Shown here in pieces: positions 1-64,000 of a DNA stretch of 64,000 nucleotides. Within the stretch, counting starts at the first letter, position 1, and each line of letters opens with the position of its first letter. Under the pieces are notes generated by a model. That model saw only the letters and a program-made list of their open reading frames with translations, ran no database searches and was not told where the DNA came from. The translations under genes were made by a program, and so were the position numbers. Source of the stretch: Bacteroidales bacterium (GTDB taxonomy: Bacteria; Bacteroidota; Bacteroidia; Bacteroidales; CG2-30-32-10); NCBI GenBank assembly GCA_035353855.1, contig DAOQAK010000002.1, positions 10,967-74,966 on the forward strand, given 5' to 3'.

Positions 1-2
1 AA

Positions 3-1109
3 AAAGATAAAAAATCTACTGAAAAAAATTTCCCTTTCAATTTAGAGGATTCTTATAGTATTACTGAGGGAAAAGTTGTTAGTTGGATTGAAAATAATTT
101 CTATCATACAGTACTTGCTGCAGATGTGGCTTTATTGAATAAAATGCTTATCGATGTAAAGACTGTTGAAGGTGATATTATAGCTAAACTATATGCTAAT
201 GTTGATGCTGCTTCTTTTAAATTTGATAAAATTGTAGCCAAAGTAGTGGCTCCTTCAAGTTATATTATGAGTGGCAGCGAATACAAAGCGAATATTTTCC
301 TTGCAGCTTATGATAGTAAGAAATCACCAGATATATATATTGGTGACACAAATACACACGTAGGCGAACTTCTTGATAAAACAAAATTTGAAGATGGTAT
401 GGGTGTATATACTACTTCTGGTGCTGGTGTAGGCGAGAAAAAATATACAGGTTGGATAAGCATTACAAAACCAGGTGAAACTACTCCTACTCTTTATAAT
501 TTCAGCAGTTCTTATTTTGTTGGTACACCTTCTGCAACTGTTTCTGCTACAAAAATGAATGTTTTTTACATCGGTGTAGCAAATCCTGTTTCAATTTCTG
601 TACCTGGCGTACCTAGTGATCAAGTTCAACCTACAATTTCTAGTGGAACTCTTAAGTCTTTAGGTGGAGGTAAATATGAAGTTTTTGTAACTACTGGAAA
701 TACAAAAACTACTATTAATGTGATGGCAAAAATGGGTGGTAAAGTCACTTCAATGGGTTCTGCAGAATTTCGTGTTAAGCGAGTTCCAAACCCTGAAGCA
801 TATATTGCAAATGTAAATGGTGGACTGGTTTCAAAATCTTTATTAGCGGCTTCTGGCGCAATTATTCCTAAAATGCCTGAAGGTTTTGATTTTGATTTAA
901 ATTTTATAATCACTTCATTCACATTAACCGTTACTACTGCTGGTGACCTAATTGAAAAGTATGGAGTAGGTAATAAATTAACTGCTGATATGATTGCTGC
1001 TATTAATAAAGCTAAGGCAGGTACAAAAGTATATATTGAAGATATTAAAGCAAAAGGACCTGATGGTACTACGCGTTCCTTAGCCTCGATCAACCTAAAG
1101 CTTAAATAA
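3..1109 (+). CDS. gldM: T9SS/gliding motor protein GldM/PorM (5'-partial; frame is open back to the window start)
   Basis: Frame open from nt 3; SWIENNFYHTVLAA, YFVGTPSATVSATKMNVFYIGVANPVSISVPG and FRVKRVPNP motifs typical of GldM; directly upstream of gldN. Confidence 0.9.
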   Translation, partial: KDKKSTEKNFPFNLEDSYSITEGKVVSWIENNFYHTVLAADVALLNKMLIDVKTVEGDIIAKLYANVDAASFKFDKIVAKVVAPSSYIMSGSEYKANIFLAAYDSKKSPDIYIGDTNTHVGELLDKTKFEDGMGVYTTSGAGVGEKKYTGWISITKPGETTPTLYNFSSSYFVGTPSATVSATKMNVFYIGVANPVSISVPGVPSDQVQPTISSGTLKSLGGGKYEVFVTTGNTKTTINVMAKMGGKVTSMGSAEFRVKRVPNPEAYIANVNGGLVSKSLLAASGAIIPKMPEGFDFDLNFIITSFTLTVTTAGDLIEKYGVGNKLTADMIAAINKAKAGTKVYIEDIKAKGPDGTTRSLASINLKLK

Positions 1110-1134
1110 CCAAAATATTTATAATGGAGGTATT

Positions 1135-1989
1135 ATGTTAAAAATAAAAATTCTGATATTTACATTGTTGGGTGTAATACTTAATTTACCAAGTATTAAG
1201 GCACAAGTTATGGATAGTCCGCCACTTGATGGGGTGTATGAAAAAATTCATAATTTAAATCGTGTACCTATACCATATGCCCCTTTACGTGAAGCTGATG
1301 CATTGTGGACAAAACGCATATGGAGAGTTATCGATATGCGTGAAAAAATAAATCATCCATTTTATTATCCTATTGATGAACAAAATGGAAGAAAAAGTTT
1401 TATGCAGGTTGTTCTTTCTGCGATTCAGGAGGGTTCAATAACAGCATATGATATAGGTAATGATGAATTTTTAATACCATTTACTTATGAACAGATTATG
1501 AAAAATCTGAACTCTACTGATTCTGTAACACAACAAAGGGATTATCCTCCTTATGATTATTATGATACAGTTATTGTTCAAAAATTTGAACCTTCTACAG
1601 TAAAAAAAATAAGAATTAAAGAAGATTGGTTTTTTGATAAACAACGTTCGGTTATGGACGTAAGAATACTTGGTATTTGCCCAATATTAGACGATATTGA
1701 TCCTGTTACTGGCGAATCAAGAGGTTCAAAACCTTTATTTTGGATATATTTTCCTGATGCCAGAAAAATATTTGCAAATGCAGAAGTATTCAATCGATTT
1801 AATGATGCGGCAAGACTTACCTATGATGATCTTTTCTTTAAAAGAATGTTTAATAGTTATATTTATAAGGAAACTAATGTCTATGATCGTAAAATAATAG
1901 AATATGCAACAGGGATGGATGCACTACTTGAATCAGAAAGAATAAAAAATGATATTTTCCTTTGGGAACATGATCTTTGGGAATATTAA
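1135..1989 (+). CDS. gldN: T9SS/gliding protein GldN/PorN
   Basis: Signal peptide; LREADALWTKRIWRVIDMREKINHPFYYP, KEDWFFDKQRSVMDVRILGICP, ERIKNDIFLWEHDLWEY. Confidence 0.92.
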   Translation: MLKIKILIFTLLGVILNLPSIKAQVMDSPPLDGVYEKIHNLNRVPIPYAPLREADALWTKRIWRVIDMREKINHPFYYPIDEQNGRKSFMQVVLSAIQEGSITAYDIGNDEFLIPFTYEQIMKNLNSTDSVTQQRDYPPYDYYDTVIVQKFEPSTVKKIRIKEDWFFDKQRSVMDVRILGICPILDDIDPVTGESRGSKPLFWIYFPDARKIFANAEVFNRFNDAARLTYDDLFFKRMFNSYIYKETNVYDRKIIEYATGMDALLESERIKNDIFLWEHDLWEY

Positions 1990-2003
1990 TATTAATTCCT
2001 TTC

Positions 2004-2035
2004 AAACTCCTCATAGAAATATGGGGAGTTTTTTT
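2004..2035 (+). terminator. Intrinsic terminator after gldMN
   Basis: AAACTCCTCAT-agaaat-ATGGGGAGTTT stem followed by a T run. Confidence 0.75.
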
Positions 2036-2110
2036 ATGTAAAAAATTAAATGAAATACTTGCTTTACTCTTCATTAATATTTACTTTTATTACAATTAAA
2101 TGTAATCCTT

Positions 2111-2626
2111 ATGAAACCCACATTTATTAAAATTATTTTTATAATAGTATTGGTACTAAAATTAAATACTGTTAATGCACAATATGGAACTGGGCTAGGA
2201 GTTCGTTATGGGACAGATTCAAATATTGGGTTAACGGTACTTCAATTTTTAGGTGATAGAAACCAGGGAGCCATAAATGTCATAATTTCTGCACCATACA
2301 ATGGTGTAAGAGCGAGCGGATGTTTTGAATTACATATAAGTAATCATAATGAAAATATAGAAGTAGCACATGTAGGCTTTTTTATAGGCGCTGGTGGACA
2401 TACAGGGAGATACAAAACAATTGGATGGATGAAAGATGGATCGTCGCCTATTAATAAAGAAAATGTTATTACAGTTGGAGTTGATGGGATTGCAGGTATT
2501 GAATGGAAACTTCCTGAAGTACCACTGTTACTTAGCCTTGATGTTCATCCTTTTATTGATTTAAATTATCAGAAACAACAACCGGAAATTTTTGAATTGG
2601 GATTATCTTTAAGATATTTATTATAA
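2111..2626 (+). CDS. Small outer-membrane beta-barrel protein, function unknown
   Basis: Signal peptide; GLGVRYG, GVDGIAGIEWKLPEVPLLLSLDVHPFI, C-terminal GLSLRYLL strand pattern. Confidence 0.65.
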   Translation: MKPTFIKIIFIIVLVLKLNTVNAQYGTGLGVRYGTDSNIGLTVLQFLGDRNQGAINVIISAPYNGVRASGCFELHISNHNENIEVAHVGFFIGAGGHTGRYKTIGWMKDGSSPINKENVITVGVDGIAGIEWKLPEVPLLLSLDVHPFIDLNYQKQQPEIFELGLSLRYLL

Positions 2627-2650
2627 AAAATTTTTTTATTGAAAAAATAA

Positions 2651-2685
2651 AAGCCGCCTCAGTATTTTGAGACGGCTTCTTTTTT
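2651..2685 (+). terminator. Intrinsic terminator
   Basis: AAGCCGCCTCA-gtattt-TGAGACGGCTT then a T run. Confidence 0.7.
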
Positions 2686-2708
2686 ACTTTTGTGAAAGCA
2701 AATTTATT

Positions 2709-4811
2709 ATGCATATTACCGAAACACCCATAGAATATTTAAAAGGCGTAGGTCCGCAAAGAGCAGAAATACTGAAAAAGGAATTGGGTATTTTTAGTTT
2801 TAATGATCTTATCGATTACTATCCTTTCAGATATATTGATAAAAGCCGCTTTTATAAAGTTAGCGAAATAAGCAGCGACATGCCCTATGTGCAATTGAAG
2901 GGATTCATTGATAAAATAAATTTTATAAGTGGCGGAAAAAAAATTATCCGCATGACTGCACGCTTCAGAGATGAGACGGGTGCGATAGAACTCGTGTGGT
3001 TTAATGGTTTCAAATGGCTTAAAGATAATTTCAAACCAAATATCGAATATATAGTTTTCGGAAAACCTACATTATTTAGCGGGAAATATAACATTGCGCA
3101 TCCTGATGTTGAATTACCTTCCGAACAGGAAGCCCTTATCAATTCAAGCCTTCAGGCTTTTTATAATTCTTCGGAAAAGCTTAAATCTAGAGGGCTCGAT
3201 AGTAAAGGCATCAGTAAATTAATGAAAGCATTATTGCCTCAAATAAAAGGCTATATTCCCGAAACTCTTTCACAAAAGCTGATAGAAGGATTGAAACTTA
3301 TTTCACGTGAAGAAGCGTTGAAACAAATTCATTTTCCGGAGAGCCAGGAAATGCTTCAAAAAGCACAGCTTCGACTGAAATTTGAAGAACTATTTTTTGT
3401 TCAGTTACGATTGTTAAAACTAAAACTTCTTCGTTCCGAAAAATTTTCGGGTAATAAATTTTCCACAGTTGGCAATCATTTCAACGATTTTTATAAAAAT
3501 TATCTTCCTTTTCAACTTACAAATTCACAGAAAAAAGTTATAAAAGAAATCAGGAATGATATTGGTTCAGGTAAACAAATGAATCGCTTGTTGCAGGGCG
3601 ATGTTGGAAGCGGAAAAACAATAGTGTCATTGTTATGTATGCTAATAGCTCTTGATAATGGTTTTCAGGCATGTATTATGGCTCCGACAGAAATATTAGC
3701 CATGCAACATTTTGTAAGCATTACAAAACTACTTAAAGAAACAAATATAAATGTTCAACTTTTAACCGGTAGCACAAAGAAGCCTCAACGAAAGAAAATA
3801 TTGAGTGAACTGGAAAATGGAGATTTGAAAATTCTTATTGGGACTCATGCATTGCTTGAGGAAAATGTAAAGTTTTTAAATCTTGGTTTTGTAGTAATTG
3901 ATGAACAACATCGATTTGGCGTTGCACAAAGGGCAAAGATGTGGCAAAAAAATAATATACCTCCGCATGTGTTAGTAATGACTGCAACTCCCATCCCGCG
4001 TACTTTGGCAATGACGCTTTATGGCGACCTGGATGTTTCTGTAATCAATGAATTGCCTCCCGGGCGAAAACCTGTGAAAACAGTGCATTTTACGGAAGCC
4101 GACCGTTTGCGTGTTTTTGGTTTTATGCGAAAGCAGATTCATGAAGGGCATCAGATTTATGTTGTGTACCCATTGATATTTGAATCGGAATCGCTTGATT
4201 TGAAACATTTGATGGAAGGATATGATAGCATTGTTCGTGAGTTTCCTTTGCCGCATTATGCAATTAGTATTGTTCATGGCCAGATGAAAACTGCCGATAA
4301 AGATTTCGAGATGCAACGTTTTGTAAAAGGTGAAACAAATATAATGGTAGCTACTACAGTGATTGAAGTGGGTGTTGATATTCCGAATGCATCAGTTATG
4401 GTGATTGAAAATGCAGAACGTTTTGGTTTATCACAATTACATCAGTTGCGTGGGCGTGTTGGAAGAGGTGCAGATCAATCATACTGTATTTTAATGACCG
4501 GGAATAAACTTACGTCTGATGGAAAAAAACGTATTGAAACAATGGTCAGAACTACTGATGGTTTTGAAATTGCCGAAGCTGATTTACGACTTCGCGGTCC
4601 CGGCGATATTACAGGAACACAACAAAGCGGTATACTCGATTTTAAAATTGCCGATATCATTAAAGATGAAAAATTGCTCCACTATGCCCGAAAAACAGCT
4701 ATTGAAATTCTTGAAAAAGATCCTACATTATCAGGAATTGAAAATATTCCTATCATACGTAGGCTTTCAGAACTTAATAAAGAAAATGTTAACTGGAGCA
4801 GGATAAGTTGA
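2709..4811 (+). CDS. recG: ATP-dependent DNA helicase RecG
   Basis: QGDVGSGKT, DEQHRFG, MTATPIPRTL, QLHQLRGRVGRG, DLRLRGPG; ATG at 2709 preferred over TTG 2667 (TACTTTTG promoter box at 2685-2692). Confidence 0.96.
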   Translation: MHITETPIEYLKGVGPQRAEILKKELGIFSFNDLIDYYPFRYIDKSRFYKVSEISSDMPYVQLKGFIDKINFISGGKKIIRMTARFRDETGAIELVWFNGFKWLKDNFKPNIEYIVFGKPTLFSGKYNIAHPDVELPSEQEALINSSLQAFYNSSEKLKSRGLDSKGISKLMKALLPQIKGYIPETLSQKLIEGLKLISREEALKQIHFPESQEMLQKAQLRLKFEELFFVQLRLLKLKLLRSEKFSGNKFSTVGNHFNDFYKNYLPFQLTNSQKKVIKEIRNDIGSGKQMNRLLQGDVGSGKTIVSLLCMLIALDNGFQACIMAPTEILAMQHFVSITKLLKETNINVQLLTGSTKKPQRKKILSELENGDLKILIGTHALLEENVKFLNLGFVVIDEQHRFGVAQRAKMWQKNNIPPHVLVMTATPIPRTLAMTLYGDLDVSVINELPPGRKPVKTVHFTEADRLRVFGFMRKQIHEGHQIYVVYPLIFESESLDLKHLMEGYDSIVREFPLPHYAISIVHGQMKTADKDFEMQRFVKGETNIMVATTVIEVGVDIPNASVMVIENAERFGLSQLHQLRGRVGRGADQSYCILMTGNKLTSDGKKRIETMVRTTDGFEIAEADLRLRGPGDITGTQQSGILDFKIADIIKDEKLLHYARKTAIEILEKDPTLSGIENIPIIRRLSELNKENVNWSRIS

Positions 4812-4902
4812 TTGTTTAATACCAATTCAGAATTTAACCATCAAAACATTTTAAAGTGTGAATTTTAATCAAATTGAGTAATTTTACACAAAATTATTTC
4901 AA

Positions 4903-7353
4903 ATGAAAATTTCATACAATTGGCTTAAGCAATATTTGAATTTTGATGCAAATCCACAAGATCTTTCGGAAGTACTTACCGGATGCGGGTTAGAAGTGGA
5001 AGCACTTGAAGAATATTCCAGTATAAAAGGTGGATTAAAGGGATGTTTTATAGGAGAAGTAAAAACTAAAGAAAAACATCCTGATGCGGATAAGCTCAGT
5101 ATTACAACTGTTGATATTGGTCGTGCCGAATTATTACATATTGTTTGTGGCGCACCTAATGTTGAAGCCGGACAGAAGGTAGTTGTGGCAACCATTGGTA
5201 CAACATTATATACAGCAAAAGGAGAATTAGAACTTAAGAAAGCAAAAATTCGCGGACAGGTTTCGGAAGGTATGATTTGCGCTGAAGACGAACTGGGCAT
5301 TGGTGATTCTCATGCAGGAATTATGGTTCTTGATGCAAATGTAAAAATTGGAATTCCGGCTGCTGAATATTTTAATATTGAAAATGATTGGGTTTTTGAA
5401 ATTGGATTAACTCCAAATCGTGCTGATGCCACTTCGCATATTGGTGTTGCCCGTGATATTGCTGCTGTTCTAAATGTTTATAATAAAAAGAAGTATTCAT
5501 ATATTTTTCCTGATATAAGTAATTTTAAAATTGATAATAACAATCTGAAAATTGATGTGATTGTTGATGATACTATTGCTTGTCCACGTTATGCCGGAAT
5601 AACAGTATCTGATATTAGAGTAACCGAATCGCCGGAATGGCTTAAAAACAGGCTTAAAGCTGTTGGTCTTCGTCCGATAAATAATATTGTAGATATTACA
5701 AATTTCGTTTTGTTAGAAACAGGTCAACCGCTTCATGCGTTCGATGCAGAGCAGATTTCAGGGCAGAAAGTTATTGTGAAAAAAATGAATGAGGGAACAA
5801 AATTCATCACGCTTGATGAAGTAGAACGTACATTAACCTCACGTGATCTGATGATTTGTAACGAAAATGAAGGAATGTGTATAGCCGGTGTTTTCGGGGG
5901 AATGAAATCAGGAGTGAGCGAAAAAACAAGAAGTGTTTTTATTGAAAGCGCTTACTTTGATCCGGTTCATGTTCGTAAAACCTCAAAATATCACGGATTA
6001 AAAACAGATGCATCATTTCGTTTCGAAAGAGGTGTTGACCCAAACATGGTTATCGTTGCTTTGAAACGTGCGGCATTACTAATGAAAGAAATTGCCGGCG
6101 GAAAAATTTCTTCGGAAATTGTTGACATTTATCCTATACCGATAGAAGATTTTAAAGTCAATATTAAATTTGCTAATGTTGACAAGCTTATTGGGAAGAA
6201 AATTGAAAAGGATATAATTAAAAATATACTTACATCTCTTGATATTAAAATAGTTTCAGAAAATAATGAAAGCCTCGAATTATCAGTGCCTCCATTCAAG
6301 GTTGATGTACAACGTGAAGCGGATGTGATTGAAGAGATACTTCGTATTTATGGTTATAACAACATAGAAGTGCCTGAAACATTTCGTATTTCTTCATCAA
6401 AAGCACCCGATCCTGATAAAGAAAAACTTCAAAGTAAAATATCGGATTACCTTTGCAGTAATGGCTTTTATGAGATCATGAATAATTCATTAACGAATGA
6501 AAAATATATTAATGGTTTAAACTCGTTAAAGCCCGAAAACAATGTGATAATATTAAATGCATTAAGCACTGAGCTTGGGATCATGCGCCAGTCAATGCTT
6601 TTCGGGGGACTGGAATCGGTTTCATATAATCATAACAGGAAGAATTTTAACCTGAAATTTTTTGAATTCGGAAGAACATATAAATATTTGCCGGGAGAAA
6701 ATGATTTAAAATGTTATGTTGAAAATGAACAACTGGCAATAATCCTCACAGGTAATATAGAAGCAGAGAACTGGAATACCGGTAAAGGAAAGGCTGTTGA
6801 TTTTTATTACCTGAAAGCTTTTGTAAATAATATTTTTGCAAATATCGGAATCAATAATCGTGAATTTTCAGTAAGAGAAATCTCAAATGATTTGATTGCA
6901 GAGGGTTTTGAGTATTCGTATAATAAAACGGTAGTTGCCGGATTTGGCAAAATAGAAAAAAATATTTTGAAAAAATTCGATATCAAGCAAGATGTTTATT
7001 ATGCAGAAATTGAATGGGCACAGTTTATTTTATTAAGTTCCAGAAACAAAGTTAAATATTCAGATGTATCTAAATTTCCTGAAGTAAGAAGGGATCTTGC
7101 ATTGGTAATTGATAATTCGGTGAAGTTTTCACAAATAGAAGAGCTGGCATACAAAACAGTACCAGCACTGTTAAAGGAAGTAAATCTTTTTGATATTTAT
7201 AAAGATGAAAAAATAGGCAGCAATAAAAAATCATATGCGGTAAGTTTTATAATTCAGGACAAAGAGAAAACCCTTACCGATACTGAGACAGATTCAATTA
7301 TGAATAAACTCATTGCTGTATTTTCTGATGAATTAAATGCTAATCTCAGGTAA
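4903..7353 (+). CDS. pheT: Phenylalanine--tRNA ligase beta subunit
   Basis: MKISYNWLKQY, IVCGAPNV, GLTPNRAD, RFERGVDP, FPEVRRDLAL anticodon-binding domain. Confidence 0.97.
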   Translation: MKISYNWLKQYLNFDANPQDLSEVLTGCGLEVEALEEYSSIKGGLKGCFIGEVKTKEKHPDADKLSITTVDIGRAELLHIVCGAPNVEAGQKVVVATIGTTLYTAKGELELKKAKIRGQVSEGMICAEDELGIGDSHAGIMVLDANVKIGIPAAEYFNIENDWVFEIGLTPNRADATSHIGVARDIAAVLNVYNKKKYSYIFPDISNFKIDNNNLKIDVIVDDTIACPRYAGITVSDIRVTESPEWLKNRLKAVGLRPINNIVDITNFVLLETGQPLHAFDAEQISGQKVIVKKMNEGTKFITLDEVERTLTSRDLMICNENEGMCIAGVFGGMKSGVSEKTRSVFIESAYFDPVHVRKTSKYHGLKTDASFRFERGVDPNMVIVALKRAALLMKEIAGGKISSEIVDIYPIPIEDFKVNIKFANVDKLIGKKIEKDIIKNILTSLDIKIVSENNESLELSVPPFKVDVQREADVIEEILRIYGYNNIEVPETFRISSSKAPDPDKEKLQSKISDYLCSNGFYEIMNNSLTNEKYINGLNSLKPENNVIILNALSTELGIMRQSMLFGGLESVSYNHNRKNFNLKFFEFGRTYKYLPGENDLKCYVENEQLAIILTGNIEAENWNTGKGKAVDFYYLKAFVNNIFANIGINNREFSVREISNDLIAEGFEYSYNKTVVAGFGKIEKNILKKFDIKQDVYYAEIEWAQFILLSSRNKVKYSDVSKFPEVRRDLALVIDNSVKFSQIEELAYKTVPALLKEVNLFDIYKDEKIGSNKKSYAVSFIIQDKEKTLTDTETDSIMNKLIAVFSDELNANLR

Positions 7354-7358
7354 TAGAA

Positions 7359-8123
7359 ATGATGATGAATGTTCTGTATAGCCAGGTTTTTCAGTACATT
7401 GCATGGATACTTATTGCTGTAGTTGTTATAATAATGATTCGTTATTTCTGGCTTTCTATTTATGAAAAATCATATTATCCTGAACAGTGGTCATACTTTT
7501 TGAAAAAAAATAAAGTTCCCGAAACTCTTGTTCAGCTTGAGAAAGCGTATGATGACAAGATACGGTTTTATAATTTCTGGTTCCAGGTTGAACGGTTAAA
7601 AAATGAAAACATAAAAGGTTCATTTGCGGAATTAGGAGTTTACAAAGGTGAAACAGCGAAGATCATTCATGAAATGGATAAGTCGCGAAAACTGTTTCTT
7701 TTCGATACTTTTGAAGGATTTAAAAAAGAAGATTTGAAAAATGAAACGGGTGAGGCAGCAACATATTCCACAAAAAATTTTGCTGATACTCATGAAAAAA
7801 AAGTTCTGGAATATATAAACGGCGACAGCCATATTATCATTAAAAAAGGTCATTTTCCTGGTACTACAGAGGGGTTGGAAAAAGAGGTTTATGCTTTTGT
7901 AAATATTGATGCCGATCTATATAATTCAATAAAAGAAGGCTGCAATTATTTTTATCCTCGTTTATCTCCCGGTGGAGTTATGATCATTCATGATTATAAT
8001 CACAAGTGGGAAGGTGCTATGAAAGCAGTAAATGAATTTGTAAAAAATATCCCTGAGAACTTAATTGAAATTGCCGATATGCATGGCTCGGTGATGATAA
8101 TTAAAAATAAAAAATTAGCTTAA
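7359..8123 (+). CDS. TylF/MycF/NovP-family O-methyltransferase
   Basis: AELGVYKG, FDTFEGF, FVNIDADLY, LSPGGVMIIHDY. Confidence 0.85.
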   Translation: MMMNVLYSQVFQYIAWILIAVVVIIMIRYFWLSIYEKSYYPEQWSYFLKKNKVPETLVQLEKAYDDKIRFYNFWFQVERLKNENIKGSFAELGVYKGETAKIIHEMDKSRKLFLFDTFEGFKKEDLKNETGEAATYSTKNFADTHEKKVLEYINGDSHIIIKKGHFPGTTEGLEKEVYAFVNIDADLYNSIKEGCNYFYPRLSPGGVMIIHDYNHKWEGAMKAVNEFVKNIPENLIEIADMHGSVMIIKNKKLA

Positions 8124-8729
8124 GGATTTCTGAAACCTTAGTAAATACAAGCTATTAATAACAAACCATTTTTGTTTTTCCTTGTATTTATTTTTTAGCT
8201 GCAACATTCTTATCTGTGCAGTAATTATATTTCCAAAAATATAATTTTCAAAAGGTCGTAAATTGAATTTTTTTAAAACGATATTACATTTAACAGAAAT
8301 ACTGTCGGGCGAAATATTCTGTAAAATATTTTCAGTATAAGGAGTAATGTAATTTAAATCACTTTCGGTGATCACTTCTAATTTTATTTTAGCAATGCCC
8401 GACGCAATCATATCAATTTTTTTGGCTGCTGCCTGCGAAAGATCGATAATGCGGTTGCTGTATTTCGGACAGCGGTCATTAATTTTTACAATCACATATT
8501 TATTATTGTAAAGATTGGTGATTTTTACCAGTGTTTGAAGAGGCAAAGTAGCATGGGCTGCTGTGTATTTTTTATTATCAAAGATTTCACCACTTGAAGT
8601 TTTGTGTCCCTGGAAAGCGTGATGATAATATGTAGCATGCCCCGTTTGCTCTATTTTTTGGGCATTCGCAATAAAACAAAATAAAATAAAAATGAAAATA
8701 AATAACGCTTTTCTCTTATTCAGAGTCAT
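8115..8729 (-). CDS. rlpA: Septal ring lytic transglycosylase RlpA family (DPBB domain, no SPOR domain)
   Basis: GHATYY, TAAHATLP, VKINDRCP, RIIDLSQAAA. Confidence 0.85.
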   Translation of the reverse strand: MTLNKRKALFIFIFILFCFIANAQKIEQTGHATYYHHAFQGHKTSSGEIFDNKKYTAAHATLPLQTLVKITNLYNNKYVIVKINDRCPKYSNRIIDLSQAAAKKIDMIASGIAKIKLEVITESDLNYITPYTENILQNISPDSISVKCNIVLKKFNLRPFENYIFGNIITAQIRMLQLKNKYKEKQKWFVINSLYLLRFQKSLS

Positions 8730-8862
8730 CGTTTATGATTTGGTTAAACTTAAATTATTTTTACTTTTATATTAGAAACAAAATATCTTAAAAACTTTTA
8801 AATACTTATGTGGCTTGAAGCCGGTAATTATATTAATCAGACAAATAATAACATCAGGGCTG

Positions 8863-8870
8863 CAAATATA
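8863..8870 (-). promoter_or_regulatory. Bacteroidota -7 promoter box (TAnnTTTG) for rlpA
   Basis: TATATTTG on the minus strand in the divergent intergenic region. Confidence 0.5.
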
Positions 8871-8964
8871 TAAAATATATTTAATATGTTAAAATTCAGA
8901 TGATACAGTAAATAAAATAAACTTTTCTGTATTTTTTTTAACTTTACAATCTAATCAACAATTA

Positions 8965-10650
8965 ATGTTTATGAATTATATCCTGGATATATTGTCACTT
9001 ATTGGAATAGTTGGATTATTCCTTTTCAGCATGAAACTGATGAGTGAGAGCTTGCAAAAAATTGCAGGTAATGGGATGAGGAATATTATCAAATATATTG
9101 CTTCATCACGTTTTAAAGCTGTAATGTCAGGAATAATACTTACCGCATTAATACAGGCTTCAGCAGTTGTAACAGTAATGACCGTAAGTTTTGTTAATGC
9201 AGGCATGTTGTCACTTACTGAATCGATAGGGATTATAATGGGTGCTAACATTGGGACAACAATAAAAGGATGGCTTATTTCAATGGTTGGATTAAATACA
9301 GATATGGGTGTAATTGCTTTACCGATTTTAGGATTAACTTTTCCATTTCTTTTTTCAAAGAGCAACACAAAAAGAAACTGGAGTGGATTTGCAGTAGGAT
9401 TGGCGCTGCTTTTCATAAGTCTCGATTTTTTGAAAATGTTTTTCGTGGGCATGAAAGAAAACACAGCGATTTTTGAATTTTTATCAGGGCTGACAAGTTA
9501 TGGCACTGGTTCAATATTAATTTTTGTTTTTGTGGGGCTTATTATTTCTGCTCTTGTACAATCGTCGAGTGCTGCTTTTGCAGTAACCATAGTGTTATGT
9601 AGCGAAGGTTGGATACCTTTTGAATTGGGCGCTGCAATGATTTTAGGTGAAAACATCGGAACAACAATTACGGCTAATATTGCAGCAATAGTAGCCAATG
9701 CAAAAGCAAAACGAGCAGCATTATCGCATACTTTGTTTAATGTTATTGGTGTGATATGGGCTGTTATTATTTTTCATTGGCTATTAAAAGGCATAGAATG
9801 GGCAACAATAGAAATACAGGGAACATCGCCTTACGAAAACAATAATGCCATTCCTGTTGCATTTACTGTTCTTCATTCGGCGTTCAATATAATTAATACA
9901 ATTCTATTGGTAGGATTCATTCCCGGGCTTGTTAAGCTTACTGAATGGATTATTCCTGTGAGAAAAACAGAGGATGAAACTACAAAATTGAAATACATCC
10001 AATCACAATTTTCTTCTTCTGAAATGCAATTCATGGAAGCCAAAAAAGAAATTGCATCTTTTGCCCGTCGTGGGAAAAAGCTTTTCGCGCTTCTTCCATC
10101 ACTAATTCTTGAAAAAGATGAAAAAGAATATGAAAAGATTTTTCAAAAAATAAAAGAACAGGAAGATATGATGGATAAAATGGAAGATGAGATAAATGAT
10201 TATTTGAATATTATTTATTCGGGAGAATTGAGTGAGAAAGGATTGAAAAAAGTTAAATCAATGCAGCGTATAGCTAAAGAGTTGGAGAGTATTGGCGATA
10301 CGGTTTATCATATGGCTAAAAGTATAAATCGGAAAAACAAGGAAAAAGTTTGGTTCAATCAATACCAGCGCGATAATATTAAAAATATGTATGACCTTTT
10401 ATTTAAGGCTTGCGATGTGATGATTGAAAATCTTGATAGTGATTACGACAGTGTTGCTATTGACAAAGCGCAAATGCTCGAACTTCAAATCAATAAGTTG
10501 CGTAAAGATTTATTGAAAGAAAATTTTGAAAAAATTGATGAAGAATATAATACTAAAAGTACAGTAGTATACTTTGATCTGATAGGTTCTTCCGAAAAAA
10601 TGGCAGACCATATTTTTAATATAAACCAGGCTATTGCAGGGTTGAAATAA
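8965..10650 (+). CDS. Na+/Pi cotransporter with C-terminal PhoU-like domains
   Basis: Two repeats QASAVVT...GANIGTT and QSSSAA...GENIGTT; helical C-terminus with ELESIGD. Confidence 0.9.
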   Translation: MFMNYILDILSLIGIVGLFLFSMKLMSESLQKIAGNGMRNIIKYIASSRFKAVMSGIILTALIQASAVVTVMTVSFVNAGMLSLTESIGIIMGANIGTTIKGWLISMVGLNTDMGVIALPILGLTFPFLFSKSNTKRNWSGFAVGLALLFISLDFLKMFFVGMKENTAIFEFLSGLTSYGTGSILIFVFVGLIISALVQSSSAAFAVTIVLCSEGWIPFELGAAMILGENIGTTITANIAAIVANAKAKRAALSHTLFNVIGVIWAVIIFHWLLKGIEWATIEIQGTSPYENNNAIPVAFTVLHSAFNIINTILLVGFIPGLVKLTEWIIPVRKTEDETTKLKYIQSQFSSSEMQFMEAKKEIASFARRGKKLFALLPSLILEKDEKEYEKIFQKIKEQEDMMDKMEDEINDYLNIIYSGELSEKGLKKVKSMQRIAKELESIGDTVYHMAKSINRKNKEKVWFNQYQRDNIKNMYDLLFKACDVMIENLDSDYDSVAIDKAQMLELQINKLRKDLLKENFEKIDEEYNTKSTVVYFDLIGSSEKMADHIFNINQAIAGLK

Positions 10651-10653
10651 AAA

Positions 10654-11163
10654 TTATTTCTTTATTATAATATCAGGAGTTCTTATTGTATTACTCAGAT
10701 TGAGCGAACGGTCGGCTATCTGAACATCAAAGCAAATGGTATCGTACGGAGAATTATAATTATTGATATTAAGTTCAATTTCCACATCTCCTTTTATTGA
10801 TTTGTTTACTCCGTGAGGCGTAACTACCGGAATGCGCGAATTATTTGTCATAGGCAATTCAACAGCTACATACGTTCCTTTTTGTTTTTCGTAATACGTG
10901 ATAAAAAGATTATAATACCACTGACTACCGGTATTGTAAGGATATAAAGTGTCGGAAGGTGCCAGACCTATATCGCCATCCCCGTCAGTAAAGGAGAACT
11001 TTAGAATTCCTTTATCATCAAAATTTTGGAGATTGTCAATTTTTAGGAAATTAACATATTCAATGTAAGGAATGATAGGATATTCAACTTTCTCTTTGCA
11101 TGAAAATAAGAGTGCAGATATCGAAAAAATAAGAATAAATAGTATTTTTGATAGCGCTTTCAT
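10654..11163 (-). CDS. Hypothetical lipoprotein
   Basis: MKALSK...LLFSC lipobox; FSFTDGDGDIG motif. Confidence 0.6.
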   Translation of the reverse strand: MKALSKILFILIFSISALLFSCKEKVEYPIIPYIEYVNFLKIDNLQNFDDKGILKFSFTDGDGDIGLAPSDTLYPYNTGSQWYYNLFITYYEKQKGTYVAVELPMTNNSRIPVVTPHGVNKSIKGDVEIELNINNYNSPYDTICFDVQIADRSLNLSNTIRTPDIIIKK

Positions 11164-11220
11164 AATAAATGTATTGTAAAAGTACATATTTTAACGAAAA
11201 AATACAAAGCTTATTATAAA

Positions 11221-12207
11221 TTGAATAATAAAGAAGAAATATTTAAAATTAATACAGAAGAAGAATTCAATCGTATTTCTTTAGAAGTTTTTAAATATCA
11301 ATTTGAGATAAATAAGGTATATCAAAGATTTGCTAAATGTTTTATACAAAACAGCGATGATGTAAAAAATTATTTTGACATCCCATTTCTCCCTATTGAA
11401 TTTTTTAAAAAAGAAAAAATTATTTGCACTGATACTTTGCCGGAGATTGTTTTCAGGAGCAGCGGTACATCGGGTATTGGTGAAAGCTGTCATTATGTTT
11501 CCGATTTATCAGTTTATAAAACAAGCGCTGTTAAAGGATTTGAAATGATTTATGGTTCTTTAAACGACTACACCATACTTGCATTACTTCCCTCGTACCT
11601 TGAACGCAGCAATTCATCACTGGTGTGGATGATTGAACATTTTATTTCATTAAGTGATTACAAAAACGATTGCGGTTTTTTCCTGGATGATCATAATACA
11701 TTAATAAAAAAAATAAAAATATTAAAAGATTTACCTTCGCGAAAGGTACTGCTATTGGGCGTTTCTTACGCGTTGCTTGATTTAGCTGAAAAAATAAATT
11801 TCTCTTTAGAAAATATTATTGTGATGGAAACCGGTGGTATGAAAGGAAAGCGCAAAGAAATGGTTCGTGAAGAATTACATGAAATACTTTGTGAAAAGAT
11901 AGGAATTGCTGCTGTTCATTCGGAATATGGCATGACAGAAATGCTCTCGCAGGCTTATTCACAGGGAAATGGAAAATTCAAATGTCCTCCGTGGATGAAA
12001 ATTCTTATACGAGAAACCAACGATCCGCTTACATTTGCAACTACAGGAAAAACGGGTGGCATAAATATTATTGACCTTGCAAATATTAATTCCTGTTCGT
12101 TTATTGCAACACAGGATTTAGGGAAACTCCATAATGATGAAACGTTCGAGGTACTTGGAAGGTTTGACAGCAGCGATGTTCGCGGTTGTAACCTGATGGT
12201 AAATTAA
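11221..12207 (+). CDS. LuxE-like acyl-protein synthetase / acyl-transferase
   Basis: FRSSGTSG, METGGMKG, SEYGMTEMLSQAY, IATQDLG, GRFDSSDVRGCN. Confidence 0.8.
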   Translation: MNNKEEIFKINTEEEFNRISLEVFKYQFEINKVYQRFAKCFIQNSDDVKNYFDIPFLPIEFFKKEKIICTDTLPEIVFRSSGTSGIGESCHYVSDLSVYKTSAVKGFEMIYGSLNDYTILALLPSYLERSNSSLVWMIEHFISLSDYKNDCGFFLDDHNTLIKKIKILKDLPSRKVLLLGVSYALLDLAEKINFSLENIIVMETGGMKGKRKEMVREELHEILCEKIGIAAVHSEYGMTEMLSQAYSQGNGKFKCPPWMKILIRETNDPLTFATTGKTGGINIIDLANINSCSFIATQDLGKLHNDETFEVLGRFDSSDVRGCNLMVN

Positions 12208-12241
12208 AAATTAAAAAGATTTTAGTCATTGAATAAAAAAA

Positions 12242-12263
12242 GCGAAACAATAATTTGTTTCGC
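12242..12263. terminator. Bidirectional terminator between convergent genes
   Basis: GCGAAACAA-taat-TTGTTTCGC with A run before and T run after. Confidence 0.6.
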
Positions 12264-12291
12264 CCGCTTTTTATTATATGTAATGATAAAA

Positions 12292-13518
12292 TTATTTCGA
12301 ATACAATGCAATAATTTTCAAAATAACCTGGACTGCCTTTTCCATGCTTTCCACAGGAACATATTCCATTTTACCGTGGAAGTTATGTCCGCCTGCAAAT
12401 ATGTTGGGGCAGGGAAGTCCCATGAATGAAAGTCTTGCGCCATCGGTTCCTCCGCGGATAGGAACAACTTTCGGAACAATGCCAATTTCTTCCATTGCTT
12501 TTTTTGCGGTTTCAACAATGTGAAATGTTTTTTCAACTTGTTCACGCATGTTGTAATATTGATCTTTTATTTCAAGAACGACTGTATTTTCGCGGTATTT
12601 GGCGTTCATGTAATCGACCGTTTGTTTGATGAAAACTTTTTTAGCTTCAAATTTTTTACGGTCATGATCGCGGATGATATATTGGATGCTGGCATTTTCA
12701 ACACTGCCTTCCATTTTTATCAGATGATAAAATCCTTCATAATCCTGTGTGAATTCAGGTCTTTCATTAACAGGTAACATGGCGTTGAATTCCATGGCGA
12801 GAATCATTGCATTTATCATTTTATCCTTAGCATACCCGGGATGAATGTTTCTTCCGTTGAAAATAACTTTAGCATGAGCGGCATTGAAATTTTCATATTC
12901 AAGTTCCCCAATACCGCCGCCATCCATGGTATAAGCAAATTCTGCATTGAATTTTTCCACATCGAATTTATCAACGCCGCGACCTATTTCTTCATCAGGA
13001 GTAAACCCAATTTTTATTGTTCCGTGTTTTATTTCAGGATGGTCAATTAAAAATTTTACGGCAGTCATTATTTCAGCAATTCCTGCTTTATCATCGGCGC
13101 CAAGTAATGTATTTCCATCAGTAGTTATTAGTGTTTGTCCTATGTATTCTAATAATTCAGGAAATTCTTTAGTGGAAAGAACAATATTTTTTGTTTGATT
13201 CAAAACAATATCTTTACCATCGAAATTTTGAAGGATCTGCGGATTCACGTTAACACCGGGCATATCAGGGCTTGTGTCCATGTGAGCAATGAAACCTATT
13301 ACAGGGATTTTCTTAGTAGTGTTAGCAGGAAGTGTAGCCATCAGGTAACAATGTTCATCGAGTGAAACATCTTTCAGCCCCATTTCCTGAAGTTCGTTTT
13401 GTAATATCTTTGCAAGATCAAATTGTTTTGATGTGCTTGGATAAGTCTGTGAGTTATCATCAGACTGTGTATCGATTTTTATGTATTTCAAAAATCTTTC
13501 AAAAACTTCTTTTTTCAT
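12292..13518 (-). CDS. pepT: Peptidase T (tripeptide aminopeptidase, M20B)
   Basis: [45 protein letters not shown]. Confidence 0.96.
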
Positions 13519-13538
13519 AAATAGTAATATTTAAAATT

Positions 13539-13578
13539 TAACCACAGAGAAAACTGAGTACGCACAAAGAGCACGGAG
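13539..13578 (+). repeat. Left 40-bp inverted arm of the GxxExxY cassette
   Basis: TAACCACAGAG-AAAACTGAG-TACGCACAAAG-AGCACGGAG; 29/40 ungapped identity to the reverse complement of 13961-14000. Confidence 0.8.
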
Positions 13579-13579
13579 T

Positions 13580-13957
13580 TTAGTATCCATGTATTAATCG
13601 TTTGATACCATCTTTTAATTTAACTACATTAAAATTTATTAGCAAACCAATTCTGCATTTAGATAACTTCAAATATGTCAAAACTTGTGCAACATGAATA
13701 TCATTTATTGCATCAACTGATTTTATTTCAATAACCACGCTATTTTCAACAAGTAAGTCAATCCTATAACCGCATTCCATTTTTATTTCTTCATAAATTA
13801 AAGGAAGTGGTTTTTCTTTTTCTACAACTAATCCTGATTTAATAAGTTCATAAAATAAACACTCTTTATAAGCAGACTCAAGTAAACCAGGACCAAGATT
13901 GCTATGAACTTTAATTGCACACCCAATAATCTTTTCCGTTATTTCATTTTCTTTCAT
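13580..13957 (-). CDS. GxxExxY protein (PD-(D/E)XK_3 nuclease fold)
   Basis: MKENEITEKIIGCAIKVHSNLGPGLLESAY, YRIDLLVE, IEIKS, GLLINF; ATG at 13957 (the ORF-track extension reads through the repeat arm and opt). Confidence 0.92.
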   Translation of the reverse strand: MKENEITEKIIGCAIKVHSNLGPGLLESAYKECLFYELIKSGLVVEKEKPLPLIYEEIKMECGYRIDLLVENSVVIEIKSVDAINDIHVAQVLTYLKLSKCRIGLLINFNVVKLKDGIKRLIHGY

Positions 13958-13960
13958 TCT

Positions 13961-14000
13961 CTCTGTTGTTTCTGTGCCTGCTCGGTGAACTCTGTGGTTA
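13961..14000 (-). repeat. Right 40-bp inverted arm of the GxxExxY cassette
   Basis: Minus strand TAACCACAGAG-TTCACCGAG-CAGGCACAGAA-ACAACAGAG, ending 3 nt before the ATG. Confidence 0.8.
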
Positions 14001-14003
14001 TTT

Positions 14004-16016
14004 TTAATCTTCTTCTTTAGCCCGGAATGATTCCCATACAAAGTATGCTATAAGCCCTATAAAAGCAACTAAAGCTGTTACCTGTGCTCCAACAGAATTT
14101 TCATCACCCCAAACTTTAAGATTCAGTACTTCACCATCACCGGTAAAGAAAATGATGAATGCACCAATTACACCAAATAATGCTGCTCCTGCAATAAATC
14201 CCGATGATATAAGAATACCACGTTGAACACGGGAATTAGCCAGCTTTTCATTTTTAGTACTTTTAGTAAACCAATGATTCAGCAATCCACCAACAACAAG
14301 AGGCGTGTTAAGAGGAAGCGGAATGAACATACCTAATGCGAAAGCAAGAGGAGATATTTTAAGCCAGTTGATCAATATGGAAATAATTGCTCCTATGCCA
14401 AGTAAAACCCAGCTAACACCAGCGCCTGACATCAGCGGTTCAATAATTGCTGCCATTGCATTTGCCTGTGGTGCGGTCATTGGATTCGGGTGTTCGGGTG
14501 TTTGAACAAAACCATATGCCTGGTTTAAAATAAATATAACAATACCAACAGTTGCAGCAGAAACTAATGTCCCCAGGAATTTAAATGATTCTTGTTTTCT
14601 TGGAGTAGTTCCAAGCCAGTAACCAACTTTTAAATCGGTAATAAAACCTCCTGCCATTGACAATGCAGTACAAACAATTCCTCCAATTATCAATGAACTT
14701 ACCATTCCCTGCCAACCTCTTAATCCAACGGAAACAAGTACAGCTGAAGAAAGTATCAAAGTCATTAATGTCATACCTGAAACAGGATTAGAGCCAACAA
14801 TCGCTATTGCATTTGCGGCAACTGTTGTAAAAAGAAATGAAATAATCAGTACGGTTAATAAAGCTACGATTGCTTGTACCAGCGTAATTTTAACTCCGAA
14901 TATCAGGAAAATAAAAACGGCGATCAATGCCAGAAATATGAACAACATCACAAAAGACATTTTCAAATCTTTTTGTGTTCTTTCAACTTTGGCTTCAGCA
15001 TGAGTTTTTGCTCCCATTCCAAAAGCCAGTTTGAAAGCACTTCCAATTACTCCTGATGATTTTATAATTCCTATAATTCCGGCCATTGCAATAGCGCCAA
15101 TTCCGATAGGACGAACATAAGCTTTGAAAATTTCTTCTGCTGTCATGGCATCAAAAGGATTTACTCCTCCGCTTAATGTTGCCGAAAGATTTCCAATTTC
15201 GTTGACCAGAGGTATTAGAACTAACCAGGATAATAATGATCCAACAGTTATGATCAGTGCATATCGGAGTCCAACCAGATAACCAAAACTAAAAATCAGG
15301 GCGCTTACATTGAATTTAAGAACCATTTTTACTTTGGTGGCAAGTGTTTCTCCTATAGGAATAATACGTGTTGTAATTTCTTCACTCCAAAGTTTAAATG
15401 CGGAAAAGCAAAAATCAAAAATGCCACCAATTAAACCACTAACGATAAGTAGTTTTGCCTGGGTGCCGCCTTTTTCGCCGGTCATAAGGATTTCTGTAGT
15501 AGCTGTAGCTTCGGGGAAAGGAAGTTTTCCATGCATATCTTTTACAAAATATTTGCGGAAAGGAATAAGGAATAAAATTCCTAAGAAGCCTCCCAATAGT
15601 GATGAAAAGAATATCTGCCAAAAATCAACCTGTATTTCTGGATACTTTGCCTGAAGAATATATAGGCCGGGGATTGTGAAAACAGCACCTGCTACAATTA
15701 CTCCTGAACATGCCCCGATTGACTGGATAATTACATTCTGCCCGAGCGCATTTTTTTTACGCACAGCGGCTGAAGCTCCTACGGCAATAATTGAAATAGG
15801 AATGGCTGCTTCAAATACCTGTCCTATCTTTAATCCAGAGTATGCTGCAGCTGCTGAAAAAATAAGAGCCATTAATAATCCCATTCCTACAGACCATGCT
15901 GTAACTTCAGGAAACAGGCTGCTGGCTGGCATTACAGGTTTGTATTCTTCTCCCTCTTTTAATTCGCGATAAGCGTTTTCGGGTAAACTTTTAGTTTCAG
16001 TAATTTGTTCTGACAT
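14004..16016 (-). CDS. OPT-family oligopeptide transporter
   Basis: AAYSGLKIGQVFEAAIP, LPFPEATAT, SNPVSGMT, DLKVGYWLGTTPRKQ, APQANAMA; many TM segments. Confidence 0.93.
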   Translation of the reverse strand: MSEQITETKSLPENAYRELKEGEEYKPVMPASSLFPEVTAWSVGMGLLMALIFSAAAAYSGLKIGQVFEAAIPISIIAVGASAAVRKKNALGQNVIIQSIGACSGVIVAGAVFTIPGLYILQAKYPEIQVDFWQIFFSSLLGGFLGILFLIPFRKYFVKDMHGKLPFPEATATTEILMTGEKGGTQAKLLIVSGLIGGIFDFCFSAFKLWSEEITTRIIPIGETLATKVKMVLKFNVSALIFSFGYLVGLRYALIITVGSLLSWLVLIPLVNEIGNLSATLSGGVNPFDAMTAEEIFKAYVRPIGIGAIAMAGIIGIIKSSGVIGSAFKLAFGMGAKTHAEAKVERTQKDLKMSFVMLFIFLALIAVFIFLIFGVKITLVQAIVALLTVLIISFLFTTVAANAIAIVGSNPVSGMTLMTLILSSAVLVSVGLRGWQGMVSSLIIGGIVCTALSMAGGFITDLKVGYWLGTTPRKQESFKFLGTLVSAATVGIVIFILNQAYGFVQTPEHPNPMTAPQANAMAAIIEPLMSGAGVSWVLLGIGAIISILINWLKISPLAFALGMFIPLPLNTPLVVGGLLNHWFTKSTKNEKLANSRVQRGILISSGFIAGAALFGVIGAFIIFFTGDGEVLNLKVWGDENSVGAQVTALVAFIGLIAYFVWESFRAKEED

Positions 16017-16075
16017 AATTATATTATTTTGAAAGGACTAAACTATAAAAATTATTTGAATAAAATGGAGAATTA

Positions 16076-16360
16076 TTAAATAGGATTTTCTTGATATTTA
16101 ATAAATCCGAATATATCAATGATATGTTCGTTTGGATTGATATAAAATACTATTGTATACCCTTTATAAATTAAATCTCTTATATTTTCATTTTCAAAAT
16201 AAATTGACTTTCTGTGTTTGTAAGGATTGGGAATGATATTGTTTATTTCTTTAATAATATCATTTTTAAATTTCCTTGCTCTTGGAGGGCTGTCTTTTGC
16301 TATATAATCAACCTGCTGTGAGAGCCTTGAAATAAAAGAATCTTTAACCCTTATTTTCAT
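16076..16360 (-). CDS. RelE/ParE-family type II toxin
   Basis: 94 aa; DYIAKDSPPRARKF, IRDLIYKGYTIVFYI; ATG at 16360 overlaps the 3' end of the upstream small gene. Confidence 0.8.
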   Translation of the reverse strand: MKIRVKDSFISRLSQQVDYIAKDSPPRARKFKNDIIKEINNIIPNPYKHRKSIYFENENIRDLIYKGYTIVFYINPNEHIIDIFGFIKYQENPI

Positions 16361-16583
16361 TTTTTTTAATAATGTTTTCAAGATTATTTTCCAAATCTTC
16401 TATAGAATGATAAGTGGCATTTCCTTCTTTTACCTGATTAAATTCATTCAGAAGGTAGTTTTGTATGGATAAGTATTTCTCATCTTCGGTGATTACTTCA
16501 ATCTCATTTTTTTTAAATTTTCCCAGTAAACGCATGAGATTATTATAAATGTTGTCGCTAACGCGTATCCGTAATGTTTGCAT
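16344..16583 (-). CDS. Cognate antitoxin (putative)
   Basis: 79 aa, MQTLRIRVSD RHH-like start, acidic C-half, 17-bp overlap with the toxin. Confidence 0.65.
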   Translation of the reverse strand: MQTLRIRVSDNIYNNLMRLLGKFKKNEIEVITEDEKYLSIQNYLLNEFNQVKEGNATYHSIEDLENNLENIIKKNENKG

Positions 16584-16601
16584 GTTTTCTTACTTTAGAA
16601 A

Positions 16602-16609
16602 CAAAGATA
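16602..16609 (-). promoter_or_regulatory. -7 promoter box for the TA pair
   Basis: TATCTTTG on the minus strand 18 nt upstream of the antitoxin ATG. Confidence 0.55.
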
Positions 16610-16630
16610 TTATTTTTTTAGAAAATATTT

Positions 16631-17908
16631 TTAAATTTTATCTAAATCAATTTCCAATAATTCATCCCATTTTGTAGTAAACTTTTTTGAAAGCTTTTCC
16701 TGCCTGAGCTTCCATCTGCGGTGTGTACCCTGTATGGCATATTTTACAACATCTTTTCCCATAGTTGCAGTGATGCGGTCGAGAACGGGCATTATTTTTT
16801 TTTGTTTACTTCTGTCAATGTTATCCCAAAAGCTGAGCTGTTCGTGGGTTGCAGGAATTAATTCAGTAAACATCACTCCAGCTTTTTTATATCGGTATCC
16901 TTTTTTAAATAATAATTTTAGAAGTTTTGCAGCATGTTCAATTAGTTCGGGAGTATTGTTTGTAGGAGTTGTAATATGAAGCGTTTTAAAATTCACGTAT
17001 TTTGGATCATCCGAAAAACGGTTTGTCATAACAAAAACCGTTATTACGGTTACGTAAGAATTTTGTTTACGCAGTTTTTCAGCACATCGTGATGTGAAAG
17101 TAGAAACCGCTTCTTCAAGAATAGAGTACTCGGTAACAGCTGTTCCAAATGAGCGTGAGTGGGTAATTCCTTTTTTACCTGGCGGATTTGATTCCATCGA
17201 AATGCATGGTTTTCCGCGAAGCTCCTCAACTGTTCGTAACCCAACTATATGCAAATGTTTGCGTATCCAACTGTCATTCATTTTTGATAAATCCAATGCA
17301 TTGAGAATATTTTGTTCTTTCAAAAATTTTGAAAATTGCCACCCGATACCCCAGATATCGTTGACCGGTGTAAGTTTCAGTGCTTTTTCAAAATCATTGC
17401 TGTTGGTCAAATCCATTACCCCGTTAAAGGCATCATGTTTTTTTGCAAGATGATTGGCTACTTTAGCAAGGGTTTTTGTTGTACTGATTCCAACAGAAAC
17501 AGGAATGCCTGTCCATTGCAAAACGGTATTTCTGATTTTATGTCCATATGCTTCATAATCTTTTATATTCATACCTGATATTTCAAGGAAAGCCTCGTCA
17601 ATACTATAGATCTCAATATCTGATGAAAAGTTATTAAGTATTTCCATTACACGATTCGACATATCGCCATATAATGCAAAGTTGGAAGAAAATACGGCAA
17701 CATTATTTTTTTCAATAATATCGGTCATGTGAAATGCAGGCTCTCCCATTTTTATTCCGATTTCTTTAGCTTCTTTTGAGCGCGAAATAACACAACCATC
17801 ATTGTTTGAAAGCACCACCACGGGCTTATTTTCAAGCCGGGGAGAAAAAACTTTTTCGCATGAAGCATAAAAACTGTTGCAGTCGATTAATGCAAATATT
17901 TTTTTCAA
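16631..17908 (-). CDS. umuC: Y-family DNA polymerase, UmuC-like (DUF4113-type tail)
   Basis: FALIDCNSFYASCE, YSIDEAF, TKTLAKVAN, WKLRQEKLSKKFTTKWDEL; probable TTG start at 17908. Confidence 0.88.
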   Translation of the reverse strand: MKKIFALIDCNSFYASCEKVFSPRLENKPVVVLSNNDGCVISRSKEAKEIGIKMGEPAFHMTDIIEKNNVAVFSSNFALYGDMSNRVMEILNNFSSDIEIYSIDEAFLEISGMNIKDYEAYGHKIRNTVLQWTGIPVSVGISTTKTLAKVANHLAKKHDAFNGVMDLTNSNDFEKALKLTPVNDIWGIGWQFSKFLKEQNILNALDLSKMNDSWIRKHLHIVGLRTVEELRGKPCISMESNPPGKKGITHSRSFGTAVTEYSILEEAVSTFTSRCAEKLRKQNSYVTVITVFVMTNRFSDDPKYVNFKTLHITTPTNNTPELIEHAAKLLKLLFKKGYRYKKAGVMFTELIPATHEQLSFWDNIDRSKQKKIMPVLDRITATMGKDVVKYAIQGTHRRWKLRQEKLSKKFTTKWDELLEIDLDKI

Positions 17909-17957
17909 TGAGATGTTCTTAGAATTTTTAAGTGTGTTATGTTTATACAAAAATAAA

Positions 17958-17984
17958 GAAAGCCCGGAAGATTTCCGAGCTTTC
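17958..17984 (-). terminator. Intrinsic terminator of the C25 genes, overlapping the umuC promoter region
   Basis: 12-bp stem (one G.U on the minus strand), 3-nt loop, followed by UUUAUUUUUG; contains GGA-AGATT-TCC. Confidence 0.7.
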
Positions 17985-18003
17985 AAAATATTTGTTGAGA
18001 AAA

Positions 18004-20295
18004 TTAATTGATAACAATTTTCTTGTAACCTACATTTCCATTTTCATTATATTTCAATAAGTAAACGCCTTTTGAAAGATTACTTAAATCAATTTGTTTG
18101 GTGAAAATAGTATTATCTTTTGCAATGTTTTCAGAGTAAACAGTTTTTCCAACAAGATCTACGATATCAATATTATAATTTCCATTGATTGAATTTATAA
18201 TTGATAAAGTAATATTGTCGGTAGCAGGATTAGGATAAACGCTTACAGTTTGGTCTAACAGTTCAGCAATGTCAACAGTGCTTTGAACCGTAACATCTTG
18301 TGTTGAAGTCATTAAATTAAAACCGGTAACAGTTAATTTAGCAGTAGCACCGGCAGTTAACCCATGAGTGATTGTAACCTGTCCTGAAGCATTAGTTAAA
18401 GCAGATGTTGGTTGATTGGTACCATCCCAAATTGAAACCAGTGCGTTTGCAAATGGAGTTCCGTTTACAGTAACTGTCGTTGTAAATGGGTCGGTGGTAA
18501 CAATGCTGTTTGATAAAACGATATCTTTTGGAGTATCTGTTCTGATTTGTAATGCAGGGTCGCCAAAGACAGTCCAGGTTTTCATTGTACCTAAATAAGA
18601 GCTCATTTCTGAATAAGCTAATGCACCACCATTTACTACAATTGAACCAAAATGAGTTTTTCCATGGTCAGTGTTAGTACCTGACTCGGGGTTGGTGTAT
18701 GTATGTCCTCCAACTACCATATCATTCAGGTAGTCTTGTCCTGCCATTGGTTCGGTCCAATCCTGACTAACAGATGACATAAGTGCTGCAACTGCACCAC
18801 CACCTGATTTACGTAACCATGCTTCAGCAAAACAAATGGATGAACCATTAAAATTTCCGTTAAGACAAGCAACGCTGAAAATAAACGGAAGTTTTTCTCC
18901 ATTTGTCAAACTGTTAACGTTAGTATTACTATAATTTGTGGATACCCATAAGTTATAATCTCCGTGTCCACAATAATTAGCAATACTTACTCCACCATTA
19001 ACTGCTGTAGAAACATTACTTGCAGAGTTAGATTCTAATAACGTAGCGTTAGATGTGTAAGTAAATTTACTTAACTTATTATTATAAATATTTGCAACAT
19101 GTGAATAATCATATTCGTTATCATCACCTTGGCCGTTTGAAGCAGGACTGCCAATGGTTAAAGATTTTTTATACCAGGTACCGCTGGCTGTAGGTGTTTT
19201 TTCGTAATTAATGGTTTTGTTCACTTGAGTTGTAACATCTGTTGTTGAAGAAACTGAAAATCTTCCAACACATATATCTATGTTGTTATCTGTACCGACA
19301 ACACAACCTAACATTGGATCTGTTGCGCCTGTTGTCTGATTATAACTAATCGTTGGAGATTTCACATCAGCATAATCGCCAACTAATAATACATAAAATA
19401 GTTTTGTATTTGCAGTATATGCATTTTTAATTGTTGTAGTTACATCAGTTCCTGCTGTTACAGTTTGTAAAGTAACACTATATCCCATTTGTTTTTTCCA
19501 GTCGATGTATGGCTGAACAGCGGAAGCATAAGTAGAAGTAGTAATAACTAATATATCACCGGTTTCACCTACTTCGTTTGACCAGTTTGTTTTATTATTA
19601 TCAAAATTGATAAATACATTTTTGTACATATCCAATGCTTCATTCACTTCAGTCTTGCTAATACTGGTTAGTGGATTTACAGGTGTAGTATTGTTTTCAG
19701 TAAGTTTAACGTTAATGGTATTATATACTCTTAATATCTTTTTTGCAGCATTATACTGCATAGGGTATACATATACACTTGTTCCTCTAACATTCCTGAT
19801 AATAAAAGGATCGACAGTTGTTGCAAGGTCAACAGGATACCATGCATCAACTAAAGAAGCCGGATCAATTTCATAAGGAATTGTTGAAGGGTCCTGGTTG
19901 CGTGTAATAGTTCCTCTTGAAGGTAAGAGCGGAAAATCCAAATTATAATCAGTATATGTTCCGTTTTCAACTTCCATAGAAACATTTTTTTCTGGATCTA
20001 ATTGAACGGTAGCATGTATAATAGGTAATTCAGCGTATCCTTTTTTATTAGTAGATACGCCATTTTTTTCAAATTCAATAGATGAGTATGTAACTCCATT
20101 TTCAGTTCTTTCTGTGATTTTAAAATTATCAATAGTAAAAAGTAAATTCATAACGTTACTTTTTACCTGGTTGAATTCAACAGAAAAGTTTTTTCCTTTT
20201 CGGTTTACTTGTGCAGAGCTGTTAAGCCCCATAAAGCAAAGTGCACTAATGACGATTATCGTCATAAATTTAAAGTGTAAATAATTTTTTTTCAT
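18004..20295 (-). CDS. C25 gingipain-family cysteine protease, RgpB-like, with T9SS C-terminal domain
   Basis: Propeptide; VGRFS...QVNKTINYEK, DDNEYDYSH, NYCGHG, SVACLNGNF, QDWTEPMAGQD, TWTVFGDP; CTD VYPNP...KKIVIN. Confidence 0.9.
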   Translation of the reverse strand: MKKNYLHFKFMTIIVISALCFMGLNSSAQVNRKGKNFSVEFNQVKSNVMNLLFTIDNFKITERTENGVTYSSIEFEKNGVSTNKKGYAELPIIHATVQLDPEKNVSMEVENGTYTDYNLDFPLLPSRGTITRNQDPSTIPYEIDPASLVDAWYPVDLATTVDPFIIRNVRGTSVYVYPMQYNAAKKILRVYNTINVKLTENNTTPVNPLTSISKTEVNEALDMYKNVFINFDNNKTNWSNEVGETGDILVITTSTYASAVQPYIDWKKQMGYSVTLQTVTAGTDVTTTIKNAYTANTKLFYVLLVGDYADVKSPTISYNQTTGATDPMLGCVVGTDNNIDICVGRFSVSSTTDVTTQVNKTINYEKTPTASGTWYKKSLTIGSPASNGQGDDNEYDYSHVANIYNNKLSKFTYTSNATLLESNSASNVSTAVNGGVSIANYCGHGDYNLWVSTNYSNTNVNSLTNGEKLPFIFSVACLNGNFNGSSICFAEAWLRKSGGGAVAALMSSVSQDWTEPMAGQDYLNDMVVGGHTYTNPESGTNTDHGKTHFGSIVVNGGALAYSEMSSYLGTMKTWTVFGDPALQIRTDTPKDIVLSNSIVTTDPFTTTVTVNGTPFANALVSIWDGTNQPTSALTNASGQVTITHGLTAGATAKLTVTGFNLMTSTQDVTVQSTVDIAELLDQTVSVYPNPATDNITLSIINSINGNYNIDIVDLVGKTVYSENIAKDNTIFTKQIDLSNLSKGVYLLKYNENGNVGYKKIVIN

Positions 20296-20350
20296 AATGT
20301 TTTAGAGTTTGGTGTAATTAAATTTTAATTTATATTCATTTTTGTTTGTA

Positions 20351-23300
20351 TTATTTTAATATTAATTTTCTTGTTATAGTTTTATCATTTGTAGTAAGTA
20401 TACAGTGGTAAATACCTGCTTTATATTTTTCGGCGTTAAATGTTAATGAATAATTTCCGGCAGGTTTATTTAAATCATTTGCAAGCGTTTCTATTTCTTG
20501 TCCAAAAGTATCGAATACTTTTATTTTTACATTACTGGTTTTCTCAATACTATAATTAATAGTTGTTGAATAAGTAAATGGATTCGGGAAACAAGTCATT
20601 GCATTATTACCAATATTCACATCATTAATAGATAAGCTGGATATAGCAATAGGTGGGAAAAGAATATAATCAATCCACGCGCAATCATCTCCATTTGACA
20701 TGGAATAATCTTTAATATACGACCATTTGAAAGTAGTTGTCCCTGGTGTTACCGGGAATACCTGGCGTGTCCATCCCATTTCGCCTGACCAAGAGCCTGC
20801 TTCAACATCATTGATATAAAATTTTAAAAAGTCATAATTACTTTCTGATGATACTTTTGCATAGAAAGAAATACTGTCGTCAGCAAGAACATTAAATGTA
20901 ATACTTATGTCTGAATTTTCCTGATTCGGAATAGTTCCTGATTTTGCAGAATAAATTCCTTCGTAAGGTAATGTATTTAAAATAACCCATGGATATGTAC
21001 TTTGTTCCCAATCAAATTTTGTAATATCGCCTGTTTCCCAGTCTTCATCAACAATTCCAATCATTAAATTAAATGGTTTTTGTGCTGAGTATAACCCTGA
21101 TGTTAGAGTATTATTTAATGATAATATACTTCCATTAACAGCTGTTGGGTTAACCGTTATATTAAATGTTGCATTTGAAGCTCCTGAAATAGCATTTAGT
21201 GTCCCAAGGTTTGTATTTGCATTGATAATTGTAGCATCACCTTCACTCAAAGATAAATTGCTAAATGAATTTATTGCATCGGAATGTCCAATATTTGTAG
21301 ATGAAATAATAATATTGGCATTTTCTCCAATATCAAGTCTTCCATTGCCATTGCCTGTTGCATTATCATCAATAGTTATATCCCCTATTGAAAGCAAAGG
21401 TGCGTTTAAAACAACATTAAATGATACGTTCCATGTATTGCTTCCATCAGTAACTACAATAGTAAAGTGTACGATATGCTGGTCGGGAACATAATTGGCT
21501 ACAGTAAATGCAAATGCATTATTTTGAGTAGAAGATAATCCATTAGTAATAGTGCCCCACGTAGCTGTACTATCAGTAATAGTTATATATGTATCGTTTG
21601 TTCTAAGTTTTGCTGTAACATTTGATGCTATTGCTTGGCCAACATTTTGAAGTGTTATATCAAGTGTAATGTTTTCACCAAAATCAGCAAGACCGTTATT
21701 ATTACCTGTTGCATCATGTAGTGTATTACTTGTATAAATCACATATGGGCCAGTTGGAGAAGCAACATCTAATGAGTCAATAAATGGAGCTCTGTTTTGT
21801 TTTGTAGCAACAATATACGCTTTACCGGGTATTGTAAAAGGATCTATATTAATTGTAGCAACGCCATTGGAATCGGCTAATGCAGCGCCATGTAAAACAT
21901 TTGCCATTGAAACAGCAACATAAGCCCAGGGTTCAGTATTAACCGTAAAACTTGATGAACCAAGCGGAATAAGTGGAGTATAACTTGCATCTAATTGAGC
22001 GGGTACACCAAAATAAATCATAAGAGAAGGGTCACCCATCAGGTGATATATTTCCCAATAATATTCAGCTTCACTTGAGCCCGATTGAGTAACAGCAAGG
22101 TTTCCTGCAAATACCATTTGATCTTGCGAAGCATACCATTCGCTGCGTGCTTCACTATGGTCATGAAATGTTCTGTCGTAAGCACCCAGTGAAGTTGCGC
22201 TATAGGTTGGGTTAACAACAACGGTTTTATAACCTGTTCCCCACCAGAAATCTTCATCCCAAGTAGTAGTGTTTGATCCTCCAATATAGCCAACAGCTCC
22301 TTTGTTGCTTGCACGTAAGAGTTCTTCTCCAAAACAGTCGCCATCAAACGTATTCGTTAAACAACAGTTTCCTACCATTAATGGATATTTATGTGCATTA
22401 GCTAAACTGGCAATTTGTGAAATAGAAAATTGCGGATCGTACCATCCATCAGAGCTTCCGTGTGCTGTATAATTTGCATAACATACTCCGTCGCTTATAT
22501 TTTGTCTTATAGTAGTTGCACTGCTTCCGGATACGGAATATAAATAAGTGCTTGATGTTAGTCCATGTGCAATATTAAAATATGTTGAAGTACCATAATT
22601 GATTTGTCCGTCGCCATGTAATGGACCGTAAGTAGCGTCTTGTCCTGCAATCATTACACATTTTCCAAGATAAGAGGGATCGGGCATTAAGTATTGTTCA
22701 TACTCCAAAGTTTTATCAATTTGTGGTTGTAGTTGAACGGTTGTAGATGCTGAAAACCTTCCGTAATATATTTCAGGAAGATAATCACCGGTGTATTCGC
22801 AATAATATAAATCAGAAACATGAGAGCCTGTATTGCCTGAGAATGAAGGGATTTCAGCAACATCACCTACAAGTAAAACAAATGAAGGAGCCGGGTCAGA
22901 TGGAGTTGCATTATCATATAAATTTTTTAAATAATTTTTTATTGAAGTTGTAGTTGTCCCAACCTGTGAATCGTTGGTATAAGCTTCAATGACCTTAAAT
23001 CCTTTTTTTGTTTTCCATTGAATGAAAGGTTGAAGTTGCGACTGAAAAGTAATGGGAGATACAATTACATACTTTACAGGATATGTTGTAAGTGCATCTT
23101 TAGCAGCTGATGTTTTATAATTTACCAATTGATTAGAATACATACTCTCAAAATAAGGAGAATAATTTTTTTTCTTTTCATACATGGTTTTAGTAATATC
23201 AGCGTCATTGAAAGTAATTTCAACTTTAATATCGTTATAAATTTTTATAGTATTTGTTACAGGATTATATCTTACAGGTGCAATATCAAGTCTTCCAATT

Positions 23301-23818
23301 CTTACACCACGCATCGTTCCTATAATATTTACATCAACAAGATCATCACTGTTATACTGGTTTGAAGAATAAGTTACAGGATTATATTCAAAATCAGGAA
23401 GTTTTTTATTCAGGTCTTTTGAAACAGGCGGTTGTGAAGGCATTAGCTTTTCGCTGATTCCGTAATCGGATAATTTATATTCAGTTTCTGTATAGTTAAC
23501 AACTTTTACATTAACCGTAGCTCCAAAAGGAATTTCAATCAATTTTCGCAGCATTGGAAGTTTAGGGTCTCCTATGTGATTTGAATAACCATAATCGGGA
23601 ATAGAAAGCTCATAGAAAATTCCTTTTTCTGTTTTAACACTTTTATATGTTAATTCAGTAAATGTGTTTGAAAAAGAAAGTTCATTATAATTATTGGCAT
23701 TGATTTTTAGAGCTGATTTGCCTTCTCTAATTTTAATTTCACCCGCATACATATTAGTACTTAAAAGAAAAAATACAGAAAGAAAACTGATGTAAAAAAA
23801 TTTTAAAATTATTTTCAT
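20351..23818 (-). CDS. C25 gingipain-family cysteine protease, Kgp-like, with Ig-like/adhesin domains and T9SS CTD
   Basis: QWKTKKGF, VGTTTTSIK, SDLYY, NYTAHGS, VGNCC, TWDEDFWW, YYWEIYHLMGDP; CTD FPNPF...RKLILK. Confidence 0.9.
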   Translation of the reverse strand: MKIILKFFYISFLSVFFLLSTNMYAGEIKIREGKSALKINANNYNELSFSNTFTELTYKSVKTEKGIFYELSIPDYGYSNHIGDPKLPMLRKLIEIPFGATVNVKVVNYTETEYKLSDYGISEKLMPSQPPVSKDLNKKLPDFEYNPVTYSSNQYNSDDLVDVNIIGTMRGVRIGRLDIAPVRYNPVTNTIKIYNDIKVEITFNDADITKTMYEKKKNYSPYFESMYSNQLVNYKTSAAKDALTTYPVKYVIVSPITFQSQLQPFIQWKTKKGFKVIEAYTNDSQVGTTTTSIKNYLKNLYDNATPSDPAPSFVLLVGDVAEIPSFSGNTGSHVSDLYYCEYTGDYLPEIYYGRFSASTTVQLQPQIDKTLEYEQYLMPDPSYLGKCVMIAGQDATYGPLHGDGQINYGTSTYFNIAHGLTSSTYLYSVSGSSATTIRQNISDGVCYANYTAHGSSDGWYDPQFSISQIASLANAHKYPLMVGNCCLTNTFDGDCFGEELLRASNKGAVGYIGGSNTTTWDEDFWWGTGYKTVVVNPTYSATSLGAYDRTFHDHSEARSEWYASQDQMVFAGNLAVTQSGSSEAEYYWEIYHLMGDPSLMIYFGVPAQLDASYTPLIPLGSSSFTVNTEPWAYVAVSMANVLHGAALADSNGVATINIDPFTIPGKAYIVATKQNRAPFIDSLDVASPTGPYVIYTSNTLHDATGNNNGLADFGENITLDITLQNVGQAIASNVTAKLRTNDTYITITDSTATWGTITNGLSSTQNNAFAFTVANYVPDQHIVHFTIVVTDGSNTWNVSFNVVLNAPLLSIGDITIDDNATGNGNGRLDIGENANIIISSTNIGHSDAINSFSNLSLSEGDATIINANTNLGTLNAISGASNATFNITVNPTAVNGSILSLNNTLTSGLYSAQKPFNLMIGIVDEDWETGDITKFDWEQSTYPWVILNTLPYEGIYSAKSGTIPNQENSDISITFNVLADDSISFYAKVSSESNYDFLKFYINDVEAGSWSGEMGWTRQVFPVTPGTTTFKWSYIKDYSMSNGDDCAWIDYILFPPIAISSLSINDVNIGNNAMTCFPNPFTYSTTINYSIEKTSNVKIKVFDTFGQEIETLANDLNKPAGNYSLTFNAEKYKAGIYHCILTTNDKTITRKLILK

Positions 23819-23869
23819 TTAATATGTTTTAGTAAAAAATAGCATAAGTGTTTTTATTAATTTATCTAA

Positions 23870-23877
23870 CAAATATA
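23870..23877 (-). promoter_or_regulatory. -7 promoter box for the C25 pair
   Basis: TATATTTG on the minus strand ~50 nt upstream of the ATG. Confidence 0.55.
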
Positions 23878-23925
23878 CGTAGAAAATTAGTTTTAAAAAA
23901 ATAAATCTAATAAATATTTAAACTA

Positions 23926-23953
23926 TATCATATATTAAATTTAATATATGATA
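23926..23953. promoter_or_regulatory. Perfect 28-bp palindrome (candidate operator)
   Basis: TATCATATATTAAA|TTTAATATATGATA. Confidence 0.5.
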
Positions 23954-24065
23954 GCTTTTTATATTAAATATTCGGCGATAAACATAAAAATTATTATGAA
24001 AATCTCAAAAACTTCAACTTAAAATAAAGAGAAATATTAAACAGAAAGGTTGTTTTTGCTGAGAA

Positions 24066-25805
24066 TTATTTTTTCAGATTTAATCCTGTTTTTTCAATAA
24101 TGGAATAAAGGTCATCTTTGCGAATAGGTTTACTCATATAATCATCCATTCCAGCTTCAAGGCATCGTTCCCTGTCCCCTTCAAGTGCATTGGCAGTTAA
24201 AGCAATAATTTTAGGTCTGATATGGGCGGGGATTTTATCAACAATTATTTTTGTAGCTTCAAATCCATCAATTACAGGCATCTGAATGTCCATAAAAATA
24301 AGGTCGACGGATTCATTTTCAATTATTTCTAATACTTCTTTGCCATTAGTTGCAACCATAGCACTATAGCCAAAGCTTTCTAATATTTTAAGCATAAGCT
24401 TACGGTTAATCATATTGTCTTCGGCTATAAGAATTTTAAACGGGTATTTTTCTGAAAGCAATGAACCTTCACGTTTCACCGTATTTTTTTGTTTATCAGT
24501 TTCCATGAAAGTAGTATGTTCTTCAGGTAATTCGGTTTTTATTGAAAAGAAGAATGTTGTTCCTGACCCTTTTTTACTTTCGACCCAGATTTTACCACCA
24601 AGCAGTTCCGACATTTTTTTACAAATTGCCAGTCCAAGCCCTGTACCCTGATATTTTCGCGTTAAAGGCTCTTGCTCATTTTCCTGTTCATAAGGAGAAA
24701 AAAGTTTTTTCTGTAATTCATCAGATATACCTACTCCTGTATCTTTAACCGAAAAAATCAGCTCTACAATATTCAATTGTTTTTTTCCTGTTTCTAATTT
24801 CAATTCAATATCACCATGTTCAGTAAATTTTATTGCATTGCTTAATAGGTTCGCAAGAATTTGTTTCAATCGTTTTTTATCGGTAAAAATAAAACCGGGT
24901 ACACCTTTTTTAATATTGTATGACATCCCGATTTTCTTTTCAAGTGCAGCCGGAGAAAATAATTTTAATGATTCTTCAATGGTTTCTGTAAGGCTAAATG
25001 TCGTGTTTTCCAGTTTGAATTTGCCATATTCCAGTTTTGAAAAATCAAGGATATCATTTAATAATAATATCATATTTTCACCACTGATACGTATCATATC
25101 AACCAGGTATTTTTGTTTGGAATTAAGGCTGGTTTCGAGCAATAGGTCGGTAACACCAATAACTCCCGACATAGGAGTACGTATTTCGTGGCTGACAAAT
25201 GCAATAAAATCAGACTTGGAACGATTGGCACGTTCTGCTTCTTCTTTTGCTCTTTTTAATTCTTTTTCAGTATTTTTATATTCTGAAATATCGGCAAATA
25301 TGCTGAATGCTCCCAGGTACTTATTATTTTTCCCGAAGCGTGGTGTTGCCGTTACCCTTATAACTCTTATAGTTTTATCTTTTCGGGTGATTTCAGTAAG
25401 GTAAGTACTTTTTATTCCTTGTTTTCTTTGTTCTGTTTGTTCCAGGCAAACTTTTAATTGTTCATCCGTTGTGAATTCACGAATATTTTTCCCTACTAAC
25501 TCTCCCTTGTTCAATCCAAAAATATATTCTGCTGCAGGGTTTGCAAAAAGAAAATTTTCTTTTTCATCAACAATACTAATCCCTTCGCTTTGATTTTCGA
25601 CCATGGTACGGAAAAGACCTTCTCTTTTACCTAGTTCTTCAAAAGATAAATTATCGTTGGTATTTAAGATTTTTAAATCAATATTTGAGTTATTGTTATA
25701 TTCGTTTTGAAGGGAGTTTAATAAATGAATTGCCTTCTGCTGTTCTTCTACCGGAAAATATTTTTTAATATTTTCTTCAAGATTTTTTATATTTAAAATT
25801 TCCAT
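24066..25805 (-). CDS. Cytoplasmic hybrid sensor kinase (PAS-HisKA-HATPase-REC)
   Basis: PAS (ANPAAEYIFG), SHEIRTPM, QILANLLSNAIKFT, GTGLGLAI, IFMDIQMPVIDG; no TM segment. Confidence 0.92.
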   Translation of the reverse strand: MEILNIKNLEENIKKYFPVEEQQKAIHLLNSLQNEYNNNSNIDLKILNTNDNLSFEELGKREGLFRTMVENQSEGISIVDEKENFLFANPAAEYIFGLNKGELVGKNIREFTTDEQLKVCLEQTEQRKQGIKSTYLTEITRKDKTIRVIRVTATPRFGKNNKYLGAFSIFADISEYKNTEKELKRAKEEAERANRSKSDFIAFVSHEIRTPMSGVIGVTDLLLETSLNSKQKYLVDMIRISGENMILLLNDILDFSKLEYGKFKLENTTFSLTETIEESLKLFSPAALEKKIGMSYNIKKGVPGFIFTDKKRLKQILANLLSNAIKFTEHGDIELKLETGKKQLNIVELIFSVKDTGVGISDELQKKLFSPYEQENEQEPLTRKYQGTGLGLAICKKMSELLGGKIWVESKKGSGTTFFFSIKTELPEEHTTFMETDKQKNTVKREGSLLSEKYPFKILIAEDNMINRKLMLKILESFGYSAMVATNGKEVLEIIENESVDLIFMDIQMPVIDGFEATKIIVDKIPAHIRPKIIALTANALEGDRERCLEAGMDDYMSKPIRKDDLYSIIEKTGLNLKK

Positions 25806-25910
25806 GTTTTGCCAATCGGTCTGATTCGAATGGATAAAATTAAGAAATTTTTCGATAGAATTATTTTTATCAATTGAAAATAAAAATTAATATTGCAAAG
25901 TGAATAATAT

Positions 25911-26699
25911 ATGAAGACAATTATTGCTATAGCATTTTTGATTTTTTCTTATGTGTTAGGATTTGCACAGGATTCGCTGGTTTTTAAAGGACATTATAGC
26001 GGTAAAAATTTGTATGTATTAAATCCTTCGTGCGGTAAAGATACGATATTTACTGTTTCGAAAGTGCTTGTTAACAGGGAACCTACTAAAGATGAAATAA
26101 AATCAAATTCTTTTGAAATTGATTTTTCATTGCTGGATTTGAATAATGATGAAAATGTAGAAATAAAAATATTCTATAAAAGCGGATGCAAACCAAAAAT
26201 AATTAACCCTGAAGTACTTCAATCACTAAGCACATTTTCATTTATGAACACAAAAGCTGATAAAGCCGGAAAAATAACATGGAATGTAAAAGGAGAAGTT
26301 TTTAGTGCATTCACTGTTGAACAATTTCGGTGGAATAAGTGGGTAACTGTAGCTGAAATTGAAAATACAGATACGGTAAAGAAAAATAATTATGCTTACG
26401 ATAGTAAACCTCATTTTGGACTTAATACTTTTCGTATTTCACATACCGACGAAAAAGGAAATATTGTTTATTCAAAACAAATAAAATTTAAAATTCCTAC
26501 AATTAAAGAAGTTTTTATTTCTGCTCTTAAAGTTACCGATGTAATTACTTTTTCTTCAGAAACAGCTTATGAAATTTTTGATGATAAAGGTAAATTCATT
26601 ATGGATGGGACAGGTACACAAGTTAATATTTCCGATTTATCAAAAGGAAAATATTCGGTGAATTACGATAATAAAACTGAAATTATTTCAAAGAAATAG
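25911..26699 (+). CDS. Secreted hypothetical protein with a degenerate T9SS-CTD-like tail
   Basis: Signal peptide; YEIFDDKGK...VNISDLSKGKYSVNY tail. Confidence 0.55.
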   Translation: MKTIIAIAFLIFSYVLGFAQDSLVFKGHYSGKNLYVLNPSCGKDTIFTVSKVLVNREPTKDEIKSNSFEIDFSLLDLNNDENVEIKIFYKSGCKPKIINPEVLQSLSTFSFMNTKADKAGKITWNVKGEVFSAFTVEQFRWNKWVTVAEIENTDTVKKNNYAYDSKPHFGLNTFRISHTDEKGNIVYSKQIKFKIPTIKEVFISALKVTDVITFSSETAYEIFDDKGKFIMDGTGTQVNISDLSKGKYSVNYDNKTEIISKK

Positions 26700-26852
26700 T
26701 TGAATATACAGTATTCCCCAAATTATTATTTATACCGACAGAAAAGAGTTTTGCAAAAATATTTTTTGTTTTCTGTACGGTATAACTCGTTCTAAACAGT
26801 TTTGCCTTTGCAAACCTGATAAGAACGAGTATACTTAGTAAAATCAAAGAAT

Positions 26853-28085
26853 TTAAAATTTTTCTTGTTCTTCAATAGTACGTTTTGAAATTTGCCGAAC
26901 AGGAAACCACGAGGTAATGATACCAATTACCAGATCGATAATTAATACAAGAATAAAATCATAAGTTCGCATTTCAACTGGATAGTTGGTTATAACAAAG
27001 GTACCGTCATCGGGCATTTTTATGAATCCATATTTTTGTTGTAACCAGCAAACCAATACTCCAAAAGCCAATCCCAGCAATGTCCCGAAAAATGTGATCA
27101 TCATTCCTTCTGTAAAAAATATTTTCCTGATAAGTTTTTTATCGGCACCCAAGCTCCAGAGAATAGTAATATCTTTTTTCTTGTCAAGTATGAGCATCGT
27201 AAGTGTTCCAATAATATTGAATGTTGCAACCAATAGTATAAAAGAAAGAATAAGTATAATGGCCCATTTTTCCGATTTCATTATTTTGTATAATAATTCC
27301 TGTTGCTGGAAACGGTTTTTAATTACAAATTTATCACCGGAAATTTTTTCAACTTCTTTTTGTATGGTTTCAATATCAGCATTGGGATTTATACCAAGTT
27401 CTACAGAGGTAACTTCATTTTTGTAATCCAATAATTTTTGTGCGAAACGCAATGGAATAAGAATATACTTTATATCAAATTCCTGGTTAACAGAAAGAAC
27501 TCCCGAGGGGAACAACACTTCTGAATTAAATGCCTCAAGAGGGTTTAATAAACTTACATCCCCTCTGCGGGGTACATATATTTCCAAAGGATTAAGATAA
27601 TCATTCAGTTGCAAACCCAGGTTATATGCCACGCCATTTCCTACTAAAGCATAATTATTACTGTCGTTTTGTAAAACAAATACACCATCGATGATCATAG
27701 TATCCAGCCTGCTCATTTTCCCATAGTCAGGGTTGATGCCTTTTATAGTTGCGATAAATTGTTTGTCTTTATACTTTAATAATGCATTTTCTTCAATAAC
27801 ATCGGTAAGGTAAACAACACCGGGAATTTTTTTTATTTTATCTTCAGGCAATGTGGTAACGTCAAAAGTTTTTCCTTCTTTAGGCGTAATCTGAATTTCG
27901 GCATTAAAGGTGTTGAACAGTTTAACTACTACCGATTCAAACCCATTGAAAACACTGAGTATTACAATAAGCGCAGTGGTGCCGATAGTAAAACCCAGGA
28001 CAGAAATACCGGAAATAATATTTATTATGTTATGCGATTTTTTCGAGAACAGGTAACGCTTTGCTATGTATAACGAAGTGTTCAA
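26853..28085 (-). CDS. LolC/LolE-type (FtsX-like) ABC permease
   Basis: YIAKRYLFSKKSHN, SVFNGFE, FNIIGTLTMLILDKKKDI, NYPV; TTG start. Confidence 0.85.
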   Translation of the reverse strand: MNTSLYIAKRYLFSKKSHNIINIISGISVLGFTIGTTALIVILSVFNGFESVVVKLFNTFNAEIQITPKEGKTFDVTTLPEDKIKKIPGVVYLTDVIEENALLKYKDKQFIATIKGINPDYGKMSRLDTMIIDGVFVLQNDSNNYALVGNGVAYNLGLQLNDYLNPLEIYVPRRGDVSLLNPLEAFNSEVLFPSGVLSVNQEFDIKYILIPLRFAQKLLDYKNEVTSVELGINPNADIETIQKEVEKISGDKFVIKNRFQQQELLYKIMKSEKWAIILILSFILLVATFNIIGTLTMLILDKKKDITILWSLGADKKLIRKIFFTEGMMITFFGTLLGLAFGVLVCWLQQKYGFIKMPDDGTFVITNYPVEMRTYDFILVLIIDLVIGIITSWFPVRQISKRTIEEQEKF

Positions 28086-28098
28086 GATTTTTTGATTG

Positions 28099-28443
28099 TT
28101 ATTTTTTTAAAAGGTTCTCTATTTTTTCTATATAATCAAGAGAATCGTCGAGAAAGAAATCCAATTCAGGAATGACACGCACTTGTTTACCTATGCGGAT
28201 TCCAAGGTTTTTCCTGATTTCTTTTGTGTTTTGTTTTATTTTTTCCAGTATATCTTTTTTATCGATACTTCCTGTTGAAAAAATACTTAAATATGTTTTA
28301 GCAACACCAAGGTCGGGTGATACGCGAACCTGTGTTACAGTGATCATTGCATTGGCATACATGCCGCGGCTTTCGACCTGGAAAATATTACTCAGGTCTT
28401 TTTGAATAAGTCTTGAAACTTTTTGTTGTCGTGTGCTGTCCAT
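28099..28443 (-). CDS. rbfA: 30S ribosome-binding factor RbfA
   Basis: MDSTRQQKVSRLIQKDLS, VRVSPDLGVAKTYLS, RVIPELDFFLDDSLDY. Confidence 0.95.
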   Translation of the reverse strand: MDSTRQQKVSRLIQKDLSNIFQVESRGMYANAMITVTQVRVSPDLGVAKTYLSIFSTGSIDKKDILEKIKQNTKEIRKNLGIRIGKQVRVIPELDFFLDDSLDYIEKIENLLKK

Positions 28444-28567
28444 AATAGGCAAAGGTAATATTTATATATTAAATAGATAATATATAATATCAAATTGAAA
28501 ATTGTGATTCTATTTATTGATTGTAACGACTATAAAAATTTATCTTTGTATCAAAATTATTTTTTCG

Positions 28568-29449
28568 ATGAATTTTTTTTCAAAAATATTCAGCTATTTA
28601 CTTTTTGGGTTGCTGCTTTTATTTTCATTACTGCCTTTTTGGTTGCTTTATATTTTATCGGACGCACTTGCTTTTATATTGTATGGTGTTTTGAAGTACA
28701 GAAAAAAAGTAGTATACAAAAACCTTGCAGGAAGCCTTAACCCGGATATTGACATAAATAAAACCGCGAAAAAATTTTATCGTTTTTTAGCCGATGTTTT
28801 TTTAGAATCAATCAAATGTTTTACCATTCGTAAAAAAAATCTTTTAAAAAGAATTACTTGCGACAATCCTGAAATAATGGAACAGTATGCAAAAGAAAAC
28901 CGCAGTGTAATTTTCATGTCGGCACATTACGGAAATTGGGAATATTTGATTTATGCGATGAATATTTTTTTTCCTCACCTTGCCATTGGCGTTGGGAAAC
29001 CCTTGACAAACCAGGTGATGAATAAACTTACCAATGATAGAAGAAGCCGATTTGGAATGAAAATTATCAATGCGCTGAATATAAAAGAAGAATTTGCAAA
29101 AGATAAAGATACATTAACAGCAAGTTTATTTTTATCCGACCAATATCCGGGAGGCAAGAACAAAGGGTTTCCAAAAATATTTCTGAATAAAGAAACTGAA
29201 TTTTTATATGGTGCCGAAAAATATGCGAAGGATTATAATTATCCTGTAGTTTATGCAGATGTGGAAAGATTAAAACGCGGTCGATATAAAATTCATTTAA
29301 TAAAAATTACCGATGAACCAAAGCAAACGGCTTACGGTGAAATTATGAATTCATATATTTCTCTCCTTGAAAAAACCATTCAGCGTGCGCCCGAATACTG
29401 GCTTTGGTCGCATAAACGCTGGAAACATATTGATGGATTTTATAACTAA
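28568..29449 (+). CDS. Lipid A acyltransferase LpxL/HtrB family
   Basis: AHYGNWE, FLSDQYP, PEYWLWSHKRWK. Confidence 0.88.
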   Translation: MNFFSKIFSYLLFGLLLLFSLLPFWLLYILSDALAFILYGVLKYRKKVVYKNLAGSLNPDIDINKTAKKFYRFLADVFLESIKCFTIRKKNLLKRITCDNPEIMEQYAKENRSVIFMSAHYGNWEYLIYAMNIFFPHLAIGVGKPLTNQVMNKLTNDRRSRFGMKIINALNIKEEFAKDKDTLTASLFLSDQYPGGKNKGFPKIFLNKETEFLYGAEKYAKDYNYPVVYADVERLKRGRYKIHLIKITDEPKQTAYGEIMNSYISLLEKTIQRAPEYWLWSHKRWKHIDGFYN

Positions 29450-29569
29450 TAAAAAAATATTTCAAATAAATATTCTTAAAATTAGCCAACCCTAAGGTTA
29501 AAACTTTCGTCTTCCTAAAAAACGATACTAACCTGTTATTTAAAAACTATTTTTCAAAACCTGATATTT

Positions 29570-32464
29570 ATGAAAAAACTATTTGTTTTAATATATTGTT
29601 TTGCATTTGCATTATATATAAATGAAAGCAAGGCACAATGTGTAAATGCCGATTTTTCACTAGGTGATTTTACAAACTGGACAGGTTCAACTGGAGAAAA
29701 TATTTCTGGAGTATATAGTAATTTAGTAGCTGGCATTGTTGCAGGTACAATAAATTCTCTTCCATCAACTCCGGGAAGACAAACAATTATAAATGCTCCA
29801 GGAACAGATCCGAATACTCAAAATCTTTTAAGTGTTTTACCTCCTGCATGGTATTCTTGTCGTTTAGGGAACGATTTATGTTCACAATGTGTTGGAGGAA
29901 ATCCGCAGGTGGAAAGATTGCAATATACTTATAATGTAAATTCATCAAACAGTATTTTTACATATCAATATGCTTTGGTTTTTCAGTTACCTTCCGATTT
30001 GAACCATGACAGTACAGGTATGCCAAAATTTACTGTTGAAGTTTTGAATCAATCAGGAAATTTGATTGATTCCGTTTGCGGGCATTATGAAATTTCAGCT
30101 GCTGGAACACTTCAGGGATTTCAGAAATGTAAATCGCTTTCAACAGTTTGCTCTCCTAACGATAGTGTTGCATGGAAAGACTGGACAATGCAAAGTTTTG
30201 ATTTATCAGATTATATTAATCAAAATGTAACTATACAGTTTACAACATATGATTGTGCTCAGGGAGAGCATTTTGGTTATGCATACATTTCCTGCTATTG
30301 TGGTTCATTAGAATTAGTACAACAAAATTGCGGTTCTTCTGATATTGTTACCGCTCCTGCTGGATTTACCAATTATATCTGGTCATACGAAGGAACAACT
30401 ATTAATACTGTGACAAATACGATAACATTAGATTCTGTAGTAAATGGAACTATTATTTCTTGTGAAATGATTCCGGTAACAGGACTATTATGTACAGATA
30501 CACTTTCTCTCATTTTAATTATAGATAATCCAATTATTACATTTACTCCGTCTGCGCCAATAATTTGTTTAGGAGAATCGGTAACAATCAACGCATCAGG
30601 AGGAGGTGCTTATGTATGGAGTACAGGTGTTTCGGGATTATCCATAACAGTAAGCCCTGCAAGCAATACTATTTATACTGTTACGACTACTACCCCTTTA
30701 GGTTGCACCAGCTCTGCTGATATTATTGTAATAGTAAATCCGTTACCATCTGGTGTTATTTCTTCAACACCGGCAAATTGTGGGATTAATAATGGGACAA
30801 TTACAATAACTCCAAATGTTGGAACAGCGCCATTTACATATACATGGAGTACAAATCCAACTCAAACAACACAAACTGCAGCAGGACTTGTTAACGGTAT
30901 ATATACTGTAACAATAACAGATGCAAATGGTTGTTCTTCTTCTATATCTGGCGTGGTTTATGGAATTTCGCAACAAGAAATGCAGCTTACTTGTAGTGTA
31001 GATTCTGTTTCCTGTTTTGGCGGAAATGATGGAAGCATTGCTGTTACCGCATGTGGAGGAACACTCCCATATACATATCAATGGAATACGGTTCCAGTAC
31101 AAACCACTTCTATTGCTGATAATCTGCCTGCGGGTATATATACTGTAACAGTTACTGATTTTAATGATTCTACAAAAACTGCAACAATTAATCTTTTTCA
31201 ACCTTCCCAATTACAGCTTACGGTTAGTGCTGATTCTGTTACATGTTATGGGCAAAGTGATGGAAGTGCTACTGTTGTTGTTAATGGAGGGACTCCTCCT
31301 TATAATTTTATATGGAACACATCTCCACCACAAATAGCAACAACTGCAACCGGGGTATCTGCGGGATCATATACAGTTACAGTAACTGATAATAATGGAT
31401 GTATGGCAAATGCAACTGTTGTTGTTTGTCAACCAACAATGCTTTACGTTTCTCTTATTAGTGAAAATGTGCAATGCGATAGTGTATGCAATGGTATAGT
31501 AAATGCTATAGTTGCAGGTGGAACTCCTCCTTATAATTATAATTGGAGTAATAGTGTTTCAAGTGCGAGTATTGCAGGTTTATGTCCGGGTTCGTACACC
31601 ATTACAGTTACTGATGCTAATGGTTGTTCCTATGTTGATAGCACTACCGTTGGTACAAGTAATCATGTAGAAGCAAGCTTTTATGCAACACCTGCATCGG
31701 GAAATATTCCACTTAATGTAAGTTTTTATTTTATGGGTTCTGTGTCATCATCTAATACTTATTATTGGGATTTTGGTGACGGTAACACTTCAAATATCGC
31801 AAATCCTTCGCACACCTATACTGTTGCTGACAATTATAAAGTTGAACTTACTGTAAGCAACGGGAATTGCTCATCAACCTATCATATTTTTATTGATGCT
31901 GGGAATACAAGCTGTTATGCCATGTATAGCATTTATCCTGATACAGCTACTTTGCATCATTACTATATTGTTAATATGACGAATGGTGTTCAACCAATAA
32001 AATATTTATGGAGTTGGGGTGATGGAACACATGATACTATTCCTTATCCAAGTCATACATACAATGCAGCCGGAAATTATCTTATATGTCTTGCTATTAC
32101 TGACTCTAATGGATGTACCAGCACTTATTGCGATTCATCAATAATTAATAAATCTATTAATACTATAATTTCTGTTGATGTCATTCCTTCAGATAATTCG
32201 GGAATAATAGAACACGAGATATTTGATACGTTTAATATATTTCCTAATCCCGCAAAAGATAAAATTGAAATATTATTGTCTGAGAATTTAATTTTAAGAA
32301 ATAATAAAATAGAAATATATGATGTTGTAGGCAATTTGACATTGTGCAAAAGACTAGAAGGGAAAAATACAATAATTAATATAGCTAATTTAACTAAAGG
32401 TTTGTACTATGTAAAACTAAGTAGTGAAAAAGGAATTATAGTTAAGAAATTTATTAAAGAGTAA
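29570..32464 (+). CDS. T9SS-secreted surface protein with SprB-type repeats, PKD domains and type A CTD
   Basis: Repeats GGTxPYxYxW...GxYTVTVTDxNGC; WDFGDG/WSWGDG PKD motifs; IFPNP...KKFIKE. Confidence 0.85.
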   Translation: MKKLFVLIYCFAFALYINESKAQCVNADFSLGDFTNWTGSTGENISGVYSNLVAGIVAGTINSLPSTPGRQTIINAPGTDPNTQNLLSVLPPAWYSCRLGNDLCSQCVGGNPQVERLQYTYNVNSSNSIFTYQYALVFQLPSDLNHDSTGMPKFTVEVLNQSGNLIDSVCGHYEISAAGTLQGFQKCKSLSTVCSPNDSVAWKDWTMQSFDLSDYINQNVTIQFTTYDCAQGEHFGYAYISCYCGSLELVQQNCGSSDIVTAPAGFTNYIWSYEGTTINTVTNTITLDSVVNGTIISCEMIPVTGLLCTDTLSLILIIDNPIITFTPSAPIICLGESVTINASGGGAYVWSTGVSGLSITVSPASNTIYTVTTTTPLGCTSSADIIVIVNPLPSGVISSTPANCGINNGTITITPNVGTAPFTYTWSTNPTQTTQTAAGLVNGIYTVTITDANGCSSSISGVVYGISQQEMQLTCSVDSVSCFGGNDGSIAVTACGGTLPYTYQWNTVPVQTTSIADNLPAGIYTVTVTDFNDSTKTATINLFQPSQLQLTVSADSVTCYGQSDGSATVVVNGGTPPYNFIWNTSPPQIATTATGVSAGSYTVTVTDNNGCMANATVVVCQPTMLYVSLISENVQCDSVCNGIVNAIVAGGTPPYNYNWSNSVSSASIAGLCPGSYTITVTDANGCSYVDSTTVGTSNHVEASFYATPASGNIPLNVSFYFMGSVSSSNTYYWDFGDGNTSNIANPSHTYTVADNYKVELTVSNGNCSSTYHIFIDAGNTSCYAMYSIYPDTATLHHYYIVNMTNGVQPIKYLWSWGDGTHDTIPYPSHTYNAAGNYLICLAITDSNGCTSTYCDSSIINKSINTIISVDVIPSDNSGIIEHEIFDTFNIFPNPAKDKIEILLSENLILRNNKIEIYDVVGNLTLCKRLEGKNTIINIANLTKGLYYVKLSSEKGIIVKKFIKE

Positions 32465-32479
32465 ATAAATGTTTTTACT

Positions 32480-32513
32480 AAGCGGGCTGCTCAAGAGCAG
32501 CCCGCTTTTTTTT
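32480..32513 (+). terminator. Intrinsic terminator
   Basis: AAGCGGGCTGCTC-aa-GAGCAGCCCGCTT then a T run. Confidence 0.85.
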
Positions 32514-32557
32514 GTGATATCATAATTTATTGATTTTTTCGTTCTATATTTGCCATT

Positions 32558-34378
32558 ATGAAAAATATCATGCGCATATTTCGTTATGTAAAGTCTTACT
32601 GGGGTTCGGCTTCATTGAATATTACTTTTAATATTTTGTCCGTTTTATTTTCGTTGGTTTCATTGGCAATGGTAATCCCTATTCTGCGTTTGCTTTTTGG
32701 AATACAGAAATTGGTTTTAATAAAACCCGAATTTCATTTCAGCACTGATGGTATCATAAATACATTTAATTATTATGTTAGCCAGATTATTGTTAATTAT
32801 GGAAAAGAACAGGCATTGATATTTATTTGTATCCTGGTAATCATTTTATTTTTTCTTAAAAATTTATTTCGCTACATGGGTATGTACTACCTGGCAACAG
32901 TACGAAACGGAGTAGTGAAAGATTTGCGTAACGACCTTTACCAGAAAGTTCTTATTCTTCCACTATCATATTATTCCGAACAAAAAAAAGGTGATATTAT
33001 AGCCCGCATGACCAGCGATGTTCAGGAAGTGGAATGGTCGATCATGAGTTCACTCGAAATGATTTTTCGTGACCCTTTAAACATTGTGGTTTTTTTGGTA
33101 ACGCTGATGATAATGAGTCCGCAGCTTACGATATTTGTTTTGATCCTTTTGCCTTTAACAGCTTTTTTGATAAGCAAAATTGGAAAAAGTTTAAAAAGAA
33201 GTTCTGATAAAGTTCAGAATAAAATGGGAATTATTTTATCGGTAATTGAAGAAACTCTTTCGGGGCTTAGAATTATCAAGGCTTTCAATGCTATTGATTA
33301 TTCAGGAAAAAAATTCAAAAAAATGAATGATGGCTACACCAAAATAATGACAAGGGTTTATAGGAAACGCGATCTTGCAAATCCGTTGAGTGAATTTTTA
33401 GGAGTATTGGTAGGAGTAATTATAATTTGGTTCGGAGGAAAATTTGTTCTTAGCAACAACAGCAGCGTATCTCCCGAAGTTTTTATTGCGTATGTAATTA
33501 TTTTTTCACAGATAATTCCACCGGTGAAATCGTTTGTTACAGCATTTTATAATATTCAGAAAGGTGCAGCCAGTGCCGATCGTATTAAACAGGTTTTAGA
33601 TGCAGAAGAGGTTATTGAAGAAAAATCCAATGCAAAAAAAGTAAAAGAATTTCAGAAAAATATTTCATACAATAATGTTTCATTCACTTACGAAAAAGAA
33701 GAAGTGCTAACGAATGTAAACCTTGTTATTGAAAAAGGAAAAACCATTGCACTTGTAGGACCCAGTGGTGGCGGCAAATCCACGATGGTTGATTTATTAC
33801 CGCGTTTTTACGATTGTACAAAAGGTGAAATATGCATTGACGGTGTTCCGATAAAAGATTATGTGATTTCTGATTTGCGAGGATTGATGGGAATTGTAAC
33901 GCAGGAGTCGATTTTATTTAATGATACGGTTTTCAATAATATTGCATTTGGGCTCGAAAATGTTGATAAGGAAAAAGTGATCGAAGCGGCTCGGATTGCT
34001 AATGCGCATGAGTTCATCATGGAACTGGAAAACGGTTATGAAACAAATATAGGAGATCGCGGTATTAAGCTTTCGGGAGGACAACGACAACGATTAAGCA
34101 TTGCACGGGCAGTTTTGAAAAATCCCCCGATTTTAATTCTTGATGAAGCAACATCTTCACTCGATACCGAGTCGGAACGATTGGTGCAAGAGGCTTTGGA
34201 AAAATTAATGAAAAACCGGACATCAGTTGTAATCGCACATCGTTTGTCAACCATACAACATGCCGATGAAATAATTGTTTTACAAAAAGGAGAAATTGTT
34301 GAACGTGGCAAACATGCAGATTTGCTTGAGATAAACGGGATTTATAAAAAACTTTGCGATTTACAATCATTCAATTAA
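32558..34378 (+). CDS. MsbA-like ABC exporter (TMD+NBD)
   Basis: GPSGGGKST, LSGGQRQR, ILDEATSSLD, IAHRLSTI; N-terminal TM domain. Confidence 0.9.
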   Translation: MKNIMRIFRYVKSYWGSASLNITFNILSVLFSLVSLAMVIPILRLLFGIQKLVLIKPEFHFSTDGIINTFNYYVSQIIVNYGKEQALIFICILVIILFFLKNLFRYMGMYYLATVRNGVVKDLRNDLYQKVLILPLSYYSEQKKGDIIARMTSDVQEVEWSIMSSLEMIFRDPLNIVVFLVTLMIMSPQLTIFVLILLPLTAFLISKIGKSLKRSSDKVQNKMGIILSVIEETLSGLRIIKAFNAIDYSGKKFKKMNDGYTKIMTRVYRKRDLANPLSEFLGVLVGVIIIWFGGKFVLSNNSSVSPEVFIAYVIIFSQIIPPVKSFVTAFYNIQKGAASADRIKQVLDAEEVIEEKSNAKKVKEFQKNISYNNVSFTYEKEEVLTNVNLVIEKGKTIALVGPSGGGKSTMVDLLPRFYDCTKGEICIDGVPIKDYVISDLRGLMGIVTQESILFNDTVFNNIAFGLENVDKEKVIEAARIANAHEFIMELENGYETNIGDRGIKLSGGQRQRLSIARAVLKNPPILILDEATSSLDTESERLVQEALEKLMKNRTSVVIAHRLSTIQHADEIIVLQKGEIVERGKHADLLEINGIYKKLCDLQSFN

Positions 34379-34379
34379 T

Positions 34380-37300
34380 ATGAACTTTTTTGGCAAATTG
34401 AAATCGCCAGATTCTCATCTATCAAGACTTTTCAAAAAGTTTTCGTTTTTATTTTATCTCTTTGTTTTTTCCGTTCCAGTTTTTTCACAGCAATATAATT
34501 TTAAAAATTATACTGTAAAAGATGGCCTTCCCAGCAACGAGGTTTACCAGGTTATCCAGGATTCCAAAGGCTACATGTGGTTTGCTACCGATTATGGTGT
34601 AAGTTGTTTCGATGGGTATAAATTTAAAAACTTTAATACAAAAGATGGCTTGCCTGATAATACTATTTTTGAAATTTATGAAGATTACAAAGGTCGCATT
34701 TGGTTTATATCACGTTCAGCTAAGCTTTCTTATTTTTATAATGATAGCATTCATTTGTATTGGAATAATGATAAGTTTTTAAAGTATATTGGAGATGTGC
34801 CTAATATTATAAATAAAACATTTAGTGTTGATGAACAGGATAATGTTTGTATTGGAATATATACAAAGGGCATTTTTAAAATAAGTAAGACAGGAAGGGT
34901 ATATAGAAAAAATTCATACAATTTGAATATTTATACTTATGTTTTTAATATTGAAAAAAATATAGTCTATTTAGATTATCCCGATACTACAAAATCTTAT
35001 AAATATGATAAAGGAATTGTTGCTTTTATAAAAGAAAACAATAAATTTTATAAAATCAAATTAGATGAAAAAAATGTGTTAGTAAATGTGATGCCAATCT
35101 TATGTATTAGAGGAAATACAGGAAATATATACTTTTCAATTAATAGTATAATACATTGTATGAACAAAATTCCCGAATATATATATTATACTTTTCAAAA
35201 CAACAAAATAATTTCTCTATATATTGATATAGAGAACAATTTATGGGTTGGTACCCAATTTGGAGGTTTTTATTCTTTTAAAGATGGTGATATAACTAAA
35301 GAACCAGAATTACACTTGTTAAAAGATAAAGCAGGGACAAGCATATTACGTGATAAAGAAGGAGGTTATTGGGTTACTACAATTTATGATGGTATTTACT
35401 ATTTCCCTTCTATAAAGTATAAAACTTATAATTCAACAAATGGTTTAGCCGAAGATGCGCAAAATATTTTAGAAACTGATGGCAAATCTATTTATAGCGC
35501 CACATTATTAAGTCCATATATAAATAAAATTGCAGAAAGGAAAATAAAAAAGATTAATTTTTTTAATGACTCCAATAAATCAATAACATCAATATTTTAT
35601 GATACAGCAAATAAAACATTATGGATAGGAACGAGAAAATATTTATACCTGTTAAAAGATAAAAAAATTAAAGAATTTAATAGATATTTCTATATGCCTG
35701 GTCATTATTTTCCCGGATGTTCTTTTGTTAGTGGAGAGATAAATGAAATTGCACAAACAAAAAACAAGAAAATATGGTATGGTACAATAAATGGATTATG
35801 TAATGTAAATAAAGATACAGTATATACATATAAACCCCCAAAATCATTTTTACGCACCTATAGTTTACTTGAAGATAAAGAAAATACCTTTTGGATTGGA
35901 AGCAATGATGGGTTATACAAATTTGAAAATGGGAATTATAAATATTACGGAAATAAAAATCCACTACTAAAAAATAGAATCACATCAATAAAAAGAATTG
36001 ATATAGATAGTTGTATATTGATTGCTACCAAGGGAGCAGGAATATTGGTAATGAAAGGTAATAATGTATTACAAATAAGTGAAAAAGATGGGCTCCTCAG
36101 TAATCATATCAAACATTTATTTATTGATAAAAATGTGATTTGGGCGTCAAGTAATAATGGATTAAATAAAATAACGATATCTAATAAAAATACTTTTTCA
36201 TTTAAAATAGAAAACTTTACACAAGAAGATGGCTTGATCTCCAGCGAAATCAATAGTGTATTGGTATTGCGAGATTCAGTATATGTAGCAACAAAAAACG
36301 GGTTGTGTATATTTAATAAAAACGAAGTTCACACCAATACCACACCACCACCTGTTTATATAACAGGTATAAAAATAATGAACGATGATACACTAGTTCA
36401 ATCGACATATACGTTACCATATGATAAGAATTTCATAGAAATCAATTTTGTAGGTTTGACATATAGAACAGCAGGAAATGTAGTATATAAATATAGATTA
36501 TCAGGAGCCAATGAAGAATGGGTGTATACTAAAACCCCAACAATTTTTTATCCTATGTTGCCTGATGGTAAATATAAATTTGAAGTTTATGCCATGAATA
36601 AAGATGGAGTTTATAGCACTAACCCCGCCACAGTAGAATTTATAATACGTCCACCTTTTTGGAAAACCTGGTGGTTCATAGGTTTATGCGTTTTATTTAT
36701 TGCTGTTGTTATACGTATGATTTTTTATTTCAGGGTAAAAGCTATAAAAAAGACCAATGAATTGAAAATGCAATTGAATAAATACATGCAACAGGCTTTG
36801 AGCCAGCAGATGAACCCGCATTTTATTTTTAATTCATTAAACTCAATTCAATACTACATTTTAAAAAATGATAAGACTACTTCAAATAGATACCTTGCAA
36901 AATTTTCACGATTAATGCGAATGATATTAAATAATTCGCAACATCAACAAATCACTATACAGGAAGAACTGGAAGCATTAAGTATTTACATTGAATTGGA
37001 GTCATTAAGGTTTAAGGACAAATTTGAATATACGATCATAGTGGATGAAAAACTGGATACCAGCATATATAAAATTCCACCATTACTTTTACAACCTTAT
37101 ATTGAAAATGCGATATGGCATGGGTTGATGCATAAAGAAGAAGGGCAAGGGGTATTAACGATAGAATTAAAGATGAAGGAAAATATAATATTGTGTACCA
37201 TAACAGATAATGGAGTAGGTAGGGATAAAGCAGCGGAAATAAAAAGTAAAAAAACCCACACATATGCGTCTCACGGAACAAAAATTACAGGCAACAGGTT

Positions 37301-37418
37301 AAAATTGATAAGTACCTTAAACAATATTCAGATGCAAATAAATTACATAGATTTAAAAGATGATAAGGGAAAAGTCACTGGAACAAAAGTGGAAATTACG
37401 ATTCCTTTGATAAAATAA
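34380..37418 (+). CDS. LytS-type sensor kinase with periplasmic beta-propeller (Reg_prop) and Y_Y_Y domains
   Basis: DGLPSNEV...DSKGYMWFAT propeller repeats, PPFWKTWWF TM, QMNPHFIFNSLN, QPYIENAIWHG. Confidence 0.9.
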   Translation: MNFFGKLKSPDSHLSRLFKKFSFLFYLFVFSVPVFSQQYNFKNYTVKDGLPSNEVYQVIQDSKGYMWFATDYGVSCFDGYKFKNFNTKDGLPDNTIFEIYEDYKGRIWFISRSAKLSYFYNDSIHLYWNNDKFLKYIGDVPNIINKTFSVDEQDNVCIGIYTKGIFKISKTGRVYRKNSYNLNIYTYVFNIEKNIVYLDYPDTTKSYKYDKGIVAFIKENNKFYKIKLDEKNVLVNVMPILCIRGNTGNIYFSINSIIHCMNKIPEYIYYTFQNNKIISLYIDIENNLWVGTQFGGFYSFKDGDITKEPELHLLKDKAGTSILRDKEGGYWVTTIYDGIYYFPSIKYKTYNSTNGLAEDAQNILETDGKSIYSATLLSPYINKIAERKIKKINFFNDSNKSITSIFYDTANKTLWIGTRKYLYLLKDKKIKEFNRYFYMPGHYFPGCSFVSGEINEIAQTKNKKIWYGTINGLCNVNKDTVYTYKPPKSFLRTYSLLEDKENTFWIGSNDGLYKFENGNYKYYGNKNPLLKNRITSIKRIDIDSCILIATKGAGILVMKGNNVLQISEKDGLLSNHIKHLFIDKNVIWASSNNGLNKITISNKNTFSFKIENFTQEDGLISSEINSVLVLRDSVYVATKNGLCIFNKNEVHTNTTPPPVYITGIKIMNDDTLVQSTYTLPYDKNFIEINFVGLTYRTAGNVVYKYRLSGANEEWVYTKTPTIFYPMLPDGKYKFEVYAMNKDGVYSTNPATVEFIIRPPFWKTWWFIGLCVLFIAVVIRMIFYFRVKAIKKTNELKMQLNKYMQQALSQQMNPHFIFNSLNSIQYYILKNDKTTSNRYLAKFSRLMRMILNNSQHQQITIQEELEALSIYIELESLRFKDKFEYTIIVDEKLDTSIYKIPPLLLQPYIENAIWHGLMHKEEGQGVLTIELKMKENIILCTITDNGVGRDKAAEIKSKKTHTYASHGTKITGNRLKLISTLNNIQMQINYIDLKDDKGKVTGTKVEITIPLIK

Positions 37419-37484
37419 ATTTTCTTTATAAATATTTTATACATTTGTCTGCATTAAATATGTATTAACTGCAAATAAATACAA

Positions 37485-38231
37485 ATGAATATAGTAATTG
37501 TTGACGACGAAAAAGATGCTGTACATTCGCTGGAACTGATGTTGAACGAATATTGTTCCGATGTTAATATTGTCGGAAAAGCATTTTCGGTAATAGAAGC
37601 CATTAAAGAAATACAAAATAAAAAACCCGACCTGGTTTTTCTTGATATTGAAATGCCGCATGGTACCGGCTTTGATATCCTTGATAGCATCCCCGACAGA
37701 AAATTTGAAGTAATATTTGTTACAGCATATAATGATTATGCCATTAAAGCAATAAAAGCAATGGCGGCAGACTACATCATGAAACCAATGGATATTGACG
37801 AATTAATATCTGCTGTGGATAAAATAAAAATAAGAATAAAGGAAAAAGATAACGGAAATATAGGTAAGTTTTTACAGATAGGTAATTCTATCAGTCAGCT
37901 TCCTGTAAAAATAGCCATACATACTTTAAGCGGAGTAGAATTTGTTGATACTACAGAGATTGTAAGGATTGAAGCCGCAGGAAGTTATTCAAATGTATTT
38001 ATGAATGGGAATAAAAAAATTGTTAGTTCAAAAAACCTGAAAGAGTTCCAGAATATTTTAAATAATGAATATTTTTTCAGGGCACACAATTCTCATCTTA
38101 TTAATTTGATCATGGTAAAGCGTTTTTTAAAAAACGAAAACATGATTGAAATGAATGACGGTTCCATTATTTCTCTTTCGCGCCGAAACAGGGAGGATTT
38201 TATTAGGCAAATGGAAAAAATGTCAAATTGA
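37485..38231 (+). CDS. LytTR-family response regulator
   Basis: LVFLDIEMP, FVTAY, FFRAHNSHLINL. Confidence 0.93.
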   Translation: MNIVIVDDEKDAVHSLELMLNEYCSDVNIVGKAFSVIEAIKEIQNKKPDLVFLDIEMPHGTGFDILDSIPDRKFEVIFVTAYNDYAIKAIKAMAADYIMKPMDIDELISAVDKIKIRIKEKDNGNIGKFLQIGNSISQLPVKIAIHTLSGVEFVDTTEIVRIEAAGSYSNVFMNGNKKIVSSKNLKEFQNILNNEYFFRAHNSHLINLIMVKRFLKNENMIEMNDGSIISLSRRNREDFIRQMEKMSN

Positions 38232-38256
38232 TATTTTAAATAGAAGTTCAAAAAAT

Positions 38257-38292
38257 AAAAAATCAGGAGGAGAAACACCCTCCTGATTTTTT
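38257..38292 (+). terminator. Intrinsic terminator
   Basis: AAAAAATCAGGAGG-agaaacac-CCTCCTGATTTTTT. Confidence 0.85.
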
Positions 38293-38364
38293 AGGTGTAT
38301 ATCTGGTAAATTCATTCTAAAATATTTCATGTAATTTTACTGAAAATTATTGCAGCATATTATT

Positions 38365-38817
38365 ATGAACCCCAATCATATTTACATTAAAGATTTAGAT
38401 ACAAAAATTATTAAGTTCATTAAGAAGCATCATGTGCTTACACTGGCAACTTCGAATGATAATATTCCGTATTGCTGCAGTTGCTTTTATGTTTACAACG
38501 AAAAAGAAAATTATTTCCTAGTTACATCCGATAAAAACACAAGGCATATTTCCGAAGTGGTTATACAGCCTCATGTATCAGGTGCAATAGCATTGGAAAC
38601 TACCATGATTGGGAAAATACAGGGTATTCAGTTTACGGGAACCATGAAGGAAGTGAAGCAAGAAGAATTCAATATAGAAAAAATTAAGTATATCAAACGT
38701 TTTCCTATTGCTGCATTTGCCGAACTCCTGTTGTGGCGCATTGTTCCCGATTTTATAAAATTTACCGACAACCGTCTTGGGTTAGGAAAAAAAATGATTT
38801 GGCAGAAAAAATTTTAA
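38365..38817 (+). CDS. Pyridoxamine 5'-phosphate oxidase-like (YhbP-type) protein
   Basis: HHVLTLAT, PYCCSCFY, IQGIQFTG, KFTDNRLGLGKK. Confidence 0.8.
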   Translation: MNPNHIYIKDLDTKIIKFIKKHHVLTLATSNDNIPYCCSCFYVYNEKENYFLVTSDKNTRHISEVVIQPHVSGAIALETTMIGKIQGIQFTGTMKEVKQEEFNIEKIKYIKRFPIAAFAELLLWRIVPDFIKFTDNRLGLGKKMIWQKKF

Positions 38818-39024
38818 TCAGTATTTCGATACCGTATAAACATCTTCTTTCATTTCAATTACTTAAACCTTTCGTTGATTAATTGTTAATAAAAAGCTAT
38901 GGCGGCGTAATTAATCTTGTTTATCTTGCATAACCGTTTTTAAACAAGACGGATTTTTTTATCTAATTCCAAAACAACTATTTAAAAAATTATTTAAAAC
39001 TAATATAAAGAATTTTTTTCTATA

Positions 39025-41724
39025 ATGGAAAACAAAGTTACTCAGAACCCCACTAATGATGCCGAAAAGAAGAATAAAACCAATGTTTACGACGATGTTC
39101 TTAAAGAACGCATCAGGCCAAGTTTATTTGATGATGAAAAATCAGAACAGAAAAATGAAGAGAAACAAAATGAAAATAAAATAAAAAAAGAAGAGGTGAA
39201 ACAAAAAACTTTTTCTTACGATGAGGCTTTAGAAAAGACCACAATCTATTTTAAGAATGACACGCTGGCGGCAAGCGTATGGATTAATAAGTATGCACTG
39301 AAAGATTCCCAGGGTAATTTATATGAATGCACTCCTGATGATATGCATCGTCGTATTGCCCGTGAAATTGCACGCATTGAAAAAAAATATCCTAACCCGA
39401 TGAAGGAGGATGAAATTTATGATCTTCTGAAAAATTTCAAATACATTATTCCACAGGGTAGTCCTATGGCAGGTATTGGAAACGATTTCCAGATAGGATC
39501 TCTTTCAAATTGCTTTGTTATAGGGCATAACGGACCTTCCGATTCGTATGGTGGAATTATGAAAGTGGATGAAGAACAGGTACAGCTTATGAAACGTCGT
39601 GGTGGCGTTGGGCATGATCTTTCGCATATTCGTCCCGGCGGAACTCCTGTTAAAAACAGTGCTCTCACTTCAACAGGTATTGTTCCATTTATGGAACGTT
39701 ATTCAAACAGTACGCGCGAAGTGGCTCAGGACGGGCGTCGTGGAGCATTGATGTTAAGCATTTCTATCAAACATCCCGATTCGGAAAAATTTATTGATGC
39801 AAAACTCGAAGAAGGAAAAGTTACAGGCGCTAATGTTTCGGTAAAAATTACCGACGACTTCATGAAAGCCGTTATTAATAATGAACCATTCTTTCAGCAA
39901 TATCCCGTAGACTCTGCAAAGCCTTCTGTTAGAAAAGAAGTTAATGCACAAAATCTCTGGAAAAAAATAGTTCATAATGCATGGAAATCTGCTGAACCCG
40001 GCATTCTTTTCTGGGATACTGTAATTCGTGAATCGGTTCCCGACAGTTATGCCGACCTTGGATTCCGCACTGTTTCTACAAATCCTTGCGGAGAAATTCC
40101 ATTATGTCCTTACGATAGTTGTCGCCTTATTGCTATCAATCTTTATAATTATGTCGAAAATCCTTTTACCGAACAGGTAAGTTTTGATTCGGAACTTTTT
40201 ATAAAACATGTTCATTATGCACAAAGAATGATGGACGACATCATTGATCTTGAATTGGAAAAAGTGGATAAGATTCTTGAAAAGATTGAAAAAGACCCGG
40301 AAGATATTGAAATTAAAAGAACAGAAATAAACCTTTGGAATAATATCAAAAAGAAATGCATCGAAGGTAGACGTACCGGTATTGGTATTACCGCCGAGGG
40401 TGATATGCTTGCTGCTTTGGGTTGCCGCTATGGTACCGATGATGCAACCAATTTTTCAATTGAAGTTCACAAACTTCTTGCACTCGAAGCTTATCGTTCA
40501 TCGGTGAATCTGGCTAAGGAAAGAGGACCTTTCCCTATTTATGATCCGGGCAGAGAAAAAAATAATCCTTTCATAAAACGTTTGAAAGAAGCCGATAATT
40601 CACTGTATGAAGACATGGCAAAATACGGACGCCGTAATATTGCTCTTCTTACTATTGCACCTACAGGAAGCGTTTCGCTGATGACACAAACCACATCAGG
40701 TATTGAACCGGTATTCCTTATTTCTTATAAACGAAGAAGAAAAGTTAACCCCAATGATAAAAATGCACGTATTGATTTTGTTGATGAAGTTGGCGATTCA
40801 TGGGAAGAATATAATGTGTTCCACAATAAATTTTTAAAATGGCTCAAGGTAAATGGTTATGATGTTGACAAAGTGAAAATGATGAAAGATGCCGACCTGA
40901 ATGCAGTCATTGAAAAATCGCCGTATTACAAAGCAACAGCTAATGATGTGGATTGGGTTGCTAAAGTGAAAATGCAGGGCGCTATTCAGAAGTGGGTCGA
41001 TCATTCAATCAGCGTTACCGTAAATATTCCTAATGATGTTAAAGAAGAGTTGGTAGCAACAATTTATAAAACAGCATGGGAATGCGGATGTAAAGGTGTT
41101 ACTGTTTATCGTGAAGGTTCACGCGCCGGCGTTCTGGTTGCTGACAAGAAAAAAGAAGATATTACAGAATTCAAAGAAACTTTTGCACCTCAGCGTCCAA
41201 AAAGACTTGAAGCAGAAATAGTACGTTTTCAGAACGATTATGAAAAATGGATTGCTGTGGTAGGATTGCTTAATGGAAGACCATACGAAGTATTTACAGG
41301 TAAAGCCGAAGATTTTTATTTACCTCCGTTTGTTCAAAAAGGCTGGGTTATTAAAGGCAAAACAGAGAAAGATAAAAGTCGTTACGATTTCCAGTTTGAA
41401 GATAAGCAAGGGTATAAAATTACCATTGAAGGATTGTCGCGTATGTTCGACAAAGAATACTGGAATTATGCAAAACTTATTTCGGGAATACTGCGTCATG
41501 GAATGCCTATTCCTTTTGTTGTTGAATTGATTTCAAAACTAAATCTTGATTCCGATTCTATCAATACATGGAAAGTAGGAGTTGAGCGTGCATTAAAGAA
41601 ATTTATTCCCGATGGGACTAAAGTTGCTGATAAAGTTTGCTCAAATTGTGGCGATACTGAAGGATTGGTTTATGAAGAAGGTTGCCTGAAATGCAAGAGC
41701 TGCGGATATTCTAAATGCGGTTAA
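39025..41724 (+). CDS. nrdJ: Class II (adenosylcobalamin-dependent) ribonucleotide reductase
   Basis: LSNCFV, RRGALM, TNPCGEIPL, TIAPTGS, DHSISVTVN, C-terminal Cys-rich zinc ribbon; no small subunit gene adjacent. Confidence 0.93.
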   Translation: MENKVTQNPTNDAEKKNKTNVYDDVLKERIRPSLFDDEKSEQKNEEKQNENKIKKEEVKQKTFSYDEALEKTTIYFKNDTLAASVWINKYALKDSQGNLYECTPDDMHRRIAREIARIEKKYPNPMKEDEIYDLLKNFKYIIPQGSPMAGIGNDFQIGSLSNCFVIGHNGPSDSYGGIMKVDEEQVQLMKRRGGVGHDLSHIRPGGTPVKNSALTSTGIVPFMERYSNSTREVAQDGRRGALMLSISIKHPDSEKFIDAKLEEGKVTGANVSVKITDDFMKAVINNEPFFQQYPVDSAKPSVRKEVNAQNLWKKIVHNAWKSAEPGILFWDTVIRESVPDSYADLGFRTVSTNPCGEIPLCPYDSCRLIAINLYNYVENPFTEQVSFDSELFIKHVHYAQRMMDDIIDLELEKVDKILEKIEKDPEDIEIKRTEINLWNNIKKKCIEGRRTGIGITAEGDMLAALGCRYGTDDATNFSIEVHKLLALEAYRSSVNLAKERGPFPIYDPGREKNNPFIKRLKEADNSLYEDMAKYGRRNIALLTIAPTGSVSLMTQTTSGIEPVFLISYKRRRKVNPNDKNARIDFVDEVGDSWEEYNVFHNKFLKWLKVNGYDVDKVKMMKDADLNAVIEKSPYYKATANDVDWVAKVKMQGAIQKWVDHSISVTVNIPNDVKEELVATIYKTAWECGCKGVTVYREGSRAGVLVADKKKEDITEFKETFAPQRPKRLEAEIVRFQNDYEKWIAVVGLLNGRPYEVFTGKAEDFYLPPFVQKGWVIKGKTEKDKSRYDFQFEDKQGYKITIEGLSRMFDKEYWNYAKLISGILRHGMPIPFVVELISKLNLDSDSINTWKVGVERALKKFIPDGTKVADKVCSNCGDTEGLVYEEGCLKCKSCGYSKCG

Positions 41725-41753
41725 AAAATTATAACCTAAAAATAACACATTTC

Positions 41754-41788
41754 AAAACCGGCAGAAAAATTTATTCTGTCGGTTTTTT
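41754..41788 (+). terminator. Intrinsic terminator after nrdJ
   Basis: AAAACCGGCAGAA-aaattta-TTCTGTCGGTTTT. Confidence 0.8.
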
Positions 41789-41845
41789 ATTTTTCTGCAA
41801 TTTAAAAAAATGATAATTTTATCTTTATTTTGATAATGCAAAGTA

Positions 41846-44035
41846 ATGGATAATTACGAATTCGATTTGGCTTTTGAGCTTGTCGAAAATACTTCAAGAA
41901 ATTTATTTCTTACAGGAAAAGCAGGAACAGGGAAAACTACTTTTCTGAAATATGTTGTTCAACATTCAATGAAGAATATGATTGTAGTTGCGCCCACAGG
42001 TGTTGCAGCTATTAATGCCGGCGGGGTTACCATTCATTCTACGTTCGGATTGCCATTGCTTAGTTTTATCCCTTCGAATGATTTTGTTGACCCGAATATT
42101 GCAGCGAACAGAAAAGAATTAATAAAACATTTGCATTACAGAAAAGAAAAAGCTGAAGTATTCTTTAATCTCGAACTTCTGATAATTGATGAAATAAGCA
42201 TGGTGCGTGCCGATTTGCTAGATGCTGTTGATTTTGCTTTACAGTTTGTCCGGAAAAATAATAAACCTTTTGGCGGAGTTCAAACATTGTTTATAGGCGA
42301 TATGCATCAGCTTCCACCTGTTATTAAAGAAGAATCGCAAAATATTTTAAGTAAATATTATTCAAGCCCGTACTTTTTTGACAGTATGGTTTTGAAAAAT
42401 AATCCTCCTGTAAGTATTGAATTACTTAAGATTCACCGACAGGAAGATGAAAAATTTATTGAGATTCTTAATAAAATTCGTCATCAGCAGTTTGATAACG
42501 ATGCGTTCGATAAATTACATAAAAGATATTTTCCCGATTATGAACATTCAGGAAACGGGCGCATATATCTGACTACACATAACGCAATTGTAGCTCAAAT
42601 AAATGAAACACAATTACGAAAATTAAAAACAAAATCTTATTTCTATAAAGCTGAGGTTGATGGCGAATTCAAAGAAAATTTATTTCCTAACGACAATGTT
42701 ATTGAATTAAAAGTTGGTGCACAGGTTATGTTCATAAGGAATGATACCAGTGTACAGAAAAAATATTTTAACGGGAAATTGGCTACAGTAGCTTATTTAT
42801 CTGACGATTGCATAAGGGTGTTGTTTGAAAACGAAAAGGAAGAATATGAGTTGGCAAAAGAAGAATGGGAAAACAAACAGTATTATGTCGACAAAGAAAA
42901 AAACGAAATAAAAGAAGATGTAATTGGCGTTTTCAGGCAGTATCCTATTCGCCTGGCGTGGGCTGTAACTATTCACAAAAGCCAGGGATTAACTTTCGAT
43001 AAAGTTATAATCGATGCAGGACGCTCATTTGCTCCGGGTCAGGTATATGTAGCATTAAGTCGTTGCCGAAGCCTCGAAGGAATAATTCTGAAATCAAAAA
43101 TTCATGAAAAGGTTATTTTTTCTGATGATACCATTAATAATTTTCAAAACGAAATTTGGAATCTGAACGAAGTTAAGGCCATCATTGAAAAAGAGAAGCT
43201 TCCTTATAGTCTCGAAAAAATTTATAATGCGATAAGCCTTCAGCAACTTGTTAGTGCTTTAGCTTTATGGAATGATATTATTCTTGAAAAAAAATTACCT
43301 TCAAAAGAAGAAGTGCATGAACAATGCAGAATAATGCGCGAATCGCTTGATGAGCTAAGCGAGGTTGAAAATAAATTTATAAAACGATTGCAGGAAATGT
43401 ATCGTGGATATGAAACAAAACAATTTTCTTGGCAGCAAATAGAAGACCGGTGCAGCAAGGGAATCGAATATTTTGTGAATTTTTTAAAAGAAAAAATTTT
43501 ATTCCCGCTTGAATTTCACAAAACACAAATTGTAAAAGCAAAAAAAGTCAAAGGTTACACTAAGATTGTAAAAGAGCTGTTAATAGAGGTATCGGCTAAA
43601 ATAGAGCAACTCAGAAACCTTTATCTTCTCGAAAAAAAATTATACAATATAAAACCGGAAGACGAACCAAAAACAAAAAATAATATTGAAAATATTTCAG
43701 GGGAAAAAGAAAAGAAAGTATCAACTTATGAAATTACATTATCGATTTTAAACGAAGGAAAAACCGTTGAAGAAGCCGCCAGTGAAAGGAATTTAACTAT
43801 AGGAACAATATATTCGCATATTGCAAAACTTATTGCAATGGGAAATATATGCGCAACAAAATATATTGATAAAAATAAACTCGATGAGATTATTAGCGTT
43901 ATTGAAAAACTTGAGATACCAACGCTTAGCTCAATAAAAAAAGAACTCGGCGCTTCTTATACTTTTGAAGAAATTAAATTAGCACAGGCTGAATTTTATT
44001 TCCGAATTGCAGAAACAATTAAGTTGGACAAATGA
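41846..44035 (+). CDS. Pif1-like SF1B helicase with C-terminal helix-turn-helix domain
   Basis: TGKAGTGKTT, IIDEISMVRAD, GDMHQLPPV, WAVTIHKSQGLTFD, YVALSRCR; C-terminal ERNLTIGTIYSHI HTH. Confidence 0.88.
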   Translation: MDNYEFDLAFELVENTSRNLFLTGKAGTGKTTFLKYVVQHSMKNMIVVAPTGVAAINAGGVTIHSTFGLPLLSFIPSNDFVDPNIAANRKELIKHLHYRKEKAEVFFNLELLIIDEISMVRADLLDAVDFALQFVRKNNKPFGGVQTLFIGDMHQLPPVIKEESQNILSKYYSSPYFFDSMVLKNNPPVSIELLKIHRQEDEKFIEILNKIRHQQFDNDAFDKLHKRYFPDYEHSGNGRIYLTTHNAIVAQINETQLRKLKTKSYFYKAEVDGEFKENLFPNDNVIELKVGAQVMFIRNDTSVQKKYFNGKLATVAYLSDDCIRVLFENEKEEYELAKEEWENKQYYVDKEKNEIKEDVIGVFRQYPIRLAWAVTIHKSQGLTFDKVIIDAGRSFAPGQVYVALSRCRSLEGIILKSKIHEKVIFSDDTINNFQNEIWNLNEVKAIIEKEKLPYSLEKIYNAISLQQLVSALALWNDIILEKKLPSKEEVHEQCRIMRESLDELSEVENKFIKRLQEMYRGYETKQFSWQQIEDRCSKGIEYFVNFLKEKILFPLEFHKTQIVKAKKVKGYTKIVKELLIEVSAKIEQLRNLYLLEKKLYNIKPEDEPKTKNNIENISGEKEKKVSTYEITLSILNEGKTVEEAASERNLTIGTIYSHIAKLIAMGNICATKYIDKNKLDEIISVIEKLEIPTLSSIKKELGASYTFEEIKLAQAEFYFRIAETIKLDK

Positions 44036-44143
44036 ATTTAATTTAGTAAATTATTTTTATACCATTTGTTAACTTTACATTAAAAATAATGTTCTGCTAC
44101 TTATTTTCTTATTTAAATTTTATATTTGTGTAAATTATTTTTG

Positions 44144-44827
44144 ATGGAAAACAACGATTATAAAATTCTGCTGGTTGACGATGAACCCGATATTCTTGAG
44201 TTCCTCGGCTATAATCTTACAAAGGAAGGATATAAAATTTTTAAGGCGAATAATGGCAGGCAAGCCATTAAGACAGCAACAGAAATAAAACCGCATTTGA
44301 TTATTTTAGATGTGATGATGCCCGAAATGGATGGCATTGAAACCTGTTCGGAATTGAGAAAAATATCTTCTTTGAAAAACACTATCATTGCTTTTCTTAC
44401 TGCACGCAATGAAGACTATTCTCAGATTGCCGGATTTGACGCGGGTGCCGACGATTATATTCCTAAGCCCATCAAACCCAAAGTTTTTGTCAGTCGTGTA
44501 AAGGCTTTGTTGCGAAGGTATAATGAAACAGATACGGCAACAGAAAAAATAAATTTAGGTGATATTGTAATTGACCGGGAACGCTATGTAATATTTTTAA
44601 AAGGCGAAGAAATTATTTTACCGCGAAAAGAATTTGAACTCATATCACTTCTTGCTTCTAAACCAAATAAAGTTTTTACACGCGATGAAATTTACGACAG
44701 TATCTGGGGAAACAGCGTGGTTGTAGGCGATAGAACCATTGATGTTCATGTAAGGAAAATTCGTGAAAAACTTGGTATCGAAAATATCAAAACCATAAAA
44801 GGCGTTGGTTATAAATACGAAATATAA
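44144..44827 (+). CDS. OmpR/PhoB-family response regulator (RprY-like), no adjacent kinase
   Basis: LVDDEPDI, LDVMMPEMDG, DRTIDVHVRKIREK; TATATTTG box at 44121-44128. Confidence 0.92.
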   Translation: MENNDYKILLVDDEPDILEFLGYNLTKEGYKIFKANNGRQAIKTATEIKPHLIILDVMMPEMDGIETCSELRKISSLKNTIIAFLTARNEDYSQIAGFDAGADDYIPKPIKPKVFVSRVKALLRRYNETDTATEKINLGDIVIDRERYVIFLKGEEIILPRKEFELISLLASKPNKVFTRDEIYDSIWGNSVVVGDRTIDVHVRKIREKLGIENIKTIKGVGYKYEI

Positions 44828-44868
44828 AACTTCTCAAAGCATTATAAATACTGTTATTAAACGTGATT

Positions 44869-47016
44869 ATGAAAACAACTAAATTTTATTTTTTAGGATT
44901 ATGCATTTTTATTTCTGCAATTGCATCGGCACAAAATAAACTGCTGACACTTGAAGATATTTATACAAAACGAATTCTGTATCCCAAGTATATGAGCCAA
45001 CTGCAATGGATTGCGAAGAGTGATAATTTTTCTTATGTCGATTTGAAATGTTTAATAAAAGGAAATACTGTAGATGAAAAACGTGACACCATTTTAAAAT
45101 TGTCATCGCTAAACGAATCACTGAAATCCACTGGTGATGCTGAATTGAATACGTTTCCCAGTATAATATGGCTTGATGAAAATACTTTCTATTTTAATGA
45201 AAACAATAAAGTATATAAATATTTATTGAATGAGAAAAAAATTATTGTTGTCGGTGCTATCAATGAAAATGCCGAAAATACTGATGTTTCAGAGAAGTCA
45301 TTATATACTGCTTATACGGTGAATAATAATCTTTATGTATCAGCAGAAGGAAAGATAAATGCTGTAACTAACGATACCAATGTAAATATTGTAAATGGGA
45401 AATCGGTTCATCGTGATGAATTTGGGATTACTAAAGGAACGTTCTGGTCGCCTTCAGGGAAATTGCTTGCTTTCTATCGTATGGACCAAACAATGGTTAC
45501 CGATTATCCGTTAGTGCATATTACCGATTTAAAAAATCGTATTGCTGAAGAAGAATTGATAAAATATCCAATGGCCGGAATGACTAGTCATCATGTGACA
45601 CTTGGAGTATATAATCCGCTTACCCGGGAAAAAATATTTTTGAAAACAGGTGAGCCTGCAGAACAATATCTGACAAATATTTCATGGAGTCCTGATGATA
45701 AATATATTTTTATTGCCGTGCTGAATCGTGCGCAGAATCACATGAAGCTGAATCAATACGATGCAACAACAGGTGATTTCATTAAAACACTTTTCGAAGA
45801 AAAAAATGATAAATACATGGAACCATTGAACGGAATGTATTTCCTGAAAACAAAGCCCGATCAGTTTATCTGGCAGAGCCAGCGTGATGGTTACAATCAT
45901 TTGTATTTATACAGCATTGATGGAAAATTAATAAAACAGTTGACCAAAGGCAATTGGGTTGTTACCGATTTTTATGGAACCGACATGAAAGATTCGAAAG
46001 CTTTTTTTATTTCAACAGCTGTGAATCCGCTGGAACGCCACATATATAGTGTTGATATGAAAAGTGGTAAGATTTTAAAAATATCTTCAACCGAAGGTTA
46101 TCATGATGCACAGTATAGTTATGATGGAAAATATGTTCTGGATAATTATACCAGTACAAAAATCACAACTGAATATTTACTTGAAGATGCAAATGGGAAA
46201 ATTTTACAAACCATCAAGAAAAATTCAAATCCGCTGAAAGAATACAAACTTCCTGAAATGTCCATTTTTACTATAAAAGCAAAGGATAGTAGCGATTTAT
46301 ATTGTCGGATTTTAAAGCCAATTGATTTTGATGCAAATAAAAAATATCCTGTTATCGTTTATGTTTATGGTGGACCGCATGAACAATTAATTACAGACAC
46401 ATGGTTAGGCGGTGCCGGGCTTTATTTGAATTACCTGGCAAGTAAAGGTTATGTGATATTCACACTTGATAATCATGGATCATCCGACAGAGGTTTAAAA
46501 TTTGAACAGGCAATTTTCAGAAATATAGGTACTATTGAAATGGAAGATCAATTGCTAGGAATTAATTATCTGAAAAAACTTTCTTATGTTGATACTACGC
46601 GTATGGGCATCAATGGCTGGAGTTACGGAGGTTTTATGACAATAAATATGTTTTTGAAAAATCCCGGATTGTTTAAAGTGGCAGTAGCAGGCGGTCCTGT
46701 AATCGACTGGAAATTTTATGAGGTAATGTATGGTGAACGATACATGGATACACCTGATGAAAATCCATTAGGCTATGATAATGCTGACTTGCTGAATTAT
46801 GTAAAAGACTTAAAAGGAAAATTATTGGTAATTCATGGAACTATTGATAATACGGTAGTCTGGCAACATTCACTTACCTTCTTGAAAAAATGTATTGATG
46901 AAGGAAAGCAAATCGATTATTTTGTTTACCCAGAGCATGAACATAATATTTCCGGAAAAGACAGGATGCATTTGCAATACAAAATTGAAAATTATTTTAA
47001 TGATTATTTGAAGTAA
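44869..47016 (+). CDS. S9B prolyl oligopeptidase, PtpA (prolyl tripeptidyl peptidase)-like
   Basis: GWSYGG, HGTIDNTVVWQHS, YPEHEHN, VHRDEFGITKGTFWSP, YEVMYGERYM. Confidence 0.88.
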   Translation: MKTTKFYFLGLCIFISAIASAQNKLLTLEDIYTKRILYPKYMSQLQWIAKSDNFSYVDLKCLIKGNTVDEKRDTILKLSSLNESLKSTGDAELNTFPSIIWLDENTFYFNENNKVYKYLLNEKKIIVVGAINENAENTDVSEKSLYTAYTVNNNLYVSAEGKINAVTNDTNVNIVNGKSVHRDEFGITKGTFWSPSGKLLAFYRMDQTMVTDYPLVHITDLKNRIAEEELIKYPMAGMTSHHVTLGVYNPLTREKIFLKTGEPAEQYLTNISWSPDDKYIFIAVLNRAQNHMKLNQYDATTGDFIKTLFEEKNDKYMEPLNGMYFLKTKPDQFIWQSQRDGYNHLYLYSIDGKLIKQLTKGNWVVTDFYGTDMKDSKAFFISTAVNPLERHIYSVDMKSGKILKISSTEGYHDAQYSYDGKYVLDNYTSTKITTEYLLEDANGKILQTIKKNSNPLKEYKLPEMSIFTIKAKDSSDLYCRILKPIDFDANKKYPVIVYVYGGPHEQLITDTWLGGAGLYLNYLASKGYVIFTLDNHGSSDRGLKFEQAIFRNIGTIEMEDQLLGINYLKKLSYVDTTRMGINGWSYGGFMTINMFLKNPGLFKVAVAGGPVIDWKFYEVMYGERYMDTPDENPLGYDNADLLNYVKDLKGKLLVIHGTIDNTVVWQHSLTFLKKCIDEGKQIDYFVYPEHEHNISGKDRMHLQYKIENYFNDYLK

Positions 47017-47090
47017 TAACTATAGTTTTTTTAATAAATTCGGTGCTTTTTCTTATATTTGTACAAATCAAAAACAAAATTTCTGAACTT

Positions 47091-47360
47091 ATGAATAGCC
47101 CGGAAATAAAAGAATTCATTAAGGAGTATGGATATTTGTTTTGGTATACCCCCGAAGATAAAAAAGAAAATATCAGTAAAGAATTTCTTGTTGAAACCAT
47201 TCTTAATTATGGGGATTTGAATGCAATAAAAAAACTTTTTGCAGTTTTAGGAATCAAAGAAACCTCTGAAATATTTTATAGTGCAGAAGGAAGGAAAAAA
47301 TTAAACTATTATCCTGAGATATATAATTATTTTTCACTTTTTTTTAAAAAACATCAATAA
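47091..47360 (+). CDS. DUF6922-like small protein (orphan type IV antitoxin-like)
   Basis: LFWY...LVETILNYGD motif parallels LFWD...VQRVLEYG of 54102-54419; own TATATTTG box at 47054-47061. Confidence 0.6.
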   Translation: MNSPEIKEFIKEYGYLFWYTPEDKKENISKEFLVETILNYGDLNAIKKLFAVLGIKETSEIFYSAEGRKKLNYYPEIYNYFSLFFKKHQ

Positions 47361-47400
47361 CCATCAATGACTATTCTTAATCATCAATAACCACAAATAT

Positions 47401-47684
47401 CGAAGCACTTGAATAATTTTTTAATGGGACGCGGATGACACGGATGTTACGGATTTGCACGGATAATCAGGAAAAATGAAAGGGAGAACTGGGGAGTTTG
47501 AGAATGGGAGAAAATTACTATAATGACCATGAATGACTACCAATGACAACAAATAACGAAGCACTTGAATAATTTTGATGTGACGCGGATGAACACGGAT
47601 GTTACGGATTTGCACGGATAATCAGGAAAAATGAATGGGAGAATTGGTGAATTTAAGGATGAGAGAAATTACTATAATGACCAT
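47401..47684 (+). repeat. Diverged tandem duplication (47401-47530 / 47557-47684) carrying (N)CACGGAT periodic motifs
   Basis: CGAAGCACTTGAATAATTTT...GACGCGGAT GA(A)CACGGAT GTTACGGAT TTGCACGGAT AATCAGGAAAAATGAA...ATTACTATAATGACCAT present twice, 156 bp apart. Confidence 0.85.
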
Positions 47685-47793
47685 CAATAACTCCGCTGCG
47701 AAGCAATCGAACAGATAAATGAAGAAGAAAAATTTAATATGAAAACTCTACCTAGTGTGTATTGAAAAAGTAAAAAATCAATATAAGAACATC

Positions 47794-47842
47794 CAACCAC
47801 AAACGACTAACGTCTAACGACAAACCATAAACCACAAACAAT
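47794..47842. repeat. Degenerate heptamer array (7 units)
   Basis: CAACCAC AAACGAC TAACGTC TAACGAC AAACCAT AAACCAC AAACAAT, abutting the stop codon at 47844. Confidence 0.75.
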
Positions 47843-47843
47843 T

Positions 47844-50800
47844 TTAATACTTCACAAACTTCAGTATTTTAAAATCATTATTGAAAGTGATACGGTAAAC
47901 GTACACTCCAAGATTTAGTTTGGATATATCATATTGAATTTTATTAAGGCCTTTATTAGCTTCACCTGAATAAACATGTTCAACCAGTTCACCTTTTTCT
48001 CCATATAAATCTACATCAACCTGGCCTTTAAAAGGAAGAATAAAGTTTATATTTATGATATCATTCGTTGGTGTTGGAAAAGGAATGAATGCAGTGAATT
48101 TATTTTTTATGGTAATGCATTCTTCATTATTTGAGGGGTTATCATCAGGATTTACATTAGGAATTTGAGCTTCAACACAGATATAATCGAAATTGTTTTC
48201 TTCAGAAATCGCAAACTGTGCATTAAATGTATAGGGTATTGAAGTTCCCGGTAATATTGGGTTTGTGTAATCCGACCATGATTCCATAAACATAGTTCCA
48301 CCAGCAGCTTTAGCATAAAGATACAATTCATATATCTTGCGTGTACCGTAATTCCATAAATCAGCGCTAACATTTATAAATCCATTTTGTTGATCGGTAA
48401 CTACATTTGTTACTCCTACATCTGCAGTAGTAGGTATAGAATATAATTCCTGATATGCTGTATCTGTGCAAAGAGCGCTGTTAGTAACAACAAGCATTAC
48501 ATTAAAGGTGTCAAGAGAGTTATATGTATGCTGTGGATTTAATAATGAACTTGATGTTCCATCGCCAAAATTCCAATAACTGCTTAGTGCATTAACAGAA
48601 TTATTAGTAAAGTTTACCGTGAATGGAGGCATTCCATAAAATTCATCAGGCAGAAATGATGCTGTTGGAATAGGGTTTACATGAATAGTAGCAGAAACAT
48701 TATCAGAGCATCCTGCATTTGAAGATACAGTGAGTGTAACAGGATAATCTCCTTCAGAAGTAAAAGTAACAGATGGATTTTCTTCATTAAATGTACCTAT
48801 ATTTTCAATTACCCACGACCATTGTGTGATTGAATCAGGTGGGAGTACAAAACTATTATCATCAAGAATATATGAATAAGATGCGCAAATACTATCCGGA
48901 GCAGTATAGTTAATTTCAGGTATTGAGTGAACTATTACATTTTCTGTATCACTTACAATGCATCCATTTATCGATTGTACAGTAAGAGAAACAGGAAAAG
49001 TTCCTGCTGAATCAAAAGTATAAACGGGGCTATTGATTGTATATGAATTTCCATCACCAAAGTCCCAGTTCTGGCTTACAATTCCTAAAACATCAACAGT
49101 TTCATTAGTAAAGTAAACGGGGTTTCCGTCACAAACATTAGTATAACTGAAATCTACCTTTGGTGCAAGCCTGATATGTATTTGTGCCGAGTCGGTAGCT
49201 GTGCAACCATATTCTGATTGGGCAGTAAGTATAACCCAATAATAACCTGTGCTGTCGTAGATATGTGAAGGATTTTTTATAGAAGATGTATTATTCGTAC
49301 TGTAAGGATCATTAAATTCCCATGTCCAGGTATCAATCTCTCCAAGAACATTTGTCGTTTTATCTGTAAATTGAAGTGGTACTCCCGAACATCCAATAAT
49401 TGGTGAAAATTTTGGTTTTGGTTTTGAGTAAACATATGCAGTATCAGTAATAGAGGCGCTACAACCTTTATTTGTAGAAACAGTAAGTGTTACAAGATGT
49501 TTTCCCGGTTCGGCAAATTGGTGAGTAGGGGAATTAAATATAGAAGTATCACCATCGCCAAAATCCCAATGACGATAATTAATAAAGGCAGGAGAAGGCA
49601 CGGTTGACAGATTGGTAAATGCAGTTGTAAATGGTTCGCATCCTGCCGTTGCACTGAAAGCTGCAAATGGTTTTTGACCGGGTGCAGAAACTGCAACCAC
49701 ATCACTTACCTTGCACCCCCGATGATTATAGCTTGTTAAACTTAAATTATGACTACCTGTCCCAACCCACGAAATAGGCACAATATAGTATGGAGTTGTA
49801 TAATGTGAAGTGCCGTCGTACCAATCATAAGAAGTAATTAAACTTGTATCGATAGCAGGAAATACAGTATCATCCGAACAGATACTTGCAGTTGATGCAC
49901 CTAATAAATCCATAAGAGGGAAGCTATCGGCATACATTGTAATTAATCTGGTGGCAGAGCAACCAACAGTATCAAATACATGAAGCATTACGCTATCTCC
50001 TGCATGGATTATATAAGAATCACCATTTATAGTATCGTTTTGCCATTCCCACATCACACTATAAGGTGAACCCATTCCCGTGTGAAGAGTAGTGCTATCA
50101 CCAAGGCATAAAGTATCATTGGTATTAATGTTTAATATAGGTTTATGAACGATAATAGTATCGCTTGAAGTAAAACCAAATCCATCAACTACGTCAACCC
50201 AAACGGTATCTCCTGAATTTACTAATATTTTAGAAGTTGTATCACCAGTATTCCATAAATAACTTACAAAACGGTTACCAGCATCAATAGTATCTACACA
50301 AAAGTTATTAACCCAGATGTCAGATTCAAGATTAACAGGAGGAAAATATTTATACCGTAAATAATCCTCGACATTTTGTCTTTCATTATCAGCGAGGGCT
50401 TTGTTGTAGATAATTATATCTGCAATATAGCCCGATAAATAATAATTTAAACCAGTCTCGCTACCAATTACCCAGTTCCAAGTATTGCTATATGTAGGGA
50501 AACTTGCATCATAAACAGTTCTAATGAAGCTGCCATTGCAATATATATTCCATCCTGTGGTTGATTTAATAAATGATAAAATATAAAAATTATTTACTAA
50601 AATAAAATTAGAATTTCCTAAATCTACATTTGCATTGCTTCCTGCCCATCCTATTCCATCAACTGCATCAGAACCAACAGCCAATGCCCATCTTGCTCCA
50701 GTACTTTGAGAAGAACCGAGGAAAATTTCATAAGTATTCTTACTGGTGCCAGTAGAAATAACAGTAAAAAAAGAATATTCGGTTGAAGATAATAATGGAA

Positions 50801-53201
50801 AAGAAAGACTATTGCTCGAGCCATTAAAACTTATAGCAGGTTTATTATTTAAAAGAGAAATACTATTATTGTAAATTGGCTGGTTTGAAGAGTTTGATTG
50901 AGTGGCATTGTTGCCATTACCGGAACAATCATCCCATATAGTTACATTTGAACCTGAAAGATGGATTGTAGCAGCAGAATCAGCACGTAACCATAAATCC
51001 AATCCGGTTATGGAGTTTAGTGAAAAAATACTGAATAATAAAGCAGGTGTTATAATATAATCGCCACATAATCCATAGGCTGTTACACGCCAATAATATT
51101 TACCATAAGCATTTAAGTTTAGTTGTAATGTATTTTGAATTAGATTGGGGATACTTATAACGTTTGTTGTGAAAGTAGAATCTGTTGAATATTGCAAGGT
51201 ATAAGATGTTGCGTTTTCTGAAGTGTTCCATGAAAAATTGATATTATTATCGGTAGTTGTAAAATCATTAGATGGCAGGTACAGGGTAAAAGGCATAGGT
51301 GAAGGGGCATTGTCAACCACAGTTATCTGGTTTTGTATGCTGGAGGTGCAGCCTGAATCAGTAACTATGGTAAGGGTAATAATATAAGTATTTGCCGAGG
51401 TAAAAGTATGTGTTGGGTTAGTGTCGGTTGAATGAACAGTTCCATCGCCAAAATCCCAGTCCCACGAAATGATGTTGCCTTCGGGTGATGTGCTTTGGTC
51501 ATAAAAGGTATAAGGGTTATTGATACATGCTGATGAAACGGTAAAGGAGGGTATAGGGGTATAAGGTATATGGGTTTCTTTCGTTAAAGAATTACTGCAT
51601 GAACCATCATATACAGTCAGTTTTACATTGTAATTACCCCCGTTTGAAAATATGTGTGAAGGGTTTTCGCTGGTAGATGTTTGCCCATCGCCAAAATCCC
51701 AAAGCCAAGAAGTACCAGCGGGCGAGGAATTATTGGAAAATAGCGTCGCTTCGGTTGAACATCCGGTATTAGTGCTAAAATTAACATTTGGTGCAGTGCC
51801 AATTATAGTAACATTTATATTATCTGTTGCTTTACATCCGCTGCTATCAGTAACTGTAACACTATAAATTCCAGAGTCTGTAATAGTAATTTCGGGAGTA
51901 GTTTCCATGGTTGACCAGTTATAAGTTAATCCCGAAGGTAAAGGCGAGGGTGAAATAAGCCCAATGGTATTACCTGAGCAAATATTTTTATCAGGACCAA
52001 GGCTGGCAATTGCCGGAAAATCATCTTCGGTAACATATATAGTTGGCGAAACCGCCGAACATAATGAATCATCAGTTACAGTTACACTATAATTACCCGG
52101 AGTGCTTACATTAATAGTAGGTGAGGTTAATCCACCAGTCCAGTTATAAGTATAACTTCCAATCAAACCTGTTGATAATACTATACTATTTCCAGAACAG
52201 AATGAAGTATCATTAAGTGTTATTAAAGGATATGATACATTTAATGTATCATGTGATTTATATCCAAAAGCATCTGTCACTTCGACCCAATATGTACCTG
52301 ATGAATCAACATTAATGGATTGTGTTGTTGTGCCGGTAGACCAAAGATAAGAAGAAAACCAGTCTCCAGCATTAAGAGTGTAATTGCAAAATTTATTTAA
52401 AATAGTATCTTTTCCTAAGTTAACAGGAGGAAAATATTTATACCGTAAATAATCCTCGACATTTTGTCTTTCATTATCAGCGAGGGCTTTGTTGTAGATA
52501 ATTATATCTGCAATATAGCCCGATAAATAATAATTTAAACCAGTCTCGCTACCAATTACCCAGTTCCAAGTATTGCTATATGTAGGGAAACTTGCATCAT
52601 AAACAGTTCTAATGAAGCTGCCATTGCAATATATATTCCATCCTGTGGTTGATTTAATAAATGATAAAATATAAAAATTATTTACTAAAATAAAATTAGA
52701 ATTTCCTAAATCTACATTTGCATTGCTTCCTGCCCATCCTATTCCATCAACTGCATCAGAACCAACAGCCAATGCCCATCTTGCTCCAGTACTTTGAGAA
52801 GAACCGAGGAAAATTTCATAAGTATTCTTACTGGTGCCAGTAGAAATAACAGTAAAAAAAGAATATTCGGTTGAAGATAATAATGGAAAAGAAAGACTAT
52901 TGCTCGAGCCATTAAAACTTATAGCAGGTTTATTATTTAAAAGAGAAATACTATTATTGTAAATTGGCTGGTTTGAAGAGTTTGATTGAGTGGCATTGTT
53001 GCCATTACCGGAACAATCATCCCATATAGTTACATTTGAACCTGAAAGATGGATTGTAGCAGCAGAATCAGCACGTAACCATAATTGTAAACCAGTTATG
53101 TCTTTTGGCGTAATATTTTGACTATAACAAAAATTTATTATGCCCTGAAAGATCAAAGTAAAGAAAAAAAAATATATTTTCAATTGTTGGAATAATTTCA
53201 T
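47844..53201 (-). CDS. Large T9SS-secreted protein: two identical LamG-like domains, multiple PKD domains, C-terminal CARDB-like region and CTD
   Basis: LWLRADS...IADIIIYNKAL twice; many WDFGDG PKD motifs; PFPTPT...LKFVKY tail. Confidence 0.85.
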   Translation of the reverse strand: MKLFQQLKIYFFFFTLIFQGIINFCYSQNITPKDITGLQLWLRADSAATIHLSGSNVTIWDDCSGNGNNATQSNSSNQPIYNNSISLLNNKPAISFNGSSNSLSFPLLSSTEYSFFTVISTGTSKNTYEIFLGSSQSTGARWALAVGSDAVDGIGWAGSNANVDLGNSNFILVNNFYILSFIKSTTGWNIYCNGSFIRTVYDASFPTYSNTWNWVIGSETGLNYYLSGYIADIIIYNKALADNERQNVEDYLRYKYFPPVNLGKDTILNKFCNYTLNAGDWFSSYLWSTGTTTQSINVDSSGTYWVEVTDAFGYKSHDTLNVSYPLITLNDTSFCSGNSIVLSTGLIGSYTYNWTGGLTSPTINVSTPGNYSVTVTDDSLCSAVSPTIYVTEDDFPAIASLGPDKNICSGNTIGLISPSPLPSGLTYNWSTMETTPEITITDSGIYSVTVTDSSGCKATDNINVTIIGTAPNVNFSTNTGCSTEATLFSNNSSPAGTSWLWDFGDGQTSTSENPSHIFSNGGNYNVKLTVYDGSCSNSLTKETHIPYTPIPSFTVSSACINNPYTFYDQSTSPEGNIISWDWDFGDGTVHSTDTNPTHTFTSANTYIITLTIVTDSGCTSSIQNQITVVDNAPSPMPFTLYLPSNDFTTTDNNINFSWNTSENATSYTLQYSTDSTFTTNVISIPNLIQNTLQLNLNAYGKYYWRVTAYGLCGDYIITPALLFSIFSLNSITGLDLWLRADSAATIHLSGSNVTIWDDCSGNGNNATQSNSSNQPIYNNSISLLNNKPAISFNGSSNSLSFPLLSSTEYSFFTVISTGTSKNTYEIFLGSSQSTGARWALAVGSDAVDGIGWAGSNANVDLGNSNFILVNNFYILSFIKSTTGWNIYCNGSFIRTVYDASFPTYSNTWNWVIGSETGLNYYLSGYIADIIIYNKALADNERQNVEDYLRYKYFPPVNLESDIWVNNFCVDTIDAGNRFVSYLWNTGDTTSKILVNSGDTVWVDVVDGFGFTSSDTIIVHKPILNINTNDTLCLGDSTTLHTGMGSPYSVMWEWQNDTINGDSYIIHAGDSVMLHVFDTVGCSATRLITMYADSFPLMDLLGASTASICSDDTVFPAIDTSLITSYDWYDGTSHYTTPYYIVPISWVGTGSHNLSLTSYNHRGCKVSDVVAVSAPGQKPFAAFSATAGCEPFTTAFTNLSTVPSPAFINYRHWDFGDGDTSIFNSPTHQFAEPGKHLVTLTVSTNKGCSASITDTAYVYSKPKPKFSPIIGCSGVPLQFTDKTTNVLGEIDTWTWEFNDPYSTNNTSSIKNPSHIYDSTGYYWVILTAQSEYGCTATDSAQIHIRLAPKVDFSYTNVCDGNPVYFTNETVDVLGIVSQNWDFGDGNSYTINSPVYTFDSAGTFPVSLTVQSINGCIVSDTENVIVHSIPEINYTAPDSICASYSYILDDNSFVLPPDSITQWSWVIENIGTFNEENPSVTFTSEGDYPVTLTVSSNAGCSDNVSATIHVNPIPTASFLPDEFYGMPPFTVNFTNNSVNALSSYWNFGDGTSSSLLNPQHTYNSLDTFNVMLVVTNSALCTDTAYQELYSIPTTADVGVTNVVTDQQNGFINVSADLWNYGTRKIYELYLYAKAAGGTMFMESWSDYTNPILPGTSIPYTFNAQFAISEENNFDYICVEAQIPNVNPDDNPSNNEECITIKNKFTAFIPFPTPTNDIININFILPFKGQVDVDLYGEKGELVEHVYSGEANKGLNKIQYDISKLNLGVYVYRITFNNDFKILKFVKY
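50332..50996. repeat. 665-bp intragenic repeat, copy B
   Basis: Line-by-line reading shows no mismatch versus 52420-53084 (offset 2088). Confidence 0.9.
52420..53084. repeat. 665-bp intragenic repeat, copy A
   Basis: Identical to 50332-50996. Confidence 0.9.
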
Positions 53202-53227
53202 TAAATATTATTACTAATTATATAATG

Positions 53228-53235
53228 CAAATATA
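53228..53235 (-). promoter_or_regulatory. -7 promoter box for the 1785-aa gene
   Basis: TATATTTG on the minus strand 26 nt upstream of the ATG. Confidence 0.55.
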
Positions 53236-53349
53236 GGAAGTTTTCGTATCAACTGCAAGCATAGTTTAGTATTATTATCCCATATTTCAATCTGTTTCAT
53301 TTCTGTTTTCGCATAAAGCTGCAAAGCCTTTCTAATTCTTTTAATTTTT

Positions 53350-53450
53350 GCTTATGTCTTACGACTTGCTACTTGGGACTTGTTACTTACGACTTACTAC
53401 TTGCTACTTGTGTCTTGCTACTTGTGTCTTGCTACTTGTGTCTTGTGTCT
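53350..53450. repeat. Degenerate heptamer array (14 units, consensus WCTTRNN)
   Basis: GCTTATG TCTTACG ACTTGCT ACTTGGG ACTTGTT ACTTACG ACTTACT ACTTGCT ACTTGTG TCTTGCT ACTTGTG TCTTGCT ACTTGTG TCTTGTG. Confidence 0.9.
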
Positions 53451-53621
53451 CCACCACCTGACTATTGCCCAAACCAGTTGCTCAACCTAAAAACCAATGT
53501 ACATTGAAGGTATAGAGGTATAAGGGGAATAGGGGTATATGGTATAAACATTAAATAAATCTGAAAATTCAATATTGAGTATTGGACATTGGATATTGAA
53601 AAAGTTATTGGTTGAAAGGTG

Positions 53622-53840
53622 TAGCAGCTAGTCAGGGCTGATGTCAATGGTCATAAGTGACCTAATCACTTTTAACTATTGACTAAACCAGCTGCCACAA
53701 ACCAAAAACATAAATCCATTTTTTCAATTTAATATTTACTATTTGCTATCATCAATCCGCCGTGGCGGAGCTATATAGAATGTCAAAGGTTGATGGGTGT
53801 GGCGACTATCCAAGTCAATAGTCAAATGGTTATAGTATTA
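53622..53840 (+). repeat. 219-bp direct repeat, copy 1 (spans hairpin unit 1, TCCGCC-GT-GGCGGA spacer and half of unit 2)
   Basis: 3 mismatches versus 55113-55331 (offset 1491). Confidence 0.9.
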
Positions 53841-54101
53841 CCATCATTAATAAATAACATTTGCCCAAATCCGCTGCCACAAACCAAAAACATAAAACCA
53901 TTTTTTCAATTTACTATTTGCAATCATCTATATACCATATTTCCGTATATACTATTCCCCATTAAACCTATCAGGATTCAGTATAAATAATTTAATCAAA
54001 CAATAATGATTAATTTTGATTTTATATATTTGTTATCATTAATTTTTCTATCATATATTTTTATTCGTTAATTTTAGGAACTATTTAAATTTTATCTTTT
54101 A

Positions 54102-54419
54102 ATGCAAAAAGCTCATGGAAATAAAAATGATATTTTAAAATTATCTGCTCATTTATTTTGGGATGTTGACAGGAATAATATTGATTTTAATAAAAATAAA
54201 AAATTTATTGTTCAGAGAGTGTTGGAATATGGACTATTATGTGACTGGCAAATAATATATTCATATTATGGCATTGATGATATTGCAAAAACAGCAATAA
54301 CTATAAAAGATATTGATAAAAAATCGCTGGCTTTTATTGCATTATTATCAAAAATACCTAAAGAAAAATTTTTATGTTACACTACAATGCAGTTGATGCC
54401 GCAACACTGGAACTTTTAA
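54102..54419 (+). CDS. DUF6922-family protein (type IV TA partner)
   Basis: LSAHLFWDVD, FIVQRVLEYG, DWQII; overlaps the downstream nucleotidyltransferase by 46 bp; TATATTTG box at 54025-54032. Confidence 0.75.
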   Translation: MQKAHGNKNDILKLSAHLFWDVDRNNIDFNKNKKFIVQRVLEYGLLCDWQIIYSYYGIDDIAKTAITIKDIDKKSLAFIALLSKIPKEKFLCYTTMQLMPQHWNF

Positions 54420-54997
54420 AAAGCCTGCAAAAACTTCCTGTCTTTTCCGAATTACGTCTTGTGGGAGGTACATCATTAGCTTTACAAATAGGTCATCGTA
54501 AATCCATTGATTTGGATTTGTTTGGAAACATTCAAAGTGATGAACTTGAAATTAATAAAAATTTAAAAAAATTGGGTTCTGTTAAACTGATAAATAAAAC
54601 AGAAAATATTTATGTTTATCTTATTAATGATATTAAAATTGACATTGTTAATTATCATTATAAATGGCTTCAAAAGCCGTTGATTTCAGGTGAAATAATA
54701 CTGGCAGGGAAAAAAGATATTGCTGCAATGAAATTATCTGCCATTACAGGAAGAGGTACAAAAAAAGATTTTATTGATATTTACTTTTTACTTCAAAAAT
54801 TCAACATGGATGAGATGCTTTATTTATATAAACAAAAATTTTATGATGGCTCTGAATTTCTTGTTTTAAAAAGTTTAGCTTATTTTGATGATGCAGATAC
54901 AGAACAGTGTCCGGTGATGTTAAAGCCGATAGATTGGCAAAAGGTAAAAAGTAAAATCAGTAAAGAGATAGAAAAATATGTAAAAAATAAATATTGA
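54374..54997 (+). CDS. AbiEii/AbiGii-family nucleotidyltransferase toxin
   Basis: RLVGGTSLALQIGHRKSIDLDLF, IAAMKLSAITGRGTKKDFIDIYFL. Confidence 0.88.
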   Translation: MLHYNAVDAATLELLKSLQKLPVFSELRLVGGTSLALQIGHRKSIDLDLFGNIQSDELEINKNLKKLGSVKLINKTENIYVYLINDIKIDIVNYHYKWLQKPLISGEIILAGKKDIAAMKLSAITGRGTKKDFIDIYFLLQKFNMDEMLYLYKQKFYDGSEFLVLKSLAYFDDADTEQCPVMLKPIDWQKVKSKISKEIEKYVKNKY

Positions 54998-55112
54998 TGA
55001 ATGAAGATGTAAAAGCGCAAATGTAAAATTGAAGTAAAAAAATAAAATTACCATTATTCATTTTCAATTATCCATCCGTGGCGCTATATTAAATGTCAAA
55101 GGTTGATGGGCA

Positions 55113-55331
55113 TAGCAGCTAGTCTGGGCTAATGTCAATGGTCATAAGTGACCTAATCACTTTTAACTATTGACTAAACCAGCTGCCACAAACCAAAAAC
55201 ATAAATCCATTTTTTCAATTTAATATTTACTATTTGCTATCATCAATCCGCCGTGGCGGAGCTATATAGAATGTCAAAGGTTGATGGGTGTGGCGACTAG
55301 CCAAGTCAATAGTCAAATGGTTATAGTATTA
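55113..55331 (+). repeat. 219-bp direct repeat, copy 2
   Basis: Matches 53622-53840; followed by further hairpin units to 55528. Confidence 0.9.
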
Positions 55332-55796
55332 ACCCCATCAACAAAAAACATATAACCGAGCTTGTTGCCATCAACCTACAACCAATCCGCCTTGGCGGAC
55401 ATCAATTTACTATTTTCTATAAAAAGGTCAAAGGTTGATGGGTGTAGCGACTAGCCAAGTCAAAGGTCAAAGGGTTATAGTATAACCACCGTTAACGAAA
55501 AAAATTTACCTAAACCAGCTGCCCAACCCTAAAACCACTAAAGTTTTAGAAGGTATAGGGGTATAGGGATATATTGACATAGACAAACTTACTCTTCGCG
55601 ACTTTGCAACTCCGCGTGAAATAAAAAGATTCAGTCCGCAGTCTTTAGTTGGCAATATACTACTAATGACTATGAATGACAACAAATGACTATGAATGAC
55701 GACGAAGCAATTTAATGATATGGCTTTATAAAAATTTCAATATTTTTTATTAATTTTGAAATTTACCATTTACCATTATCAATTTTACGTAATAAG

Positions 55797-57107
55797 ATGT
55801 CTGATACTGTAATTCAGGTTGAAAATTTAAGCAAACAATACCGTTTAGGGATAGTGGGAGCAACAACTATTTCCGACGATATAAGAAGATATTGGGCTAA
55901 AATAAGAGGCAAAGATGACCCAACGCTTAGAATAGGCCAGGTAAATACTTTAAATAAAATTCAGAATTCAGAATTCAGTTCCGATAAGTATCGGAATCAG
56001 AATTATGTTTGGGCACTGAAGGATATTAATTTTGAAGTTAAGCAGGGCGAAGTTCTTGGAATTATAGGTAAAAATGGTGCAGGTAAATCAACACTGTTAA
56101 AAATATTATCGAAAGTAACGGGTCCTACTACAGGTAATGTAAAGGTGAAAGGCCGTATAGCTTCATTGCTTGAAGTAGGTACGGGTTTTCATGGAGAGCT
56201 TACAGGAAGGGAAAATATTTTCTTAAATGGAGCCATATTGGGAATGACCAAAGCAGAGATAAAAGGCAAATTTGATGAGATAGTTGATTTTTCGGGTATA
56301 GAACGTTATATCGATACTCCTGTTAAACGTTATTCGAGTGGAATGTATGTGCGCTTGGCTTTCGCAGTTGCTGCACATCTTGAACCGGAAATATTAATAT
56401 TAGATGAAGTATTAGCAGTAGGAGATGCTGAGTTTCAAAAAAAATGCTTAGGTAAAATAGGGGATGCAGCGAAAGGGGGGCGAACAATAATATTTGTTAG
56501 TCATAATATAGGTGCAATAAGACAACTGTGCTCAAATAGCATATTACTAACTTCAGGTGAGATTGAAGCACAGGGTACAACAAGTGAGATTTGTGATTTA
56601 TACTTAAATAAAACGAATATTTCTGAAGGCAAAGCAGAAATTAAATTTCAAGAAAACTTGAATAAAGAGTTTCAATTATTGGTATTAAAGTTAATGAATA
56701 AAGAATCAGAAATTATTAATAATTTTTCCTGTGATGAGGATATTTATATAGATATGATTTGTGTTTCCAGGAAACCTGTTCCCGGTTTATATGGAGCATT
56801 ATTAATATATAATAATGATGGAATTCATGTTTTGATGTCAGATACTTTCGATATAGGAGAGAATATATTTGATAAATTATCTTCAGGGAATTATAATATT
56901 CGTATAAAAATTCCATCCCGAACTTTAGGACATGGATCATATAAAGTAATGATAAACTTTACCAGTTCGCAAAGTTTTAATAATTTTTGGATTGACACAC
57001 ATGAATGTGCAGCCTCTTTCCGTATTGACGATATAACCACAGATAGAGGTAATCATAGAGCAGGTTATTTTAGTACTTTGCTTAAATGGGAAACAAATAA
57101 ATTATAA
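55797..57107 (+). CDS. wzt: Polysaccharide ABC exporter ATPase Wzt with C-terminal Wzt-C domain
   Basis: GKNGAGKST, GFHGELTGRENIFLNG, YSSGMYVRLAF, DEVLAVGD; ~170-aa C-terminal extension. Confidence 0.92.
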   Translation: MSDTVIQVENLSKQYRLGIVGATTISDDIRRYWAKIRGKDDPTLRIGQVNTLNKIQNSEFSSDKYRNQNYVWALKDINFEVKQGEVLGIIGKNGAGKSTLLKILSKVTGPTTGNVKVKGRIASLLEVGTGFHGELTGRENIFLNGAILGMTKAEIKGKFDEIVDFSGIERYIDTPVKRYSSGMYVRLAFAVAAHLEPEILILDEVLAVGDAEFQKKCLGKIGDAAKGGRTIIFVSHNIGAIRQLCSNSILLTSGEIEAQGTTSEICDLYLNKTNISEGKAEIKFQENLNKEFQLLVLKLMNKESEIINNFSCDEDIYIDMICVSRKPVPGLYGALLIYNNDGIHVLMSDTFDIGENIFDKLSSGNYNIRIKIPSRTLGHGSYKVMINFTSSQSFNNFWIDTHECAASFRIDDITTDRGNHRAGYFSTLLKWETNKL

Positions 57108-57114
57108 AATATGT

Positions 57115-57591
57115 ATGATTGATAAAACAAAAATAGAACTTATTGTTTATGACTTTGATGGGGTGATGACAAACAATAAAGTATTGTTAACCGAAGATGG
57201 ACGAGAAGGAGTATATGTAAATAGATCCGATGGATTGGCAGTAAATATAATTAAACAGTACGGCATACCACAGATAATATTATCTTCAGAACAAAATAAA
57301 ATAGTAGAACTAAGGGCTAGAAAATTACAAATTCCAGTTATTGCAGGAGTTAAAAATAAAAAACAACAATTATTAAATTATTGTTCTGAAAAATCAATAA
57401 AACTTCAAAATGTGGTTTATATTGGAAACGATATTAATGATTTAGAAGCAATGAAGAATGTTGGTATTCCTATATGTCCTGAAGATGCTTGTATGGAAAT
57501 TAAAGCCATTTCAAAATTTATTATTCATGTTAATGGAGGGGATGGCGTTATTAGAAACTTTTTAGATTTAATAAAACATACTGATGGATAA
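57115..57591 (+). CDS. KdsC/YrbI-type HAD phosphatase (KDO8P/KDN9P phosphatase family)
   Basis: YDFDGVMT, DGLAV, YIGNDINDL, GGDGVIR. Confidence 0.85.
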   Translation: MIDKTKIELIVYDFDGVMTNNKVLLTEDGREGVYVNRSDGLAVNIIKQYGIPQIILSSEQNKIVELRARKLQIPVIAGVKNKKQQLLNYCSEKSIKLQNVVYIGNDINDLEAMKNVGIPICPEDACMEIKAISKFIIHVNGGDGVIRNFLDLIKHTDG

Positions 57592-58252
57592 AATAAAACA
57601 TATTGCTTTAATTCCTGCAAAATTGGATTCATCAAGATGTATTAACAAAAATTGGAGACCTTTTGTTAATGGTAAAAATCTTGTTGAATATACTATTGAT
57701 ATTGTAATAGACCTTTTTTTCAATAAGATAATAGTTTCAACAGATAATAATTTATTTCTATATTCTGATACTATACAAATCCATAACAGACCAGCATATC
57801 TGGCAACCAAAGAATCGCCTATTAATGATTTGATAGAAGTTATAATAAATGAAAATAGTTTTGGTGATGATGTTTATATTTGGTTGCTCAATCCAACATC
57901 ACCTTTCAGAATAAAAGAAGATTTTTATTCACTTAAAGAATTGATCGAAAAAAATAAATACGATGCTATTACTTCAGTTACAGAAGTAAATCCTTTTTTA
58001 TGGAAGAATGACAAACCATTATTTGATACATCATATCCAAGAAAAAATACTCAAGATTTTGATGAGAAATACGGTGTTGAAAATGGACAGTTTATTGTTT
58101 TTAGTATTAAGACTTTCAAAAAATCAAAATCGTGGTATTCTGAGAATATGTTTGTGTTCCATCAATCGAATTATATTTCGATGATTGATATTGATACAGA
58201 AAATGATTTTATTTTTGCACAAAATATAGGAGAAGTGCTAAATGAAAATTGA
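57584..58252 (+). CDS. CMP-nonulosonate synthetase (NeuA-like cytidylyltransferase)
   Basis: IALIPAKLDSSRCINKN, LLNPTSPFR, ENGQF, IDIDTENDF. Confidence 0.85.
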   Translation: MDKIKHIALIPAKLDSSRCINKNWRPFVNGKNLVEYTIDIVIDLFFNKIIVSTDNNLFLYSDTIQIHNRPAYLATKESPINDLIEVIINENSFGDDVYIWLLNPTSPFRIKEDFYSLKELIEKNKYDAITSVTEVNPFLWKNDKPLFDTSYPRKNTQDFDEKYGVENGQFIVFSIKTFKKSKSWYSENMFVFHQSNYISMIDIDTENDFIFAQNIGEVLNEN

Positions 58253-58880
58253 TACGCTAAAGAACGAAACGCTGTTAATTAATAAAATTATCAATGAGCC
58301 AATCAAGGAACATACACTTTTATTATTTAACCATTTTTATAGGTATGGTTTAGCGTGTAGAATTTTAGGTGTTAATAACAGCCATATTGTTTTTGATGCT
58401 TCGTGTGGTCGTGGTTATGGCTCTTATATTCTTTCTCAGAAAGCAAAAAAGGTTATTGGACTTGACATTAATAAAAATTATTTGAATGATGCAAAAAATA
58501 TGTTTCCTTCAGAAAAAATATGTTTTTTAAATTATAATGAACTTAAAAAAAATACTATAAATAAAGCCGATAAAATTGTTTGCATTGAAACGTATGAACA
58601 TATACCCAAAAAAGAAATTCAGAAATTTATTTTAAATTTAATTTCGCATTTAAAGGATAATGGTGATATGCTGATTACAATTCCCTTAGGCAATAACAAA
58701 CCAAGCGAATACAACGATTTTCATCTTAATGAACCCAGCATTGATGTTTTATTCAAGCAATTCTCGCCTTATTTTAATTCTATTTTTTTTGAAATAGATA
58801 ATTTCATTAATTCATTTGGGAAAAATGAAAAATTATGTTACCTTTTATTAAACAATTATATAAAAAGTAAAGTAAAATAA
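58242..58880 (+). CDS. Class I SAM-dependent methyltransferase
   Basis: FDASCGRGYG, IGLDI, VCIETYEHI, FHLNE. Confidence 0.8.
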   Translation: MKIDTLKNETLLINKIINEPIKEHTLLLFNHFYRYGLACRILGVNNSHIVFDASCGRGYGSYILSQKAKKVIGLDINKNYLNDAKNMFPSEKICFLNYNELKKNTINKADKIVCIETYEHIPKKEIQKFILNLISHLKDNGDMLITIPLGNNKPSEYNDFHLNEPSIDVLFKQFSPYFNSIFFEIDNFINSFGKNEKLCYLLLNNYIKSKVK

Positions 58881-58892
58881 AATATAAAAAGC

Positions 58893-59759
58893 ATGAATAG
58901 TAATAATAATAATTTCTATTTTAAAAATATTGATTCTGTTTATTTAATTGCAGAAATAGGTATTAATCATAATGGTAATATAGATTTTGTAAAAAAAATG
59001 ATTGATTATGCTTTGGTTTTTGGTTGGAATTGTGTAAAACTACAAAAACGAAATCCTGATAAATCCGTTCCCGAACATCAGAAAAATATAATAAAAGATA
59101 CTCCATGGGGTAAAATGACATACTTGGAATATAAACATAAGATGGAGTTTGATAAAAGTCAATATTCTGAAATAGAAAAATATTGCTCCGATAAAATAAA
59201 ATTTACTGCATCGGTATGGGATATAGAAAGTGTTGATTTTATGGATGATTTTGATGTCCCATTTATTAAAGTACCATCAGCTCATCTTACAAATGATGAT
59301 TTAATAAAATATATTTGTAAGAAAAAATTACCCGTCTTGCTTTCGACAGGGATGAGTACAACTGAAGAAGTTGACCATGCAGTTGAACTGATTACTAGTT
59401 TTACAGATAATTTTGCTCTTATGCATACCAATTCTTCATATCCTGCGCATGAAGAAGAATTAAATTTAAATGTGATAAAAACGTTTCAAGAGAGGTATAA
59501 ATGTGTTGTTGGATATAGCGGACATGAATTTGGTTTAGTGCCTACAACTACTTCTGTTGCATTAGGAGCTAAAATAATTGAACGTCATGTAACAATAGAT
59601 AGAACAATGTGGGGAACAGATCAAATTGCTTCTGTTGAACCACAAGGTATGCTTAAACTTGTTACACATATTAGGGCAATTGAAAAAGCACTAGGTGATG
59701 GGATTAAAAAAGTATATGATTCGGAATTACTTATAAGAAAAAAATTACGAGGATATTAA
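58893..59759 (+). CDS. NeuB-family nonulosonate synthase lacking the C-terminal SAF/antifreeze domain
   Basis: IAEIGINHNG, VKLQKR, LSTGMS, MHTNSSYP, GYSGHE, IERHVT; only 288 aa. Confidence 0.9.
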   Translation: MNSNNNNFYFKNIDSVYLIAEIGINHNGNIDFVKKMIDYALVFGWNCVKLQKRNPDKSVPEHQKNIIKDTPWGKMTYLEYKHKMEFDKSQYSEIEKYCSDKIKFTASVWDIESVDFMDDFDVPFIKVPSAHLTNDDLIKYICKKKLPVLLSTGMSTTEEVDHAVELITSFTDNFALMHTNSSYPAHEEELNLNVIKTFQERYKCVVGYSGHEFGLVPTTTSVALGAKIIERHVTIDRTMWGTDQIASVEPQGMLKLVTHIRAIEKALGDGIKKVYDSELLIRKKLRGY

Positions 59760-59764
59760 TTTCA

Positions 59765-60607
59765 TTGAAAATAATAAATTATATTATAAATATTATTAAG
59801 TATTCCTTGCCGTTTGGGATTCATTTACTTTATAACAAATATAAAGAAATTTATTTTTTTAAGCCAACGAAAGAAGAAAAAAAGATATTAAAAATTAATG
59901 CAAAATTTAAAGATATTCATAAAGGAGAAAGATGTTTTATTGTTTGTAGTGGGCCATCAATTAATAAACAAAATTTATTGCCATTGAAAAATGAAAAAAC
60001 TTTTTTTGTTTCAAGTGGATTTTTGCATCCAAACTATAATGAAATTAAACCTCTATATTTTTGCTTGCCTCCAAGTAATGATTTGTTAAATCAAGATAGG
60101 TATAATCGTTTTCGCAAAATGGAAGAAACTAGTAATAAAACCAATTTCTTTTTTAGTATAAGTGATAAAAAATATTTATATGATAATGATCTGTTTCTTA
60201 AAGATAAAGTAAATTATATTTATTTTGATATGCAAATGGATAATAAAAGAAAAGAAATATATGATTTAACGAAACAAATTCCAAGCGTACAATCGGTTCC
60301 AATAATGTGTTTAATGATAGCAATGTATATGGGATTTAAAGAGATATTTTTATTAGGAACCGAACATGATTCTTTTAAAGGTGAATACCGCCATTTTTAT
60401 GAGAATACTGAAATGACAGAAGATTGTGTTGTTAATAATAAGATAAGTTCTTTATATCTGGAACTAAAAAGTTGTGTATCTCTATGGGAGCAATATATGC
60501 ATCTTAAAAGAATCGCAGAGAATAACAATATTAAAATATTTAATGCAACAGAAGGCGGAGCTTTAGATGTGTTTCCTCGTGTAAAATTTGAATCATTATT
60601 TATATGA
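59765..60607 (+). CDS. DUF115/Maf-like (MptE-like fold) protein, candidate nonulosonate transferase
   Basis: GERCFIVCSGPSI, AMYMGFKEIFLLGTEH, IFNATEGGALDVFPR; TTG start. Confidence 0.65.
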   Translation: MKIINYIINIIKYSLPFGIHLLYNKYKEIYFFKPTKEEKKILKINAKFKDIHKGERCFIVCSGPSINKQNLLPLKNEKTFFVSSGFLHPNYNEIKPLYFCLPPSNDLLNQDRYNRFRKMEETSNKTNFFFSISDKKYLYDNDLFLKDKVNYIYFDMQMDNKRKEIYDLTKQIPSVQSVPIMCLMIAMYMGFKEIFLLGTEHDSFKGEYRHFYENTEMTEDCVVNNKISSLYLELKSCVSLWEQYMHLKRIAENNNIKIFNATEGGALDVFPRVKFESLFI

Positions 60608-61401
60608 TAAAATTTAAAGATTTTATTCCTCCTCTTTTTGTGAAAATATTAAAAAAAAATTTTATAAAAGAAAAATTACAATATGGTTTTCTTGGTAATT
60701 ATAATTCATGGGAAGAGGCAAAGAAAAATTGTACAGGATATGACTCGGATATTATTATAGAGAAAGTAAAAAATGCTGCATTCAAAGTAAAAAATGGCGA
60801 AGCAGTTTATGAAAGAGATTCTGTATTGTTTGATAAAATACAATACTCATATCCATTACTTACAGGTTTAATGTGGGTTGCGGCTCAGAATGGAGGGAAT
60901 TTAAATGCTCTTGATTTTGGTGGAGCTTTAGGAAGTACTTATTTTCAAAACAAACATTTTCTTAATTCATTAAATTGTGTTCAATGGAATATTGTAGAGC
61001 AAGAAAAATTTGTAGAAACAGGTAAATTATATTTTGAAGATGAACACCTGAAATTTTATCATTCAATTAGTGAATGCATAAATAAAAATAATATCGATAT
61101 TATAATTCTATCTGGAGTTATTCAATATTTGGAAACACCTGAAATATTTTTAAAAGAAGTTATCTCGTATGGATTTAAATTTATAATTATTGACCGGACA
61201 TTATTCAATAATGTTCATAGTGATACTTTAACAATACAGAAGGTTTCCCCTGAAATCTTTGATGCAAGCTATCCTTGTTGGTTTTTGGATAAAAATAAAT
61301 TTAAAGAAATTTTTAAAGAAAAATATGATTTGATTCTTGAGTTTGATGGATTTTGTGAAGGAAAAGGTTTTATTTTTAAAAAGAAAGATGAAAGAATTTA
61401 A
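60604..61401 (+). CDS. Putative methyltransferase, TIGR04325/LIC12133 type
   Basis: SWEEAKKNCTGYD, YERDSVLFD, LDFGGALGSTYFQ, WNIVEQ. Confidence 0.8.
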   Translation: MIKFKDFIPPLFVKILKKNFIKEKLQYGFLGNYNSWEEAKKNCTGYDSDIIIEKVKNAAFKVKNGEAVYERDSVLFDKIQYSYPLLTGLMWVAAQNGGNLNALDFGGALGSTYFQNKHFLNSLNCVQWNIVEQEKFVETGKLYFEDEHLKFYHSISECINKNNIDIIILSGVIQYLETPEIFLKEVISYGFKFIIIDRTLFNNVHSDTLTIQKVSPEIFDASYPCWFLDKNKFKEIFKEKYDLILEFDGFCEGKGFIFKKKDERI

Positions 61402-62380
61402 AAACATTTACATTGATATTACTAATACCTGCAATGCAAAATGTCCTTTTTGTATTACAGGAAAGCACAAACCAGCAATAAAAAAATATATTGAGCCGGA
61501 AGTTTTTGATAATATTCTTATTTCATTAATTCGTAATAAGTCTATAGTTGAGAGTTCGGTTATTTATCTTTACAATTGGGGTGAACCCTTTTTGCATCCT
61601 AAGTTATCTGAACTTATCAGTATTTTGAATAAACATAATTTACAATTTGGACTAAGTACAAATGGTTCTATTGAATTTAATTTTCCTGATAATTTTTGCA
61701 AAAATTTAGTTTTTTTTAAATTCTCCTTATCTGGTTTTTCACAAAATTCATATAATAAAATACATGGCTTTAATTTTGAAAAAACGCTTTTAAATATTGA
61801 AAGAATTATAAAAAATATTCAAAATGAAAACCCACAAACATATATCGAATTAAATTTCCATATATACCAGTTTAATATAAGTGAAATAGAGGCGTGTCGG
61901 GATTTTGCAAAAAAAATAAAAGTGCATTTTTATCCATGCCTTGCTATTTTAAATGATTGGGATAATTTGAATCTTTATATGGGTGGGGAGTTACCTTACA
62001 ATGATTTATTGGAAGTTTCTCAAAAATTACTTATGTATAATTTTAATGACCTTTTAAAAGCAAGCCCCTCTGATTATAAATGTCCACAATATGATTTACT
62101 TGTAATTGATGAAAGTGCAAATATTTCCGGATGTTGCCAATTACCAAAAGACAATAAAGAATATTCATGTGGAAATATTCTTACTGATGATTGGAATACA
62201 ATTTTAAAAAATAAAACATCAATGATGGTTTGTAGAAATTGCATAAAATCAGGACTTGCTTATTATATCCACAATTCAATGTTATCAATCGATTTCAGTA
62301 AAGATGATTTTTTAGAAAAAACAACCACTATTGATTTAATGAAAATAATAGCAAATCGTTTTAAACGAAAATTATTCTAA
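61388..62380 (+). CDS. Radical SAM protein with C-terminal SPASM/twitch-like cysteines
   Basis: CNAKCPFC, YNWGEPFLH, STNG; C-terminal CPQY...GCC...C...CRNC. Confidence 0.88.
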   Translation: MKEFKNIYIDITNTCNAKCPFCITGKHKPAIKKYIEPEVFDNILISLIRNKSIVESSVIYLYNWGEPFLHPKLSELISILNKHNLQFGLSTNGSIEFNFPDNFCKNLVFFKFSLSGFSQNSYNKIHGFNFEKTLLNIERIIKNIQNENPQTYIELNFHIYQFNISEIEACRDFAKKIKVHFYPCLAILNDWDNLNLYMGGELPYNDLLEVSQKLLMYNFNDLLKASPSDYKCPQYDLLVIDESANISGCCQLPKDNKEYSCGNILTDDWNTILKNKTSMMVCRNCIKSGLAYYIHNSMLSIDFSKDDFLEKTTTIDLMKIIANRFKRKLF

Positions 62381-63264
62381 TGAGTAAACTGCAATATTTG
62401 AACTTAGGTTGCGGGAATCATTTCCATCCTGATTGGAAAAATGTAGATTTTGTTTCGAATAACAAGAATGTTATTGCACATGATCTTTTAAACGGAATAC
62501 CTTTTCCCGATAATACCTTTGATGTGGTTTATCATTCACATGTTTTAGAACATTTTCCAAAGGCGAAAGCGGATTGTTTTATTAGCGAATGTTTTCGAGT
62601 GCTTAAAAATGGAGGCATATTGCGGGTTGTTGTACCCAACCTTGAAGTTATAGCCGAAGAATATTTAAAACAATTGAAAGATGCGCTGAATGGGGATGAA
62701 AGGGCAAGGTATAATTATGAATGGATGTTGCTTGAAATGTATGACCAAACTGTTAGGAATTATAGCGGAGGCGAAATGGGAAAATATTTATTTCAAAAAG
62801 AAATTAAAAATATTGATTATGTTTACAATCGAATAGGTATAGAAGGAAAAAATATACGTGAAAATTATTTAAAATCACTTAAAAAAACGGAAAATATAAA
62901 AACAACGATTTCGTATGAAAAAAGTATAAGTAAAAAAATAATGTATTATTTTAAACCTTTGACATATTTCAATTTCTTAAAAAGAAAATTACTTGCAAAA
63001 GAATGGAGACAGATTGAACAAGAACAAGAATTACTGAAACTCGCTAAATTTCGAACTTCCGGCGAAATACACCAGTGGATGTATGATAGGTATTCATTGA
63101 AAGAATTGTTAGAAAGAGAAAAATTTGTTAATGTTAAAATCAAAACAGCATTTGAAAGCGAGATAAAAGACTGGAATAGTTTTGAATTGGATGTAATAAA
63201 TAATGAAGTTAGAAAACCCGATTCATTATTTATAGAAGCAAAAAAAATTAATACGTATGCTTAA
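62380..63264 (+). CDS. Class I SAM-dependent methyltransferase (type 11-like)
   Basis: LNLGCG, YHSHVLEH, RVLKNGGILRVVVP, GEIHQWMYD. Confidence 0.85.
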   Translation: MSKLQYLNLGCGNHFHPDWKNVDFVSNNKNVIAHDLLNGIPFPDNTFDVVYHSHVLEHFPKAKADCFISECFRVLKNGGILRVVVPNLEVIAEEYLKQLKDALNGDERARYNYEWMLLEMYDQTVRNYSGGEMGKYLFQKEIKNIDYVYNRIGIEGKNIRENYLKSLKKTENIKTTISYEKSISKKIMYYFKPLTYFNFLKRKLLAKEWRQIEQEQELLKLAKFRTSGEIHQWMYDRYSLKELLEREKFVNVKIKTAFESEIKDWNSFELDVINNEVRKPDSLFIEAKKINTYA

Positions 63265-64000
63265 TTTTTGTACACTTTTCGATATTAATTATTTTTCACG
63301 AGGCATTGCAATGTATGAATCTTTAAAAAAACATTGCAATGATTTTCATTTATATATCTTCGCTTTTGATGAAACCAGTTTAGATATTTTAAATAAATTA
63401 AAGTTACCTAAAACAACAATAATTTCTTTATCAGAATTTGAGAACAATGAACTTTTAGAAATAAAGACAGAACGTAGTCGTGCTGAATATTGTTGGACAT
63501 GCACCCCCTCAACCATTTTTTTTTGTATTGAGCAGTATAAACTGGATCATTGTACGTACGTAGATGCAGATTTATATTTCTATAGTAATCCCAGAGTTCT
63601 TATTGATGAAATGGGGGATAAATCTGTTCTAATTACAGAACATAGGTATACACCCGAATACGACCAATCCTTAACCAGCGGAATATATTGTGTGCAGTTC
63701 ATCACGTTTAAAAACACTATTGATGGAATAACTGTATTAAAATGGTGGAAAAATGCCTGCATTGAATGGTGTTATGCTCGTTTTGAAAACGGAAAATTTG
63801 GCGATCAAAAATACCTTGATGATTGGACTACCAGATTTAATGATATTCATGTATTAATGAACGAAGGCGGTAGTTTAGCACCATGGAATATTCAGCAATA
63901 TAAAATTAAGTCAATAAACCCGTTCATCCTTAAAACCCTTAAAACAAAAGAAAAAATTAAACCAGTATTTTATCATTTTCATTACCTATCATTTTACTCA
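63257..64000 (+). CDS. GT-A fold glycosyltransferase (3'-partial; absent from the ORF track because it runs off the window)
   Basis: MLNFCTLFDINY, EYCWTCTP, YVDADLYF, FGDQKYLDDW, LAPWN, FYHFH; frame open to nt 64000. Confidence 0.85.
   Translation, partial: MLNFCTLFDINYFSRGIAMYESLKKHCNDFHLYIFAFDETSLDILNKLKLPKTTIISLSEFENNELLEIKTERSRAEYCWTCTPSTIFFCIEQYKLDHCTYVDADLYFYSNPRVLIDEMGDKSVLITEHRYTPEYDQSLTSGIYCVQFITFKNTIDGITVLKWWKNACIEWCYARFENGKFGDQKYLDDWTTRFNDIHVLMNEGGSLAPWNIQQYKIKSINPFILKTLKTKEKIKPVFYHFHYLSFYS

Follow-up and report, generated by a model that had tools for sequence, protein, structure and literature searches.

Within the window, by which we mean the whole stretch of 64,000 nucleotides of a Bacteroidales genome that was analysed here, the minus strand between positions 12292 and 16016 carries, in gene order, an OPT-family oligopeptide transporter gene (opt), a short GxxExxY gene and pepT (Table 1). 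The GxxExxY gene is enclosed by two inverted arms, with which it forms a cassette of 462 bp whose distance is 3 nt to the stop codon of opt (14004-14006) and 20 nt to the pepT ATG (13518), such that the opt-pepT gap would measure 23 nt if the cassette were taken out. An initial annotation of this DNA had assumed that opt and pepT are normally neighbours, and in relatives the two genes do lie side by side, 33-118 nt apart. The cassette has terminal inverted repeats, no transposase domain was found in its protein with Pfam, no target-site duplication is visible around it, and an Rfam scan of positions 13300-14200 (E up to 10) returned matches at chance level only. Farther upstream on the minus strand of the window lie, at 16076-16583, an ORF for a ParE-family toxin (PF05016, E 1e-9) and a 79-aa upstream ORF overlapping it, which has no Pfam match and is probably the antitoxin, and, adjoining this pair, a gene for a Y-family (ImpB/MucB/SamB) polymerase (16631-17986).

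Table 1. Features of the opt-pepT cassette and its neighbouring genes (window coordinates).
Feature	Position	Strand	Basis
pepT (tripeptide aminopeptidase, peptidase T), downstream neighbour	12292-13518	minus, co-oriented	NF003976, 674 bits
3' arm, pepT-proximal, 40 nt	13539-13578	minus	inverted-match test; kept in orthologues L023-L026
GxxExxY/PDDEXK_3 gene, 125 aa plus stop codon	13580-13957	minus	TIGR04256 and PF13366 matches
5' arm, opt-proximal, 40 nt	13961-14000	minus	inverted-match test; kept in orthologues
OPT-family oligopeptide transporter gene, upstream neighbour	14004-16016	minus, co-oriented	TIGR00733, 266 bits

The two arms are identical at 29 of 40 positions once one of them is reverse-complemented, and their inverted match attains a best ungapped score of 18, which was reached by none of 2000 shuffles (mean 7.4, maximum 14). 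Both share the outer end TAACCACAGAG, which occurs twice in the 3.63-Mb genome, each time in one of these arms; in a genome search, neither a second copy of the arms nor a near-identical copy of the cassette was present. Each arm is built of four 7-nt units, grouped into two pairs, whose starts are spaced 9-11-9 (plus-strand positions 13543, 13552, 13563 and 13572 in the pepT-proximal arm; 13961, 13970, 13981 and 13990 in the opt-proximal arm). On the plus strand the pepT-proximal arm comprises TAACC followed by CACAGAG (13543), AACTGAG (13552), CACAAAG (13563) and CACGGAG (13572), which in the orientation of the gene are four reverse units, the first of them 1 nt past the stop codon. The opt-proximal arm, read in the orientation of the gene, comprises TAACC followed by CACAGAG, CACCGAG, CACAGAA and AACAGAG, and ends 3 nt ahead of the GxxExxY ATG. 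The unit consensus is CAC-N-GAG at this cassette and CRC-N-RAG across the clade, the outermost unit being extended to T(T)AACC. The inverted 40-bp arms with their shared 11-bp end and periodic blocks, as well as their distances from the stop codon and the ATG, had all been described in the initial annotation, and these coordinates and counts hold.

The protein encoded between the arms matches TIGR04256 (GxxExxY) over the full length of the profile (positions 1-116 of 116) with 155.5 bits against a cut-off of 35, and its sole Pfam match is PF13366 (PDDEXK_3; 149.1 bits against a cut-off of 22). Across 61 sequences six residues never vary, namely E27, D67, E77, K79, Q91 and Y95, and the last five of these supply the D...ExK and QxxxY motifs by which RecB/Cas4-like nucleases are recognized. 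In an AF2 model (pLDDT 94.5) the elements of the alpha-beta-beta-beta-alpha-beta core follow each other in the expected order, and the best fold match in the PDB is Cas4 SSO0001 (TM 0.58, E 3e-3), with lambda exonuclease and LHK-Exo as further nearest folds (weak E-values, and TM 0.5-0.58 over all three). Profile searches with PADLOC and PHROGs gave weak Cas4-like matches and no assignment to a defence system; a GIY-YIG match was absent from the profile searches and a Y1_Tnp (HUH/Y1) match from the Pfam search. A sequence search of the PDB returned nothing relevant, and no solved structure was found for the family. In the literature on GxxExxY, PDDEXK_3, PF13366 and TIGR04256 we found incidental mentions only, with no functional paper and none that links the family to repeats. 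As judged from profiles and model, the protein is a putative Cas4/RecB-like nuclease of the PD-(D/E)XK fold with a complete catalytic signature, and profiles, model, fold matches and literature all bear out the earlier description of such a fold in a family with no assigned function.

The same design recurs around other members of the family. Our comparison set consisted of the eight GxxExxY genes of this genome and 80 relatives at 66-94% identity, which originate from Bacteroidota, Ignavibacteria, Acidobacteriota and anammox Planctomycetes. Each of the eight genes of this Bacteroidales MAG is preceded by forward units, followed by reverse units, or both, the motif being CACAGAG at opt-pepT, CGCAAAG/CACAAAG at five of the paralogues, CACTAAG at one and ACGCTGA/CACGGAT at one, and the arms of the relatives are built of CRC-N-RAG units. 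Exact units, counted per 120 nt at 81 loci, average 2.2 on the upstream side (forward) and 2.9 on the downstream side (reverse) against a background of 0.10, that is, a 22- to 29-fold enrichment at the gene ends with fixed polarity. Unit spacing in 31 clean cases is 9-10 / 11-13 / 9-10, 24 of these 31 loci have their innermost reverse unit 0-2 nt past the stop codon, and the cassette termini read TTAACC...GGTTAAAAA. Two layouts were seen, one with the arms split around the gene, as at opt-pepT, and the other with a complete forward-plus-reverse foldback on one or both sides. Most cassettes point in the same direction as the adjacent genes (63 of 71 for the upstream neighbour, 60 of 74 for the downstream one). 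The presence of arms at all eight paralogues and at nearly all of about 80 relatives answers the question, raised by the initial annotation, of whether other GxxExxY copies possess them, and we hold the gene-plus-arms architecture and its generality across the family, as described here, with high confidence.

Arrays of units are found away from GxxExxY genes as well. This genome contains 75 unit-pair arrays, compared to 10-15 in local shuffles, of which about 15 adjoin GxxExxY genes, while the remainder are gene-less foldbacks or intergenic solo arms; one gene-less foldback of 131 nt is present twice, at 92% identity. When one genome from each of 121 genera of the order was surveyed with the pattern CRCNRAG-N2-3-CRCNRAG, the number of unit pairs rose with the number of GxxExxY genes (Spearman rho 0.54, p 1e-10), whereas the reversed control pattern was not significantly correlated with gene count (rho 0.14). 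The median number of unit pairs was 4.5 in genomes without the gene, which is about control level, and 60.5 in those with five or more genes. Exceptions include four genomes with at least 40 unit pairs in which no GxxExxY gene was detected. A likeness to REP/RAYT systems, proposed in the initial annotation, therefore stands at the level of the system, since gene-less arrays are dispersed and their numbers follow gene count, and does not extend to the enzyme, which is not of the HUH/Y1 kind.

A search of one genome, G049, with the AACCRCNRAG... pattern gave no match, and its abundant repeat proved to be a different, larger palindromic element made from the units. It is a MITE-like element of about 190 nt, present in about 80 copies (loci L115-L130), with outer inverted repeats GGCATGTTTCAT...ATGAAAGATGCC and one to two pairs of CTTTGCG/CGCAGAG units per side in its interior. 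Units within this family are spaced at 10 nt, and the arms of the single GxxExxY gene of G049 (L131) are of the same flavour with a spacing of 8 nt.

The adjacency of opt and pepT is conserved across the bacterial family and beyond, and the cassette is orthologous in five genomes, lying at this junction in G006 (L023, 93.6% amino-acid identity), in G001, which belongs to the same genus and has a shorter 3' arm, and in those with loci L024-L026 (78-80%). In orthologues L023-L026 both arms still consist of four units with unchanged spacing. The dN/dS of the GxxExxY gene among orthologues is 0.04-0.10, and dS is 0.29 between the window copy and L023 and above 2, hence saturated, between the window copy and L024-L026; as the arms are still kept, these values indicate that gene and arms are both under purifying selection. 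Between the window copy and L024-L026, identities of 78-80% for GxxExxY, 73% for PepT and 86-87% for OPT fit co-divergence of the three proteins. A single clade of these five is compatible with the data (AU test, p 0.22), and we therefore treat the cassette as vertically inherited; independent insertions at this junction had been considered in place of one origin, and the same test does not reject the single clade. On these sequence comparisons, the opt-pepT cassette is an old, vertically inherited resident whose gene and arms are under purifying selection, and has been present since the split of the lineages with 73% PepT identity.

Gene-free opt-pepT junctions, which the initial annotation proposed to look for, do exist among relatives. 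In G012 (L012) the GxxExxY gene is absent, and of the pepT-proximal arm just the outer two units remain; in G010 the gene is absent and one decayed unit is left; G009, G002 and G005 lack the gene and have units of other flavours; and G034 has a gene-less CACAGAT foldback. In L012 a palindromic repeat that is GC-rich and unrelated to the cassette, GTCATGCTGAGGAGCGAAGCGTCTCGAAG...CTTCGAGACGAGG...CCTCAGTGTGAC, has taken the cassette's place beside the arm remnant. When checked as empty alleles of the homing type, the gene-free junctions look like decayed remnants or carry arrays of other flavours. The junction was thus occupied repeatedly, and its gene-free states are mostly decay products rather than pristine empty sites. 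Of the earlier proposal that the cassette is a mobile element at this locus, the existence of gene-free junctions is thus upheld, and a recent insertion with clean empty sites is not; no movement was seen at the opt-pepT locus itself.

Past movement of cassettes is supported by the remnants and the arrays of other flavours at the opt-pepT junction of relatives and, elsewhere, by sequence alignments. Most close cassette pairs are syntenic, and a few lie in unrelated contexts, namely L048 and L062 (95% amino-acid identity) and L050 versus L098, L089 and L072 (90-91%, different classes). In the alignments of L048 with L062 and of L050 with L098 (91%), nucleotide similarity starts at T(T)AACC and stops at GGTTAA, and this bounding of the similarity by the arm termini points to arms plus gene as the relocating unit. 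No target-site duplication of 2-8 nt rose above control at 27 loci, which agrees with its absence, claimed earlier, at opt-pepT. The lack of a duplication argues against a DDE-type mechanism and fits an HUH-like or a break-and-repair (homing-like) insertion.

The strongest alternative, which we nonetheless regard as unlikely, is that the gene is domesticated and immobile, its arms serving only as operator arrays at which the nuclease, or a looped tetramer, would repress its gene and insulate it within the opt-pepT transcription unit, and that its dispersal reflects ordinary horizontal transfer and recombination. Such a role would suit arms that are kept at a fixed orthologous locus despite saturated synonymous sites, that have no second genomic copy and no flanking duplication, and whose innermost units directly adjoin the ATG and stop codon of a gene strongly co-oriented with its neighbours and left with no room for a promoter. 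It leaves unexplained, however, the gene-less foldbacks and solo arms that exceed the genes many-fold and track their number, the fact that the similarity of relocated cassettes stops exactly at the arm termini, and the repeated occupation of the opt-pepT junction by arrays of other flavours.

Since the arms are able to pair physically, a role at the RNA level is possible. As sense RNA the arm duplex has a predicted energy of -36.7 kcal/mol, compared to -18.1 +/- 3.7 in shuffles, and the unit could resemble the intervening sequences (IVS) of 23S rRNA, with the arms pairing in an opt-gx-pepT transcript and the ORF looped out and processed, for example by RNase III. The insertion would thus be tolerated in an operon, and the periodic units would be a by-product of building the stem. 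The co-orientation of cassettes with their neighbours would follow naturally, genes for four-helix-bundle '23S IVS proteins' have the same layout (see below), and the terminal inverted repeats of published IVS elements are cut by RNase III (PMC4990558). In the 28 bp of the published stem, however, a single mismatch and a single bulge are all that interrupt near-perfect pairing (PMC4990558), as opposed to 29 of 40 positions here, and many cassettes have a complete one-sided foldback instead of split arms.

The pattern of differences between arms also speaks against pairing as what is selected. Spacer identity is 0.31 between the arms of one cassette and 0.33 between cassettes, and at position 4, which is free within the unit, the arms agree with a frequency of 0.61, compared to 0.57 and 0.65 in controls, so that both are uncompensated. 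Nor is there a G-U bias on the sense strand: among the differences between arms, 78 are transversions, 47 would allow a G-U pair in the antisense only and 28 in sense RNA, and the antisense duplex would even be the more stable one (-46.6). When the flavour of a unit is defined by the choice of A or G at its positions 2 and 5, agreement within a cassette is 0.80-0.86 for positional partners, non-partners and same-arm neighbours alike, and 0.51-0.53 between cassettes; units of the same arm thus share flavour as strongly as units across arms. A base-paired stem, of RNA or DNA, was accordingly rejected by the compensation tests as the main selected constraint, physical pairing remaining possible, and we consider the RNA-level explanation quite improbable.

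The uniform flavour of units within one arm, which selection for pairing does not predict, points instead to a common reader. A single genome can contain cassettes of several flavours, every one of which has a paralogue of its own, so the reader should be specific to the cassette, and the encoded protein is the only cassette-specific factor. We infer that the units are probably oriented recognition sites for the cassette's own protein rather than a base-paired stem, and the cassette-specific reader is most plausibly the encoded nuclease. The covariation of arm motif and protein clade that the initial annotation suggested examining is indeed seen, with flavour clustering on the protein tree (5-7 changes versus about 19 with shuffled labels), as a link between flavour and protein that cannot be separated from shared descent. 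A search for specificity-determining residues gave strong raw associations, the last residue being L in 22 of 23 CGC-flavour cassettes and in none of 44 CAC-flavour cassettes, which with only two independent contrasts on well-supported branches are likewise inseparable from shared descent.

A second kind of gene is framed in the same manner. In this genome, ten genes for four-helix-bundle proteins ('23S rRNA IVS protein', TIGR02436) have forward units upstream and reverse units downstream, examples outside the window being G000 C1:110308-110622, C37:21107-21424 and C26:15951-16268. Their arms are made of copy-specific motifs (ACAAG, GTAAG, AATGCAG and others) with a period of 7-8 nt. Because these genes share the design and encode no nuclease, the design as a whole cannot be put down to a nuclease encoded in the cassette. 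Either the arms are read by whichever small protein they enclose, or both types of cassette are built and moved by one process acting in trans. The most distant alternative, in which the arrays are an independent intergenic repeat family, moved or read by another factor, with GxxExxY genes as frequent neighbours or cargo, could draw on these non-nuclease cassettes, on the four array-rich genomes with no detected GxxExxY gene and on the mismatch in spacing between the MITE-like family of G049 and the arms of its only gene, but it is very improbable given the enrichment of units exactly at gene ends, where their polarity is fixed and they adjoin the gene within 0-2 nt, a flavour that differs among paralogous cassettes of one genome and follows protein clade, and the co-variation of gene and array counts across genomes.

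On balance, we lean towards reading the 462-bp unit at opt-pepT as one member of a family-wide cassette of nuclease plus repeats. Weighing against this reading are the uniqueness of its arms in the genome, the lack of movement at opt-pepT, the existence of array-rich genomes that lack the gene, the spacing mismatch in G049, the four-helix-bundle cassettes, the inseparability of flavour and descent, and the ability of the arms to pair as RNA. In such a cassette, the oriented units would be read by its own GxxExxY protein, whose gene, having no room for its own promoter, is likely expressed by read-through from opt. The innermost units lie directly against the ATG and stop codon, and protein bound there could autoregulate the gene. 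The nuclease, acting at its units, might also start the spread of cassettes and gene-less arrays, with host repair or recombination completing it in a homing-like or REP/RAYT-like fashion that would involve neither transposase nor target duplication. That the nuclease drives this spread is tentative and rather doubtful; we know of no PD-(D/E)XK nuclease that is able to join DNA alone, which counts against it. Equally speculative, and in our view doubtful, is the broader reading in which GxxExxY proteins, as Cas4-like nucleases of roughly 125 aa, would recognize and cut inverted arrays of phased 7-nt units with TTAACC termini and so define a large class, as yet undescribed, of prokaryotic nuclease-repeat elements. 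Once mended by the host, the cuts would copy cassettes and gene-less foldbacks to new places between genes, with no need for a transposase and no target duplication; specificity would co-evolve cassette by cassette, and the cassettes of the four-helix-bundle '23S IVS proteins' would form a parallel class.

Homing endonuclease genes include that of the PD-(D/E)XK enzyme I-Ssp6803I. Akin to them, the cassette has a small free-standing nuclease gene inside a symmetric site, with half-sites flanking it as inverted repeats, and spread by break and repair, which leaves no target duplication, would apply to it as well; in contrast to them, it has no intron or intein context, and what it recognizes would be repeated short units in place of a single long site. 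With Tn7, Mu and MITEs it shares inverted ends that bear phased, oriented binding motifs, and the occurrence of gene-less derivatives (compare the G049 family), whereas it has no DDE, HUH, serine or tyrosine recombinase, no target duplication and no near-identical copies. The likeness to REP/REPIN sequences and their RAYT genes lies in a small nuclease-type gene framed by inverted short repeats that are also dispersed without the gene as foldback doublets, in a repeat abundance tied to the gene, in long-term vertical inheritance and in the absence of target duplications. RAYTs, however, belong to the HUH/Y1 enzymes (IS200/IS605 type), which are able to cut single-stranded DNA and also to seal it again, as opposed to the 125-aa PD-(D/E)XK core of GxxExxY, and REPs are individual hairpins with a conserved tetranucleotide, as opposed to arms of phased 7-nt direct units with uncompensated spacers.

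Genes for the site-specific single-stranded DNA nuclease Ssn (GIY-YIG) are framed on both sides by the NTS/SRM repeat that the enzyme recognizes in 42% of homologues, the NTS repeat has many genomic copies, and Ssn homologues possess clade-specific repeat variants (PMC11893778). A small stand-alone nuclease gene framed by a repeat, many repeat copies and clade-specific variants are thus common to both systems, which differ in that Ssn has a GIY-YIG fold with demonstrated activity and a single hairpin motif, whereas GxxExxY is a predicted PD-(D/E)XK protein with four phased units. The 23S IVS with an S23p ORF (PMC4990558) likewise places an ORF of about 120 aa between terminal inverted repeats in an element of about 430-480 nt, looks selfish, and was acquired horizontally and then retained vertically. 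It resides within rRNA and has a near-perfect RNase III stem, whereas the GxxExxY cassette lies between protein genes, has arms that are unit arrays lacking selected complementarity, and carries a nuclease fold as cargo.

By these comparisons, the opt-pepT cassette may be described as a nuclease gene framed by dispersed repeats, which is organized like the RAYT and Ssn systems at genome level and lacks their HUH or GIY-YIG domains and their hairpin repeats. Its arms offer a concrete candidate substrate, four phased CAC-N-GAG units ending in TAACC. Should the protein read and cut these units, the very large PF13366/TIGR04256 family would gain a function and the RAYT/REPIN and Ssn/NTS systems a PD-(D/E)XK counterpart; short periodic repeats and odd ORF extensions of the 'HRGTE/TEDTE' type in Bacteroidota and other phyla would be explained, and the family could supply small nucleases with a programmable-looking unit specificity. 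If the arms are only operators, the locus would illustrate how the gene of a toxic mini-nuclease is able to live stably inside an operon.

Cassettes and units also occur in local clusters elsewhere in this genome. An island on contig C9 (G000 C9:41200-53800) is rich in cassettes, with three GxxExxY genes within 12 kb plus several solo arms and foldbacks, and one of the three genes (C9:53364-53717) has an internal TAA stop. At G000 C55:2672-3268 a segment of about 580 bp is duplicated in tandem, with CTCGGTG/CTCTGTG units at the start of both copies. On contig C65 (G000 C65:15083-15583, L002), a junction of reverse arm and forward arm (about 95 nt) is found both before and after a GxxExxY gene, and the second copy of the junction is followed by another ORF, resulting in a tandem, integron-like cassette array.

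What the first reader, a model, noticed from the sequence alone, without database searches (positions are those of the whole stretch)
53460..55528. Array of ~95-bp hairpin units with conserved ends and variable cores, hosting a TA cassette
Seen: five units (53610-53703, 53788-53885, 55101-55194, 55279-55376, 55433-55528) plus a right-half relic (53460-53487). They start GGTTGAWRGGYRTRGCRRCTA and mostly end AGCTGCCACAAACC-like; the ends pair (TGTAGCAGCTAG/CCAGCTGCCACA, with mismatches that are G.U on the minus strand) around inner stems such as GTCAATGGTCATAAGTGA/TCACTTTTAACTATTGAC. Units are separated by TCCGCC-NN-GGCGGA mini-palindromes (53756, 55247, 55386) at 178/178/154-bp spacing, and the DUF6922-AbiEii pair sits between units 2 and 3. 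No integrase, cas or transposase is nearby. Inference: an unnamed REP/BIME-like or cassette-array system, or a multicopy structured RNA.
Basis: partly seen in the sequence, partly recalled or inferred. Interest (0 to 1): 0.75.

Follow-up and report, generated by a model that had tools for sequence, protein, structure and literature searches.

The report
Dispersed intergenic hairpin repeats around toxin-antitoxin pair
The five "units" are worn copies of a small non-coding hairpin repeat scattered between genes throughout this uncultured Bacteroidales genome; the toxin-antitoxin pair merely sits between two blocks of them, so this is an unnamed relative of familiar bacterial "junk" repeats and not a gene-cassette system.

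Summary
In detail: five ~115-nt units, a half-unit relic, three TCCGCC-NN-GGCGGA mini-palindromes and a DUF6922-AbiEii pair lie where stated. The array is not a local device. The same unit occurs about 55 times at 33 loci on 28 contigs; 54 of 55 copies are intergenic, and 14 loci are arrays, 13 of them head-to-tail. Each element is oriented: a short head, an imperfect ~100-nt hairpin, and a conserved ~45-nt tail.

Copies at different loci are old (median 62% identity, maximum 88%). Tandem neighbours can be identical. The family occurs in 6 of 13 genomes of the taxonomic family and in 2 of the other genomes among 301 sampled from the order. Syntenic sites show presence or absence in both directions. 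In one relative, a subfamily carries 14-bp terminal inverted repeats, like a MITE.

No Rfam family, integron integrase or attC core matches, and no Y1/RAYT gene lies beside a unit.

The TA pair is bracketed by a 200-bp direct repeat with one mismatch. TA homologues in two relatives have no units beside them. One other locus has an R-M cassette bracketed by an 84-bp perfect repeat that includes a unit arm.

Verdict: an unnamed BIME/ERIC/MITE-like repeat family. The cassette-array reading is not supported.

The parts
53459..53505 (+). Relic: 3' arm of a truncated unit (..GACTATTGCCCAAACCAGTTGCTCAACC) plus the start of its 3' flank
   Evidence: Arm-only HMM hit, E = 3.6e-6. The sequence parallels the end of u5 at 55500-55545 (D5).
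53505..53595 (+). Type-B linker: a GGTATAG/GGGTATA-rich stretch plus a ~70-nt 'head' that leads into u1
   Evidence: The same head precedes units at C6:32791-32908 and C16:37014-37136 (86-87% identity). The GGTATAGGGG motif recurs after u5 (family D5).
53596..53714 (+). Unit u1 (hairpin core 53610-53703)
   Evidence: nhmmer E = 6.4e-27; CM 109 bits; ssDNA fold z = -5.0 on the reverse strand and -4.2 on the forward strand.
53715..53773 (+). Type-A linker: tail motif, mini-palindrome TCCGCCGTGGCGGA (53756-53769), and head of u2
53774..53895 (+). Unit u2
   Evidence: nhmmer E = 2.1e-33; CM 127 bits.
53896..53929 (+). Tail of u2 (CCATTTTTTCAATTTACTATTTGCAATCATC). The non-repeat DNA carrying the TA pair starts directly after it.
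54102..54419 (+). DUF6922 gene (antitoxin position), 105 aa
   Evidence: Pfam PF21956, E = 4.8e-21.
54374..54997 (+). AbiEii-type nucleotidyltransferase toxin gene, 207 aa. The two genes together are 26.9% GC, against 33.5% for the genome.
   Evidence: Pfam PF08843, E = 8.9e-15; GC values.
55040..55086 (+). Degenerate tail, decayed mini-palindrome (ATCCGTGGCG) and head before u3
   Evidence: Read directly against the type-A linker.
55087..55205 (+). Unit u3 (copy of u1)
   Evidence: nhmmer E = 2.9e-28.
55247..55260 (+). Mini-palindrome TCCGCCGTGGCGGA
   Evidence: 25 genome copies, all intergenic, 11 within 150 bp of a unit.
55265..55385 (+). Unit u4 (its 5' half is a copy of u2)
   Evidence: nhmmer E = 1e-31.
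55386..55399 (+). Mini-palindrome TCCGCCTTGGCGGA
55422..55539 (+). Unit u5 (hairpin largely eroded)
   Evidence: nhmmer E = 3.1e-32; ssDNA fold z = +0.2 and -0.7.
55540..55590 (+). Terminal type-B flank (..GAAGGTATAGGGGTATAGGG..), matching 53488-53545
   Evidence: family D5; same flank after the C6 unit.
53641..53840 (+). Left copy of the 200-bp near-perfect direct repeat (u1 3' part, linker, u2 5' part)
   Evidence: One mismatch in 200 bp against 55132-55331. Identity falls to about 70-80% just outside.
55132..55331 (+). Right copy of the 200-bp direct repeat. The two copies bracket the TA pair at 1491-bp spacing.

Best explanation
The units are members of an unnamed, lineage-restricted family of non-coding intergenic repeats in an uncultured Bacteroidales lineage. 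Each element is oriented and modular: a short head, an imperfect ~100-nt hairpin whose arms look like degenerate GTCAAWG heptads around a GTAGCrrCTGGTT / AACCAGCTGCC core, and a ~45-nt tail.

Shown:
- The family is dispersed, almost strictly intergenic, patchy among relatives, and polymorphic at syntenic sites.
- Copies at different loci are old, while tandem neighbours can be identical.
- Arrays are head-to-tail mosaics with linkers and GC mini-palindromes.

Inferred:
- The element once spread by transposition-like insertion, using an enzyme supplied in trans that I could not identify. A subfamily in a relative still has MITE-type terminal inverted repeats.
- Arrays grow and homogenise locally by unequal recombination, slippage and gene conversion.
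- In this genome the family is now mostly decaying, neutral or selfish DNA.

The TA pair is not cargo of a cassette machine. It lies in array DNA and is bracketed by a 200-bp near-perfect direct repeat. That repeat was made recently, either by conversion or duplication between the two array halves, or by insertion of the TA module with a long target duplication. The direct repeat predicts RecA-type loss of a 1491-bp segment carrying the TA pair.
For: - Family size and location: 55 significant copies on 28 contigs, forming 33 loci. 54 of 55 are intergenic in a genome that is 87% coding by crude ORF calls. 14 loci hold more than one unit, and 13 of these have a single orientation.
- Modular anatomy: conserved head and tail. 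The tail motif has 22 sites against 1 in the control, and 16 lie downstream of a unit on the same strand. Truncated copies keep the 5' arm and the tail.
- Hairpin: 85% of cells pair against 20-53% when the partners are slid. 7 pairs show changes on both sides. 4 positions have G.U as the commonest pair. The reverse strand folds better in 37 of 47 copies.
- Age: inter-locus identity has median 0.62 and maximum 0.88; intra-locus identity reaches 1.0.
- Distribution: 6 of 13 genomes in the taxonomic family, with 10 to 109 matches each. 2 of the other genomes among 301 sampled from the order. A strict pattern gives only 4 chance hits in 185k species.
- Presence or absence at syntenic sites: the own pyrG spacer has a unit, but G005 and G006 lack it. 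G012 and G009 have units where own C53:14787-14980 and C1:49693-49828 have none.
- MITE-like subfamily: G009 has a subfamily with 14-bp TIRs GTWACTGTTCRGGT, 25 exact sites against 0 in the control.
- TA context: a 200-bp repeat with 1 mismatch and sharp edges. TA homologues at 79% and 75% nt identity in G006 and G010 have no units beside them, and in G010 the pair also sits next to an ABC-2 permease gene.
Against: - No mobilising enzyme was identified, and no autonomous parent element carries the same ends.
- No target-site duplication could be read, because the flanks of comparable sites are too diverged.
- No two loci in this genome share a near-identical unit, so mobility here is historical and not demonstrated.
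- The strand asymmetry and the conserved G.U pairs hint at a single-strand (RNA or ssDNA) role that a purely neutral model does not predict. They could also simply be inherited from a master copy.
- Expression data could not be consulted.
- The genes were called with a crude ORF rule, not a gene finder.
Confidence: 0.7

Rival explanations
1. REPIN/RAYT-type partnership: the hairpins are maintained and copied by a single-copy, domesticated Y1 (HuH) transposase encoded elsewhere in the genome, acting on one folded DNA strand.
For: - The genome encodes 3 intact Y1 genes and one subclass-2.6-like gene (YIHNNP motif) with an in-frame TGA. Subclass 2.6 is the Bacteroidetes class said to pair with 'atypical secondary structures' (PMC6006769).
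- The units have a GTAG in the 5' arm, a strand-asymmetric fold (37 of 47) and conserved wobble pairs.
- Unit size is similar to REPINs.
Against: - None of the 31 Y1 loci examined across the 13 genomes of the taxonomic family has a unit within 1.5 kb.
- The own Y1 genes are flanked by other, short GTAG-centred palindromes.
- Y1 genes occur in all 13 genomes, whereas the units occur in 6.
- Each arm is not itself a REP stem-loop.
- Arrays are head-to-tail, not inverted doublets.
Confidence: 0.1
2. Structured RNA family: the units, or whole arrays, are transcribed and act as RNA, for example as small RNAs, transcript stabilisers or insulators. The reverse strand of the unit would be the functional one.
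For: - The reverse strand is more stable as RNA in 37 of 47 copies, mean -29.2 against -24.3 kcal/mol.
- Four stem positions have G.U as the commonest pair (15-18 of 29 sequences), and 7 pairs carry compensatory changes.
- The location is strictly intergenic.
Against: - No Rfam family matches, even at E up to 10.
- Orientation relative to co-directional neighbours is mixed, 10 loci with and 5 against, and the majority orientation puts the weaker-folding strand in read-through transcripts.
- No terminator-like or promoter-like excess in the region.
- Several copies fold no better than shuffles, mean z = -2.1.
- Shuffle controls for covariation are only marginal: score reached in 68 of 500 shuffles, pairs with double changes in 33 of 500.
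- Copy number ranges from 0 to ~100 among related genomes.
Confidence: 0.1
3. Integrase-free capture platform (a cassette-like reading): hairpin units are break-prone or recombinogenic sites at which small addiction or defence modules integrate with long target duplications, so the arrays act as landing pads.
For: - Two of 33 loci have gene modules bracketed by long direct repeats that contain unit sequence, and both modules are addiction-type.
- The first is the TA pair in the window (200 bp, 1 mismatch).
- The second is an MjaI-like R-M cassette at C41. Its 84-bp perfect repeat spans the start of xth, a spacer and a unit 5' arm.
- Homologues of that cassette lie on contigs other than the xth contig in G002, G005 and G011.
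- Insertion of R-M units with long target duplications is documented (PMC2853133).
- The TA genes are 26.9% GC against 33.5% for the genome.
Against: - There are only two cases.
- No empty-site allele was found for either case.
- The TA repeat is made of repeat-family DNA, so 'chance insertion between repeated sequences' or later gene conversion explains it equally well.
- The TA pair also lies next to ABC-exporter genes in G010, which suggests an older residence at this locus.
Confidence: 0.08
4. Integron-like attC array (CALIN): the units are recombination sites for an integron-type tyrosine recombinase, and the spaces between them are cassettes.
For: - Conserved ends with variable cores, unit lengths inside the attC range, a folded-strand bias, and a TA module within the array (TA cassettes are typical of chromosomal integrons; from my own knowledge).
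Against: - The ends read 5'-GGTTG..CAACC-3' on either strand, the opposite order to attC (RYYYAAC..GTTRRRY).
- 33 dispersed loci, most with one or two units.
- 4 of 5 inter-unit spaces have no ORF.
- No integron integrase: best TIGR02249 score is 129 bits against a cut-off of 265, the same level as generic recombinases in control genomes.
Confidence: 0.02

Closest known systems
BIMEs / REP clusters of Enterobacteria and Pseudomonas (Gilson, Bachellier; reviewed in PMC6006769, PMC3733652)
   Same: Intergenic and multi-copy. Hairpin-forming units are combined with conserved linker motifs into mosaics. Clusters are built by reiterating unit plus flanking DNA. Copy number differs greatly between related genomes.
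   Different: The units are 100-120 nt, not 20-40 nt. Only one GTAG occurs per unit. Arrays are head-to-tail, not alternating HH/TT dimers. No RAYT gene is flanked by them.
ERIC / IRU elements of Enterobacteriaceae (about 127-bp imperfect palindromes; from my own knowledge)
   Same: Similar size. The whole element is an imperfect palindrome. Intergenic. Old, diverged copies, with size variants caused by internal insertions or deletions. No known transposase.
   Different: Unrelated sequence and phylum. The elements here carry an asymmetric tail and form tandem arrays.
MITEs such as Correia/NEMIS, RUP, and modular BOX elements (boxA-boxB(n)-boxC)
   Same: Non-autonomous, about 100-200 bp, and modular. 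Insertion polymorphism occurs at syntenic sites. A subfamily in G009 has 14-bp TIRs.
   Different: In the window's genome there are no discrete TIRs, no readable target-site duplication and no related IS. Copies are too old to show recent movement.
REPIN-RAYT systems (Bertels & Rainey, PMC3116915)
   Same: A long hairpin of about 100 nt formed by inverted arms, with strand-asymmetric structure. Y1 transposase genes are present in the genome.
   Different: The flanking association with a RAYT was tested and not met. The arms are not REP stem-loops. Inheritance is not strictly orthologous.
R-M / addiction-module 'insertion with long target duplication' (Furuta et al. 2010, PMC2853133)
   Same: A small addiction module with no mobility gene, bracketed by long direct repeats: 200 bp around the TA pair, and 84 bp around the R-M cassette on C41.
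   Different: The TA repeat consists of multi-copy repeat DNA, a case that paper classes separately as chance insertion between repeats. No empty site is available.

Membership tests
REP / BIME | Unit is a 20-40-bp imperfect palindrome tagged by GTAG (or CGTC) | tested here: not met
   Units are 100-120 nt. A single GTAG sits in the 5' arm (GGTGTAGC), and the partner arm reads ATGGC/GGGC.
REP / BIME | High-copy, extragenic distribution | tested here: met
   About 55 copies, 54 of them intergenic.
REP / BIME | Clusters are mosaics of units and conserved linker motifs | tested here: met
   Two linker types, a tail motif and TCCGCCNNGGCGGA mini-palindromes. However, orientation is head-to-tail in 13 of 14 arrays.
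REPIN-RAYT | A single-copy RAYT gene flanked by the same repeats | tested here: not met
   No unit within 1.5 kb of any of 31 Y1 loci in 13 genomes. The own Y1 genes are flanked by other palindromes.
REPIN-RAYT | Element is two inverted REP stem-loops separated by a spacer | tested here: inconclusive
   The arms are inverted and pair with each other, but neither arm folds as its own REP hairpin in the MFE structures.
MITE | Terminal inverted repeats | tested here: inconclusive
   In the own genome the whole element is an imperfect palindrome without discrete TIRs, and GTWACTGTTCRGGT is absent next to units. In G009 a subfamily has that 14-bp TIR.
MITE | Target-site duplication | tested here: inconclusive
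   The flanks of filled and empty syntenic sites are too diverged to align base by base. One G009 copy shows a possible CTTTTTTCA duplication.
MITE | Presence/absence polymorphism at orthologous sites | tested here: met
   The pyrG spacer is filled in the own genome and empty in G005 and G006. C53 and C1 spacers are empty in the own genome and filled in G012 and G009.
MITE | A related autonomous IS with the same ends | tested here: not met
   No arm pairs enclose a transposase gene. No TIR pair at IS distance in G009. The genomes are fragmented MAGs, so absence is weak evidence.
Integron attC / CALIN | R''/R' core sites 5'-RYYYAAC...GTTRRRY-3' | tested here: not met
   The ends are GGTTGA...TCAACC on both strands.
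Integron attC / CALIN | Integron integrase (IntI) in the genome | tested here: not met
   TIGR02249 best score 129 bits against a cut-off of 265. The assembly is 96% complete.
Integron attC / CALIN | ORF-attC alternation in the array | tested here: not met
   Only one of the five inter-unit spaces carries genes.
Any Rfam RNA family | Covariance-model match | tested here: not met
   Only chance-level hits at E >= 0.56, far below the gathering scores.
Insertion with long target duplication (PMC2853133) | Module without mobility genes, bracketed by a direct repeat longer than 30 bp | tested here: met
   200 bp with 1 mismatch around the TA pair. 84 bp with 0 mismatches around the R-M cassette on C41.
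Insertion with long target duplication (PMC2853133) | A related genome shows the repeat once and no insert (empty site) | not testable with these tools
   The only other records of the TA protein are the same contig and a 1285-bp fragment. The metagenome scan gave relatives at 72% protein identity or less.

The most novel reading that the evidence does not exclude
The hairpin units are integrase-free landing pads. Their extruded or stalled hairpins create breaks at which small addiction or defence modules (here a DUF6922-AbiEii pair, and on contig C41 an MjaI-type R-M cassette) are captured with long target duplications. The resulting direct repeats later allow the module to pop out. Together this would amount to a recombination-based cassette exchange system in Bacteroidales.
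Probability: 0.08. Interest if true: 0.6.

Novelty: new member of a known kind. Interest (0 to 1): 0.3.

Why it matters
As it stands, this is mainly a matter of annotation. It names and delimits one more lineage-specific intergenic repeat family in uncultured Bacteroidales, and it explains why assemblies of these genomes break at such sites (a Logan contig ends inside u2 and u3). It also warns against reading unit-flanked genes as cassettes.

Two points could matter more. First, the family shows that a single hairpin module can be packaged in different ways in related genera: with head, tail and mini-palindromes here, and with 14-bp TIRs in G009. That is useful for working out how such repeats are mobilised in a phylum where no REP/RAYT-type partner has been shown. 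Second, two addiction modules bracketed by long direct repeats containing unit DNA give a testable link between hairpin repeats and the gain or loss of defence genes.

Tried and rejected
- Rfam scan of 52800-56200 at E up to 10: only chance hits.
- RNAalifold on a MAFFT alignment of 45 copies gave no structure. I replaced it with a covariance-model alignment.
- Strict two-part pattern over 185k species genomes: 4 unrelated chance hits, with the own genome withheld. This used the only genome-contig scan.
- Metagenome scan with the neighbouring Wzt protein: best relatives reached only 72% identity over part of the protein and about 56% over most of its length, so no strain-level comparison was possible.
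- Exact-protein look-up of AbiEii: only the same contig from JGI sample 3300010352 and a 1285-bp Logan fragment with identical sequence.
- Link to the GxxExxY mini-nuclease elements noted earlier in this window: the 8 paralogues are flanked by other periodic motifs (CGCAAAG, CACAAAG and similar), not by unit sequence. Rejected.
- Replication-strand bias: unit orientation against local GC skew was 18 of 28, p = 0.18. Not significant.
- Terminator or promoter role: no excess of consensus sites. I found no Bacteroidetes-type TAnnTTTG box in the tail by eye.
- Autonomous parent element: arm pairs 0.3-6 kb apart were three weak cases. One of them led to the R-M cassette on C41, not to a transposase.
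- Y1 transposase co-occurrence: Y1 genes are in all 13 genomes of the taxonomic family, so the test is uninformative.
Full report
**1. What is at the locus.** A profile built from the five recovers them at window 53596-53714, 53774-53895, 55087-55205, 55265-55385 and 55422-55539, with E = 6e-27 to 2e-33 (the window is C2:10967-74966 of a 3.63-Mb, 92-contig assembly). The half-unit relic at 53459-53505 is found with an arm-only profile (E = 3.6e-6). The three TCCGCC-NN-GGCGGA mini-palindromes are at 53756, 55247 and 55386. The two genes between u2 and u3 are DUF6922 and AbiEii.

Two things were not in the finding. First, u1-linker-u2 and u3-linker-u4 form a duplicated block (292 nt at 90%). Its core, 53641-53840 = 55132-55331, has a single mismatch in 200 bp, and identity drops sharply to about 70-80% just outside. 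Second, 53488-53545 (GGTATAG-rich) recurs after u5 at 55540-55590.

**2. The array is part of a genome-wide family.**
- The five-unit profile finds 55 significant copies on 28 contigs. A covariance model gives the same set.
- They form 33 loci. 14 hold two to five units, and in 13 of those all units point the same way.
- 54 of 55 copies lie between my crude ORF calls, in a genome that is 87% coding and 33.5% GC.
- They occur between divergent, convergent and co-directional genes. In co-directional settings, 10 loci point with the genes and 5 against.

**3. Anatomy.**
- The 47-copy alignment and the anchored flanks show an oriented, modular element.
- The parts are a head (aAAAAGTCAAt), a hairpin (GGTTGAaaGGTGTAGCrrCTgGTtaaGTCAAwgGT ... 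CCATCAAC..AAAACAttcAACCaAACCAGcTGCC(at)CAACC) and a tail (AAAAACatATAACaaaTTCAATTTAATATTTTCTATTTGCTATCATC).
- The tail motif has 22 sites in the genome against 1 for the reversed control. All are intergenic, 19 lie within 120 bp of a unit, and 16 are downstream on the same strand.
- Truncated copies keep the 5' arm and the tail. Other copies carry 110-180-nt insertions in the loop.
- By eye, the arms have a roughly 7-nt beat (GTCAAwG / CwTTGAC). I did not quantify this.
- Arrays join units through two linker types. Type A is tail plus head, with or without one or two TCCGCCNNGGCGGA mini-palindromes. Type B is a GGTATAG-rich stretch plus a 70-nt head, shared by the C2, C6 and C16 arrays.
- The mini-palindrome is a repeat in its own right: 25 copies, all intergenic, and 11 near units.

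**4. Structure.**
- On a covariance-model alignment of 29 distinct copies, the outer 21 pairs are 85% paired, against 20-53% when the 3' partners are slid. 7 pairs carry changes on both sides (28 cells; 1 of 500 shuffles reaches this). The other covariation measures are marginal.
- At four positions G.U is the commonest pair. Accordingly, the reverse strand of the unit folds better as RNA in 37 of 47 copies (mean -29.2 against -24.3 kcal/mol).
- Some copies elsewhere are nearly perfect hairpins (C42:36071-36204, -54 kcal/mol).
- The window's own units are eroded. As ssDNA, u1 has z = -5.0, u2-u4 range from -2.1 to -3.1, and u5 is about 0.
- The alignment was fitted to the model, which favours the structure.

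**5. Age, distribution and mobility.**
- Units at different loci are 62% identical at the median and 88% at best. Tandem neighbours reach 100%, as in the three 185-bp repeats on C9. Dispersal in this genome is therefore old, while local amplification and homogenisation is recent.
- The model finds the family in 6 of 13 genomes of the taxonomic family: about 109 matches in G009 (another genus), 19 in G010, 12 in G001 (same genus), 11 in G005 and 10 in G012. It also finds it in 2 of the other genomes among 301 sampled from the order.
- Syntenic comparisons show both kinds of polymorphism. The pyrG-GSCFA spacer holds a unit here but not in G005 or G006. G001 has a different hairpin at that spot. 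G012 and G009 carry a unit where the own C53 and C1 spacers have none.
- In G009, a homogeneous subfamily is bounded by 14-bp terminal inverted repeats GTWACTGTTCRGGT. There are 25 exact sites against 0 for the control, and elements are 187-199 bp long. That motif is absent next to units in the window's genome.
- The hairpin therefore behaves as a module that travels in different packages.

**6. What it is not.**
- Rfam has no match.
- It is not an integron-type array. The ends read GGTTG..CAACC, not RYYYAAC..GTTRRRY. No integron integrase passes the cut-off (129 against 265 bits). Loci are dispersed, and only one inter-unit space holds genes.
- It does not meet the REPIN-RAYT criterion. The genome has three Y1 genes with the YxxNQEEHH signature of subclass 1.2, and one YIHNNP (subclass 2.6-like) gene with an in-frame TGA (classes from PMC6006769). 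These are flanked by other short palindromes. No unit lies within 1.5 kb of any of 31 Y1 loci across the 13 genomes of the taxonomic family.
- There is no excess of terminator-like or promoter-like sites.
- Orientation does not follow GC skew significantly (18 of 28, p = 0.18).

**7. The TA pair.**
- Homologues of the pair exist in G006 (79% nt identity) and G010 (75%) without units beside them. In G010 the pair also lies next to an ABC-2 exporter gene, as it lies next to wzt here. This suggests the module is an older resident of this neighbourhood and not fresh cargo.
- The DNA between the two 200-bp repeat copies begins with a unit 3' arm plus tail and ends with a decayed tail, mini-palindrome and head. 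The TA genes are thus embedded in array DNA on both sides.
- The simplest reading is that both flanking spacers were colonised by the repeat and were later homogenised by a roughly 200-bp conversion or duplication tract.
- The alternative is insertion of the module with a long target duplication, a mode documented for R-M units (PMC2853133).
- Either way, the repeat predicts deletion of a 1491-bp segment by homologous recombination.
- I could not test for TA-less alleles.

**8. A second bracketed module.**
- Searching for unit arms without partners led to C41. There, an 84-bp perfect direct repeat (12617-12700 = 15482-15565) comprises the first 35 nt of xth, the spacer and the 5' arm of a unit.
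- It brackets an MjaI-like endonuclease gene, a 122-aa ORF and an N6/N4 methylase gene.
- Homologues of this cassette lie on contigs other than the xth contig in G002, G005 and G011.
- Two addiction-type modules next to units, each with long direct repeats, is suggestive of hairpin-associated insertion. But it is only two cases and neither has an empty site. I carry this as the novel reading at low probability.

**9. Comparison and verdict.**
- The family works like BIME/ERIC/BOX-type intergenic repeats and like MITEs: non-coding, hairpin-forming, modular, patchy among relatives, and amplified locally.
- It is not a member of any named family that I could test.
- It differs from REP/BIME in unit size and head-to-tail arrays, from REPINs in lacking a flanking RAYT, and from classic MITEs (in this genome) in lacking discrete TIRs and a readable target-site duplication.
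- The same genome holds several other repeat families, and earlier notes of this scan describe comparable unnamed hairpin families in other uncultured Bacteroidales. Those notes are unchecked and are not used as evidence.
- I therefore rate it a new member of a known kind, with modest interest.

Noticed in passing
own genome C41:12617-15565 (outside the window): An MjaI-like R-M cassette (RE_MjaI, a 122-aa ORF, and N6_N4_Mtase with an SNase-like tail) is bracketed by an 84-bp perfect direct repeat. The repeat contains the start of xth, a spacer and the 5' arm of a hairpin unit. Homologues of the cassette lie on contigs other than the xth contig in three relatives. It looks like 'insertion with long target duplication'.
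   Followed up: partly
own genome C6:32274-32390 and at least 25 other sites (e.g. C9:28358-28474, C51:6300-6416): A 117-bp element ATACCGATTGTA...ACAATTGGTAT with imperfect terminal inverted repeats. Copies are 96-100% identical, which suggests a young MITE. About 20 copies at 91-96% identity occur in relative G006.
   Followed up: partly
own genome C41:15355-15465 and at least 23 other sites: A second young repeat of about 107 bp (TATACCGACAGAAAA..GCAAACCTGATAAGAACGAGTATAAA), with copies 93-99% identical. It is also present in G001 and G003.
   Followed up: no
own genome C69:296-640, C32:9644-9988, C8:32123-32467: Three different ~155-aa Y1 (IS200-like) genes with the YxxNQEEHH motif (subclass 1.2 of PMC6006769). 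Each is flanked by its own arrays of short GTAG-centred palindromes (GTCCCGTAGGGAC, GCCACGTAGTGGC, GCCTACGGC). That paper lists this subclass as having no associated structures.
   Followed up: partly
own genome C4:31119-31334 region: A subclass-2.6-like RAYT (NHVH ... YIHNNP) interrupted by an in-frame TGA. It is preceded by a pair of small hairpins (CCCCGACCTTTAGGTCGGGG and GGCTTTAGCC) that also occur next to a unit on C51.
   Followed up: no
window 53344-53458 and 55659-55706: Short-period tandem motifs flank the array: CTTGCTA/CTTGTGT heptads on the left and ATGACTATGA/ATGACAACAA decamers on the right. Short matches to both occur in several relatives. They are not complementary to each other.
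   Followed up: partly
genome-wide, 25 sites (e.g. window 53756, 55247, 55386; C7:67424; C16:26855): The mini-palindrome TCCGCC-NN-GGCGGA is an independent intergenic repeat. Away from units it is often centred in longer palindromes whose arms are built of periodic motifs.
   Followed up: partly
window 13580-14041 and 7 paralogues (C1, C9 x3, C47, C65, C52): The GxxExxY-type small nuclease genes are each boxed by inverted periodic arms (CGCAAAG/CACAAAG-type motifs). They are unrelated in sequence to the hairpin units.
   Followed up: partly
L007 (G010:C260) 1495-1545 and 2485-2545: In relative G010 the homologous DUF6922-AbiEii pair is bracketed by direct repeats of about 45 bp (TTTTTTGACATTT..CCATTTTACATYATCAATCATCAAT). 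A second small gene pair lies beside it.
   Followed up: no
own genome C70:1618-1775 and C70:1803-2702: A unit with a loop insertion lies 28 bp from the end of a XerC/D-like tyrosine recombinase gene (299 aa). This is probably coincidence.
   Followed up: no
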